Source: a virus
Lineage: Duplodnaviria > Heunggongvirae > Uroviricota > Caudoviricetes
DNA length: 29,154 nucleotides
Direction: 5' to 3' (one strand)
IMG/VR virus record: IMGVR_UViG_2778261301_000008
Span: 1 to 29,154 of that record
Shown here: piece by piece, positions 1-29,154 of the stretch
How positions within the stretch are numbered: position 1 is the stretch's first letter
How the letters are laid out: the number at the start of each line of letters is the position of its first letter
The notes under the pieces: generated by a model
Seen by the model: only the letters and a program-made list of their open reading frames with translations
Databases searched by the model: none
Told to the model about the DNA's origin: nothing
Position numbers and translations under genes: made by a program

Positions 1-300
1 CATCACGCTGAACCAGCGGTTACGCACGGAATCTTCATGCCAGCGGGTATCGCTGTAATGCGTTTTTTGCTCATCTTTGGCATTGACATAACTGAATGAC
101 GTCACCAGCCCCAGCGTGTCCGTAAACTCATAACGGTATTTCACGTTAATCCCGTTCAGATCATCACTACCGACAGCGTTCGTCCGGGCATGAAGATACC
201 CCGCGCTCAGCGTGGCCTGCTGCTCAGACGCCCATGCAGGCGCACCGGATACGGCCAGACAGATGGCTGCGGATAAAATGGCTGCACAAACTTTACGCAT
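1..300 (-). CDS. lom: Outer membrane protein Lom (Ail/Lom/PagC family), N-terminal ~100 codons; gene continues past the window start
   Basis: Minus-strand ATG at 298-300 preceded by GAGAGG; translation MRKVCAAILSAAICLAVSGAPAWASEQQATLSAGYLHARTNAVGSDDLNGINVKYRYEFTDT closely matches my recollection of lambda Lom; sits directly downstream of J as in lambda. Confidence 0.85.
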   Translation of the reverse strand, partial: MRKVCAAILSAAICLAVSGAPAWASEQQATLSAGYLHARTNAVGSDDLNGINVKYRYEFTDTLGLVTSFSYVNAKDEQKTHYSDTRWHEDSVRNRWFSVM

Positions 301-322
301 AATTACCTCTCGCTTTTCTGCA

Positions 323-349
323 ATAAAAAAGGCGCCATTTCTGGCGCCC
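323..349 (-). terminator. Rho-independent terminator-like hairpin downstream of J
   Basis: GGCGCC-atttct-GGCGCC inverted repeat followed on the minus strand by a T6 run. Confidence 0.5.
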
Positions 350-367
350 GTATCTGGGTGATAAAAT

Positions 368-3300
368 TCAGCTAATCGTGATGCCTGCAGTGGATTTCTT
401 CATCACCACAACCAGCAAATCACTGATACTTGCTGTGGGATACCAGTCATTTACCAGCCATGCTGACACCGAAAACTCCAGCGTCATGTGGCCGCGACCA
501 GCAGGCATATCAATAACACCTGTATAAATCAGCGTATTATCCCGCGCGGTACAGTTATAAATTTCAGCACCGTTTTTCCGCACTATCAGACGGCATGACG
601 AATAAATATCGTTATGTTCCCGCTCATGTTTAGCACCGCTGAATGCCACCGCCGGAATAACAATTTGCCGGTCAAAAGGCTGATCGTCATAAACCCTGAC
701 GGTAATGGTTCCTGACGGCCACCGCTCCGGTGCACGGGAGTCCCGGGGGAAAGCTTTGCCCACTGTTTTAACAATATCGCCTTCAATCTGGTTCGCGGAC
801 AGTTTTCCCAGAACCCGACAGTTCTCGTTAATCGTGACATTGTTGAGCGTCCCGGCGTTCGCATTCACACTGCCACTGATATCCGCATTTTTCGCCGTCA
901 GCCGCCCGTCCGGTGTCAGGGAAAATACCGGCGGATTTCCACCGCTGGTAATGGTGGGGGCCGTCAGGCGCTTCAGGAACACGTCGTTCATGAATATCTG
1001 GTTGCCCTGCGCCACAAACATCGGCGTTTCATTCCCGTTTGCCGGGTCAATAAACGCGATACGGTTAGCGGCAACCAGAAACTGGCTCAGTTTGCCTTCC
1101 TCCGTGTCCTCCATGCTGAGGCCAATACCCGCGACATAATGTTTGCCGTCTTTGGTCTGCTCAATTTTGACAGCCCACATGGCATTCCACTTATCGTTGG
1201 CGTCCTTCCACTCTTTCGAAAACTCCTCCAGTCTGCTGGCGTTATCCTCCGTCAGCTCGACTTTTTCCAGCAGCTCCTTGCCGAGATGGGATTCGGTTAT
1301 CTTGCCTTTGAAAAAATCCAGGTAACCTTCCGCATCATCGCTCGCCCGACCGACGGCCTCCACGAATGCCGATTTGCCAACGGTGTTCACACTGCGGATA
1401 TAAAAGTAATAATCATGGCCCGGTTTGATATTGATACTGGCGGCTATCCAGTACAGCCCCGTGCCAAGGTAGCGGGCTGTGGTTTCAACCTGCCTGATAT
1501 CAGTAATCCGCGTTTCCGAGAACCAGAACTCAAACTGTACCGTCGGATCGTAAACCGCAAGATGCGGCGTGGCGGTTATCTGAAAATAGCCCGGCGTCAG
1601 CTCAATCCGCGACGGCGCTGCCGGTGCGGCAATCCGGAACGATACCGACGCCGGATCGCCCTGCTGTCCCCACGCATTTACCGCCCGAACTGTCAGCCTG
1701 TAGTTCCCTGGCGCCAGTTGCGTGAAGCGGTATGTGGTTTCCGTCGTCCGGGCCGTGCTGACCAGCCGCTCACTGCCGTCATCCGCTGCCACGGTCAGGC
1801 GAAGCATAAAGCTCACCCCCTTCACCACCTTCGGCGTGTCCCAGCGCGCCAGCACCTGATATTCCCCGCTGTCTGCGGTAACTTCGGCAGTCAGGTGCTG
1901 CACCGCTGGCGGCGTGACACCATTCACCGTGCCGCTCTGGTCGCCGTCAAAGTGCGCCCCGTTATCCACGATGGCCTCTTTTTCCGGTACATGCTGCACG
2001 GCGGTGATGGCATACGTGCCGTCATCGTTCTCACGGATACTCACGCAGCGGAACAGTCGCTGGCGCAGCGTCGGCAGCTTCAGCCCCCATACGCTGTATT
2101 CAGCAACACCGTCAGGAACACGGCTCACTTTCACCTTCACGCCGTCGGTGACGGACCGGACCTCCACGCTGACCGGATTACCCTTTCCGTCAACCAGGCT
2201 TATCAGTGTGGTGCCGGAGGGTGGCAGCATGATTTCACGGTCAAGCGTCAGCATCCGGGTCTGGCTGTTCACCGCCAGCACGCGACCACCGGTACTGATA
2301 CCGGCATAGTCATCATCGCAGACTTCAATGACGTCACCCGGTACATGGCGAAGCCCTTCTGCACCCACGCTGAAGTCCACCGTCTGCGTCTCCAGCAGTT
2401 CCGTTTTAATCAGCCACAGCCCGGCGCGGTGCGCCTGCCCCCGGCTGGTACAGCCAAAGGCATCCATCTTCGTGACGTTACGACCGTAACGGGCAATAGC
2501 CTGCGTATCTTCAACCAGCTCCGTCGCCGTCTCCCAGCCGTTGTTCGGGTCAATCCAGTTCACCTCAACGGCATTATGGCGGTCCTTCAGGGCGCTGAAG
2601 CTGTAGCGGAACGGCGCGCCATCATCCGGCATCACCACATTACTGCGGTTATAGGTCCACACCTTATCCGACGGTCGGTCCTGCACGAACGTCAGCGTCT
2701 GCCCGTTCCATACCGGCATACAGCGCATCGCCGAGCAGAAATCACTGAGCACATCCCACGCCTTGCGCTGTGTGGTCAGGTACGCATTACAGGTGATGCG
2801 CGGCTCCGTGCCGCCAAAGCCGTCCGGCACTGACTGGTCGCAGTACTGGCCGATGACATACAGCGCCCATTTATCCACATCCGCCGCACCAAGACGTTTC
2901 CCCATGCCGTAGCGCGGATGGGTCAGCATATCCCACAGACACCAGGCCATGTTGTTGCTGTATGCTGGCTTAAACGTTCCGTCCCAGATACCGCTGTATT
3001 GCCGCGTCTGCGGGTTATAGTTCGACGGCACCTGCAGAATGCGCCCGCGAAGATGATAATTACGACTCACCTGCTGGCTGCCGAACTGCTCCGAGTCCAC
3101 CTGTACACCGACCAGTGCCGTGTTCGGGTAGCCCTGTTTCACATCGATGATTTCGGTGTATGACGACCAGAGCGTTTTGTTCTGCAGCTGGTCTGTAGTG
3201 CTGTCCGGCGTCATCCTGCGCATCCGGATACTGAACGGGCGCGGCGGCAGGTTACCCACCACCACCGAGGCCAGATACTGCGAGGTGGTTTTACCCTTAA

Positions 3301-3763
3301 TGGTGATGTCTTTTTCTGTCACCCAGGCACCGTTACGCTGTATCTGAACCAGCAGGCGGACTTCCGACGGATTCCGGTCACCCTTTGAGGTGGTTTCCAC
3401 CAGAGCCTGCACACCGAAGGTAAAGCGCAGTCGGTCGATGTTTGCCGACGTGATGGTCCGGGTGATCGGCGTGTCATATTTCACTTCCGTACCCAGCACC
3501 GTCTCGGAGCCGGAGGATTCAAACCCCTCCGGCGGTGTCTGCTCCTGCTCACCGGCACGGAACACCACCGTGACACCGGAGATGTTGGTATTCCCCTCAG
3601 TGTCCAGCACCGGCGTACTGTTCAGCAGCACGCTTTTTAATCCATCCACCGGACCTTCAACCGGCCCTTCGCTGATGGCATCGATCACACTCAGCAGCTG
3701 CGTGGACTTCAGGTTGTCCTTCGCTTCGCGCGGGGTATGCCCCTTACTGCTGCCTTTACCCAT
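368..3763 (-). CDS. J: Tail tip / host specificity protein J (central tail fibre)
   Basis: 1131-aa ORF; size, position after I and before lom, and sequence character match lambda gpJ; C-terminal receptor-binding part looks divergent from lambda. Confidence 0.92.
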
Positions 3764-3823
3764 TCGTCATGCTCCATAAACGACAAAACCGCCCTGAGGC
3801 GGTTTCACATAAAACGTTTTTCA

Positions 3824-4471
3824 TCATCGACCAATCACCACAACCTGACCACCGTCCCCTTCGTCTGCCGTGCTGATTTCCTGAGAAACCACACGAGACC
3901 CCACACGCATTTCACCGTACAGAACAGGCAGAACATTGCCCTGGGCAACCATGTTATCCAGTGATGAAAAATAGGTGTTCTGCTTACCGTTATCCGTGCT
4001 GGTCGCTGTTGGCGTCCGGGCTTTCGGTGCCAGCATCTGGGCCACACCACCCAGGATCATACTGGCCCCTGCCGCATACATGCCCGATACAGCCGCGGCA
4101 CCCAGCCAGCCCACAGGGTTCCACCATGCCACAGCAATCAGCGCCGCCCCCAGCACCACCTGAAACACACCGCCACTTTTAGCTCCCGCCAGACGCGGCA
4201 CGATGTGGATCACGGCACCATTTGCCAGCGGCTCATTAAGACGGGCAGATAATTCGGTTTCACCTGCATCACGCCCGGCAATCCGTACCTGATACCAGCC
4301 GTCGCTCAGTTTCTGACGAAACGCCGGGAGCTGTGTGGCCAGTGCCCGGATGGCTTCAGCCCCCGTTTTCACACGAAGGTCGATGCGGCGACCAAATCGT
4401 TGTAAATCCCCGTAAAGGCAGATGCGCGCCATGCCCGGTGACGCCAGAGGGAGTGTGTGCGTCGCTGCCAT
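3824..4471 (-). CDS. I: Tail assembly protein I
   Basis: N-terminus MAATHTLPLASPGMARICLYGDLQRFGRRIDLRVKTGAEAIRALATQLPAFRQKLSDGWYQVRIAGRD and C-terminus ...NGKQNTYFSSLDNMVAQGNVLPVLYGEMRVGSRVVSQEISTADEGDGGQVVVIGR match recalled lambda gpI. Confidence 0.9.
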   Translation of the reverse strand: MAATHTLPLASPGMARICLYGDLQRFGRRIDLRVKTGAEAIRALATQLPAFRQKLSDGWYQVRIAGRDAGETELSARLNEPLANGAVIHIVPRLAGAKSGGVFQVVLGAALIAVAWWNPVGWLGAAAVSGMYAAGASMILGGVAQMLAPKARTPTATSTDNGKQNTYFSSLDNMVAQGNVLPVLYGEMRVGSRVVSQEISTADEGDGGQVVVIGR

Positions 4472-5112
4472 TTGTCGGTGTACCTCTCTCGTTTGCTCAG
4501 TTGTTCAGGAATATGGTGCAGCAGCTCGCCGTCGCCGCAGTAAATTGCGGCGTGATTCGGCACCGATGAACCAAAACAGCACAGCAGCACATCGCCCGGC
4601 TGTGCCGCTGACAACGGCACCTGATACAGCCCTGTGGCCTCCAGATTATCCAGATAGAGATTCTGGCCGTTACGCCACCAGTCATCCTCACGATGAAAGT
4701 CCGGCATCTCAATCCCCGCCAGATGATAAGCATCCCGGAACAGCGTGTAACAGTCCGTCACCCCGTGATCAAAGCGCCTTCCGGTCAGATGTGGCACGCA
4801 GCGGAATTTATGGAGAGCCCCCCGACAGACCAGCCACCACGGCAAATCACTCTGTACCTGCAGCTGACGGTCGGCTTCACTCAGCCAGGGCAGACCACCG
4901 GGATGGCTGTGGACCAGCGCCACCACCTCGCCCTGTATTTGTGCCCGCAGCCAGTCTTCCGGTACCATCCGGAAACACGCCTCCGGAGTACCGGAGATAT
5001 TCACGCAGGGAAGATACCTTTCCCCCTCCGGCGTTCTCACCACGAAGCCGCACGACTCCGCTGGCGCACATCGCCGGGCGTGCGCCAGAATCGCTGATTC
5101 AGTCTCTGTCAT
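4369..5112 (-). CDS. K: Tail assembly protein K (MPN/JAMM plus NlpC/P60 domains)
   Basis: Track ORF 4369-5187 trimmed to internal ATG (MTETESAILAHARRCAPAESCGF...), which matches the recalled lambda gpK N-terminus; HSHPGG motif present. Confidence 0.88.
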   Translation of the reverse strand: MTETESAILAHARRCAPAESCGFVVRTPEGERYLPCVNISGTPEACFRMVPEDWLRAQIQGEVVALVHSHPGGLPWLSEADRQLQVQSDLPWWLVCRGALHKFRCVPHLTGRRFDHGVTDCYTLFRDAYHLAGIEMPDFHREDDWWRNGQNLYLDNLEATGLYQVPLSAAQPGDVLLCCFGSSVPNHAAIYCGDGELLHHIPEQLSKRERYTDKWQRRTHSLWRHRAWRASAFTGIYNDLVAASTFV

Positions 5113-5116
5113 GGAT

Positions 5117-5815
5117 TTACTGCGAAAGTTTGTTAATGGAAAGGAAGCCGCCAAAGTTGCCGACGTTATTGCGAAACTTACAGCCACTCAGGCATTTGCT
5201 GCATTTATCCTTCGTGATATCGGACGTCGGCTGGTCATATTCATCCGCGACCGCCGGACCGTTATAACCGCACTCATCGCCTCGATAGGTCCAGGTGCAG
5301 GTGTTGGCCAGCATGATACGGCCCGGAAAAACAGCGCCATCCGTTTCCGTCGGTGTGGACAGTACAAAAGAGGCACTGACCGCACTCAGTTCGCTGCACT
5401 GCTCGATGCGCCAGCGGCTGATCACCTCCTGCTCCGGATCGGCGTCACTGTTTCCGTTGACGAAGTTCACCGCATCCAGAAAACGGGCGTAAACCTTACG
5501 CCGGACCACCGTTCCGCCGACTAGACTCTGCAGATCTTCCGCCATCCCGGTGACCATGCCGTGCAGATTAGAGACTTTCAGCGTTGGCCTTGCACTGGCT
5601 CCTTTGCCGTTCATCTCAAATCCACTTCCCTGAATGGGATAGGCCTGATACTGCCGCCCCTGCCAGGTGACTGGTTCACCTTTTTCGTTCTGCTCATTAC
5701 AGAAGAAATAACGATCTCCGCCGACCTCTGTCAGATCAATTTCCCAGAGCACGACCAGCGCGGATTGCTCCGCTTTTGTACACTCATTCAGTGTTTCCTG
5801 CTGTATATCCTGCAT
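5117..5815 (-). CDS. L: Minor tail protein L
   Basis: 232-aa ORF, same length and position as lambda gpL, with a Cys-rich C-terminal segment. Confidence 0.88.
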   Translation of the reverse strand: MQDIQQETLNECTKAEQSALVVLWEIDLTEVGGDRYFFCNEQNEKGEPVTWQGRQYQAYPIQGSGFEMNGKGASARPTLKVSNLHGMVTGMAEDLQSLVGGTVVRRKVYARFLDAVNFVNGNSDADPEQEVISRWRIEQCSELSAVSASFVLSTPTETDGAVFPGRIMLANTCTWTYRGDECGYNGPAVADEYDQPTSDITKDKCSKCLSGCKFRNNVGNFGGFLSINKLSQ

Positions 5816-6114
5816 CAGTGAGTGACCTCTTCAAAGGTACAGTTAAAATCGGTATACATGGCATTATCCGAAATACTCCACTCCCTGCAGACAACCCGGA
5901 CGGTTCTGTTGTGTTTTGGCGGACGCCACAAAAAAGCACGTATCCCGGCATGACGGGATAAAAAACTGTCCAGCGCAGCACGGGAATATTCATCTGTGAC
6001 ACGAAACACCGGTTTAAACGTTTTCAGATCCGCATTCAGACCACCAGCCCGTCGCTGTTCATATCCGTCACCGAACTTTACCGTAATAACAGATGGCTTT
6101 CGTGTCGTCTCCAT
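5815..6114 (-). CDS. M: Minor tail protein M
   Basis: Track ORF 5815-6201 trimmed to internal ATG (METTRKPSVITVKFGDGYEQRRAGGLNADLKT...) preceded by GAGGGG; the FGDGY motif is shared with lambda gpM; the longer ORF would overlap H. Confidence 0.75.
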   Translation of the reverse strand: METTRKPSVITVKFGDGYEQRRAGGLNADLKTFKPVFRVTDEYSRAALDSFLSRHAGIRAFLWRPPKHNRTVRVVCREWSISDNAMYTDFNCTFEEVTH

Positions 6115-6148
6115 CCCCTCGCGGGGGATCCAGTTAAAAACTTCAGGC

Positions 6149-9100
6149 TCAGGCACTGTATAATCCTCCGTCCCGACGTGATGACTGCATAATTGACACA
6201 ACCCTGCTGTCGATCAGATCCACCAGCCCCCTGGCTGACTGCGTATCTATCTCGCCATTGCTCCCTTTATTCTGAATACTGATGTGATACACGGGAGAAT
6301 AGACAAATCCGCCGCCACCATTCACATTGCCAATGGCTCTGACCCCAAGAGAGCCGTCCGCTGCCCGCGTCAGTGGCATGATAGCTTCAGGCCCGGCCTC
6401 GCCCATCAGTCCGGCACCTTTCGCAAAAGCAAAATACGTCGGCGTATCCACAATAGTGTTACTGTAAGCACTCAGATTTGCCGATGTGTAAACACCACCT
6501 TTTGCGTTTGCTACTGCCCCCGAAATCCATCCGCCTACCGTACCAAGCCACCCTCCGGCGCCGGAGAGTGATTTCAGTCCGTTAACAATGGCCGCATTCA
6601 TCAGAATTTTTGAAACTTCCTGGAGAACTGAACTCCCCCAGTTCCTCCAGTCAACAACATTCCCGGCCAGTGCATCGGAAATATTTGATACCAGCCCGTC
6701 CATGGTGGAAACGACAGCATCTGCCGCCTGCGAAGCATAATCAGTGGCACTGTCTGCCCAGTTCGTCAGCCCCTCCTGGAGTCCGGCATTCCAGTTACTG
6801 CGTAAAGCATCAGCCTTTGCATAATAATCCTGCTGATCGCTGAGACGCTCTTCCAGATATTTTTTATTCAGTTCTTTCTCCTGTTTCCACAGGGCTTCTT
6901 CAATTTCTCCGGCCTGATACTGTCTCAGCAGCTCGTTATTTTTCTGCTCAAACGTCTGCCGGATACTCCACATTTCCTGGAGTCGTTCACGCATCCGTGA
7001 GCCTTCACCATATCCCAGCAACTGCGCGTCGTCAGATGCCCGGGCACTGGCATTACTGTCCGCCAGACTGCTCTCATACGCAGCAAGCTGCTCACGAATC
7101 TTTTTCTGGTCGATGAGTGCTGCATTCTGCAAAAGCGTTTTTTTCTGCGCTTCTGACAGGGTTGATAATTCGCCCTGACTGACCTGATATTTCATCTTAG
7201 CCAGTTCAGTATTCTGCCCTGCCAGTGCTATCTGCTCTTTCTGCTGTTTAATCAGCCGTTTATAAATATCTTCTGTTTTTTCCGCCTCGGTCTTTTTATG
7301 CGCTTTGGGTTTATTTGCCTGATTATTTCGCCATGCATCCAGTGAGTTATTTATATAATTCAGTCTTGCTGTCTGATATGCCTCTCCCACAAAGCCGAGA
7401 TCATCCGCAGCATAACCCAGGCGGGCACGCTCACGGGCTTCCCCCTTCAGGCGGGACAGAGCCAGTTCGCGCTCGCTGTTATTCAGTGCGGTCTGCTGTT
7501 TATCATCCAGGGTTGCCTGTGGCAGCCGTAACGGTACATTCACCAGCCCCTGACGCTGCTGAAGTAACTCATTACCAAGCCCGAGAAGGCGATTAAACTC
7601 GGTATGCTGCCCATTCATGATCAACAGGGACTGATACGCTTTGTTTTGTTCCGCTGCCTGTTGACGGATCAACGCAACCCGCCGCTCCTCCAGCCCGGCA
7701 AGCACATCCTGAATGGATTGCGCTTTGCCCTGCATTTGTGTGAGGCGAGACTGTTCAACTGCCAGTTGATTTGTTGCTTCGGCAAGCCCTTCTGTGACAG
7801 TTTTTACCGACGTCATGTGGTTAATCATAAAACCGTTATCGGTTGTCCAGCCCGGGTTTGCCAGCACGTACTGATAGCCAGCAATTTTTTCCTGTAAGGA
7901 TTTAATCTTACTTTTCTGCTCGTCAATTAACCTGTTCTGCTCCTTCAGTGCCTGCCGCGTCTTTTCCTCATTATCTGACGCTTCAGGAAGCGACATTGCC
8001 GACGTTTTCTGGCGAATTTCGTCGATTGTTGCGGCATACTGGCGTGCAGATTCTCTGGCCTGCTCCTGATTCTGATACATCGTGTACCAGGCCGCGGCCC
8101 CCAGCATGACAAGCCCCGGCACACCCCCAACCAGTCCCAGTGCTCCACTTAACAGACGACTCCCCGCTGACGTGACAGTATTCAGCGTTGTCTGTGCTGC
8201 TGTTCTGGCCGCAATATTACGGGTAAGTGATGCCTGGGCAGCAGCCAGTTTCGCTTCTGCGGCTGCCTGCCTTTCGGTACCGCGAGCAGCAACAACCGCC
8301 TGTTGCGCACGATAAACCGCCGCACGCGCCCTGGCTGTTGCTATCTGTGTCCCCCGAAGTTGCGCTTCCGCAAGAGCCACTTCGTTTCTGGCTGCAGTAA
8401 TTAATCCGGCAGTTGCAGATCCAGCAGAAGACGCCATATTGCCAAAATATCGGGCTACCCCGACGGCAACCAGAGCACCGGCAGCGGTTGCCACAGTGTC
8501 AATATTGCCTGCAATACCATTCAGCACACCAGAGAGCGTCTTTGTCACTCCGCTTGCCTCGTTCGCACCACCAACCCAGGCCATAAAGGCGTTTTCAACT
8601 TTGGTTGCAGAGGATGAAACAGTATCAGGCATTGCTGCATATTCATCACGTAACGCCCCAAGCTGACTAATCAGTGCAGGAACAACCTTATCGGCGGTCA
8701 GTTTTCCGTTATCCGCCATGGCCTTCAGATCCTTACGGGCAACACCCATTCCCGCAGCCAGCGCACGAATAACACGATCGCCGTTCTCATTCACAGAGTT
8801 AAATTCTTCACCGCGCAGCACTCCCTGCGCCAGTGCCTGACTGAACTGCGTGATCACCGAACTGGCTTCTGCTGTACTGGCACCGGATAATTTCAGCCCC
8901 GTGGAGATCGCCTCGGTGACTTTCAGTACCTCCTCAGAACTGTAGCCATACTCCCGCATGGAAGCTGCAGAGCGGGCAAAAAGGCTGGCGTTATCCGAAA
9001 ACGCCGTCCCCGTTCTCTGGCTGATTGCCATTAATTCACGTTGTGATGCCTGAAAATCATCACTGGACTGCGTGGCCTGCTTCAGACGGGCATTGACTGA

Positions 9101-9382
9101 ATTCCACTCATCGGCGAGAGAAATAAGATGACCGGTAGCAAAAGCCCCGGCAAATGCCTCCGCCATATTCAGTGCCGAAGACTTAGCTGTATTTATCTGA
9201 TCCGTCACTTCTACCAGTGCACGCCGCATTTCACGGGATGCTGCAGCGGACTGTCGGCCTCCGTTCTGCATGGTGCGGTAGTAATCCTGCCCCATGCGCG
9301 AAGCCCGGGCGATCTCTGACTGGAATGACCGGGAGTTTGCCGAGATTTTAATAATCAGTTCACGTAATGTCGCCACACTCAT
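6149..9382 (-). CDS. H: Tail tape measure protein H
   Basis: 1077-aa ORF, Ala/Gln-rich and coiled-coil-like with a Gly-rich C-terminus, located between GT and M; GGAGA Shine-Dalgarno before the ATG. Confidence 0.92.
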   Translation of the reverse strand: MSVATLRELIIKISANSRSFQSEIARASRMGQDYYRTMQNGGRQSAAASREMRRALVEVTDQINTAKSSALNMAEAFAGAFATGHLISLADEWNSVNARLKQATQSSDDFQASQRELMAISQRTGTAFSDNASLFARSAASMREYGYSSEEVLKVTEAISTGLKLSGASTAEASSVITQFSQALAQGVLRGEEFNSVNENGDRVIRALAAGMGVARKDLKAMADNGKLTADKVVPALISQLGALRDEYAAMPDTVSSSATKVENAFMAWVGGANEASGVTKTLSGVLNGIAGNIDTVATAAGALVAVGVARYFGNMASSAGSATAGLITAARNEVALAEAQLRGTQIATARARAAVYRAQQAVVAARGTERQAAAEAKLAAAQASLTRNIAARTAAQTTLNTVTSAGSRLLSGALGLVGGVPGLVMLGAAAWYTMYQNQEQARESARQYAATIDEIRQKTSAMSLPEASDNEEKTRQALKEQNRLIDEQKSKIKSLQEKIAGYQYVLANPGWTTDNGFMINHMTSVKTVTEGLAEATNQLAVEQSRLTQMQGKAQSIQDVLAGLEERRVALIRQQAAEQNKAYQSLLIMNGQHTEFNRLLGLGNELLQQRQGLVNVPLRLPQATLDDKQQTALNNSERELALSRLKGEARERARLGYAADDLGFVGEAYQTARLNYINNSLDAWRNNQANKPKAHKKTEAEKTEDIYKRLIKQQKEQIALAGQNTELAKMKYQVSQGELSTLSEAQKKTLLQNAALIDQKKIREQLAAYESSLADSNASARASDDAQLLGYGEGSRMRERLQEMWSIRQTFEQKNNELLRQYQAGEIEEALWKQEKELNKKYLEERLSDQQDYYAKADALRSNWNAGLQEGLTNWADSATDYASQAADAVVSTMDGLVSNISDALAGNVVDWRNWGSSVLQEVSKILMNAAIVNGLKSLSGAGGWLGTVGGWISGAVANAKGGVYTSANLSAYSNTIVDTPTYFAFAKGAGLMGEAGPEAIMPLTRAADGSLGVRAIGNVNGGGGFVYSPVYHISIQNKGSNGEIDTQSARGLVDLIDSRVVSIMQSSRRDGGLYSA

Positions 9383-9391
9383 TCTCCGGAC

Positions 9392-9417
9392 GAAAAAAAC
9401 CGCCGAAGCGGTTTTTG
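9392..9417. terminator. Bidirectional terminator-like hairpin between the AT-rich insertion and H
   Basis: A7-ACCGC-cgaa-GCGGT-T5; on the minus strand the hairpin is followed by a T7 run just before the H ribosome-binding site. Confidence 0.5.
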
Positions 9418-9423
9418 TATTCT

Positions 9424-9576
9424 TTAAAGAAGTCCGGCCTTACGCCTTGCTTCCTGAAGATATTCATCATCCGTTTTTTGTGAAACGGAACTATCTGCAT
9501 TGCAGATTAAATCACTACCGCAATGCTTACATTTAATCACCTCTTCTTTGTTCGGGTCTGCACAGGGATTCTTCAT
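9424..9576 (-). CDS. Hypothetical small Cys-containing protein (50 aa), low confidence
   Basis: Hand translation MKNPCADPNKEEVIKCKHCGSDLICNADSSVSQKTDDEYLQEARRKAGLL; weak ribosome-binding site; below the ORF-track size cutoff. Confidence 0.3.
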   Translation of the reverse strand: MKNPCADPNKEEVIKCKHCGSDLICNADSSVSQKTDDEYLQEARRKAGLL

Positions 9577-9584
9577 GTCATTGT

Positions 9585-9758
9585 TTACCATTTGTTATTC
9601 ATATGGCTTCTCATTTCCAGGATTACAAGTGAATGGATCAGAGCAACAATAAAGATCATCGAGCCATATATCCACCACCTTAAAAATGAGCAACCTTTGC
9701 TTTTCGTGATAATCGCCGGAATCAGCCCTAAAATTATTGAAATAAGTACGAATTCCAT
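9585..9758 (-). CDS. Small two-helix membrane protein (57 aa) in an AT-rich insertion between GT and H; positional analogue of the HK97 gene 15 superinfection-exclusion moron
   Basis: Hand translation MEFVLISIILGLIPAIITKSKGCSFLRWWIYGSMIFIVALIHSLVILEMRSHMNNKW; strong AAGGAGG Shine-Dalgarno 5 nt upstream; low GC; lambda has no gene here. Confidence 0.55.
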   Translation of the reverse strand: MEFVLISIILGLIPAIITKSKGCSFLRWWIYGSMIFIVALIHSLVILEMRSHMNNKW

Positions 9759-9815
9759 CGATGCCTCCTTACTTACTCAATAAAACGGGAATAATAATTC
9801 AGTTATGTGGAAAAT

Positions 9816-10504
9816 TCATCGGGATGCAACAAATAACGCCCTCTCAATCTCAGCAAGTGGATCGCCCATATTATTTTCACAGGCGCATTCCCACTGAAGA
9901 AGTGCATCATTCAGTGGAACTTTAACCCCCTGCGCACCGTAAACAGCTGAAACAATCTGGGCAGCACGGATATCAGCCCGTTCGTCCCCCAGCGGGCTGA
10001 ACCTGTCAAATTCTGCCCACATCATGATTTCTGATGCGGACATTTCCCGGCGTAATTCTGACAATGTACGCCCCATCCTGAGTGCCAGCATCATCAGAAA
10101 ACGCATCCCCGGAAGCGCTACTTTTTTTTAACCTCGCCGGCATCACTGATCAGTTCCAGAGACTGCCGAAGAAGCCGCGCATGCACCGGGCCATACACGG
10201 CAATCACCTGTTCACGATCATCCTCTGAAAATACAGGTTGCAGTCCGGTATCACACAGAACATCAATGAACAGTTCAACATCTGCCTCCAGATTTCGGCG
10301 GGCGCGCTCCGCAACGGATAACGGTGTCTCATCATCTTTTGCTTTAACGATCTCCTGCCAGCGCAACCAGGCTTCTGCAGAAGGTTCCCGTAATACAACC
10401 GTTGCCCCTTCCCATTCAGGCACATCAACAGTTTTATGGCGAAACCCCGACATCGTTGCCAGTGCCAGATTACGGATATTTTTAGTCATCACACCCATCC
10501 TCAT
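9816..10504 (-). CDS. GT: Tail assembly chaperone GT fusion produced by programmed -1 ribosomal frameshift
   Basis: The downstream ORF 9816-10106 is in the -1 frame relative to G; the G frame ends GTT AAA AAA AAG TAG, giving an A_AAA_AAG slippery heptamer, and the -1 frame is open from that point. Confidence 0.8.
10118..10504 (-). CDS. G: Tail assembly chaperone G
   Basis: 128-aa ORF directly downstream of V, ending ...GEVKKK at an A-run slippery site. Confidence 0.85.
   Translation of the reverse strand: MRMGVMTKNIRNLALATMSGFRHKTVDVPEWEGATVVLREPSAEAWLRWQEIVKAKDDETPLSVAERARRNLEADVELFIDVLCDTGLQPVFSEDDREQVIAVYGPVHARLLRQSLELISDAGEVKKK
10119..10130 (-). other. Slippery site for the G/GT -1 frameshift (A AAA AAG within an A8 run)
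   Basis: Plus-strand T8 run at about 10122-10129; homopolymer length is uncertain by 1 nt in my reading. Confidence 0.7.
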
Positions 10505-11208
10505 TAACTGACGGTTACAGTGCAGGAAGTGGAGGTCACTTTGTTAACCGGGCTTGCTGAATCAGAAATCTCGCAGGTATATGCGCCCGCATCACCGGAT
10601 ACTGCCAATGCCTTACTGAACGTTGCCGCCGTCTGTCCGGAAACAGGAGAACTACCTTTCTTCCAGACATAAGAATAAGGCGGCACACCACCGGCAGCCT
10701 CAACCACCATTTCGAGTTTCGCTCCGGCAGAAACCTGCAGCGTGCTGTTTAAATCGACCTTCACTTTCAGCGGCTCTGTCGCCAGCACAGGTTTACCTTT
10801 CAGGCGCAGGGAAAACGTTGCAGCCACAACACCATTGGTTCCTGCAGACCAGGTATGCTGACGCACCTCTGCCATAAAGGTAAATCCGTTTCCTGACGGA
10901 AAAATAACTTTAAAGCCATACGTGGTGTCATTGTCATAGGCACTGCGCAACGCGTTCTGGGCAGCATTGAGGTAAAAGTTGCCTGACATGGAAATCTCTG
11001 ACACGGCACCAAGACCGTTAATATTTTCCTGCTCAACAGAACACAGCGTGGTGACATCAATATCCTGCTTTTGTCCTGCGGTAAACTGCACCTCTTTGAT
11101 TGTACAGCTCAGGCCAAGATAGCTGGCAGAATCCAGGGTTTCTGCTGTTACCGGTGCAGACGAAATCATAATTTTCGTCAGTTGCGAACGCTCAAAATTA
11201 GAGGACAT
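10504..11208 (-). CDS. V: Major tail protein V with C-terminal Ig-like domain
   Basis: 234-aa ORF with AGGAGA Shine-Dalgarno; position immediately upstream of G/GT; C-terminal ~90 aa resembles Big_2/Ig-like domain. Confidence 0.88.
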   Translation of the reverse strand: MSSNFERSQLTKIMISSAPVTAETLDSASYLGLSCTIKEVQFTAGQKQDIDVTTLCSVEQENINGLGAVSEISMSGNFYLNAAQNALRSAYDNDTTYGFKVIFPSGNGFTFMAEVRQHTWSAGTNGVVAATFSLRLKGKPVLATEPLKVKVDLNSTLQVSAGAKLEMVVEAAGGVPPYSYVWKKGSSPVSGQTAATFSKALAVSGDAGAYTCEISDSASPVNKVTSTSCTVTVS

Positions 11209-11223
11209 ACTCGTCTCCTGAAA

Positions 11224-11248
11224 ATAAAAAAACCCGCCAGCGGCGGGT
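11224..11248 (-). terminator. Terminator-like hairpin immediately upstream of V
   Basis: CCCGC-cagcg-GCGGG followed on the minus strand by a T8 run, then the V ribosome-binding site. Confidence 0.45.
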
Positions 11249-11268
11249 GGGTAAAATCATTAACGACC

Positions 11269-11613
11269 TCAGGCTATTACCTGAAATTCAAGCGTGGCTC
11301 TGCTCAGACGGGAATCAGGATCATAACCCTGAGTTTTAGAAATAACGGAGGGTACAAGTTGCCTTACCGCATCAAGCGCCTGTTCTCGGATATCATCTGC
11401 GTCATCAGGCACCGTTGCCCAGACATCGATCTGCACGGTAATTCTGGATTCAGCCTGACCATCAAGCACATCAGACGCCGTGTCAGACACCACAGAAAAC
11501 ACCAGCCACGGCGGAGATACCGCAGGCTTTCCCTCCGTCAGCGGGACCACATAAGGATAAACCTGTCCTCCGGCCAACTGAGACAGCAGGGAATACAGTG
11601 TGGCTTCCCTCAT
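11269..11613 (-). CDS. Tail terminator / tail completion protein (functional analogue of gpU)
   Basis: 114-aa ORF between the HK97 gp10-like gene and the major tail gene; no similarity to lambda U that I can recall, so the call is positional. Confidence 0.55.
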   Translation of the reverse strand: MREATLYSLLSQLAGGQVYPYVVPLTEGKPAVSPPWLVFSVVSDTASDVLDGQAESRITVQIDVWATVPDDADDIREQALDAVRQLVPSVISKTQGYDPDSRLSRATLEFQVIA

Positions 11614-12059
11614 TTACTTAAGACCTCATCAATAGCCTGATTCATTCGCTGTATGGCAACCTGCGCCGCCAGCTCCTCTGTCGTATCGAAAGCCGGGCGA
11701 ATGAATGGATGCGCGGGCATGTTTATCGTTCCCAGCTCCACAAAGCGCCAGTAAAACGCATTTCGGGGATCGCTGGCTTTCATGCTGTTATCACTGTTTC
11801 CGGTTCGCAGGTTCCGTCCGCGAATGTGGACACCCGAGATAATTTCCCCCCGACGCTTTGAACGCTGCGTGAGAACAACCACATTTTTCTTCAGTTTCCC
11901 GGTTCGCTCCGGCGCACGTTCAACAACTTCATCCCGCATAACTTCAGCACCTGCACGGGTGGCATCGCGCAGAACCTTATTGTTTTCTGCCCTGCTGAGC
12001 GTCTCCAGATCCCGTGCAATATCCGCCAGGCCTGAAAAATCAAGACTGAAATCCATCAC
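11610..12059 (-). CDS. HK97 gp10-family head-tail joining / neck protein
   Basis: 149-aa ORF with a PAHPF(I/L)RPA-type motif typical of the family as I recall it. Confidence 0.7.
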   Translation of the reverse strand: MMDFSLDFSGLADIARDLETLSRAENNKVLRDATRAGAEVMRDEVVERAPERTGKLKKNVVVLTQRSKRRGEIISGVHIRGRNLRTGNSDNSMKASDPRNAFYWRFVELGTINMPAHPFIRPAFDTTEELAAQVAIQRMNQAIDEVLSK

Positions 12060-12394
12060 ACATTCCCCTTCAGGCTGCAGAGTATTTCAAGCCGGGTGGC
12101 GCGTGCATCCGGTATTGGTGGCCCTTCTATACCAAGAGTGGCCCCTTTAAATGCACCGGTCAGCACTTTCAGACGTGAAGTCGCTGTCACATCGTGCCGA
12201 AATCGCATCCAGACTCTGACCGTAGCCTGAGCGGTTTCTGCACCTCCTGATATTCTCTCCCTCCCGCTGATACCCTTAACTTCTGCCCATACGGTAGCTC
12301 CCTCCGTCACCGTCTCCACCGGATGCCCTGACGGAGAGCGGGCGGTGGTGACATTCAGAATAGTTACGCGATCACGTAATCTGCCCGCCTGCAT
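12056..12394 (-). CDS. Head closure / head-tail adaptor protein
   Basis: 112-aa ORF in the conserved position between connector and neck genes. Confidence 0.65.
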   Translation of the reverse strand: MQAGRLRDRVTILNVTTARSPSGHPVETVTEGATVWAEVKGISGRERISGGAETAQATVRVWMRFRHDVTATSRLKVLTGAFKGATLGIEGPPIPDARATRLEILCSLKGNV

Positions 12395-12402
12395 GGTTCC
12401 TC

Positions 12403-12720
12403 CTACAAAGGAATAAAACGATAAGGCTCCAGCAGAGAAGAAAAACCAAACGGGACTGGTACCTTGCTGACATCTGAGGAATTTTCCCGGTTTTCGTACC
12501 AGTGTCCGACCAGCAACATGAGCGCCAACAAAACATCATCAGCTATAAGCACCCCTTCAGGATCACCTTCCGGCACCATCTCCTCATAAAGCTTACGGTT
12601 GATAAAATTTTCTGCCTTGCGGCAGGCAGCCCGGAAATACAGCATCAGTAACTCATCATCAGTTGCATCATCTGTATCAATACGGCACTGCGCCCTGAGT
12701 TTTTCCACTATTGCTGCCAT
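12403..12720 (-). CDS. Head-tail connector protein (gp6-like)
   Basis: Track ORF 12403-12765 trimmed to ATG (MAAIVEKLRAQ...) with AGGAG Shine-Dalgarno; the longer form would begin inside a hairpin after the capsid gene. Confidence 0.65.
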   Translation of the reverse strand: MAAIVEKLRAQCRIDTDDATDDELLMLYFRAACRKAENFINRKLYEEMVPEGDPEGVLIADDVLLALMLLVGHWYENRENSSDVSKVPVPFGFSSLLEPYRFIPL

Positions 12721-12764
12721 CAGAAACTCCTGCCCGCAACACTGTGCGGGCATAAAAAACTGCA

Positions 12765-13988
12765 TTACGCAGCGGCTTTCTGGCGGGTTGCAGCACCGAT
12801 CTTCATCAGCTTAATCGCCTGAGAATCCACCAGCATACCGCCGGTTCGCTTGGTGGTATAAAAACCCACGAACGGCTTGTTGGTATACGGGTCGCGCAGG
12901 ATACGGGTACCGATGCGATCAACGATGGTATAGCCACGTTTAAAGTTACCAAACGCAATGGCTTTTGCATCGGCGGCAATATCCGGCATCTGCTCATTTT
13001 CAACGATGCCATACCCTGCCAGAGAAGAAGGCTGACCCAGCTCAATGCCCGGACGCCACAGATAATTTCCGTCGTTATCCTTCAGCAGACGAATGGCAAA
13101 CAGGCTGCTGTTGTTCATCATAAACTTCGCGCCGCTGCGGTGCGCCTTGCGCAGGGTGTAAATCAGTTTAATGATCGCATCAGCGGTCACGCCGGAAGCC
13201 GCACCGGAAGCAATGTGCTGAAGTTTGCCAAACGCACGGGTCTTGTCATCTTCATCAGTGGACTCATAAGCCAGAAAACCTTTTGGTTTTTTGCTGCCGT
13301 CGCCACTGGTAAAGGCAATTTCTTCCTGTTCGGCAAATTCCAGCGCCAGCTCACTGTTGATCCAGTCTTCCACATTGAAGAAAGCATCATCGAGCATTTT
13401 CTGGGTAGCCTGCGGGTTGCCGTAGATTTCCCCCATAAAGGGTTCAATCAGCCCCAGTTTTGAGGTGGCGGTTTCCGGACGTGCATCCGTTTCCCCCACC
13501 CATCCGGACGTTGTGCCGCCCAGATTCACCAGTTTTTTATAATCCGAGCCCCCGAGGGTGATCACAGTGGCTTCCTGGCGCATCACCACCTCATCTTTCA
13601 GTAGCGTCAGAATGGTGCGATCCAGTTCTTCCGGAATGGCATAACCGCCATCTTCATCATTGCCCACCTGCAGCGCCTTACGCTCCAGCTCACGCAGGCC
13701 GTCTTCACGCCCCTTGCGCATAAATCCGATAAACGCTTCTTTGTGTTCACTGGCAACTTTATTTTGCGTGCCGCCTGCCGGACGCTTGATGTCTGCCAGC
13801 TCTTTTTCCAGGTCGCTTTTCAGGTTCTCCAGCTCGCTGATTTGCCCGTTCAGGCTTTCCACCTGTTCGGCCAGCTTGCCTTTTTCCTGTTCGATCGCGT
13901 CAATGCGCTTGTCGTTTTTTGCCTTAAAATCGTCAAACTTCTGCTGCAGCTCCTGCGCGACCTGCTCCACATCTTTAATGTCAGCCAT
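12765..13988 (-). CDS. Major capsid protein, HK97 fold, with N-terminal delta (scaffolding) domain
   Basis: 407-aa ORF; N-terminal ~100 aa coiled-coil (KLAEQVESLNGQISELENLKSDLEKELADIK); directly follows the prohead protease; AGGAG Shine-Dalgarno. Confidence 0.9.
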   Translation of the reverse strand: MADIKDVEQVAQELQQKFDDFKAKNDKRIDAIEQEKGKLAEQVESLNGQISELENLKSDLEKELADIKRPAGGTQNKVASEHKEAFIGFMRKGREDGLRELERKALQVGNDEDGGYAIPEELDRTILTLLKDEVVMRQEATVITLGGSDYKKLVNLGGTTSGWVGETDARPETATSKLGLIEPFMGEIYGNPQATQKMLDDAFFNVEDWINSELALEFAEQEEIAFTSGDGSKKPKGFLAYESTDEDDKTRAFGKLQHIASGAASGVTADAIIKLIYTLRKAHRSGAKFMMNNSSLFAIRLLKDNDGNYLWRPGIELGQPSSLAGYGIVENEQMPDIAADAKAIAFGNFKRGYTIVDRIGTRILRDPYTNKPFVGFYTTKRTGGMLVDSQAIKLMKIGAATRQKAAA

Positions 13989-14002
13989 TATTTTTCTCCT
14001 GG

Positions 14003-14653
14003 TTAAAATTTAAGATTTTTCAGTGCATTCAGTGCGGCATCCACATCCTCAGCATCACGCAGGGATAAAGCGCCATATCCCCCGGCCATGAATGCTTTGG
14101 CCTGGGTTCGCGAGAGTCCAACATCGCGCAGGACTCGCTCAATAATTTTCTGATCAGGGATCTCCCCACGCGCCAGCGCATTTTTCACATCGCTGATGCG
14201 TGCCTCATCATTGGAAGGAAACGTCACCAGACTGACCTCCCACAGGTCGATCTCTTTCAGCAGGAATACCCCTTTTTCACGGTCGTACTCCCAGTCTTTC
14301 AGGATGTAGCCAATAGAAAGGCCGGTTAAAGAACCGGCCTTCATATGAGCATGTGCACGTTTTGCCAGGGGATCATCATCAACGAGTAATCGCCCCCTGA
14401 CATAAAGCCCGACATCATCTTCTTTCATTTCGGTGTACACACCGATGGGCTCATCCATGCGGTGCTGCCAGAGCAACGCAGGCAGCGCCTTTTTTTCGCT
14501 CCATTTCTGGAGTGTTGTGGTAAAGGCACCGGGGACCACCACATCATCATGGCTGTCCTTAACACCAAAAACAGAGCCGTAACCTTCAAACTCCCCGGAA
14601 TCACTGACTGATTTCAGGTTCAGCGGTATATCAAGACGCTGTTTTGTCTGCAT
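14003..14653 (-). CDS. Prohead protease (HK97 family)
   Basis: Track ORF 14003-14683 trimmed to ATG (MQTKQRLDIPL...) with AAGGAGAG Shine-Dalgarno; lies between portal and capsid genes. Confidence 0.85.
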   Translation of the reverse strand: MQTKQRLDIPLNLKSVSDSGEFEGYGSVFGVKDSHDDVVVPGAFTTTLQKWSEKKALPALLWQHRMDEPIGVYTEMKEDDVGLYVRGRLLVDDDPLAKRAHAHMKAGSLTGLSIGYILKDWEYDREKGVFLLKEIDLWEVSLVTFPSNDEARISDVKNALARGEIPDQKIIERVLRDVGLSRTQAKAFMAGGYGALSLRDAEDVDAALNALKNLKF

Positions 14654-15872
14654 CTCCACTCTCCTTTTTCTTACCGTTGCCATTGCCAGCAGAGGGACTG
14701 GTGGTCATGTTCATCGGTGTCAGATACACATCACCACCCGGTCGGGGATTCATATCCTCCAGATCACGGCAGTCATTAGGGGAATAAATCCCCCAGTTGA
14801 TCCCCGTGGCATACGCTTCAAAGCGGGATTTCATGTCACCACGCAACAACGCCCCGGCATTAAATTTGGCGTAAAATTTTCCCTTTTTATTCTCCCTCAC
14901 CAGCCCTGTATTGATCCGCTGTTCAATACGGGTCAGATACGGCACAAGGGAATAGTTAATGAAGCCAAGCCCCAGCTCTTCAATATTGTTGAAGGTGGCG
15001 CGGTCAGTGTTCTGCACCATATGTAGTGGCACGCGGAAAAGACGACAGATTTCTTCCAGCTGAAACTTGCGGGTTTCCAGGAACTGGCTGTCCTCGGCAT
15101 TTAGTGCCACCGGCTTCCAGTCCAGCCCCATTTCCAGAATCATCGGACGGTGCGCATTACCCAGCCCAAGATGACGCTCCTCAAAATCCCTCTTCATGCG
15201 CTCATAAGCATCCGGCGTGAGCTTTTGTTCCGTACGCAACACACCGGATGTCACAGCACCGTTACCAAACAACCTGGCGCCGTGCTCCTCGGTTGCCGCT
15301 GCCAGTGAAATGGCCTCACGCGCATACGCAATGGGATTCAGCCCGACCAGTCCGTCCAGCGTCAGAGTGCGCACATGCCAGATTTCATCCTGGGTCAGCA
15401 CATCCACGGAACCATCCGGAAACGTCACCTGATAAACCGGCTGCCACTGACAGTTCAGCTTCGGCTCCACACAACCCGGATCTATCGGAAGAAGCTCCAC
15501 CACTTCTCCCAGCGCCTTCACCTTGTAAGCGTAAAAGTTCCCCCGCAAACACAGGCAGACGATAACCAGCTCCCAGAATTCCTGCGGTGTCATGTAGCCA
15601 TTGGGTTTTGCCGAAATCAGCTTATGCAGTCGTTCATCCACCGCCCGTGTTTTAAGGGTGCCGGTGATTTTGTAGAGGCTACAGGGCAGCATACCAACAG
15701 ACTCCGCCAGCACTCTGACGCAGGAATACACCGCCGTCAGCCGCATGGCCCGCTGACTGCTGATCCGCTTTCCGGTATAGGTGTCGTATGACAATCCCAG
15801 CTCTTCCGCAAGCATCCCGGGTGTTGTAACGGGAGTGTTATTTTTGCGTTGAAAAAGCCCCTGGAAAAACAT
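14631..15872 (-). CDS. Portal protein (HK97 family)
   Basis: 413-aa ORF following the terminase large subunit; GGAGGTGA Shine-Dalgarno. Confidence 0.9.
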   Translation of the reverse strand: MFFQGLFQRKNNTPVTTPGMLAEELGLSYDTYTGKRISSQRAMRLTAVYSCVRVLAESVGMLPCSLYKITGTLKTRAVDERLHKLISAKPNGYMTPQEFWELVIVCLCLRGNFYAYKVKALGEVVELLPIDPGCVEPKLNCQWQPVYQVTFPDGSVDVLTQDEIWHVRTLTLDGLVGLNPIAYAREAISLAAATEEHGARLFGNGAVTSGVLRTEQKLTPDAYERMKRDFEERHLGLGNAHRPMILEMGLDWKPVALNAEDSQFLETRKFQLEEICRLFRVPLHMVQNTDRATFNNIEELGLGFINYSLVPYLTRIEQRINTGLVRENKKGKFYAKFNAGALLRGDMKSRFEAYATGINWGIYSPNDCRDLEDMNPRPGGDVYLTPMNMTTSPSAGNGNGKKKESGDADKTAS

Positions 15873-16054
15873 TACTCACCTCCGGAGGCGACCCGCTGAC
15901 CGCGATCGAGATAACGCGCAACCAGCCACGACCAGCACAGGCACAGCGCCCCGGCAACAACAAAACCTGCCGGGGGATAAATCAGCCATGTGCCATACGA
16001 CAGCAAAAGCGCCCCCAGCACGCCCACCAGTGGTGTGAGAATTATCAGAAACAT
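15872..16054 (-). CDS. Hypothetical small hydrophobic protein (60 aa, two predicted membrane helices) between terminase and portal
   Basis: [60 protein letters not shown]; ATG with GAGGT Shine-Dalgarno; fills the terL-portal gap. Confidence 0.4.
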
Positions 16055-16065
16055 AATGACCTCGG

Positions 16066-17823
16066 TTAAAGCGAGCGAATACCAACGCTGACCAGATGCT
16101 CAGACAGATCCGGCTCCGGTTCACCGCCATTGACCAGCATCCGGCTCATTGCTGTAAACATCGCAACAGGGCCGTCGATTTTGGCTTCCGGCGTGGATTT
16201 ATTCGGGAAGATATTGTCGTTTTTGTCCGGTTTTACCGTAACGTTAGACATCATCCAGTTCATGACCGGATGATTGCTGTGGTGGAAACGTCCGGCATAA
16301 ACCAGTGATTCCGTTTCCTTCATGGCCTCTGACAGATTGCGGACCGTCTGCGGAACCTCCACCAGCGGTATCCCTTCTTCAGCCAGTGCCAGGCTGAACT
16401 GCATTGCGCTCCACGGGTCAAATCCCAGTTCCCTGAGGTTTTCACCGCCAATCCATTCCAGTAAGTCACTTTTTATCTGAGCATGATCGATAACATCACC
16501 ATCCGTCAGGATGAGCTTATCCATCTCCGCCCACTTCCGGTAAAGTTCTGCCTGCTGCCGTGAACACCGTTCCAGTCGCCCTTCCGGAAGCCAGAATTTA
16601 AAATCGGCATGAACATGCCCGTTATCCGTTCGCCAGAGTTTTGCCGCCGCACAGATATCAATCTTATGAGCAAGGTCGACGCCGACCCACATGGGATACG
16701 TTTTCAGCTCATGTCGTGGGGCGATGTATTCGCACTTCTCCCACTTAATCATGTCCATCCAGGCCGATTCGGCAGTGACCCACACATTCATGTGTTTCGT
16801 GAAAAAATTCACCCGCGCCGAGACCTGCTCCTTCGCCTTTTTCGCCAGACGACGCAGATCATCCCAGCGTTTACAGATGCCCAGGCCGGGATTCGCTTTC
16901 TGCCAGACCGTTTCATCAAACGGATCATCTCCCTCATCGAGCGTGTAAATAATTGCAAAGTAGGAGTCGTCTTTTACCGCGCCCTCCACGTCGCTGTTAT
17001 AGCCTCGCAATACCTTGATGGCGTAATCGCGTTGCTCGTAACAAATCCCTTCCTTGTTAAAGCCCGCCGTGGTGATACCAAATAACAGGGACTGCAGACG
17101 GGCACCGGTTGCCGTTTCCAGAACGTCCCACACGTCGCGGGTTTTATGTGCATGCAGCTCATCAATAATGGCGCAGTGGATGTTCAGACCGTCCAGGTTG
17201 TTTGCATCCGAGGAAAGGGGTTCAAATTTTGATGCGCTCTGCTCCTGGTAGATCGCCAGCTTGTTGAAATCAAACAATCGCCCGAGTGTCGACCGGGCTT
17301 TTCTGACCATATTTTTGGCGTCTTCAAACACGATTCTGGCCTGGTCACGCGTGGTTGCGGCTGAATACACCTCAGCCCCGCCTTCACCATCTGCCCCCGT
17401 CATATACAGACCGATACCCGATGACAGGGTTGATTTTGCGTTTTTACGGGCAACTTCGTTGTACGCCGTCCGGAACCGGCGCACCATCACCGGGCGTCCG
17501 CTGCCATCGCTGCGCATGACAACTTCCCCGGTCTCTTCATTCACCAGCGGAATGACAAAACCAAAAATATTAATGAGGATAAATACATGCCAGTCCATCA
17601 ACTCAATGGGCTGACCTGCCAGCGCCCCTTTCACATGGGGCACAAATTTGTAGAAATTCAGGATGTGCTGCGCACGGGGTTCACTGAAATAAATCCCCCG
17701 CTCTTCGCCGTACTTCAGATCATCAAGAAAACGCTGGCAGGCCAGACGGACAAATTCGCCAGCGACAATTTCTCCTGCAACAACACGTTCGGCGTAGCGG
17801 ATCCCGTCAGCCACTTTTGCCAT
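16066..17823 (-). CDS. Terminase large subunit
   Basis: 585-aa ORF with N-terminal ATPase-like and C-terminal nuclease-like regions, located between TerS and portal. Confidence 0.93.
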
Positions 17824-18305
17824 CAGTCTCTCGCTTTTAAAAGCTCTGCCAGTGGATCAACATCATCCGGTCCGGCGGTATTTACTTTCGCCCGGCTTGC
17901 CGGTGACATACCAAACTCTGCAAGCATCGCCCGGATCCGCTTCCAGGCATCCGCCTTCATCGCCGCAGCCGGATGTGCCTTGATCATCACATCGCCATTC
18001 TGCGTTTCCGTGCGGTAGGTATAACCCTCAACATCGAGTGTTTCGCAGTGATGCCGGTATTCGATGTAGGCTTCCACCAGTAACTCGAGTGCACGCGCAT
18101 CAAGCTGAGAAATGATCCCTTCCGCATTCAGTTCTTCCGCCATTCGCCTGAACCAGTACTTCCCCTGCGCCCCTAAATGTTGCGGAATTTTAGGGAGACC
18201 TTTTTCATCCTTTTTAGCGGTTTTTTTTGGGTCTTTAACGGGGCGCTTTGAGGGGTTGCCTCGTATCAAATGCAGGCGTGGCGGGGTTTTCTGGGGTCCA
18301 GGCAT
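17823..18305 (-). CDS. Terminase small subunit (P27 family)
   Basis: 160-aa ORF with a basic N-terminus (PKKTAKKDEKGLP), overlapping the terL start. Confidence 0.85.
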   Translation of the reverse strand: MPGPQKTPPRLHLIRGNPSKRPVKDPKKTAKKDEKGLPKIPQHLGAQGKYWFRRMAEELNAEGIISQLDARALELLVEAYIEYRHHCETLDVEGYTYRTETQNGDVMIKAHPAAAMKADAWKRIRAMLAEFGMSPASRAKVNTAGPDDVDPLAELLKARD

Positions 18306-18534
18306 AATCGGTTTTACCTATCAATCATTTAATCACATTCCAAAAAAAAGTTTTCGAACCTGCGGCGATGCGAGGAAAGGTCAGGCGGCGGTACTGAGCA
18401 GCCTGGGTTGCAGAGATTTGATCCCCCCCCTCCCCCTTGAAGATGGCGGCAAAAAGCAGATACTGGCCATCCATCAGGATGCTCAGCATGGTGTATTCAG
18501 TTAATCTCAATAAATAAAAGATGGAGTCTAAGAA

Positions 18535-19050
18535 ATGGATAAAACCAGAAAATATGACAGAGCCTTACAACTTGAAATCCTCAATACCCTTATAGATTGC
18601 GCGCCTCACTCTTTAAACAAGGCACAGGAGCGAGACCTCATTGAGAAGTTTGACAGTTACGATCACTTTGTGGCGTGCATGTTATACCTTGAAATGCATG
18701 GTCTCGTTTCTACTCCCTTCTTACGCAGCGATACCATGGCTGGCGTTGATTTTATCTTCAATGCCGCGTACTGCAACATTACAGAGAAAGGAATTGATTT
18801 TCTTCTCGATGATAGCGGCTTAAGTGCGATCCTTAAAGTTCAAACCGTTCGGTTACACAGTGACACGATTGTTGCCCTTGAGGATATAATCCGTGTCTCA
18901 AATATATCTGAAGATCAGAAGAAGGGATTGATTTCAAAACTCCGAGAGCTTCCGGGAGACGCCATAAAACATTTGACCCTACAGTTACTGACTCAGGGGG
19001 TTCTGAATCTGCCGAACGCACTTCGACTAATTCAAACAACCCTCCAGTAG
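18535..19050 (+). CDS. Hypothetical protein (171 aa) of unknown function; low-GC gene on the opposite strand
   Basis: Plus-strand ORF with GGAG Shine-Dalgarno 8 nt before the ATG; visibly lower GC than the flanks; predicted helical and soluble; I recognise no family. Confidence 0.6.
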   Translation: MDKTRKYDRALQLEILNTLIDCAPHSLNKAQERDLIEKFDSYDHFVACMLYLEMHGLVSTPFLRSDTMAGVDFIFNAAYCNITEKGIDFLLDDSGLSAILKVQTVRLHSDTIVALEDIIRVSNISEDQKKGLISKLRELPGDAIKHLTLQLLTQGVLNLPNALRLIQTTLQ

Positions 19051-19185
19051 GGCTAAACTCATCTGAGGGGCGAATTAACTCAAATTTGCCCCATCCCAGT
19101 TTTTCACTTAAAACAACCCAAAATCCCTCCCGGGTATCTGCATGAATATAGAAACTATTTTTATGCATTACAGCAGTGAATATTA

Positions 19186-19536
19186 TCATCGAATACGTTC
19201 CCTTGCTGTCTTCGCTCTGTGGCATTCCAGGCATAACGACTCAAGATTGGAGTCATCATCGGTGCCGCCATGAGCTTTTGGAATGATGTGGTCTACAGCC
19301 CTGGCCTCAACGGCTCTCCCATTGCGCAGGCAGTTCTGACACAGATGATTATCACGCTTCAGTATGCGCGCACGTATGGCATCCCATTTCGAGCCATAGC
19401 CACGCTGGTGGCGACTCAGTCCGCGTTGATGCTGTACCCATCCTTCGCCACGATGTTTATCGCAGTAACCAGAACTGTCTGTGGTTGTACCTGCGCATCC
19501 ACGCTTACGGCAGGCGCGTGGGATTCGTGATGGCAT
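19186..19536 (-). CDS. HNH endonuclease (packaging-associated, HK97 gp74-like)
   Basis: 116-aa ORF with Cys pairs and H-N-H motif residues (DHIIPKAHGGTDDDSNLESLCLECH); its position upstream of cos/terS is typical of HK97-like phages. Confidence 0.85.
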   Translation of the reverse strand: MPSRIPRACRKRGCAGTTTDSSGYCDKHRGEGWVQHQRGLSRHQRGYGSKWDAIRARILKRDNHLCQNCLRNGRAVEARAVDHIIPKAHGGTDDDSNLESLCLECHRAKTARERIR

Positions 19537-19543
19537 TAATACC

Positions 19544-19744
19544 TCACACCATGTTCAGTTGAATGACGGGCTGATTCTCGATATGTTCTGCTGTCAGTCT
19601 GAAAGTCACAGTGACTGTTGGTGGCTCGCCTCCGCGTGACTCTGTCCTGGCGGAAAGCTGCCCTTCCAGTAACTCACCATCAACTGCAATCCCATACCCT
19701 ACGAAATGTTTACCACGATAAAGTTTTGCCAGTTGGTAATTCAT
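19544..19744 (-). CDS. Hypothetical protein (66 aa)
   Basis: ATG overlaps the stop of the upstream small gene (ATGA), suggesting translational coupling. Confidence 0.45.
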   Translation of the reverse strand: MNYQLAKLYRGKHFVGYGIAVDGELLEGQLSARTESRGGEPPTVTVTFRLTAEHIENQPVIQLNMV

Positions 19745-19980
19745 TTGCCTGCATCCTCCAGCGACAACCCAATTCGCCCATGAAGCAATGTGGCCGATAC
19801 AATCCCGGCATTACACTCAACGGTTATATCTTCATCCGTGGCATCCACTTCATATATTCGTGAATAACATTCCGTGCATTTACCACTGAATGTACCTTCA
19901 GCCAGAACACGACCACGCTGTAAAATCCGAAACGGGATTCTTCCATTAAAGAGCTTTGCGGTTACCAGTAATTTCTTCAT
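19741..19980 (-). CDS. Hypothetical protein (79 aa)
   Basis: Track ORF trimmed to ATG (MKKLLVTAKLFNGRIPF...) with AGGAGA Shine-Dalgarno. Confidence 0.5.
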   Translation of the reverse strand: MKKLLVTAKLFNGRIPFRILQRGRVLAEGTFSGKCTECYSRIYEVDATDEDITVECNAGIVSATLLHGRIGLSLEDAGK

Positions 19981-20002
19981 ACATTCTCCTGATAACAAAA
20001 GG

Positions 20003-20470
20003 CTACTTAATGCACTGGGTGCGGATATATTCCTGCGCCCCTTCCAGTTGCTTCTGCATCGTCATCAACCGTTCTCTGAGGGTGAAATAATCCCGTTCAG
20101 CGGTGTCTGCCAGTCGGGGGCTGGTTGCATTATCCATGCTGGTGGGGCCGGTGGCTTCACGCACGGCTGCGGAGCAACTGGCATTGACCCGCAGGCGCTT
20201 ACGGCCAGCGGCAACATCAGCGCGCAGAGTTTCATTTTCAGCTTGCGCATTGGCTAATTCTCTCGAGTACTTTGCATCGAGCGCAGCAACATCACGCTGA
20301 CGCTGCTGCATGTCAGCGATGGTGGCGATCGCCTGCTTCAGCTCACTGACTTTTTTATCACGCTGTTCTTTGTAGGCGATGGCGTTATCACGGTAATGAT
20401 TGACCGCCCACGACAGGCAGACGATGATGCAGATAACCAGAGCATAAATAATCGCGGCGACTCTGCTCAC
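20003..20470 (-). CDS. Rz: Spanin inner-membrane subunit Rz (i-spanin)
   Basis: N-terminus (M)[33 protein letters not shown] and C-terminus [24 protein letters not shown] match recalled lambda Rz; likely GTG start overlapping the R stop; the track ORF extends to 20485. Confidence 0.85.
20065..20250 (-). CDS. Rz1: Spanin outer-membrane lipoprotein Rz1 (o-spanin), embedded in Rz in the +1 frame
   Basis: [61 protein letters not shown]: lipobox LAVSAC, proline-rich, close to recalled lambda Rz1. Confidence 0.82.
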
Positions 20471-21000
20471 TGATCTATCCCCCAACAGGCTAATGCGCTT
20501 TCCTGGTCACGACGAATAACCTGTCCATAGCAGTTATTTGAACGTATGCGGCAATCGCGCCCACCATCTTTTATCCACCAGCGAATCGCCTCGCATGCGC
20601 CCTTACGATCACCGGCATTCAGCCGCTTATAAAACGTCGACGGGAAACACTTACCGGGGCCAATGTTATAGGGGCAAAATGACGCTATACCCGCTTTTTG
20701 TGGTTCGGTCAGTGGTACTTTAATATTGCGCTCCACCCATACCAGCGCCTTATCACGTTCAATGGCGTTAACCTGGTCGCATTTTTCCTTCGACAGTTTC
20801 ATACCGGGAAAAACGGGTTTTCCATCCACCATCGTGGCACCCCGACAGATGGTCCAGATGCCGGAACCATCGCGGTATGCCGTTGTGTGGTTACCTTCTT
20901 TTTCATCCAGAAACTGGTCGAGAATATCAGGCGCGGGCGCACCGACGGCAATCAGTGCCAGAACGGCAGCCGACAGGCCGTATCTGATTTTTGCGTTCAT
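20467..21000 (-). CDS. R: SAR endolysin (phage 21 / P1 Lyz-type lysozyme)
   Basis: 177-aa ORF with an N-terminal signal-anchor-release segment ([16 protein letters not shown]) followed by a lysozyme-like domain. Confidence 0.88.
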
Positions 21001-21063
21001 GGATATTTATCAGGATTTATCGGTTTCTGCCCACGGACAGGTTTATCTGTTCCGGTCAGTGAC

Positions 21064-21414
21064 TTAAGGTTGTGATTCCGGAGGAGTCTTCAGAGAACCA
21101 GTAATTCTTCCTGGTAGCTTTCCTTTGTAGGTTATCCACACATTCTGCGCCTCTAAAATTACGGGGCGCTTTTCCGGCGACTGCTCATCCCCTTCACATA
21201 ACCCGGCAGCAACATCCAAGAAGACCTGTCTGATGCTCCTTCTGGCTGCTGCCTCATAAAACTCCAGCGCGGCACCTTCAACACGGTCCAGCGAGATGTC
21301 CAGGTCAAAAATTTCACCGTCAAAGCGTTTTTTGTCCCGTAACGCTAAAGTTACCGTAACTTTATTCTCAAAATTGCGGATCCCTTTCACAATCAGTTCA
21401 TAGTTTTGAGTCAT
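21064..21414 (-). CDS. Hypothetical protein (116 aa) inserted between holin and endolysin
   Basis: ATG 4 nt after the holin stop, GGAGAG Shine-Dalgarno; same position as the ydfR-type gene between holin and lysozyme in some E. coli prophages (recollection). Confidence 0.6.
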   Translation of the reverse strand: MTQNYELIVKGIRNFENKVTVTLALRDKKRFDGEIFDLDISLDRVEGAALEFYEAAARRSIRQVFLDVAAGLCEGDEQSPEKRPVILEAQNVWITYKGKLPGRITGSLKTPPESQP

Positions 21415-21418
21415 TGAA

Positions 21419-21634
21419 TTACTCTCCCCGTGCAGCCTTACGCTTGTCTTCTCTGATTTTGAAGTACAGATTTGTCAGATAAGTCAGGAAGCCCAGAACC
21501 AGACTCCCCAGTACACCAATCGCAGCCCACTGTGACGGACTAACCTGATCAAGCCACCGTAAAAACCAGTAGCCAGCACTGCCTGCGGAGGTGCCGTAGG
21601 CAATGCCCGTTGAAATTTTGTCCATGGATTTCAT
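21419..21634 (-). CDS. S: Class II holin S21-type pinholin with dual start motif
   Basis: 71-aa [71 protein letters not shown], nearly identical to my recollection of phage 21 S; Met1/Met4 dual starts. Confidence 0.9.
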
Positions 21635-21794
21635 AGCCTCACCTCCGCAAATAACGGATGGCGTAGTTTTACACTGAGAAATGAAAGGGATTTGAAAAGA
21701 AAAAACCGCAAAAACGGGCGAAACGATATATACAGTAAGGAAAGCACTCTATCCAACAAACCACCCACAGTTAATCGGAATAAAAGCAGAGTGC

Positions 21795-21867
21795 TTATGA
21801 ATGATCGCCTGCCCGAAGGTTAGTATTTCTGCACAGCAATTTTGCAAAAAAAGGCGATCATTCATAA
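21795..21867. repeat. Perfect 15-bp inverted repeat (TTATGAATGATCGCC / GGCGATCATTCATAA) separated by a 43-bp spacer
   Basis: Seen directly in the sequence; lies in the late-operon leader between the tRNAs and S. Confidence 0.7.
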
Positions 21868-21906
21868 CTTAAACGTCTTTCAGTCACTCCGGGATTTCCC
21901 ATCATC

Positions 21907-21920
21907 GCAGACTGAAAGAC
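21907..21920. repeat. 14-bp direct repeat GCAGACTGAAAGAC, copy 1, immediately 3' of the tRNA pair
   Basis: Identical 14-mer also at 22205-22218; an inverted partial copy (GTCTTTCAGT) at about 21876-21885 forms a hairpin with this copy. Confidence 0.7.
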
Positions 21921-21926
21921 TCTAAC

Positions 21927-22001
<75 letters not shown>

Positions 22002-22003
22002 AT

Positions 22004-22079
<76 letters not shown>

Positions 22080-22204
22080 CGCTGGTTCCTCGGGTGTGAA
22101 TGAGATGCCCGGATACATAATTTACCCTTCCCTCGGAACCGCAGAGATAATACAAATAAATAACCAGAATTCAATATTTGCTTATTCGTCTGTCGAAAAA
22201 GTCA

Positions 22205-22218
22205 GCAGACTGAAAGAC
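22205..22218. repeat. 14-bp direct repeat GCAGACTGAAAGAC, copy 2, upstream of the tRNA pair
   Basis: Identical to 21907-21920. Confidence 0.7.
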
Positions 22219-22270
22219 CGGTATTCACAACCACCAGCGCGTTTAACGTCCGGTGCTGTTTTTCGGACAT

Positions 22271-22295
22271 AAAAAACCCGCTGAGTGGCGGGCTG
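22271..22295 (-). terminator. Putative tR' terminator downstream of the late promoter
   Basis: Minus strand CCCGC-cactca-GCGGG followed by a T6 run, about 60 nt downstream of the predicted pR' start. Confidence 0.5.
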
Positions 22296-22335
22296 TAAAA
22301 ATTCTTCTAACGTCATGCATAAAACGCCCATCATT

Positions 22336-22370
22336 AGTGCGAATTTACCACGGATTCGGGAAAAATCAAC
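22336..22370 (-). promoter_or_regulatory. Putative late promoter pR' (sigma-70)
   Basis: Minus strand TTGATT, 16-nt spacer, TAAATT with TG extension; lies immediately after the Q stop codon as in lambdoid phages. Confidence 0.45.
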
Positions 22371-22374
22371 AACA

Positions 22375-23196
22375 CTATCGCGTTACCCTCTTTAACTGCC
22401 GCTCCGCCCATGACTCTTCAATGTCAAACCGAACCACCAGCGTATCGTAAAAACGCTTCACTGATTTTTTCCACGTATCAAGAGTGATAGCGCTCGTCAC
22501 TTTGCATATGGCATTAAACGCCTCTGTTGACGGCAATCTTTCATAGCCACGACCACCACAACGCTGGCAGTCTCTGATAACAGGCATACCACGTTTTACC
22601 GACTCTTCACGATGAATGGCGACACCACGCCCACGGCAATCCTTACAGGCGGTGGAGACCTCACCCTTTCCCCCGCATTCAGGACAGGCAACTTTTACCA
22701 CTTCCCGGACTTTTTTCCATTCTTCCCAGTAAGACGGATACACGCCTTTTGTACACTTTGCCCATACTGGCGGCTTGCCATCCGGATACTGGACCTTGTT
22801 TGTAAAAACTACGCTTTCAATAAATTTTTTCCCACCGCAACAAGGGCACTGTTTTTTACTCGCTGCACTGCGGGCATAATCCTCAAAAGCGTACGAAGCC
22901 ATAATGCGCATCACTGCCGGTTTTATTTCTGCCGGAAGTTTTCTCAACGCCGCCACGCGATCGCACCGACTGAGTGCATAATCTGCCAGTAATTCTGTTG
23001 CCCGCGCCCTGTCATTCATACTGATGCCCATTTTCCCCAGGAACGCAGAAAATCCCATCTCAGCCCGGTTTTGTGTCATACCCTGCGCAGCCATCACATC
23101 AGTGATGCTCAGCGCATCTTTTGACGTCGAGGCGGATGCATCAGTCAGTCCTAGCGATTTTGGGGAATAGTATTTCGGTAAATCTTCCAGCTTCAT
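22375..23196 (-). CDS. Antitermination protein Q-like, with four CxxCxGxG zinc-finger repeats
   Basis: 273-aa ORF directly upstream of pR'/tR' and the lysis genes; ATG overlaps the rusA stop (ATGA); repeats CPCCGGKK, CPECGGKG, CKDCRGRG, CQRCGGRG. Confidence 0.65.
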   Translation of the reverse strand: MKLEDLPKYYSPKSLGLTDASASTSKDALSITDVMAAQGMTQNRAEMGFSAFLGKMGISMNDRARATELLADYALSRCDRVAALRKLPAEIKPAVMRIMASYAFEDYARSAASKKQCPCCGGKKFIESVVFTNKVQYPDGKPPVWAKCTKGVYPSYWEEWKKVREVVKVACPECGGKGEVSTACKDCRGRGVAIHREESVKRGMPVIRDCQRCGGRGYERLPSTEAFNAICKVTSAITLDTWKKSVKRFYDTLVVRFDIEESWAERQLKRVTR

Positions 23197-23567
23197 TTAT
23201 TGACCTGCCCGTCATGCATTATTTCGTAAATTTTCACGCCCAGTCGACCACCAGGAACGAGCTGACCGCGCACTATATTGATTTCGTCAAACTGCTCATC
23301 GTCGATAAGCAGTCCTGCATGTGTCAGTGCATCCAGTGGTGCCTTCAGGATATTGTCCATGTCGCGGCGGCGCTTATCCGGTGGCTCTGCAATAATCCTG
23401 ATTGCCAATCTACCGGACAGATTTAATTTCAGTCGCTGCTGGCGAACAATAAGCGCCACATCCCGGCGATAACGCTCACCGGCTTTTGATACAAAATATG
23501 TGCTGCCACGACGTCGCCAGTAGGTGTTCACCGTTGGCGGGTAAGGCAAAACAAACTCTATACGCAT
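23193..23567 (-). CDS. rusA: Holliday junction resolvase RusA
   Basis: 124-aa ORF with the RusA-type PPDKRRRDMDNILKAPLDAL motif, similar to recalled E. coli RusA. Confidence 0.85.
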   Translation of the reverse strand: MRIEFVLPYPPTVNTYWRRRGSTYFVSKAGERYRRDVALIVRQQRLKLNLSGRLAIRIIAEPPDKRRRDMDNILKAPLDALTHAGLLIDDEQFDEINIVRGQLVPGGRLGVKIYEIMHDGQVNK

Positions 23568-23579
23568 CAGTAACCTCTT

Positions 23580-24629
23580 TTACCCGAGCACGCCGGTTGC
23601 AAAGGCGTGATCAAGAAAACGAAAAATTAAATCAACCTGGGAACCATGCTTTTCTTCGAACGCCAGCGGATCCGCATGAAGCTCGTTGTGATGCTCCCGA
23701 CACAACGGTAGCGTGAAAATATCGTGGGATTTTGTTCCCATTCCACCCTGACCATGACCAATCAGGTGATGGGGATCGTCGGCTGGCTTACCACAACACG
23801 CGCACGGCTGTGTCTTTACCCAGCGCGTGTATTTCTCATTCATCCAGCGGCGACGTTTAGGTCGCCTCATGAAAGATTCAGGAGACTCCGGATCTACGGC
23901 AATGCTGACCACCGTCTTTTCCTGTGGTGCGTTCTGTTGCTGGTGGACGTGAGGCAACTGCGCAAGATTTTTTGTGCGCTGCTTCAGTATGCTGGTGGCG
24001 GTCTGCTCTCCCGGTATGATGTCGCTTTCGCGGTACACCGAGCGGATTTTTTCCGCACGTAATCCCAGCGAACGACGCAATACTGTCTCCGGTAGCGCGT
24101 CCGCCACCTGATTGCAGACTGCCCACCAGGATAATTCAGCCAGCGATAATTCCCGCTCCTGTGTGCCATTCATTGCCTGGCGTATGACGTCAATCATCCA
24201 TGCTGTCAGGTTTTGGTGAGCAAGTTGCCCGAGTGATTCGGAAGTCTGGTCACGCAGCTGGTTGTCGCAGTGCCAGCACAACACCATCGCGCCAGCACCG
24301 TAACGATGTATGACGGTTTCGCTGTGATGGTAGTCACCATGAGGCCACTGGCAGGATTTAACGTGGCGCAATAGCCAGTCAGACAGTGCACCAGCACCGC
24401 CAGCAGCGCGAATCACCCGCTCATCGCTGAAAAATGGCAGCAGAGATTTGTCTTCCGCCAGCGGCTGGCGAACGGCAGGAACGACTCCGGATGGCAGACC
24501 TCGCATGCTTTTTGGTTCCGGCTCCACCAGCACACGCCCCTGCATAAACAAAGGCATCGCATCAGGACCGGGCCTGAAAAGTACAATCCCCAGACGGTGA
24601 GCAATTTCAGGAGTCACTAATACCCGCAC
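23580..24629 (-). CDS. DUF968-like prophage protein with C-terminal HNH-like motif
   Basis: 349-aa ORF; C-terminus CACCGKPADDPHHLIGHGQGGMGTKSHDIFTLPLCREHHNELH; resembles the YdfU-type nin-region protein from recollection. Confidence 0.6.
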   Translation of the reverse strand: MRVLVTPEIAHRLGIVLFRPGPDAMPLFMQGRVLVEPEPKSMRGLPSGVVPAVRQPLAEDKSLLPFFSDERVIRAAGGAGALSDWLLRHVKSCQWPHGDYHHSETVIHRYGAGAMVLCWHCDNQLRDQTSESLGQLAHQNLTAWMIDVIRQAMNGTQERELSLAELSWWAVCNQVADALPETVLRRSLGLRAEKIRSVYRESDIIPGEQTATSILKQRTKNLAQLPHVHQQQNAPQEKTVVSIAVDPESPESFMRRPKRRRWMNEKYTRWVKTQPCACCGKPADDPHHLIGHGQGGMGTKSHDIFTLPLCREHHNELHADPLAFEEKHGSQVDLIFRFLDHAFATGVLG

Positions 24630-24630
24630 A

Positions 24631-24903
24631 TTACCTCCAGATGCGTTGCTGGAATGTGCGGGACGGACGCGGTGGGCGTTCGGAATAAGGGAGTCTGACG
24701 TAGATTATCCAGTGACGATAATCGAGGGTGAGGGCTTTCCTAAACTCATACCCACGTCTGCGGTAGTTCTGAATCAGCCATTCGGCCTGTTCTTCAGTGC
24801 AGGGATCGTGCTGATACCAGTCATATTTGAATGCGTGCGAACGCCGCCCGTGCCTGCTGGCACGAACGGTATCAGAATTGTGTAATTTGGTCTTGTGCGC
24901 CAT
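24631..24903 (-). CDS. Hypothetical protein (about 90 aa)
   Basis: Track ORF 24631-24957 appears to start on a non-ATG codon, so trimmed to the first ATG (MAHKTKLHNSDTV...); stop lies 2 nt before the DUF968 start. Confidence 0.4.
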   Translation of the reverse strand: MAHKTKLHNSDTVRASRHGRRSHAFKYDWYQHDPCTEEQAEWLIQNYRRRGYEFRKALTLDYRHWIIYVRLPYSERPPRPSRTFQQRIWR

Positions 24904-24967
24904 CTGTTTTCTCTGCTGGCGCAGCAGGTGCCAGTTGTTCAGGCTGGCGTGCGGCAATATTGTCTCT

Positions 24968-25035
24968 GATTTCTGTTGTCGTCAACAGGCAACGTGCTAT
25001 CATCGAATGGTGTTCTATCCTACTCCGTGAGGTTT
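24968..25035 (+). promoter_or_regulatory. Putative parDE promoter with palindromic operator
   Basis: TTGTCG, 16-nt spacer, TATCAT; palindrome CTGTTG-tcgt-CAACAG overlaps the -35 element; GAGG Shine-Dalgarno before parD. Confidence 0.5.
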
Positions 25036-25038
25036 ACC

Positions 25039-25296
25039 ATGCGTACAACCCAACAATTCAGCATTACATTAACTAACGAAATGGCTGACATGGTGCGCGC
25101 CCGTGTGGCTTCCGGTGCCTATGCATCAGAAAGCGAGGTCATTCGTGAAGGACTTCGCGCACTGAATGAGCGCGATAAAGCAATCGAAGCGTGGTTAACG
25201 CATTCAGCCGCCCCCTCTCTTGATTCTATCCGCGAAAATCCAAACAACGGACGCTCCATTTCACAGGTTCGCGCCGAGATTCGATCCGGGAAGTAA
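25039..25296 (+). CDS. parD: ParD-family ribbon-helix-helix antitoxin
   Basis: MRTTQQFSITLTNEMADMVRARVASGAYASESEVIREGLRALNERDKAIEAWL shows the ParD-type pattern; 5 nt upstream of the toxin gene. Confidence 0.8.
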   Translation: MRTTQQFSITLTNEMADMVRARVASGAYASESEVIREGLRALNERDKAIEAWLTHSAAPSLDSIRENPNNGRSISQVRAEIRSGK

Positions 25297-25301
25297 TCTG
25301 C

Positions 25302-25601
25302 ATGACATATGAAGTCATCATTACTCCTGAGGCCGAACAACAAATAATCAACCTGCACAGATATATAACGGAGAAAGCAGGGAACGTCATTGCTGACAAT
25401 TATGCCAATGCGCTTCTTGATTATCTTGATGGGTTTTCTACATTCCCGCATCGGGGCAATAAACGCGATGATATTCGCCAGGGGATGCGGGTAACTCATT
25501 TCCGCCACAGAACGATTATTGCTTTTGCCGTTGATGGCAGAAAAGTCTTTATTGTCGGTATCTATCATGGTGGGCAAAGTTATGAAACCGATTTCTTATA
25601 A
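25302..25601 (+). CDS. parE: ParE/RelE-family toxin
   Basis: 99-aa ORF immediately after parD; size and operon arrangement typical of ParE. Confidence 0.8.
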   Translation: MTYEVIITPEAEQQIINLHRYITEKAGNVIADNYANALLDYLDGFSTFPHRGNKRDDIRQGMRVTHFRHRTIIAFAVDGRKVFIVGIYHGGQSYETDFL

Positions 25602-25683
25602 ACTTTTACCCACATCATTCCGGTGTTAGAATAAACCATCCGCCCCCTCTCTTACTGGCGGATTCGTAGGCTATATAAATCAA

Positions 25684-25718
25684 AGATCCCGGCTCATGTT
25701 TGTGTCGGGATCTTTTTT
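25684..25718 (+). terminator. Rho-independent terminator of the parDE operon
   Basis: AGATCCCG-loop-CGGGATCT followed by TTTTTT. Confidence 0.6.
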
Positions 25719-25725
25719 CGGCGAT

Positions 25726-25809
25726 TTATCCCCAGCGGCAAATCGAATACACCACCAACGCCACCGCCAGTGCGATTCCTACCGTTGTGAATGCTTCAGG
25801 CCAGGTCAT
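25726..25809 (-). CDS. Possible small hydrophobic peptide (27 aa), low confidence
   Basis: Hand translation [27 protein letters not shown]; ATG overlaps the upstream stop (ATGA); GGAGG about 10 nt upstream. Confidence 0.25.
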
Positions 25810-26150
25810 CGTAAAACATCCTCCACGCTTATCAATCCGTTCCGCTCCAGATAACTCATCGCCTTATCCGGTAATTTGCAGTCTGGCTTCGCTTTCCTCA
25901 GTTGCCAGGCTAACTGCTTTACCTGCATAGTTAACTCGTCGACCAGACGCTGATACCCCACTGGTTTGTATTCATGCAATTTACCGGCTGGCTCTGCTGC
26001 CAGCGATACCAGTGCGATTTCCAGAACAGCAATATCCATCTTATATGTGCGGATGATGTCATTGTCGATTGTGCCCGGTATGCACAATCTCTGTGCTTCA
26101 ATAGTCTCCTCTGCGTGAGCTATTAACTGCTCTCTGGTAAAAGTCGTCAT
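25806..26150 (-). CDS. Hypothetical protein (114 aa)
   Basis: ORF with ATG overlapping the HNH gene stop (ATGA). Confidence 0.5.
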
Positions 26151-26512
26151 GCCGTAGCCCCTTCTTGATATTTTTCAAACCAGAACACAACTGGGTCAGA
26201 TTTCATTTCAACCAATCCCATACGAACCAGCGCCTTGCCTTTCCCGGACGCAAGGAATTCACGACGACCATCACTGATAATTCGCCGATAATCTTCCAGG
26301 CTACTGCAATGCTTGTGCAGATTGCATGGGTGGCATGCCGGAACCATGTTGGATATATCGTCACGTTCCTGGTGAAGCATATTTCCATCAAAACGGATGA
26401 CCGGTTTTACATGGTCTGCATGCCACTTTTCGCCAAGTTCGCAGCCGCAATAAGCGCAGCGACCACCGAACTTCATGCGCAGTTCTGCACGTTGTTTTTT
26501 CGTCAGTGACAT
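26147..26512 (-). CDS. HNH endonuclease
   Basis: CAYCGC...HADHVKP...CHPCN motif; AAGGAA Shine-Dalgarno. Confidence 0.8.
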
Positions 26513-26513
26513 A

Positions 26514-26732
26514 TCAGCTTTCCTTATACGGATTAATTTTATTGTGTAGTGTGTTGAATGGTCCCCATATCACATCGGTATATAACTCAATAATAGGTTC
26601 AATTATTTTCACGATTATCCAGACAAAAATTAGCGGGGATATCGGTATCATCAACACGATAAACAGAATGAGAAACAAAAATTCTGTCGCTCTACTCTTT
26701 CGCGGATATTCTTTTCTGAATAATGTAGTCAT
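26514..26732 (-). CDS. Hypothetical small membrane protein (72 aa), AT-rich
   Basis: Hydrophobic core FLFLILFIVLMIPISPLIFVWIIVKII; stop abuts the HNH gene start. Confidence 0.5.
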   Translation of the reverse strand: MTTLFRKEYPRKSRATEFLFLILFIVLMIPISPLIFVWIIVKIIEPIIELYTDVIWGPFNTLHNKINPYKES

Positions 26733-26764
26733 TTCTTACCGCCCTTTCGGGCGGCCTCCTGACA

Positions 26765-26977
26765 TTAATCGTTGTGATAACTCATAGCTTCATTTGCAGC
26801 ATCAACTGGATCAACATCCCACCAGCAATAATTTGGTTCGACTCCTTCAGGTGTCCACGGCTCTAATTCATTTTTTGCCGCATTCTCGTCGCCAGTAATT
26901 TTAAAAATCTGCTCAGAAAATTTCCTCACCCACTCGTTATATTTTTCCGCATTAATGGTTTTCTGTGTATTTAACAT
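26765..26977 (-). CDS. Hypothetical acidic protein (70 aa)
   Basis: ATG with GGAGG Shine-Dalgarno; followed by a GC hairpin (CCGCCC-gaaa-GGGCGG) before the membrane-protein gene. Confidence 0.5.
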   Translation of the reverse strand: MLNTQKTINAEKYNEWVRKFSEQIFKITGDENAAKNELEPWTPEGVEPNYCWWDVDPVDAANEAMSYHND

Positions 26978-27027
26978 AGATATACCTCCAGTTAAGGATT
27001 TGATTTTATTTACAGTGCTAAATTTAT

Positions 27028-27384
27028 TTATTCAGTTCTGGATTTCGTCGCCCTGCGTATCCGCGCTTTCGCGTTACGCTCAATCTGAATTAACTTTTCT
27101 ATATTTTTCCGTCTTTCCTGTTCCTCCTGGCGCAATAGCCTTACATCATCTGCCAGTCTGGTTTCTCTTTTCGCCACAGAGAGCATCCAGTCAAACGGCT
27201 CCACAACTGCACCGCAGATTTTACAGCGGACCTGACGCTCTTTTTCGTCAACCCGGACAGAAGCGTGATGACAATATGGTCTTTCCGATGGCTCATAAAG
27301 AAAATTAACCTGATTACGTGGGTCATCCTCTTTTACCGGAAATAAAACAATATTACTTAACTCATCTTCTGGTTTGATTTCCAT
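27028..27384 (-). CDS. Hypothetical Zn-ribbon protein with C-terminal basic coiled coil (about 118 aa)
   Basis: Track ORF trimmed to ATG (MEIKPEDELSN...) with GGAGAGGAG Shine-Dalgarno; CHH...CKIC motif. Confidence 0.5.
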   Translation of the reverse strand: MEIKPEDELSNIVLFPVKEDDPRNQVNFLYEPSERPYCHHASVRVDEKERQVRCKICGAVVEPFDWMLSVAKRETRLADDVRLLRQEEQERRKNIEKLIQIERNAKARIRRATKSRTE

Positions 27385-27949
27385 GCTCCTCTCCTTTGAT
27401 GCGAATGCCAGCGGCGCGTGGCACATTAGCTTCCACGATGCGCACAGTTGGTTTGTACATCTCAATCGCTGCCAGCCAGTCAGCTCCTGTCATGCGCTTT
27501 TCTGCATCGCCATTAGTCCACTGAACCGGTACACCAATAGCCTTCATCGCAATTTCTATTTCCCCGGCAATGGCGCTTTTTCCGCAACCAGTAAAACCAG
27601 ATACAACGACAAGAACTTCGCCCTTGGCCGGTTTTATTTCCCGCGCTTCCAGCTCTTTAACGCGCTCCTCGAGTTCGTAGACTCTGCATTGTTCTTTATC
27701 ATCAATCAGATATAACCCAAGACATTCGCTTTCTACCCAGCCACCGAAATCATGATCGTAACGCTCACATGAAAACTCACCGTCGCTGTCCTTTGTTGGG
27801 ATGGTGTAGCTATCTAATGGGCCACCATACGTCGGCACATTTCCCAATGTCGGATGCTCAATCCACATGAAAAATGCACGTCCGGTTATTGGGCAAATAT
27901 CTGGTCGCCATTGGTTACTCACTGGTTGCCTCCTGGAAAATAACTGCAT
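27362..27949 (-). CDS. Hypothetical protein (195 aa) with Walker A-like motif
   Basis: N-terminal region resembles phage DUF551-type proteins (weak recollection); C-terminal SGFTGCGKS fits the GxxGxGK[ST] pattern. Confidence 0.5.
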   Translation of the reverse strand: MQLFSRRQPVSNQWRPDICPITGRAFFMWIEHPTLGNVPTYGGPLDSYTIPTKDSDGEFSCERYDHDFGGWVESECLGLYLIDDKEQCRVYELEERVKELEAREIKPAKGEVLVVVSGFTGCGKSAIAGEIEIAMKAIGVPVQWTNGDAEKRMTGADWLAAIEMYKPTVRIVEANVPRAAGIRIKGEEHGNQTRR

Positions 27950-28214
27950 GCCCCAGCTTCTCCGCCAGTGCCAGTTCCGCCTTAGCGCCTGCTGACCGCT
28001 GCCAGCCTTTCAGCATGTAAATCGCATCCACACAACGAATCATTGCCATGCAAATATCCATGTAGTGTGGCTGTGTCAGCCCGTCCGGAAGTACTGCCGG
28101 GTTTAAGACGGTATGCCCTTCCCGTTTCAGTTCCTCTTCCACCTTGTCGAACGCCTCACGGTTGAAATTTTTATACCCGGTCATTGGACCAGCGATATAA
28201 ACCCTCACCCTCAC
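27915..28214 (-). CDS. DUF4406 / nucleoside 2-deoxyribosyltransferase-like protein
   Basis: 99-aa ORF beginning MRVRVYIAGPMTGYKNFNREAF, with the YIAGPMTG-type motif I associate with this family. Confidence 0.6.
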   Translation of the reverse strand: MRVRVYIAGPMTGYKNFNREAFDKVEEELKREGHTVLNPAVLPDGLTQPHYMDICMAMIRCVDAIYMLKGWQRSAGAKAELALAEKLGHAVIFQEATSE

Positions 28215-28639
28215 GCCATCACCTCCTGAAAATTACCCTGATAAAACGCCAGCACACGCTGCATAACCTCACTCTGACGGCACTCACGGCAAATTATGTT
28301 CTGGCTCCTGTCGTAGCGGCGTATTTCTCCGTCTGGTAACTTTCGAATCAGTGTCAGGTCGGTTCTTTTCTCCGGTGTCTTACGCCATTCGCGATACGTC
28401 TGCTCTGACGCAAAAACACCGTATTTACCGGACATGTATAAATCGCCACAAGCCAGCACATCCACAAGGCAGCGTCGGACCGAATGCCAGCCTGCCCCAG
28501 TCGCCCTCTCCAGCTGCGACATCGTCATGCGTTCATTTTTGCGTACCAACCCGATAATTCGTGCCTTCAGCTCTTCCCGCTGTTCGGGTGTATATGCTTT
28601 TGCCACAAGCCCTCCTGAAAAATAACCTTCACAATTCAT
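28211..28639 (-). CDS. Ren-like protein
   Basis: C-terminus ...ICRECRQSEVMQRVLAFYQG resembles recalled lambda Ren C-terminus (...VFKECRQSAAMKRVLAVYG); position after the P-like gene; true start may be internal. Confidence 0.5.
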   Translation of the reverse strand: MNCEGYFSGGLVAKAYTPEQREELKARIIGLVRKNERMTMSQLERATGAGWHSVRRCLVDVLACGDLYMSGKYGVFASEQTYREWRKTPEKRTDLTLIRKLPDGEIRRYDRSQNIICRECRQSEVMQRVLAFYQGNFQEVMA

Positions 28640-29154
28640 ACAAAACCAGCCGCTTTCCGGCGCTCATATTCCTGTTTCAGCAACTCAATTGGTGTTGGCC
28701 ACGACGGGCGTTCTGGTGCTGCCAGTTGCCGCCGTACGGGCGGAACGCTGAAGCCATTACCAACATGCTTTGCCCATTTCGTCAGCTGCCGTTCTGCAAG
28801 CCGTTTTAACTCCCCTTCGGTCATCTGGCGCTCAATCCCCTTTGAACGCATCTCGAGACAAATGTGATACAGCACAGGCTGAGACCACGGATATTTATCG
28901 CTCCCGTCGTATCGCCAGGACTCGTTGCGCCAGCGGCGGTACTCCTCCATCACGGCATCCACCGTCAGACTGAATGGATTGGCCCCGCTTTCCGAAATCA
29001 GCGCCACAAACTCAGCCAGGTCCGGAGGCCATGTTTCACCCGCCCGGCAGCGGTCCATGCACTGGCGGCAGACCTGCCGGATTTGCTGCTCAGTCATCGC
29101 ACCAATCTGTGCAATCCAGAGCTTCGAAGGTGCGGCCCCGTTCTTCTGGGTCCA
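28636..29154 (-). CDS. Replication protein P-like (helicase loader), C-terminal part; ORF is open to the window end
   Basis: Minus-strand frame stays open upstream of the track ATG to the window edge; the YPWSQPVLYHICLEM region resembles recalled lambda P (YPWKSNAHYWLVTNL). Confidence 0.45.
   Translation of the reverse strand, partial: WTQKNGAAPSKLWIAQIGAMTEQQIRQVCRQCMDRCRAGETWPPDLAEFVALISESGANPFSLTVDAVMEEYRRWRNESWRYDGSDKYPWSQPVLYHICLEMRSKGIERQMTEGELKRLAERQLTKWAKHVGNGFSVPPVRRQLAAPERPSWPTPIELLKQEYERRKAAGFV

Follow-up and report, generated by a model that had tools for sequence, protein, structure and literature searches.

An accessory cassette between tail gene T and the tape measure gene of a lambdoid prophage carries a decayed membrane and zinc-ribbon gene

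In lambda, the tail genes T and H overlap and leave no gap, as the original prediction on this DNA correctly stated, whereas the lambdoid, HK97-like prophage analyzed here has 433 bp at the corresponding place. Its structural genes are on the minus strand of a 29,154-nucleotide stretch of viral DNA (the window, meaning the whole stretch at its full length), in the order T, 433-bp gap and tape measure protein (TMP) gene. HK97 has the moron gene 15 at the same junction, which we could confirm, and the original prediction had therefore suggested a small, possibly divergent superinfection exclusion factor in the gap. We consider it likely that the gap represents an accessory cassette with broken cargo, and this is our best overall explanation; the function of the cargo is graded separately below. 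The genes flanking the gap are as follows.

10118-10504, minus strand: tail chaperone G (Pfam)
9816..10106, minus strand: tail assembly protein T, the upstream flank (Pfam Phage_tail_T, 68.4 bits)
6149-9382, minus strand: TMP gene, the downstream flank, an ORF of 1077 aa with its probable start at GTG 9376 (6149..9376) (Pfam TMP_3, Phage_HK97_TLTM and Tape_meas_lam_C)

The 3' end of G reads GTT AAA AAA AAG TAG, i.e., the usual G-T frameshift site. The TMP gene probably starts at GTG 9376 rather than at ATG 9382, as a GGAG sequence (9384-9387) is located 7 nt upstream of the former, as the product then opens with MATLREL as in HK97, and as RefSeq (PGAP) uses the same start in relatives. Elsewhere, the window contains tail tip genes, terminase, an HNH gene, lysozyme, a Q antiterminator and two tRNA genes.

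The gap (9383-9815) has a GC content of 38.6%, as compared to 51.1% in G and T and 52.6% in the TMP gene, so that the predicted stretch of about 430 bp of low-GC DNA was found as described, between flanks of approx. 52% GC. On the minus strand it contains a ribosome-binding site and two short ORFs.

9764..9770, minus strand: ribosome-binding site AAGGAGG, 5 nt before the ATG (read from the sequence)
9585..9758, minus strand: 57-aa ORF, matching positions 1-51 of phrog_8436 (E = 7e-17)
9424..9591, minus strand: 55-aa ORF in the ancestral frame, the remains of the C-terminal part with its zinc ribbon damaged, matching positions 69-108 of phrog_8436

The hydrophobic 57-aa ORF behind AAGGAGG that had been predicted is present, with two hydropathy peaks separated by a KSKGCS loop, and its description as a small predicted membrane protein was borne out. 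Codons 1-46 of this ORF correspond to a two-helix N-terminal module, while codons 47-57 (LEMRSHMNNKW) represent an out-of-frame tail. The 55-aa ORF, which is 50 aa long if counted from an internal Met and which contains Cys, starts at an ATG that overlaps the end of the 57-aa ORF (ATGGTAA). As judged from their alignments, the two ORFs are two halves of one decayed gene rather than separate genes, because together they match phrog_8436 (110 positions) end to end and because relatives carry one uninterrupted ORF of 111-113 aa at this place. The view of the 57-aa ORF as a complete gene thus had to be given up, as a frameshift has cut it off as the N-terminal half from a protein of 113 aa; the second, Cys-containing ORF of 50 aa does exist, but as the damaged C-terminal half and not as a gene of its own. 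Two antisense ORFs on the plus strand (86 and 80 aa) are not conserved in relatives and were treated as spurious.

Comparison with intact alleles identified three lesions that interrupt or damage the ancestral reading frame.

9618..9620, minus strand: 1-bp deletion, ancestral ATC CAA AGA changed to ATC C-TG GA, which shifts the frame after codon 46
9595..9597, minus strand: TAA nonsense codon in the ancestral frame, CAA changed to TAA (Q55*)
9568..9569, minus strand: 6-bp deletion with loss of Cys65-Pro66 (KKCPYC changed to KN-PC), which removes the first zinc-binding Cys (first CPxC knuckle)

Single-base indels are a common assembly error, and it could be argued on this general ground that the split into two ORFs arose in sequencing or assembly and that the gene is really intact. 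We regard the probability of such an error as practically negligible. The same 1-bp deletion is found in the independent complete E. coli genomes 2014C-3075 and JNEC-KY180 as well as on more than 200 contigs, and this recurrence indicates that the lesions are not sequencing errors; moreover, the deletion is located outside any homopolymer run, and its repair would still leave the in-frame TAA and the missing zinc-binding Cys. The exact 57-aa product is encoded on 211 contigs, and two variants with changes confined to the out-of-frame tail occur on 50 contigs and 1 contig, respectively, giving a truncated product on at least 260 contigs. An exact 30-mer search of IMG/VR did not find the window-type allele.

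The insert DNA was found in 18 of 5,426 complete E. coli genomes. For 16 of these, the insert is approx. 88% identical to that of the window and is annotated as one 113-aa "zinc ribbon domain-containing protein" (e.g., WP_000394908.1); in the other two it is 99.5% identical to the window and RefSeq annotates no gene there. The final approx. 150 nt of the insert are identical to intact E. coli alleles. An intact ORF occupies the same T/TMP junction in E. coli JNEC-KY173, in E. coli prophages and in Cronobacter prophages, and an intact 111-aa version is found in the same slot of Salmonella phage FSL SP-016. Likewise, in each of the 80 best IMG/VR loci an uninterrupted ORF separates T from the TMP gene. 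Overall, over 1,600 clusters (90% identity) and no fewer than 565 viral loci belong to the family.

Intact members of this family are encoded by a single ORF of 109-113 aa with four Cys and begin with a hairpin formed by two membrane helices (motif GLIPAxIA-x-SKGRSF-xx-WW-x-YG...A..H), which a short linker helix joins to the zinc ribbon (motif KKCPYCAExIKxEAIKCKHCG) and a C-terminal helix. In the AlphaFold2 structure predicted for an intact member (mean pLDDT 77.5), the first two helices span residues 2-20 and 25-45, followed by the linker helix, the ribbon (62-85) and the C-terminal helix. Intact alleles of E. coli, Salmonella and Cronobacter gave a dN/dS ratio of approx. 0.1 (0.08-0.13), and 18 columns are fully conserved among 119 homologs. 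Searches against Pfam, NCBIfam and PADLOC named only the zinc ribbon; the two-helix module is covered by no model in any of these three libraries, and PADLOC, a library of anti-phage defence systems, gave no relevant match. Sequence searches against solved structures yielded only chance-level matches to zinc ribbons (e.g., ribosomal protein bL32, E of approx. 0.1), while a Foldseek search of viral structures with the AlphaFold2 model returned only unnamed "zinc-ribbon containing" proteins. PHROG and NCBI records give no function for the phrog_8436 family, and a literature search found no paper on the two-helix and zinc-ribbon family or its function; the papers on Tab and Tai deal with unrelated proteins.

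As the insert occupies the same slot and its DNA is 88% identical along its full length, we classify the window copy as a pseudogene of the phrog_8436 family. Beyond the three lesions, the window copy shows the ribbon substitutions E70D, L71P, I72N and A76V and the membrane-module substitutions A18T and R23C; most of the conserved module positions (G11, P14, A18, K21, G22, R23, F25, W28, W29, Y31, G32, A39 and H42) are retained. No variation is seen at A18, C65, E70 or A76 in any of the 119 homologs; position 23 is R in 114 of the 119 and R, K or H in all of them, and is never Cys. The Zn_ribbon_3 score is 16.8 bits for the window as compared to 34.7 bits for an intact relative, with a cutoff of 27. 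When private substitutions were counted with an outgroup, the window lineage had accumulated 27 and JNEC-KY173 only 5 (P = 1e-4; Tajima relative-rate test), whereas the same test for the neighbouring T gene (17 and 10, respectively) was not significant. The excess in the window lineage falls mainly in codons 47-77, which cover the linker and zinc ribbon and in which 2 synonymous and 13 nonsynonymous changes were found, as neutral drift would predict. Codons 1-46, on the other hand, showed 6 synonymous and 6 nonsynonymous changes, as compared to a neutral expectation of approx. 77% nonsynonymous (P = 0.04; binomial test); the contrast between the two regions gave P = 0.09 (Fisher's exact test).

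The last comparison bears on whether the 57-aa ORF could itself be a working gene, i.e., a pared-down exclusion factor of two helices in the inner membrane that was still of use once the zinc ribbon had been lost. The near-perfect ribosome-binding site has been kept, and the 6 + 6 changes in the module as compared to 2 + 13 in the linker and ribbon give a weak hint of constraint. Standalone proteins of 56-70 aa that consist of this module exist as well, a distant one of which has C at the position of R23 (KGCSF, as in the window), and the occurrence of the exact product on 211 contigs, with tail-only variants on 50 and 1, would also fit a gene in use. However, these statistics are marginal and rest on approx. 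12 substitutions, and part of the divergence of the module may predate the inactivation. In addition, A18T and R23C affect a position that is invariant and a position that is basic in all 119 homologs, the promoter-like element in front of the ORF (see below) is weak, and RefSeq annotates no such gene in the two complete genomes with this allele. We thus consider a working 57-aa gene unlikely. The pseudogene reading implies that the gene is probably inactive in this prophage, its function having been lost, or that at most a 57-aa two-helix stub would be made from the strong ribosome-binding site.

Morons in the sense of Juhala and Hendrix are characterized by extra DNA of deviant composition with its own promoter and its own terminator and by expression from the repressed prophage (PMC3594210). 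That the insert is extra DNA, as had been proposed, is evident from the closely related phage phi467, in which the T/TMP junction comprises 45 bp without an insert while the start of the TMP gene is 98% identical to the window. The last approx. 25 codons of T are mosaic and move with the insert; the remainder of T is near-identical to that of relatives, and the end of T differs in phi467. Family genes have a GC content of 34-42% as compared to 50-57% in their flanks at every tail-cluster site examined. Besides the T/TMP junction, the family occupies K/I in Atlantibacter, L/K in Edwardsiella, the end of prophages after the tailspike gene in Enterobacter and, in Raoultella, the position before a TMP gene that belongs to an unrelated tail module; further members are found beside an integrase gene in Desulfobaccales and in chromosomal islands. 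A lom position for the homolog in "Lambdavirus" PDP110P1 was rejected, as the region has no similarity to lambda. Two putative regulatory elements were identified at the insert in the window.

9791..9819, minus strand: promoter-like element, -35 ATGAAT (overlapping the T stop codon), 17 nt, -10 TATTAT; a match of only 8/12 to the consensus
9393..9416, minus strand: terminator-like GC hairpin followed by T7, CCGC-TTCG-GCGG; stem and loop at 9400-9411, T-run at 9393-9399

The promoter-like element of the window ends 32 nt before the ATG, and its position is conserved in relatives. Among 80 viral loci, 46 had as their best promoter match (G/T)TGA(C/T)(A/T)-17-TAGGAT, ending 27-32 nt before the ATG, and matches of at least 9/12 to the consensus were present in 71% of the distinct upstream regions of relatives as compared to 11% of shuffles. 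The hairpin (fold of -13.7 kcal/mol) is located directly before the ribosome-binding site of the TMP gene. It is also present, with different but compensating stems, in phi467, Stx2 phage 1717, HK97, Cronobacter and the unrelated Raoultella module. As it is kept at the empty junction of phi467, the hairpin is, on this comparison, a conserved element of the junction that is not specific to the insert; the terminator-like hairpin that had been predicted before the TMP gene is real, with a T7 run, but it probably does not belong to the insert. The hairpin may serve the tail operon as an attenuator of its own or mark a site at which cargo preferentially docks. We also note that the Q antiterminator of the prophage could read through this hairpin in lytic growth. 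From its composition, its promoter-like element and the empty phi467 junction, the insert is best described as a moron-type accessory cassette placed between the T stop codon and a pre-existing hairpin before the TMP gene.

The position of the cassette could also be taken to indicate that the gene is not lysogeny cargo at all, but takes part in tail assembly or DNA delivery, acting together with the TMP in lytic growth. Placement before the TMP gene is conserved in phages of E. coli, Salmonella, Cronobacter, Raoultella and Pseudomonas, including unrelated tail modules, and across loci the family protein (62-70% identity) has diverged to an extent similar to or below that of its neighbours (T, 53-63%; TMP, 42-72%). 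This explanation is nonetheless very improbable, as the gene is absent from phages whose TMP start is 98% identical, is broken inside an otherwise intact structural module in the window, and is found at K/I, at L/K, at prophage ends and in chromosomal islands as well; foreign GC content and a promoter-like element of its own also speak against it.

With regard to function, a relationship of the cargo to HK97 gp15 and YebO, as the original prediction had envisaged, was rejected. The alignments gave BLASTP E values of 0.3 and 6.4, and neither the window ORFs nor 30 family members matched YebO (PF13974), even at permissive thresholds, while gp15 itself matches this Pfam model at 35.4 bits. The idea of exclusion remains plausible only via a weak resemblance to T4 Imm, for which the profile comparisons and gene context described here provide the basis. 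An exhaustive HMMER search with the two-helix module retrieved 1,419 representatives at 50% identity, which include standalone proteins of 56-70 aa, proteins with the module in tandem and proteins that join it to an HTH_3, rhomboid or OB-fold domain; by these architectures, the module is an independent unit. The most informative relative comes from Pseudomonas phage YMC11/02/R656, in which gp065 consists of an Imm_superinfect domain (PF14373, 66.8 bits; T4 Imm scores 58.2 bits with the same model) fused to the same CPYCAE..KC.YCG zinc ribbon, and its gene is flanked by the chaperone genes and the TMP gene. In a second Pseudomonas phage, the same slot holds an unannotated ORF for two helices and a ribbon. 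When the two-helix module was aligned with the PF14373 set using hhalign, a score of 23.2 (probability 44-60%) was obtained, which none of 200 column-shuffled controls reached (10.2 +/- 2.5; maximum 22.4). The PF14373 Pfam model itself gave no match to the window ORFs, and none to 30 family members with E values of up to 10 allowed. Overall, these data are suggestive, but not proof, of a remote homology between the module of the window family and PF14373.

We tentatively propose, with somewhat less than even confidence and by analogy with T4 Imm and HK97 gp15, that the intact protein would be made from the prophage, would sit in the inner membrane and would stop incoming phage DNA from crossing that membrane. 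It may act on a TMP-dependent entry step, which would explain the frequent placement of the gene beside the TMP gene. The orientation of the protein is a complication for such models, as under the positive-inside rule the basic SKGRS loop would predict a periplasmic zinc ribbon, an uncommon location for domains of this kind; the fusion architectures of the two-helix module give contradictory hints on topology. A more far-reaching form of the proposal would regard the two-helix and zinc-ribbon proteins as a large Imm-like exclusion class that acts on the TMP translocation step and co-evolves with its own TMP for self/non-self, with the 57-aa product of the window as a minimal version that keeps some activity; we rate this combination as quite unlikely.

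Class II holins and small abortive-infection effectors, on the other hand, are likewise built from two membrane helices and a charged C-terminal domain. The intact family could accordingly comprise some other type of accessory protein, i.e., a membrane-disrupting effector of abortive infection with the ribbon as sensor for a phage component, a holin- or antiholin-like modulator, or a factor acting on host physiology. In addition to the shared layout, the generic nature of the two-helix module, which occurs in tandem and fused to HTH_3 regulators, rhomboid and OB-fold domains, and the weak similarity to Imm are in line with this possibility, which we nevertheless regard as doubtful. The gene is never part of a lysis cassette in the loci examined, PADLOC has no relevant match, and the repeated adjacency to the TMP gene together with the PF14373 fusion in the same slot better fit a role in phage entry.

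For the window itself, what appeared to be two small genes is thus one dead gene, and the prophage therefore probably gains nothing from the insert. The wider product of this analysis is a strongly conserved membrane and zinc-ribbon family, for whose membrane module we found neither a Pfam model nor a published function, and which is repeatedly located immediately before the TMP gene in temperate phages of enterobacteria and Pseudomonas. The link of this family to T4 Imm is weak but supported by gene context. If the entry block proposed for the intact protein were true, the family could join the few proteins known to block the entry of phage DNA at the inner membrane. The window instance is a pseudogene of limited interest, while the family behind it is a reasonable experimental lead.

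Among known systems, HK97 gene 15 resembles the insert in its setting. It shares the slot between T and the TMP gene, is AT-rich as well (32.8% GC), encodes a small predicted membrane protein behind a strong ribosome-binding site of the AAGGAGG type, and is followed by a hairpin and T-run. Its product gp15 is a proven inner-membrane exclusion protein, and its specificity resides in the incoming phage's tail region (PMC3594210). The proteins themselves differ in that gp15 has 62 aa with one N-terminal membrane helix and a helical tail, whereas the window family has two helices and a zinc ribbon. T4 Imm, which according to its record annotation keeps superinfecting DNA out of the cytoplasm, resembles the window family in the protein itself, as it is likewise small and has a two-helix membrane hairpin, with the motif LPAxIA...GW..G...AL in PF14373 as compared to IPAxIA...WW.YG...AL in the window family. 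In the window family, a short, basic loop (SKGRS) connects the two helices, whereas the loop of PF14373 is longer, and T4 Imm comes from a lytic phage and has no zinc ribbon, whereas the window family carries one.

In the window and in five comparison loci (L047, L048, L004, L031 and L046), the ribosome-binding site of the tape-measure gene is directly preceded by a GC hairpin followed by a T-run, regardless of whether the slot between the chaperone gene T and the tape-measure gene is filled or empty. These hairpins are located as follows:

Window 9393-9416, minus strand: GC hairpin and T-run, immediately 5' of the tape-measure ribosome-binding site
L047 about 1800-1837, L048, L004 899-923, L031 5361-5382 and L046 just before 5472: counterparts of this hairpin and T-run

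The sequences of the stems vary between phages, while pairing is maintained by compensation (CCGC/GCGG, CCTGC/GCAGG, CCCGCT/AGCGGG and CCCCGC/GCGGGG). The hairpin may represent an attenuator that fixes the amount of tape-measure protein relative to the chaperones, or it may serve as a docking site for cargo genes.

A run of eight A's was found at the end of the chaperone gene G:

10118-10129, minus strand: end of G, GTT AAA AAA AAG TAG

This run is likely a slippery site at which a -1 frameshift yields a G-T fusion. Within T, the last approximately 25 residues (WECACENNMGDPLAEIERALFVASR; window 9816-9890, minus strand) are sharply unlike those of close relatives (WEKEQAEGVSDPFAEIEKALFVAAR), whereas the first 70 residues differ from these relatives at a single position; T therefore contains a recombination boundary.

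The two-helix module (GLIPAxIA-KGRSF-WW-YG), for which Pfam contains no model, is present in 1,419 representatives at 50% identity. It was observed as a standalone protein and as tandem copies, forms the C-terminal part of HTH_3 (XRE-type) regulators, and is also joined to rhomboid or OB-fold domains (e.g., proteins P0143, P0254, P0142, P0262 and P0269). Two overlapping reading frames are relevant to its annotation in Pseudomonas phage vB_PaeS-D14C (L131):

3465-3776: 103-aa two-helix and zinc-ribbon ORF, just upstream of the tape-measure gene, unannotated in the record
3373-3549: 58-aa ORF on the opposite strand, annotated in the record

The presence of the 58-aa ORF in place of the 103-aa ORF in this record (3373-3776) is probably a mis-annotation.

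In one E. coli prophage of this kind (L029, 9136-10290), a gene for a 384-aa porin (Pfam Porin_1/Porin_4) lies downstream of the minor tail gene M, at the position expected for L, and is a further cargo insertion within the tail cluster. In one Cronobacter prophage (L032, 6334-8289), the product called 3' of the zinc-ribbon gene carries both a tape-measure domain and domains of a translesion polymerase (IMS), and this prophage appears to be truncated or rearranged there. The window also carries two tRNA genes:

21927-22080, minus strand: genes for tRNA Gly-TCC and tRNA Thr-TGT, with the gene for the Q antiterminator (22375-23196) on one side and the lysis region on the other

With regard to the tape-measure start codon (region 9374-9387 of the window, minus strand), a GGAG motif is located 7 nt upstream of GTG 9376, and the alternative ATG at 9382 (minus strand) is only 1 nt downstream of this motif. 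GTG is also the tape-measure start in the RefSeq annotation of relatives. The gene thus probably starts at GTG 9376 (minus strand), giving a product that begins MATLREL, as in HK97.

Follow-up and report, generated by a model that had tools for sequence, protein, structure and literature searches.

The 29,154-nt window analysed here, the whole of a stretch of Caudoviricetes DNA, contains an inserted cassette of about 760 bp (18436–19197) that may represent a mobile two-gene prophage accessory module of the defence/self-immunity type with a noncontiguous-operon organisation, a reading drawn by analogy with known systems, to which we assign a probability of roughly 0.45. The cassette carries a 171-aa gene with an ATG start on the plus, or lysogenic, strand (18535–19050) and, converging on it from the minus, or late, strand, a hidden 118-aa gene (18833–19189), and the two coding regions share 218 nt (18833–19050). 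At the sequence level, comparison of many loci shows that both genes are real and under selection, that they are inherited and moved together, and that a rule for their strands holds across many phages. The initial annotation had put forward the plus-strand ORF at 18535–19050 as a candidate single-gene system. The gene does exist, but the system is not a single gene, as the minus-strand ORF, with its start corrected to 19189, is also a conserved gene.

The inserted cassette and its flanks

The cassette is not found in related HK97-type phages. In vB_EcoS-640R1 and phi467, which have their flanks in common with the window, the HNH gene directly adjoins a conserved 130-bp cos-proximal segment, indicating that the window carries a true insertion of approximately 760 bp. 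This segment is common to the phages without the insert and, in the window, lies outside the cassette and 5' of terS (18306–18435). Alignment with the two phages placed the break points of the insert after a C-rich tract and within the 3' end of the HNH gene. The comparison with relatives lacking the insert, which had been suggested in the initial annotation, agreed with the proposal made there of a moron-type insertion at the HNH|cos hotspot, being AT-rich, on the opposite strand and missing in close relatives. Morons in the sense of Juhala et al. (2000) are extra DNA that is present or absent between similar phages, with a deviant base composition and with their own promoter and terminator. 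The insert shows both the presence/absence pattern and the deviant composition, with a GC content of 0.423 against 0.519 for the window, and just 1.6% of 762-nt segments are as AT-rich. The 171-aa gene itself (0.436) is AT-richer than the adjacent TerS (0.534) and HNH (0.544) genes, as had been noticed at first sight.

The surrounding genes all run on the minus strand, again as expected from the initial annotation. They include the genes for TerL (16066–17823), the P27-family terminase small subunit TerS (17823–18305; PF05119, E 7e-26) and, upstream of the small gene, the HNH endonuclease (19186–19536; PF01844, E 2e-16), and likewise those for Rz, lysozyme and holin. The order is read as HNH, the small gene, the 171-aa gene in antisense, cos and terS, which fits the concept of a noncontiguous operon, where an operon encloses a gene of opposite orientation and its transcript runs across that gene (Saenz-Lahoya et al. 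2019). A 61-aa ORF annotated in some genomes (18325–18510, minus strand) was considered spurious; it has no family match and extends across the cos-proximal segment into the 5' leader.

The ribosome-binding site already assigned to the 171-aa gene was found as GGAG at 18523–18526 on the plus strand, 8 nt before the ATG. We infer that the gene has its own promoter; a consensus scan of 18250–19300 returned no sigma-70-like promoter, and inspection by eye revealed no convincing pair of -35 and -10 elements. Towards its 3' end, the plus transcript contains a stable hairpin with the arms GGGGCGAAUU/AAUUUGCCCC (19067–19092, plus strand), followed after 7 nt by U5, and the fold of 19035–19215 has a z of -4.05. 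The hairpin is an uncertain candidate for a terminator, and within the small gene its arms double as codons for the motifs GWGKF and LIRP.

The 171-aa protein family

The 171-aa protein gives a full-length profile match to PHROG 3983, a phage family of unknown function (E 1.2e-55, residues 5–171 against profile positions 2–164 of 165), and has 177 homologues of 160–174 aa across Enterobacterales; it is therefore not the product of a chance ORF. The family comprises 1029 representative clusters at E<=1e-3 (50% identity). It is common among gammaproteobacterial temperate phages, has a few members in Betaproteobacteria and is essentially absent from true plasmids. The earlier statement that the protein belongs to no recognised family held in part. 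A Pfam scan gave nothing over threshold, with only weak sub-threshold matches to YjcQ and to the protein A B domain, and NCBIfam and PADLOC, including their toxin-antitoxin models, gave no match; the membership in PHROG 3983, on the other hand, shows that the gene is not private to the phage in the window. A literature search returned no paper describing this family and no functional literature on YjcQ or DUF2513.

The protein is predicted to consist of a winged helix (residues 1–91), a linker with the conserved motif GIDFLxDDGGLSAIL, and a four-helix C-terminal domain, the last modelled by AF2 with moderate confidence only. The winged helix has a 2hgc-like fold, with MarR-family repressors and YjcQ as its closest structural matches. 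Weak YjcQ matches were obtained for 12 of 57 family members (best E 8e-4), the 171-aa protein itself reaching 13.3 bits against a YjcQ (PF09639) gathering threshold of 23.3, and YjcQ (PDB 2hgc) has no counterpart of the conserved linker or of the C-terminal helical domain. Homology of residues 103–145 to the staphylococcal protein A B domain (PF02216) was rejected at 13.3 bits against a Pfam cut-off of 27. The E of 6e-9 given by the protein A PDB profile arises from summing repeats, with per-domain E of 10–50, and the similarity amounts only to a motif-level three-helix resemblance. An apparent second copy in strain C311, another opposite-strand ORF of 170 aa at the Q|holin position of that prophage, is unrelated.

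Such a fold suggests another way of reading the pair, in which the 171-aa protein would act in the lysogen as a dimeric winged-helix DNA-binding regulator and the small late protein as its antirepressor-like lytic antagonist. The regulator would control its own gene through an upstream palindrome, and perhaps also host or phage promoters, as in lysogenic conversion or auxiliary immunity. A 15-bp near-palindrome, CTGGCCATCCATCAG (18463–18477, plus strand), is indeed located 58 nt before the ATG as a candidate operator or promoter element, and near-palindromes of this kind (family consensus CTGATCAnnTATCAG) are found at the fixed distance of 58–59 nt in eight other loci. The large gene is moreover co-transcribed with repressor genes in two phages, lying directly downstream of a cI-like gene on the same strand in Acinetobacter phage AbIPP1 and sharing an operon with the gene for a Mnt-like regulator in Edwardsiella phage GF-2. 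However, the near-palindrome occurs only once in the window, and the loci of Salmonella, E. marmotae, Acinetobacter and Pseudomonas lack it. Across the family, the N-terminal domain keeps an acidic character (median net charge -5, pI 4.9), with no conserved basic residues in the predicted recognition helix, and the strongest conservation falls in the linker and the C-terminal domain, not on the DNA-reading surface. We consider the regulator reading unlikely as a whole, even though the winged helix and the conserved upstream palindrome would be no less natural in a DNA-binding regulator than in a defence effector.

The hidden minus-strand gene and the coding overlap

The gene on the late strand (18833–19189, minus) has no annotation in the PGAP/GenBank records inspected, and only 17 database proteins match its product, which is predicted to fold as a five-strand beta domain plus a helix. 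A conserved small ORF of 89–119 aa is present in the same relative frame in 31 non-redundant pairs. In the window, its ATG overlaps the TGA stop codon of the HNH gene as ATGA (19186–19189, minus strand), a translational-coupling arrangement in the late operon as read from the sequence, and a Shine-Dalgarno-like AGGGA (19199–19203, minus strand) is positioned 9–10 nt 5' of the ATG. Comparable purine-rich or Shine-Dalgarno-like motifs precede the small-gene ATG in almost every other locus, and in the loci compared a terminator hairpin often precedes the small gene, or else this gene is closely coupled to its upstream neighbour. Because of the conserved MKIF/MIIF start and the ribosome-binding site, the start was placed at 19189, and the upstream ATGs at 19234 and 19225, which lie inside the HNH gene, were rejected. 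The initial annotation had allowed for an antisense ORF at 18833–19234 being the real gene in place of the plus-strand ORF. The minus-strand ORF is a gene, starting at 19189, but the 171-aa gene is real too.

Within the overlap, codon position 3 of the plus-strand gene faces codon position 2 of the minus-strand gene. The shared region takes in approximately the last 55–72 codons of the 171-aa gene and measures 120–230 nt across the family, with an identical frame relation in all intact pairs. As antisense frames of conserved genes are conserved too, and as the inspected annotated records do not carry the small ORF as a CDS, it could be argued that the 171-aa gene alone is real, as a single-gene moron, and that conservation of its sequence has created the minus-strand ORF incidentally. 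Several results make this most improbable. The small ORF begins with 46 codons that fall outside the 171-aa gene and keep both a ribosome-binding site and coding periodicity, with codon-position differences of 0.36/0.26/0.60 in the non-overlapping part, which identifies the small gene as coding. The antisense frame is open over 41–75 codons, against 6.9 stops per 100 codons in the same frame elsewhere in the large gene, a degree of openness far beyond what synonymous resampling gives (P 0.0005–0.0145 per locus). In the 171-aa gene, synonymous codon divergence drops from 0.60 in residues 1–116 to 0.27 in residues 117–171; residues 91–116 are equally conserved as protein, yet their synonymous divergence stays at 0.62, so that the suppression is confined to the overlap. 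Taken together, the periodicity, the open frame relative to resampling, and the restriction of synonymous suppression to the overlap indicate that both genes are under selection. The beta fold predicted by AF2 for the small protein, confident over residues 1–70 (pLDDT 85–92), also crosses the overlap boundary. In contrast, a sizeable sub-family of the large gene that lacks the small gene has stops in the antisense frame.

Distribution, strand rule and a possible defence role

The insert is rare in E. coli, being present in 28 of 5426 complete genomes, and the cassette of PhiR49_2 (ECOR13) is 97.6% identical to that of the window. Among viral contigs found through the small protein, 75 of 80 have both genes intact, and the pair is kept in one fixed frame from Enterobacterales to Acinetobacter, Pseudomonas and Pasteurellaceae. 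The cassette is self-contained and has several sites besides the HNH|terS position in the window. It is located upstream of HNH in one case; Salmonella, Klebsiella and E. marmotae carry it at Q|holin, Proteus has it between the tape-measure gene and the minor tail genes, and in other phages it sits at arc-mnt and in the immunity region. Because of these sites at Q|holin, among tail genes, at arc-mnt and in the immunity region, a link with packaging or cos was rejected. In nearly all loci the large gene runs against the flanking lytic genes, with an antisense position inside the cro-cII operon in Pseudomonas phage P54, and the small gene is always co-oriented with the lytic genes.

These observations also bear on whether the two genes are related in function at all. 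An ordinary late accessory gene and an independent moron could have become locked together by overprinting, for the overlap by itself forces co-inheritance. The large-gene sub-family without a small gene is in line with this view, as are three viral contigs in which the small gene faces a different ORF of 148 aa, the winged-helix gene being left there only as a remnant. On the other side, the pair has been kept for long in one frame across distant groups, the unit moves among unrelated late and early operon positions, unlike an ordinary module-bound late gene, and the strict lysogenic/lytic strand rule suggests a functional relationship. We regard overprinting of two unrelated genes as a doubtful explanation.

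Convergent transcripts with overlapping 3' ends are also the layout of several prophage type I toxin-antitoxin systems, such as bsrG/SR4 of B. subtilis, and winged-helix and other HTH domains are common in antitoxins. An addiction module, either type I-like with convergent transcripts or composed of a winged-helix antitoxin and a small toxin, therefore had to be weighed. The small protein, however, is predicted to be a soluble beta-domain protein of 89–119 aa and not a short hydrophobic peptide, which, paired with an antisense RNA, would define type I; a search of 18000–19600 against Rfam gave no RNA family match, and PADLOC and NCBIfam contained no matching toxin-antitoxin model. The genes are convergent and do not form the co-directional operon of type II, and, as lysogens are expected not to express the strand of the small gene, this gene cannot be a constitutive antidote. 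Moreover, either partner is found broken with the other intact (large gene frameshifted in three loci, small gene broken in two), which disfavours a toxin-antitoxin pair, type II systems being ones that do not withstand loss of the antitoxin. We judge this explanation very improbable.

A small class of prophage defences comes with its own antidote for the lytic phase; it includes Tab/anti-Tab, Tai/Ati, Tha and BstA/aba. The layout in the window matches that of Tab/anti-Tab and resembles that of Tai/Ati, as far as gene arrangement can tell. In Pseudomonas aeruginosa phage JBD26, Tab was experimentally shown to block tail assembly via the tape measure protein (Patel et al. 2024, PMC10884400). 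There, as in the window, a gene opposite the late operon within the packaging region (tab, 13582–13833, minus strand) converges with a late-strand gene coupled to a packaging gene (gene 30, the anti-Tab antidote, 13377–13628, plus strand). The coupling is by a 1-bp overlap with terS for gene 30 and by ATGA with HNH for the small gene of the window, and the 3' ends overlap by 47 nt in JBD26 and by 218 nt in the window, a four- to fivefold difference. With 83 aa each, Tab and anti-Tab are smaller than the window proteins of 171 and 118 aa. Unlike in Tab/anti-Tab, dual coding in the overlap of the window type has been conserved in many genera, and the function of the window pair is proposed by analogy.

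In coliphage phi80, Tai is encoded by an opposite-strand prophage moron between the lysis genes and cos/terS that is expressed in the lysogen, and the adjacent small late-strand gene ati counteracts it, the pair being called a noncontiguous operon (He et al. 2024, PMC11364771). The Tai family is defined by a block of tail assembly in infecting phages and by an antidote that binds to the defence protein. Located before the packaging module, taiEcA/atiEcA share with the window an opposite-strand gene at a hotspot and an adjacent late-strand partner, and Tai homologues as a whole occupy the same hotspots as the 171-aa family, namely before terS, at lysis genes, at tail genes and at arc-mnt. The geometry differs, the phi80 pair being divergent with a 20-nt 5' overlap, whereas the window pair converges and overlaps at the 3' ends over a long stretch. 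Comparison by hhalign with Tab/anti-Tab and with the phi80 Tai/Ati proteins showed no homology, the probabilities being 0.1–0.24%. They were 0.10% and 0.14% for Tab and gp30, and 0.14% for TaiEcA and 0.11% against a 13-sequence alignment of its clade, so that on the Tai side the comparison covered the TaiEcA clade among more than 50 Tai versions; AtiEcA is likewise not homologous to the small protein. As neither these systems nor PADLOC provided a match, the functional claim rests on analogy of organisation. The positions of the large gene after cI in AbIPP1 and in the Mnt-like operon of GF-2 also resemble the prophage-expressed positions of lambda rexAB and P22 mnt, which differ in having unrelated proteins and no overlapping lytic-strand partner.

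By analogy with these systems, the 171-aa winged-helix protein, read from the lysogeny strand, would be a prophage-expressed factor interfering with other phages by defence or exclusion, and the 118-aa beta-rich protein would be read from the Q-dependent late operon. Because the small gene lies on the late-operon strand and is coupled to HNH through ATGA, we propose that its product is made only when its own prophage goes lytic. It might then neutralise the 171-aa protein during the lytic phase as a protein antagonist, and late transcription converging across the 218-nt overlap might also help shut off the 171-aa gene. The defence role is thus suggested by the architecture, and we infer from it the expression timing, the anti-phage activity, the antagonism between the two proteins and the existence of a target for the 171-aa protein. 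The terminator just before the small gene in many loci could equally mean that this gene is poorly expressed, and the sizeable sub-family without it implies that an antidote is not always needed. Somewhat tentatively, the same reading may be extended to a widespread family of temperate-phage modules, each with a lysogeny-expressed winged-helix anti-phage protein and a lytic antidote on opposite strands, joined by a 120–230-nt overlap under dual purifying selection; with >800 clusters of the large protein at 50% identity, this family would range from Enterobacterales to Acinetobacter, Pseudomonas, Pasteurellaceae and Neisseriaceae. The overlap could serve as a built-in lysogeny/lysis toggle and could keep recombination from separating defence and self-immunity.

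If the defence reading is true, a new and very common protein family joins the prophage defences with their own lytic antidote, and three unrelated families have converged on one opposite-strand layout. The second gene is absent from essentially all annotations (17 matching proteins versus >1000 partner clusters), and as a consequence screens that treat the 171-aa family as single-gene morons would unknowingly include half of a second gene in their clones or deletions. Whatever its function, the pair counts, on comparative evidence, as one of the cleaner examples of bacterial or phage genes that overlap in antisense over a long coding stretch. Long antisense overlapping genes have been reported in E. 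coli O157:H7 (e.g. PMC9927249), where, as here, a coding ORF antisense to an annotated gene was missed by gene callers. In contrast to those cases, the overlap in the window is partial and involves the 3' ends, both partners show comparative evidence of purifying selection in many genera, and the pair resides on a mobile phage cassette.

The AT-rich segment between terS and the HNH gene

The window comes from a lambdoid prophage of the HK97 type and represents its late region, read on the minus strand, with genes for TerL (16066-17823), a P27-family TerS (17823-18305, PF05119), an HNH endonuclease (19186-19536, PF01844), Rz, lysozyme, a DUF1327/YdfR protein, a holin (21419-21634) and the Q antiterminator (22375-23196). 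The initial annotation had singled out an opposite-strand, AT-rich ORF with its own GGAG, and all of these features are present. The 171-aa ORF (18535-19050, +) opposes the minus-strand late genes, GGAG lies 8 nt 5' of its ATG, and the GC content of the stretch holding it is 0.42, compared with 0.52 for the window and 0.53-0.54 for the TerS and HNH genes; only 1.6% of equal-sized windows are equally AT-rich.

In megablast searches of phage records, the whole 880-bp interval was matched only in Escherichia phage PhiR49_2 (97.6%), and nine other phages had only the first ~130 bp beside terS in common with the window. In vB_EcoS-640R1 and Stx phage phi467, the HNH gene directly adjoins this 130-bp cos-proximal segment, and alignment placed the break points at ~18436, past a C-rich tract, and ~19197, within the final HNH codons. 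Judged from these sequence comparisons, the region of the 171-aa gene is an insertion. It was found in 28 of 5426 complete E. coli genomes, every copy being chromosomal and annotated as 'hypothetical protein'. The C-rich tract at the left junction is CCCCCCCCTCCCCC (18424-18437); Citrobacter werkmanii (L022) has the same left junction, and phages without the insert carry CCCCTCCCC at this point. In PhiR49_2 (PV340570, 4881-5231), the GenBank annotation shows a 61-aa ORF on the plus strand, and the opposite strand there encodes an intact HNH endonuclease of 116 aa; the 61-aa ORF is probably a mis-annotation.

The 171-aa ORF is a genuine gene and a member of a large family with function unknown. 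Its product matches PHROG 3983 (function unknown) with an E value of 1e-55, has no match in NCBIfam or in the 2023 release of PADLOC, and gives only weak sub-threshold Pfam matches to YjcQ and the protein A B domain. A word-indexed search returned 177 homologues of 160-174 aa, all 'hypothetical', from Citrobacter, Enterobacter, Pantoea, Pectobacterium, Serratia, Yersinia, Proteus, Xenorhabdus, Salmonella, Klebsiella and other hosts. A profile search of cluster representatives matched 1029 clusters with an E value of 1e-3 or lower, 822 of them reaching 1e-10 or lower; almost all share the length and architecture of the 171-aa protein, whose C-terminal domain is modelled with moderate confidence. 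Genome and phage searches also placed the family in Pasteurellaceae, Neisseriaceae, Moraxella, and Pseudomonas, Acinetobacter and Halomonas phages; it was essentially absent from the true plasmids searched, and the literature searched held no expression or phenotype report. Another opposite-strand hypothetical gene (170 aa) in the Q-holin interval of the E. coli C311 prophage (23089-23601) was considered as a second family copy and rejected as unrelated (BLASTP E 0.6).

Elsewhere in the window, two small ORFs (66 and 85 aa; 19544-19998, -) between Rz and HNH have no Pfam match. A tRNA-Gly(tcc) and tRNA-Thr(tgt) pair (21927-22080, -) lies between the Q antiterminator and holin genes; the same pair stands beside stxAB in Stx phage phi467, and the window has no stx. 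A second AT-rich stretch (~26276-27260), with the window minimum in GC (about 0.40), may be another cargo region; its ORFs at 26955-27308 (+) and 27362-27949 (-) have no Pfam match, and a small HNH/NinG-like ORF (26147-26512) adjoins it.

A convergent gene on the late strand

The 135 bp 3' of the 171-aa stop codon are conserved even at loci where protein identity drops to about 50%, and end in ...TTTTCAT in every locus. On the minus strand, this flank is a conserved ORF that runs back into the 3' end of the large gene, starting 118-145 nt past the large-gene stop in most enterobacterial loci and up to ~255 nt past it in Acinetobacter, Pseudomonas and Pasteurellaceae loci. In the window, it runs from 19189 to a stop at 18833 (-, 118 aa), opens with MIIFTAVMHKNSFYIHADTREGFWVVLSEKLGWGKFELIRPSDEF and goes on to include SNVLWRLPEALGVLKS; the small-gene ATG and the HNH TGA overlap (ATGA, 19186-19189), with AGGGA 9-10 nt upstream of the ATG. 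The antisense ORF initially placed at 18833-19234 is therefore a minus-strand gene with the proposed stop and a later start. AlphaFold2, given only 15 sequences, predicted a five-strand beta domain for residues 1-70 (pLDDT 85-92), which crosses the overlap boundary.

The relative frame is identical in every intact pair, including those of Acinetobacter, Pseudomonas and Pasteurellaceae, with plus-strand codon position 3 opposite minus-strand position 2; the overlap measures 128-230 nt among the loci compared first and 122-224 nt in 31 non-redundant pairs. Where the large gene is not overlapped, the antisense frame contains 6.9 stops per 100 codons. Within the overlap, 17 of 17 loci tested keep this frame open for 41-75 codons; zero stops there follow by construction, because the ORF itself defines the overlap, so that run length and resampling are the informative measures. 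Under synonymous resampling with the same protein, just 0.05-1.45% of trials per locus kept the frame free of stops. Across the 46 small-ORF codons outside the large gene, pairwise differences at positions 1/2/3 were 0.40/0.30/0.63 (14 loci) and 0.36/0.26/0.60 (31 non-redundant pairs), a periodicity that is a protein-coding signature.

Large-gene codon divergence between identical amino acids falls from 0.60 (residues 1-116) to 0.27 (residues 117-171). Because residues 91-116 are as conserved in protein as 117-171 yet keep a divergence of 0.62, the synonymous drop marks the overlap rather than protein conservation. A natural control is provided by a large-protein sub-family with a different C-terminus (L035, L037, L039), which lacks the small gene and has its antisense frame interrupted by stops. 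Klebsiella phages ST405-OXA48phi1.3 and ST13-OXA48phi12.5 also carry this sub-family, which is located between tail genes. RNA structure may add to the constraint, since a stable hairpin (19067-19092, +), whose arms double as code for GWGKF and LIRP, two conserved small-protein motifs, keeps its GC-rich stem core in Salmonella and E. marmotae with flanking pairs changed, and the fold of 19035-19215 has a z of -4.05.

Searching with the small protein recovered 80 viral contigs, 75 of which have both genes full-length, a proportion favoured by the search design, in which one of two patterns lay inside the overlap. The two genes may have unrelated functions and be held together simply by their overlap, and three viral contigs (L121, L123, L124) are compatible with this. 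In them an intact small gene, which encodes 152 aa in L124 (1501-2248), faces a different opposite-strand ORF of 148 aa, after which no more than the final ~35 codons of the winged-helix gene are left; the arrangement reflects either a partner swap or decay.

Strand rule and proposed function

The cassette lies between HNH and terS in the window, C311 and PhiR49_2, upstream of HNH in another E. coli prophage, between Q and holin in Salmonella, Klebsiella and E. marmotae, and between tape-measure and minor tail genes in Proteus. In 22 further genomes, the large gene is typically a lone plus-strand gene amid minus-strand runs. It follows cI on the same strand in Acinetobacter phage AbIPP1, forms an overlapping-start operon with an Mnt-like regulator, divergent from arc-ant, in Edwardsiella phage GF-2, and lies antisense between cro and cII in Pseudomonas phage P54, where the small gene starts immediately after cro. 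From this survey and these three phages, the large gene is always on the lysogeny strand and the small gene on the lytic strand. Many loci have an intrinsic-terminator-like hairpin and T-run just before the small-gene ribosome-binding site; in others, the window among them, the small gene is tightly coupled to the preceding gene.

The conserved architecture is best read as a defence/self-immunity module of a new family, to which we give a probability of roughly 45%. On this reading, lysogens would produce the 171-aa protein as a factor against other phages, and expression of the late operon would supply the small protein, which would neutralise it; transcription converging across the overlap would contribute to shutting down the large gene. 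We consider a classical toxin-antitoxin pair unlikely, because either partner can be broken with the other intact (L022, L033 and L042 versus L011 and L028), the small protein is no hydrophobic peptide, and lysogens are expected to leave the strand of its gene silent. The chief competing reading is a regulator/anti-regulator pair. The winged helix favours it, as does a 15-bp near-palindrome, CTGATCAnnTATCAG, common to many loci 58-59 nt before the large-gene ATG and occurring once in the window (18463-18477); against it, the N-terminal domain is acidic and variable, and the palindrome is missing from many loci. A consensus scan of 18250-19300 identified no sigma-70-like promoter for the 171-aa gene.

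Comparison with published prophage modules

The defence reading has two published analogues, Tab/anti-Tab of Pseudomonas aeruginosa phage JBD26 and Tai/Ati of coliphage phi80, which share the logic proposed for the window pair. JBD26 gene 30 (anti-Tab) is on the late strand with a 1-bp overlap with terS (PMC10884400). In the JBD26 record, gene 30 (13377-13628, +) and tab (13582-13833, -) converge with a 47-nt overlap, the same geometry as in the window. In phi80, taiEcA (orf63, 204 aa) is an opposite-strand gene located between lysis genes and cos; lysogens express it, and its product prevents other lambdoid phages from assembling their tails. The late-strand gene atiEcA (orf64), which depends on Q, counteracts taiEcA, and the authors term the two a noncontiguous operon (PMC11364771). 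Unlike the window pair, the phi80 genes are divergent, with a 20-nt 5' overlap. Tai homologues are described 'before terS', 'between lysis genes', 'between tail genes' and in the 'Arc-mnt region' (PMC11364771).

Profile comparison of either window protein with TaiEcA, a 13-member TaiEcA-clade alignment, AtiEcA, Tab and gp30 revealed no homology (probabilities 0.10-0.24%). Other Tai versions are linked by PSI-BLAST at only 20-30% identity, and some are 507-528 bp long (PMC11364771); as the Tai comparison covered TaiEcA and a 13-member alignment of its clade, one of these versions may belong to the 171-aa family. TaiEcA itself (phi80, 4366-4980), which has no Pfam match, contains an RNDLAHN motif that by eye resembles the Rx4H HEPN-like signature.

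Follow-up and report, generated by a model that had tools for sequence, protein, structure and literature searches.

The window analyzed here is the whole 29,154-nt stretch of the Caudoviricetes record IMGVR_UViG_2778261301_000008, and the gene under study lies between a holin gene and a lysozyme gene in its lysis cassette (Table 1). An ATG at positions 21412 to 21414 opens a 116-codon open reading frame (ORF) on the minus strand, and all neighbors of this ORF are likewise on the minus strand. Its product matches Pfam PF07041 (DUF1327) with 145.1 bits (E = 7.5e-43, residues 1 to 112 covered), the Pfam gathering cutoff for DUF1327 being 25 bits. PHROGs assigns the protein to 406/2091, annotated as of unknown function, NCBIfam returned no match, and a 100% identical protein of the E. 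coli phage vB_EcoS-611R1 is annotated as "putative YdfR family protein." Over the N-terminal 73 codons, comparison with relatives gave dN/dS values of 0.1 to 0.6 at synonymous divergence up to saturation. The DUF1327 match, the identical annotated protein, and the low dN/dS together argue that the ORF did not arise by chance, and we identify it from its sequence as ydfR (DUF1327), a small prophage gene. The original prediction of a 116-aa ORF with its own ribosome-binding site, starting 4 nt past the holin stop, thus describes a real gene, on a strand left unstated there, and the DUF1327/YdfR-type homology that it raised as a question is borne out by the Pfam match.

Read on the coding strand, the junction between the two genes is ...CGG GGA GAG TAA TTCA ATG. 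It comprises the purine run GGGGAGAG (21422 to 21429), the holin stop codon TAA (21419 to 21421), the spacer TTCA (21415 to 21418), and the ydfR start codon. The SD-like purine run lies in the final holin codons and can be used as the ribosome-binding site of ydfR.

Table 1. Features of the lysis cassette and adjoining late region in the window, with the two parts of the YdfR protein
Feature	Positions	Strand	Basis
ydfR-family (DUF1327) gene, 116 aa	21064..21414 (incl. stop codon)	minus	ORF list, Pfam PF07041, PHROG 406/2091
Conserved N-terminal domain of YdfR, codons 1-73	21196..21414	minus	AlphaFold2, conservation
Variable C-terminal tail of YdfR, codons 74-116, predicted disordered	21064..21195	minus	pLDDT, relatives' alternative tails
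Class II pinholin gene, S21 type, 71 aa, MKSM dual start	21419..21634	minus	Pfam PF04971 (Phage_holin_2_1), E = 8e-35
Holin-to-ydfR junction: SD-like GGGGAGAG, TAA stop, 4-nt spacer TTCA	21415..21429	minus	sequence
63-nt ydfR-R spacer	21001..21063	minus	junction comparison, alignment
Lysozyme gene, RrrQ/933W-R type, 177 aa	20467..21000	minus	Pfam PF00959 (Phage_lysozyme)
Rz i-spanin gene	20003..20470	minus	Pfam PF03245 (Phage_lysis), E = 5.5e-48; annotation of close relative ON470580
Rz1 o-spanin lipoprotein gene, embedded in Rz	20065..20250	minus	Pfam PF06085, E = 5.3e-19
tRNA-Gly(TCC) and tRNA-Thr(TGT), between late terminator and holin	21927..22080	minus	ARAGORN, Rfam
Intrinsic-terminator-like hairpin downstream of Q, candidate tR'	22275..22294	minus	scan, consensus match only
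Q-type late antiterminator gene, 273 aa	22375..23196	minus	Pfam PF03589, E = 5.9e-51

The holin is identical to S21 of phage 21 at 69 of 71 residues, and its family match and dual start confirm the earlier call of a pinholin. The lysozyme is of another type: it is 93% identical to RrrQ of K-12 and 34% identical to R21. It carries an E-x8-D-x5-T motif, read from the sequence, and an Ala/Gly-rich, weakly hydrophobic N terminus (Kyte-Doolittle maximum of 1.87 at residue 9), and it is plausibly a SAR endolysin of a lineage other than R21. All ydfR-bearing loci examined encode lysozymes of this type (Qin RrrQ/933W R), with identities of 91% or more. Rz probably starts at a GTG that overlaps the R stop codon (GTGA), with a TTG at 20485 as the alternative start. 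The cassette had been called phage 21 type, a label that suits the holin and fails for the lysozyme. An S21-type holin, ydfR 4 nt after the holin stop, an RrrQ-type lysozyme, and Rz with embedded Rz1 are all present, as in Qin, and no R21-type endolysin follows S directly, the place being taken by ydfR, which separates S from the lysozyme gene. The cassette is therefore best named Qin type.

Cassettes with ydfR share a conserved stretch of ~16 nt at the R end of the ydfR-R spacer (CCTGATAAATATCC, ahead of the ATG), and this leader contains no obvious SD before the lysozyme start codon. A hairpin in the spacer was also considered and was dropped, its predicted stability not exceeding that of shuffled sequence (z = -0.04). 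Consensus scans found no promoter-like or terminator-like sites within S-ydfR-R, suggesting that ydfR would be expressed only in the Q-dependent late transcript. From the candidate tR' to Rz, the same scans found only two such sites, inside or beside the tRNA genes.

How unusual is a gene between holin and endolysin? The original prediction implied that it was new, and this is not so, since the layout essQ-ydfR-rrrQ of the K-12 Qin prophage is annotated in thousands of genomes. Both the gene and its position are already known, having been annotated since the K-12 genome, and the arrangement is an ordinary one. Qin (essQ-ydfR-rrrQ-rzpQ/rzoQ, in which YdfR is b1555) has the same gene order as the window and the same 4-nt spacer after the holin stop. 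Between the two, YdfR residues 1 to 74 are 81% identical and 96% similar, and the holins are 80% identical, next to 93% for the lysozymes. They differ in that K-12 YdfR has 103 aa, with an unrelated C-terminal tail, compared to 116 aa in the window, and the K-12 ydfR stop codon overlaps the rrrQ start codon (ATGA), whereas a 63-nt spacer precedes R in the window.

Other known cassettes have no gene between S and R, namely, those of phage 21 (S21-R21-Rz/Rz1), DLP12 (essD-rrrD-rzpD), and 933W (S-R-ant-Rz), although all three share the S21-type holin and the embedded Rz/Rz1 with the window. For phage 21 this agrees with the earlier statement that S, R, and Rz are contiguous, which is true on OL657228.1, where ydfR is absent. 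In that record the ribosome-binding site of R is annotated inside the 3' end of the holin gene, and tRNA-Asn and tRNA-Thr lie between tR' and S, the same place as the tRNA genes of the window. The lysozyme of the window shares only ~34% identity with R21 and RrrD. In contrast, 933W has an RrrQ-type lysozyme as found here, and its R start codon follows the holin stop at a distance of 4 nt, with the same GGGGAGAG upstream, the very position that ydfR holds in the window. Hence, ydfR occupies the slot and the ribosome-binding site that belong to R in ydfR-less cassettes, and its presence there reads as a precise insertion. The absence of ydfR from phage 21, DLP12, and 933W indicates that it is dispensable for lysis in these relatives. 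The insert may also reduce the translation of endolysin by depriving R of the ribosome-binding site in the holin gene; such an influence on lysis would act in cis and would need no activity of the YdfR protein.

The YdfR protein consists of a conserved domain and a variable tail. An AlphaFold2 model made with a 35-sequence alignment that included distant members reached a domain pLDDT of 90 and a pTM of 0.76. In this model, antiparallel strands (residues 5 to 14, 18 to 27, and 34 to 43) are followed by a 24-residue helix (residues 50 to 73). Y5, E6, Y53, and E54 are present, forming a YEL near the N terminus and an (F/Y)YE motif at the helix start, with Y53 and E54 almost unchanged throughout the wider family in the same alignment. 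A first full-length model had a pLDDT of 59, with residues 71 to 116 below 50. Family members have lengths of 103, 104, 114 to 116, 176 to 183, 206, and 287 aa, and their C termini are unrelated. The protein of the window is acidic (pI 5.5), and no membrane segment is predicted (Kyte-Doolittle 19-residue maximum of 0.69). For the fold of the domain, a Foldseek search against the PDB gave no match at an E value of 0.001 or below, a BFVD search gave none, and a PDB sequence profile search was also negative; the weak matches from these searches are leads only. Searches of Pfam, PHROGs, and NCBIfam returned no antiholin or lysis-regulator match for the YdfR protein. PADLOC defense models gave no match at an E value of 0.1 or below for the protein of the window, two distant homologues, and three of the convergent ORFs described below.

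ydfR-like DNA is found in 4,349 of 5,426 complete E. coli genomes (~80%), at 8,618 places and up to 10 times per genome. The whole 1.7-kb cassette occurs in E. coli chromosomes at up to 98.9% identity, annotated there as [quoted passage not shown] The protein is also encoded by 101 phage records, mostly Stx1a- and Stx2c-converting phages together with mEp460, YYZ-2008, and BP-4795, and by at least 573 IMG/VR contigs. Among the retrieved IMG/VR loci, the 4-nt spacer is present in all 80, and the 63-nt gap before R is present in 71 of 76. Both this spacer and the four-gene order recur in K-12 Qin, YYZ-2008, mEp460, 11 Escherichia/Shigella-type loci, and the 80 IMG/VR loci. The family as a whole is tiny, comprising 320 clusters in a set of 5.8 billion proteins and, in a set of 1.84 billion, 90 representatives at 50% identity. 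In data with one genome per species, it is confined to Escherichia and Shigella save for two contigs in metagenome-assembled genomes labeled Veillonella and Bacillota.

A profile scan of viral contigs returned near-identical copies alone. An exhaustive profile search reached domain-only proteins of 72 to 99 aa at 25 to 40% identity, a level at which relatives need not share function. The genes for these divergent relatives lie at various junctions. Citrobacter prophages carry the DUF1327 gene after the tape-measure gene, a Yersinia prophage and two other contigs have it flanked by gpM-like and gpL-like tail genes, and one contig has it flanked by gpI and gpJ; in a Cronobacter prophage and in a metagenomic phage, it separates the lysis genes from the HNH/terminase genes. 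Two further contigs (L104 and L105) have it after a holin of a different family, PF16080. Salmonella phage ES18 adds another tail-gene example, its gp24 being a family member between the gpM-like gp23 and the gpL-like gp26. Both gp24 and the convergent gp25 are annotated as "possible moron; function unknown." ES18 gp24 belongs to the same family as the protein of the window (by its N-terminal domain only) and has the same late-operon orientation, but it differs in its tail-gene site, its convergent partner gene, and its putative terminators, and it is too distant to be found by tblastn with the protein of the window. The late-operon orientation is kept by the DUF1327 gene in every divergent locus examined. 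The maintenance of the domain while it moved among four or more late-region junctions makes a dedicated regulator of holin or endolysin unlikely, and from these gene neighborhoods we conclude that the DUF1327 family is not lysis specific and is mobile within late regions.

In every divergent locus examined, the DUF1327 gene is followed by a convergent ORF of 74 to 96 codons on the opposite strand, and some Escherichia lysis cassettes (L004 and L005) also have one. The loci with an abutting convergent ORF are L004, L005, L012 to L018, L103 to L107, and ES18, and the two stop codons range from a 35-nt overlap to a distance of 15 nt. The partner ORFs match PHROGs 10490, 2572, 2411, and 6806, all annotated as of unknown function. 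They have no match in NCBIfam, and BLASTP among the partner families detected no mutual similarity beyond families A and B. The PHROG 10490 partner adjoins DUF1327 at three different genome positions, beside DUF1327 proteins that have diverged to 23 to 43% identity. These partners have a pS of 0.8 to 0.94 versus a pN of 0.19 to 0.44, indicating that they are constrained coding genes. No consensus promoter was found for the partners, the scans performing at chance level. In E. coli, the L004-type partner is found in 1,126 of 5,426 genomes, adjoining an annotated YdfR gene in the rows sampled, and the L005-type partner is found in 314 genomes. A tblastn search of the window found no homologue of a partner ORF. 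Apart from one clean indel of ~272 nt, which holds the partner ORF, the window and the paired form L004 are collinear. By gene content, the window is thus a "solo" form without the partner, like K-12 Qin and most other copies.

Taken together, these observations lead us to a reading, held with moderate confidence, of ydfR as an accessory passenger in the late operon of a lambdoid E. coli prophage, not a part of the lysis machinery. The gene would be expressed solely from the Q-dependent late transcript, at about the level of R in 933W-type cassettes; its product would bind a host factor in the cytoplasm during late lytic growth. The family is mobile, with four or more late-region positions, mostly together with a convergent small gene, and the copy in the window lacks this partner. 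Of the two options offered by the original prediction, an unrelated moron fits better than a modulator of lysis timing, because ydfR is absent from the cassettes of phage 21, DLP12, and 933W, its product lacks a membrane segment, and divergent relatives lie at tail and terminase sites. The term does not apply in its strict sense. A moron is an extra gene inserted where relatives have two adjoining genes; it brings its own promoter and terminator and is expressed from the prophage. ydfR is such an extra gene, S and R being adjacent in phage 21, DLP12, and 933W, but consensus scans found no promoter or terminator flanking it, and the 4-nt spacer leaves no room for one upstream.

Which host factor might YdfR bind? 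Several phage proteins target RNase E, including phiKZ Dip, T7 gp0.7, and T4 Srd, and phiKZ Dip binds the C-terminal scaffold of the enzyme. YdfR has no significant structural or sequence relationship to any of the three, and K-12 YdfR was recovered with the catalytic half at the N terminus, in contrast to the C-terminal scaffold bound by Dip. K-12 YdfR was recovered in a two-hybrid screen, giving signals with Rne residues 1 to 597, and YdfR residues 1 to 72 were sufficient for signals with RNase E constructs that hold the catalytic N-terminal half (PMC13232886, RNA Biology 2026). In the same study, Rne 1-598 copurified with Strep-YdfR, and the YdfR preparation also carried DNase-resistant nucleic acid (PMC13232886). 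Since the copurification had no nuclease control, the contact between YdfR and RNase E may be bridged by RNA (PMC13232886). These data come from overexpression, which was not toxic and changed very few transcripts, and K-12 ydfR itself is essentially silent in standard growth, with almost no reads (PMC13232886). In the searchable literature, we found no functional study of DUF1327 or ydfR beyond this one. The catalytic N-terminal half of RNase E and/or RNA is the leading candidate target, a tentative step of the proposed mechanism that we hold with fairly low confidence; it is drawn from binding of the K-12 homologue through residues 1 to 72, a region 81% identical here. Such binding would adjust RNA processing or decay while the phage depends on one very long late transcript.

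T4 RIII and P1 LydB are small soluble cytoplasmic lysis regulators encoded in or near lysis genes. They are the model for a role of YdfR in lysis timing, in which the cytoplasmic protein would delay or sharpen triggering by binding to the pinholin (at its basic C-terminal tail) or to the membrane-tethered SAR endolysin (at its cytoplasmic face). They have no sequence or family similarity to YdfR, and YdfR differs from this comparison set in that its relatives occur outside lysis cassettes too. Several features suit a timing role. In Escherichia, a constant 4 nt separates ydfR from the holin stop, and ydfR shares the SD embedded in the holin gene; a DUF1327 gene also follows the second holin family in L104 and L105; the protein is acidic and the holin tail is basic; and an RrrQ-type lysozyme co-occurs with ydfR in every lysis-cassette locus examined. 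The move of R from the holin-embedded SD to an SD-less leader could itself change the endolysin-to-holin ratio. Nevertheless, we consider a timing function quite improbable: phage 21, DLP12, and 933W use the same holin type and lyse without ydfR, homologues lie in tail modules and beside terminase, and the protein recovered with K-12 YdfR was RNase E, not an envelope protein (PMC13232886). Nor were the features of an antiholin or lysis regulator found in YdfR, as it has no membrane or periplasmic domain and no homology to S21-71, T4 RI/RIII, P1 LydB, or P2 LysA, in line with the negative Pfam, PHROGs, and NCBIfam searches. In Escherichia, the invariant junction always joins ydfR to the holin, with an RrrQ-type lysozyme gene next in the loci examined, an arrangement that a lysis-linked function predicts likewise. 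At the other extreme, ydfR could be a selfish or neutral filler that confers no benefit and persists because it carries the SD region and is locked in place by an essential lysis gene on either side. The silence of K-12 ydfR in standard growth and its harmless overexpression, with very few transcripts altered (PMC13232886), would agree with this, as would the highly variable C-terminal tail, which is often truncated or fused. The N-terminal domain is conserved across genera and genome positions, however, with dN/dS values of 0.1 to 0.6 at synonymous divergence up to saturation, making a mere filler very unlikely.

A function shared with the convergent gene deserves somewhat more weight, although it too is unlikely. 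DUF1327 and the 74- to 96-aa partner would then cooperate as a mobile two-gene module, for instance, as a lysogen-expressed effector with a late antidote or regulator, or else as a pair controlled via overlapping 3' ends, and the copy in the window would be a partly orphaned remnant. The recurrent abutment at the loci listed above speaks for such a module, as does the retention of the PHROG 10490 partner, clearly a coding gene by its pS and pN values, at three positions while DUF1327 drifted to 23 to 43% identity. Within E. coli, the single clean indel between the window and L004 and the occurrence of the L004-type partner in 1,126 of 5,426 genomes, beside an annotated YdfR gene in the rows sampled, point the same way. 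On the other hand, the partners belong to four or more PHROG families among which no similarity was detected, so that the site could be an insertion hot spot. Moreover, the majority of the copies in Escherichia are partner-less yet under purifying selection, among them those of K-12 Qin, 71 of 76 IMG/VR loci, and the window. Furthermore, neither gene matched a PADLOC defense model, and no consensus promoter was found for the partners. A more specific form, which we regard as a long shot, takes the pair for a mobile module like ES18 gp24/gp25, with DUF1327 as its conserved gene on the late strand, and takes the window for a partner-deleted derivative. If it were true, the module would hop among the late junctions of temperate Enterobacterales siphophages (holin/endolysin, tape measure or M/L, I/J, and lysis/terminase), and the partner would be a small helical protein that evolves fast and is probably expressed on its own. 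In this scheme, DUF1327 would link the pair to RNase E of the host or to RNA, for example, by serving as the late antidote or regulator of a lysogen-expressed effector; alternatively, the coupling would lie in RNase E-dependent processing of the overlapping convergent transcripts.

The ydfR gene is among the commonest E. coli prophage genes. That its family is not lysis specific and mostly has a convergent partner narrows the hypotheses worth testing. Moreover, the lysis cassettes of Stx1a and Stx2c phages contain ydfR, and a change in late-gene RNA stability or in lysis would alter toxin release.

The C-terminal tail of the YdfR (DUF1327) family is highly polymorphic (whole proteins of 103, 104, 114-116, 176-183, 206 and 287 aa; window 21064-21195, minus strand; comparison loci L002-L011 and L020), and one of its variants is an added coiled-coil-like extension of ~65 residues. 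The interval between the domain and the lysozyme gene R has the look of a hot spot for recombination. Two-domain proteins (P0189 and P0192) and an internally duplicated protein of 196 aa (P0072) also occur in the family. At L104 (3001-3517) and L105 (1305-1788), a PF16080-type holin is followed by two overlapping ORFs that both match DUF1327, the first of 72 aa and the second of 107 or 96 aa; the pair is the product of a frameshift within one gene or of tandem duplication.

Except in the "solo" Escherichia forms, a small ORF of 74-96 aa comes after the DUF1327 gene, in convergent orientation (see the table). These partners match PHROGs 10490, 2572, 2411 and 6806, all annotated as function unknown. 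One partner family, which is subject to purifying selection, remains next to DUF1327 at three distinct positions in the genome. The window has no partner ORF and differs from the paired form in L004 by a clean indel of ~272 nt.

Convergent partner ORFs at loci carrying DUF1327 homologues
Locus	Coordinates	Strand	Identity
L004	4311-4589	-	
L005	4500-4766	-	
L012	3766-4053	-	
L015	3778-4029	-	
L016	3747-3986	-	
L018	3745-4026	-	
L103	3282-3506	-	
L104	3465-3725	-	
L106	3233-3517	-	
L107	3242-3526	-	
L110	2501-2788		ES18 gp25

Among the tail-module loci, L015 (about 4140-4170) and L018 (4162-4179) carry a terminator-like hairpin with a T-run on the plus strand, 3' of the DUF1327/partner pair and directly upstream of a gpL-like gene; putative terminators are annotated at equivalent places in Salmonella phage ES18. 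This arrangement is consistent with moron-type boundaries in the tail-module loci, in contrast to the window.

Upstream of the window cassette, the Q-controlled terminator region is separated from the holin by tRNA-Gly(TCC) and tRNA-Thr(TGT) (21927-22080, minus strand), a position occupied by tRNA-Asn and tRNA-Thr in phage 21 and holding an additional third tRNA, tRNA-Met, in the 97% identical phage ON470580. The window Q antiterminator (22375-23196, minus strand) is 273 aa long, with two Antiterm-domain-matching stretches and a DnaJ-type CXXCXGXG zinc-finger signal, whereas that of ON470580 has 229 aa; the two phages thus appear to carry different Q alleles ahead of a near-identical lysis cassette. 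Downstream, a gene for a 116-aa HNH endonuclease (19186-19536, minus strand) is flanked by Rz and the gene for the small terminase subunit; its ON470580 counterpart is annotated "homing endonuclease". Together with the terminase, it makes up the HNH-terminase pair that is usual in HK97-like packaging modules.

Some records assigned to unrelated Firmicutes also contain typical E. coli-type holin-ydfR-lysozyme cassettes, namely, contigs labelled as Veillonella parvula (L008) and Bacillota (L010) MAGs and a protein labelled Enterococcus faecalis (P0071). These labels most likely reflect mis-binning or contamination rather than true host range.

In ydfR-bearing cassettes, the Shine-Dalgarno (SD) sequence within the last holin codons serves ydfR (window 21415-21429, minus strand), whereas in phage 933W the same holin-embedded SD serves R. 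The R leader of ydfR-bearing cassettes is a conserved CCTGATAAATATCC-ATG (window 21001-21016, minus strand) that lacks an obvious SD; K-12 instead has an overlap of the ydfR stop with the R start. The comparison for these window stretches was L021 4040-4055. Because ydfR holds the holin-embedded SD and R is left with an SD-less leader, the insert itself could alter endolysin translation, independent of any YdfR activity.

Follow-up and report, generated by a model that had tools for sequence, protein, structure and literature searches.

The described systems closest to the locus analysed here belong to the ParD1/3/4-ParE1/3/4 group, which includes Caulobacter ParDE1 (3kxe) and Mesorhizobium ParDE3 (5ceg, 6x0a). 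They share with it the gene order, a ribbon-helix-helix (RHH) ParD with a C-terminal toxin-wrapping region and the ParE fold, and both proteins find their best sequence and structure matches among them. Toxin identity, however, is only ~20-24%. Members of this group are found on a chromosome or plasmid backbone, whereas the cassette described here lies in a lambdoid prophage, and unlike in these relatives its operator region has diverged from the palindrome of the family.

ParE-fold toxins paired with an antitoxin have also been described as accessory prophage cargo, as in our cassette. ParESO/CopASO of the Shewanella prophage CP4So is reported to maintain the excised CP4So (PMC8706911), and PfiT/PfiA of the Pseudomonas prophage Pf4 to modulate Pf4 production (PMC7264888). 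PfiT (9w3a) is the top structural match of the cassette ParE, at 15-16% identity. In contrast to the cassette, these two systems use antitoxins of other families and belong to P4-like and filamentous phages rather than to a lambdoid phage. PaaR2-PaaA2-ParE2 of E. coli O157:H7 prophages (5cw7, 5czf) likewise has a ParE-fold toxin, with a TM score of ~0.7 to the cassette ParE, but it has three components, a separate regulator being added to the toxin and a non-RHH antitoxin, and its toxin is only 16-17% identical. It has been proposed as a prophage stabiliser, as cited in a recent review (PMC12548467) that covers prophage stabilisation as well as defence roles. The relBE-hokD module of the K-12 Qin prophage occupies the same slot as the cassette, with the 90-aa gene, ydfU (DUF968) and the gene for a Q-type antiterminator immediately downstream. 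It encodes another class of toxin (the RelE mRNase together with the Hok membrane peptide) and is co-oriented with the early genes, whereas parDE is opposed to them.

Here we describe a parD-parE pair in the window, by which we mean the whole stretch of 29,154 nucleotides of viral DNA that was analysed. Our analysis makes it very probable that this pair constitutes a type II ParD-ParE toxin-antitoxin (TA) cassette that is complete and maintained by selection, and that is carried as a moron between P and Q in a lambdoid prophage of E. coli. As such the cassette is already known: it is an ordinary, annotated ParD/ParE pair of a well-studied TA class. A literature search on the cassette itself, covering accessions, TA work on phage ArgO145 and the operator sequence, found no experimental study.

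Gene order and limits of the parDE cassette

The window is part of an E. coli lambdoid prophage, and the RM8082 chromosome is 100% identical to it across the region tested. In the order of early rightward transcription, a Cro-like gene, YdaT, replication genes, P, several small nin-type genes and the HNH endonuclease gene are followed by a hypothetical gene, parDE, the hypothetical 90-aa gene, DUF968, RusA and the Q antiterminator gene (Table 1). parD and parE are co-oriented and separated by a gap of 5 nt. Since both lie on the plus strand and the surrounding P-to-Q genes on either side are all on the minus strand, the first-pass annotation was correct in describing an opposite-strand two-gene operon inside the nin region. 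It had also placed parD correctly.

To define the limits of the cassette, recombination breakpoints were located among 80 IMG/VR viral contigs, and the locus was compared with prophages carrying other cargo. On the left, homology breaks at 24943-24956 in phage ArgO145 (L057) and in L097-L099, while two distant loci diverge at ~24977. The right-hand breaks fall at the parE stop codon (25599-25601) in 10 loci and at 25809-25811 in 29 loci. The segment 3' of parE that ends at 25725 is absent beside doc/hok and higBA cargo. The 27-aa hydrophobic ORF that follows it is intact behind four different upstream genes, each time with a GGAG-type ribosome-binding site. This ORF also occurs beside doc/hok (L005) and higBA (L006) cargo, and we therefore assigned it to the flank, outside the cassette. 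Because the 3' segment travels with parDE and the 27-aa ORF with other cargo too, the breakpoints place the cassette at ~24956-25725. The extent originally proposed, 24958-25720, nearly equals this breakpoint-derived span, which runs from ~24943-24956 to ~25725. In phage ArgO145, a copy of the cassette with 97.5% identity lies in the leftward early operon near int, outside the nin region. Two distinct phage operons thus carry one cassette, bounded by sharp junctions.

Table 1. Positions of the features of the parDE cassette and of its flanks in the window
Feature	Position	Strand	Description
RusA gene	23193-23567	-	left of parDE
DUF968 gene	23580-24629	-	left of parDE
Hypothetical gene, 90 aa	24631-24903	-	left flank of slot; PGAP annotation (identical RM8082 locus), PHROG 1212
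Left recombination junction	24943..24961		includes AATATT 24956-24961
Remnant divergent promoter TTGACG-18-AATATT	24985..24956	-	consensus scan; -10 remnant AATATT 24956-24961
Palindrome CTGTTG-tcgt-CAACAG	24973-24988		overlaps -35 hexamers of both divergent promoters
parDE promoter-like site	24976-25003	+	-35 TTGTCG (24976-24981), 16-nt spacer, extended -10 TGcTATCAT (24995-25003)
TGGTGTTcTATCCTAC, degenerate homologue of family palindrome	25008-25023		between -10 and Shine-Dalgarno
parD	25039-25296	+	85 aa, ATG start; GAGG Shine-Dalgarno 25029-25032 (6 nt before ATG)
parE	25302-25601	+	99 aa; start 5 nt past parD stop
Cassette-specific 3' segment	25602-25725	+	travels with parDE (L097)
Promoter-like TTTACC-16-TAGAAT	25605-25632	+	inside 3' segment
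Hairpin ATCCGCC/GGCGGAT, C/U-rich loop	25638-25663	+	inside 3' segment
Predicted terminator hairpin	25682-25715	+	T-run to 25718; folding and covariation
27-aa hydrophobic ORF, unannotated	25726-25809	-	right flank of slot; start overlaps upstream gene's stop in ATGA
Hypothetical gene	25806-26150	-	right of parDE
HNH endonuclease gene	26147-26512	-	right of parDE

The occupants of the slot were surveyed in 11 sampled prophages that share the block of the 90-aa gene, DUF968, RusA and Q. The 90-aa gene was present in 11/11 and always precedes DUF968-RusA-Q. The cargo at this position is parDE in the window, relB-relE-hokD-rem in K-12 Qin, doc together with hok, and higBA, which is on the opposite strand as parDE is. 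Six prophages carry hokD, alone or with other genes, and one O157:H7 prophage carries an NgoMIV-type restriction-modification system. These contents fit accessory 'addiction or defence' cargo. In a limited literature search for a TA hotspot in the lambdoid nin region, the slot was not described as a hotspot. The promoter-like site, the terminator, the sharp junctions and the variable cargo mark parDE as a phage moron and a predicted autonomous transcription unit. PHROGs 6494 and 5232 class the pair as moron toxin and antitoxin.

The ParD and ParE proteins

ParD matched PF03693 with 32.1 bits (cut-off 21; E = 1.6e-7) and TIGR02606 ('antidote_CC2985') with 53.3 bits (cut-off 46.2; E = 2e-14). 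Among solved ParD proteins, its profile matches were 7ycv, 3kxe, 7b22, 6x0a and 8c24, with E-values from 1e-7 to 1e-4. The AF2 monomer model (pLDDT 89) has an extended N-terminus, helices at residues 13-24 and 31-66 and a C-terminal helix at 74-84; the RHH beta-ribbon forms only in the dimer, and the model is of a monomer. The best Foldseek matches of this model were the ParD antitoxins 8c24, 6x0a, 7ycw and 7b22, with TMt ~0.8 and an rmsd of 1.4-1.7 across the RHH domain. Their E-values (0.08-0.3) are weak, as is usual for a small antitoxin monomer. The DNA-reading RHH strand, MRTTQQFSITL, is nearly invariant. With both family models above their cut-offs and a model fold like that of solved ParD proteins, the RHH ParD-type N-terminus that had been assigned to the antitoxin is supported. 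The profiles and the model together indicate that parD encodes a ParD-family antitoxin, in which the RHH domain is followed by predicted C-terminal toxin-binding helices.

ParE matched PF05016 (ParE_toxin) over its full length, with 40.9 bits (cut-off 23; E = 3.2e-10), and a search of NCBIfam with the toxin matched no model. The AF2 model of ParE (pLDDT 85) has the topology beta-alpha-alpha-beta-beta-beta, and in a Foldseek search against the PDB its top 23 matches were all ParE-type, with TM scores of 0.62-0.73. Sequence identity to solved ParE toxins is low, at 12-24% throughout. For ParD and ParE alike, the closest solved structures belong to the same complexes: 6x0a and 5ceg from Mesorhizobium, 3kxe from Caulobacter, 8c24 from M. 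tuberculosis and 7ycs (PrpAT) from Pseudoalteromonas. Structure-based searching for the ParD/ParE fold, which had been set beforehand as a check on the assignment of the pair, recovered both folds. By analogy with ParE toxins that have been characterised, the target of ParE would most likely be DNA gyrase; to our knowledge, not every ParE-fold toxin has been demonstrated to act on gyrase.

Alleles from the 80 viral contigs and from other loci gave dN/dS ratios of 0.06-0.25 for parD and 0.07-0.28 for parE. Both genes are under purifying selection. Among 84 loci that encode an 85-aa ParD, 74 have an intact 99-aa parE directly 3' of it, and the pairing is also found in distant loci. The toxin has 20 residues that do not vary from E. 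coli to Desulfovibrio, and an exhaustive search returned 1158 representative relatives at E <= 1e-3. Of 5426 complete E. coli genomes, 328 contain the whole cassette (851-bp query). In RefSeq, the two proteins are named 'ParD family antitoxin' and 'RelE/ParE family toxin'.

Transcription signals and the 3' segment

A consensus scan upstream of parD identified a sigma-70-like site, TTGTCG-16-TATCAT, with 9 of 12 consensus matches and a TG extension. All enterobacterial relatives retain the extended -10, TGCTA..(A/T)T, in the forms TATCAT, TATTAT and TAAAAT. The operon had been credited with its own promoter, and the promoter-like site with its conserved extended -10 supports this. On the minus strand, the window holds the remnant of a divergent promoter. 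The full form, TTGACG-N18-TATATT, is conserved in the phage ArgO145, Salmonella, Yersinia and L097 contexts, where it precedes the small RNA isrK and the C4 antisense RNA, both detected by Rfam. A tRNA remnant upstream of parD in other phages, for which a GGTTCGAATCC-like motif had been considered, was rejected, as ARAGORN found none and Rfam identified isrK and C4 on the other strand. In the window, an Rfam search in E-value mode of the regulatory and 3' regions returned nothing credible.

Further from the prophage clade, ~17 distant parDE loci carry a strong family palindrome, (T)AGGATT-n-AATCCT(A), at -40 to -20 from the parD start. These loci are from Paraburkholderia, Polynucleobacter, Pantoea, Winslowiella, Dyella, Sphingobium, Metallibacterium and the actinobacterium Naumannella, so that the motif ranges over Burkholderiales, Xanthomonadales, Sphingomonadales, Erwiniaceae and one actinobacterium. 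Where a distant locus has a readable promoter, the left arm of the palindrome coincides with the -10. Across the enterobacterial prophage clade the block ATAGTGTTCnATCCTAC is conserved in unchanged register. The family operator is degenerate in this clade, and the left half-site of the window keeps only 4 of 7 positions.

Downstream of parE, the predicted terminator hairpin has a folding energy of -20.7 kcal/mol (z = -4.3), and 0 of 200 shuffled sequences folded as well. When 15 distinct variants were compared, pairing was kept in 99% of cells. Compensatory double changes, A-U to C-G and U-A to G-C, were seen at two pairs, in two different sequences. The hairpin, its T-run and the two compensatory pairs bear out the intrinsic terminator of the first-pass annotation. 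The call was made by folding and covariation because a simple terminator scan overlooked this hairpin; its sole call was intragenic, at 25523-25542. Read from the opposite strand, the hairpin folds less stably (-14.8 kcal/mol) and its tail is U-rich, and for this reason it could also attenuate the convergent early transcript.

The 3' segment as a whole, which includes a promoter-like sequence and a second hairpin, is a candidate for either a parDE 3'UTR or a small RNA of ~80 nt. Rfam assigned the segment to no family (best E = 0.7), and targets complementary to the C/U-rich loop were not enriched (7 matches against 6.2 expected). In the same complementarity scan, a same-strand repeat was seen inside parD.

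Alternative readings and a proposed mechanism

The toxin had initially been described as RelE/ParE-like. One fold is common to both subfamilies, and PF05016 and the RefSeq name span the joint RelE/ParE superfamily, which would leave room for a RelE-like enzyme that cleaves mRNA in a ribosome-dependent way, in place of a ParE-type gyrase poison. However, the 23 best structural matches contain no such enzyme: the mRNases RelE, YoeB, YafQ and HigB reached TM scores of only 0.37-0.49 against the ParE model in Foldseek. A PDB profile search with ParE returned ParE-type toxins only, a profile comparison with E. coli RelE in hhalign showed no similarity (probability 0.1%), and the partner is a ParD-type RHH antitoxin. 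A RelE-like activity is very improbable on this evidence. The ParE part of the earlier description stands by fold and profile, the RelE part does not, and the comparisons of sequence and model indicate a specifically ParE-like toxin. That the cassette is decaying and has no function, as a remnant within a cryptic prophage, is barely credible. Truncated or frameshifted copies do occur in the databases (P0012, P0013, P0024) and a derivative without parE exists, but both ORFs are intact in the window, both genes have dN/dS well under 1, at least 1000 contigs carry the exact toxin sequence and the regulatory elements are conserved.

For the operator, the palindrome that had been put forward, CTGTTG-tcgt-CAACAG, does exist, and its overlap with the -35 of the parDE promoter could make it the sole site of ParD binding. 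Its 6-bp arms are perfect in window-type loci and in Salmonella (L008), and 5 bp are kept in ArgO145. An equally good palindrome, with arms of at least 6 bp, however arose in 13.8% of the sequences when the 110-nt upstream region was shuffled by dinucleotides. The left arm has also decayed, with no compensating change, in the loci from Yersinia, Izhakiella, Enterobacter and Erwinia, despite an unchanged DNA-reading N-terminus of ParD. The core GTCGTCAA is invariant because it corresponds to the -35 (TTGACG) of the conserved divergent isrK promoter on the minus strand, and distant family members have the other conserved palindrome, whose homologue in the window is TGGTGTTcTATCCTAC. The palindrome is therefore weak as an operator. 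It is unlikely to be the only one and is possibly a secondary, clade-specific operator, while comparison across the family makes TGGTGTTcTATCCTAC the best candidate. In another reading, which we consider somewhat doubtful, the cassette would serve the lysogen mainly as an anti-phage abortive-infection or exclusion system, rather than as a prophage-stabilising addiction module. The slot elsewhere holds other TA systems and, in one O157:H7 prophage, restriction-modification, and TA systems are treated as frequent phage-defence elements in a review (PMC12548467). Some EHEC phages, moreover, carry an orphan ParD, which we found to be derived from the parDE module with parE replaced after codon 5 and which has been discussed as a possible counter-defence (PMC12502783). 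Against this, no family in the PADLOC-DB defence models matched ParD or ParE at E <= 0.01, so that a defence role is without direct support. A literature search found no report of ParDE-mediated phage defence, and those ParE-type systems of prophages that have been characterised affect the maintenance or the production of the prophage (PMC8706911, PMC7264888).

In our preferred reading of the locus as a complete type II ParD-ParE cassette, rightward transcription in the lysogen would start at the extended -10 promoter (24976-25003) and end at the hairpin and T-run (25682-25718). ParD would dimerise via its N-terminal RHH domain and repress its own promoter. The site of repression would most likely be 25008-25023, with the -35 palindrome as a possible second site, and the C-terminal helices of ParD would wrap and neutralise ParE. 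If the supply of ParD stopped, either because the prophage was lost or because an infecting phage shut down host transcription, the freed ParE would poison the cell. The net effect would favour prophage retention and possibly exclude competing phages. Sequence, fold, selection and architecture support this reading as an addiction-type ParDE module well, whereas toxicity, neutralisation, gyrase as the target and operator use are inferred. Prophage stabilisation or phage exclusion is a plausible role.

A more far-reaching proposal is that the interval from the 27-aa ORF to the 90-aa-gene/DUF968/RusA/Q block is a dedicated, exchangeable TA/defence cargo slot close upstream of the late-gene activator Q, in which leftward transcription may be gated by ParD and a small RNA with a C/U-rich loop may be transcribed independently from 25633-25718. 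We regard this proposal as quite improbable. Occupancy by ParD could gate transcription towards Q, since the remnant of the isrK promoter (TTGACG-N18-AATATT) faces the Q operon and overlaps the palindrome.

The parDE cassette is widespread in E. coli, Shiga-toxin phages included, and is of little importance in itself. The analysis nevertheless delineates a defined slot upstream of Q in lambdoid prophages, at which parDE, relBE-hokD, higBA, doc/hok, hokD and restriction-modification are swapped. The palindrome AGGATT-n-AATCCT overlapping the -10 provides a testable operator prediction for a large ParD subfamily, and replacement of parE within the parDE module gives a direct origin for the reported 'orphan ParD'. 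These by-products could guide work on prophage stability and on inter-prophage competition in Shiga-toxin-producing E. coli.

The cargo slot upstream of Q and its borders

We surveyed the slot in which the parDE cassette lies in 11 lambdoid prophages (comparison loci L004-L007 and L106-L111). The slot is limited by a 27-aa micro-ORF on one side and on the other by the 90-aa gene that precedes DUF968, RusA and Q. The cargo found in it comprised parDE, relBE-hokD, doc+hok, higBA, hokD (in six of the 11) and the NgoMIV restriction-modification system. The slot appears to be a hotspot for toxin-antitoxin and defence cargo genes. Downstream of Q, ahead of the lysis genes, two tRNA genes were observed on the minus strand (21930-22080); tRNA genes in this position are common in Stx-type lambdoid prophages.

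The start codon of the micro-ORF overlaps the stop codon of the upstream gene as ATGA. The micro-ORF is uninterrupted after four different upstream genes, each of which supplies a GGAG-type ribosome-binding site, and it also adjoins doc/hok and higBA cargo. Its product was absent from the protein collection searched.

A divergent promoter, TTGACG-N18-TATATT, is conserved in other contexts (L008 3462-3648, L002 4059-4241, L018 3458-3643 and L097 4462-4648), where it precedes isrK (RF01394) and the C4 antisense RNA (RF01695), with an ORF6N/antirepressor-type gene adjoining. These RNAs are probably driven by this promoter. The window junction falls at its -10, changing TATATT to AATATT, and the promoter remnant therefore points at the operon of the 90-aa gene, DUF968, RusA and Q.

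Features in and around the parDE cassette (window coordinates)
Feature	Position	Strand	Details
Divergent-promoter remnant	24956-24985	minus	-10 AATATT
Repeat copy 1	25205-25221	+	CAGCCGCCCCCTCTCTT; within parD, codons for AAPSL
3' segment, cassette-specific, small-RNA-gene-like	25605-25718	+	promoter-like site, stem-loop, terminator
Repeat copy 2	25637-25653	+	CATCCGCCCCCTCTCTT; in downstream hairpin
27-aa micro-ORF, hydrophobic, unannotated	25726-25809	minus	

The segment downstream of parE

The promoter-like site of the 3' segment, TTTACC-16-TAGAAT, has a TG extension, and its -10 is either invariant among variants or reads TAAAAT. A stem (ATCCGCC/GGCGGAT) with a C/U-rich loop, in which the C-run varies from 4 to 8, is separated by an A/U linker from the terminator downstream. 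The segment resembles a small RNA gene but may equally be no more than the parDE 3'UTR; an Rfam search of it returned zero family matches. Its hairpin shares a near-exact 17-nt direct repeat with parD (16/17 positions), a score matched in only 2 of 500 shuffles. Because both copies are on the same strand, the two do not base-pair with each other.

Orphan ParD in Stx2a phages and a predicted ParD operator

Sequence comparison identified a counterpart of window 24956-25315 in the Stx2a-converting phage Stx2a_JNE122398 (L003 2584-3562). In many Stx2a phages the promoter and parD (86% identical) are retained and parE is reduced to its first 5 codons. In place of the remainder stand a lipoprotein-like ORF and a gene for a HigA-like antitoxin. 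Among complete E. coli genomes, at least 42 have this parE-less variant, which corresponds to the 'orphan ParD and HigA antitoxins' described in EHEC phages phi346 and phi349 (PMC12502783). The comparison shows that this orphan arrangement originated from the present parDE.

Among distant parDE loci (L009-L022 and L112-L116), from Proteobacteria and one actinobacterium, the palindrome (T)AGGATT-n-AATCCT(A) is strongly conserved upstream of ParD genes, overlapping the -10. A literature text search with the palindrome sequence returned nothing relevant. The palindrome provides a ready-made predicted operator for this ParD subfamily.
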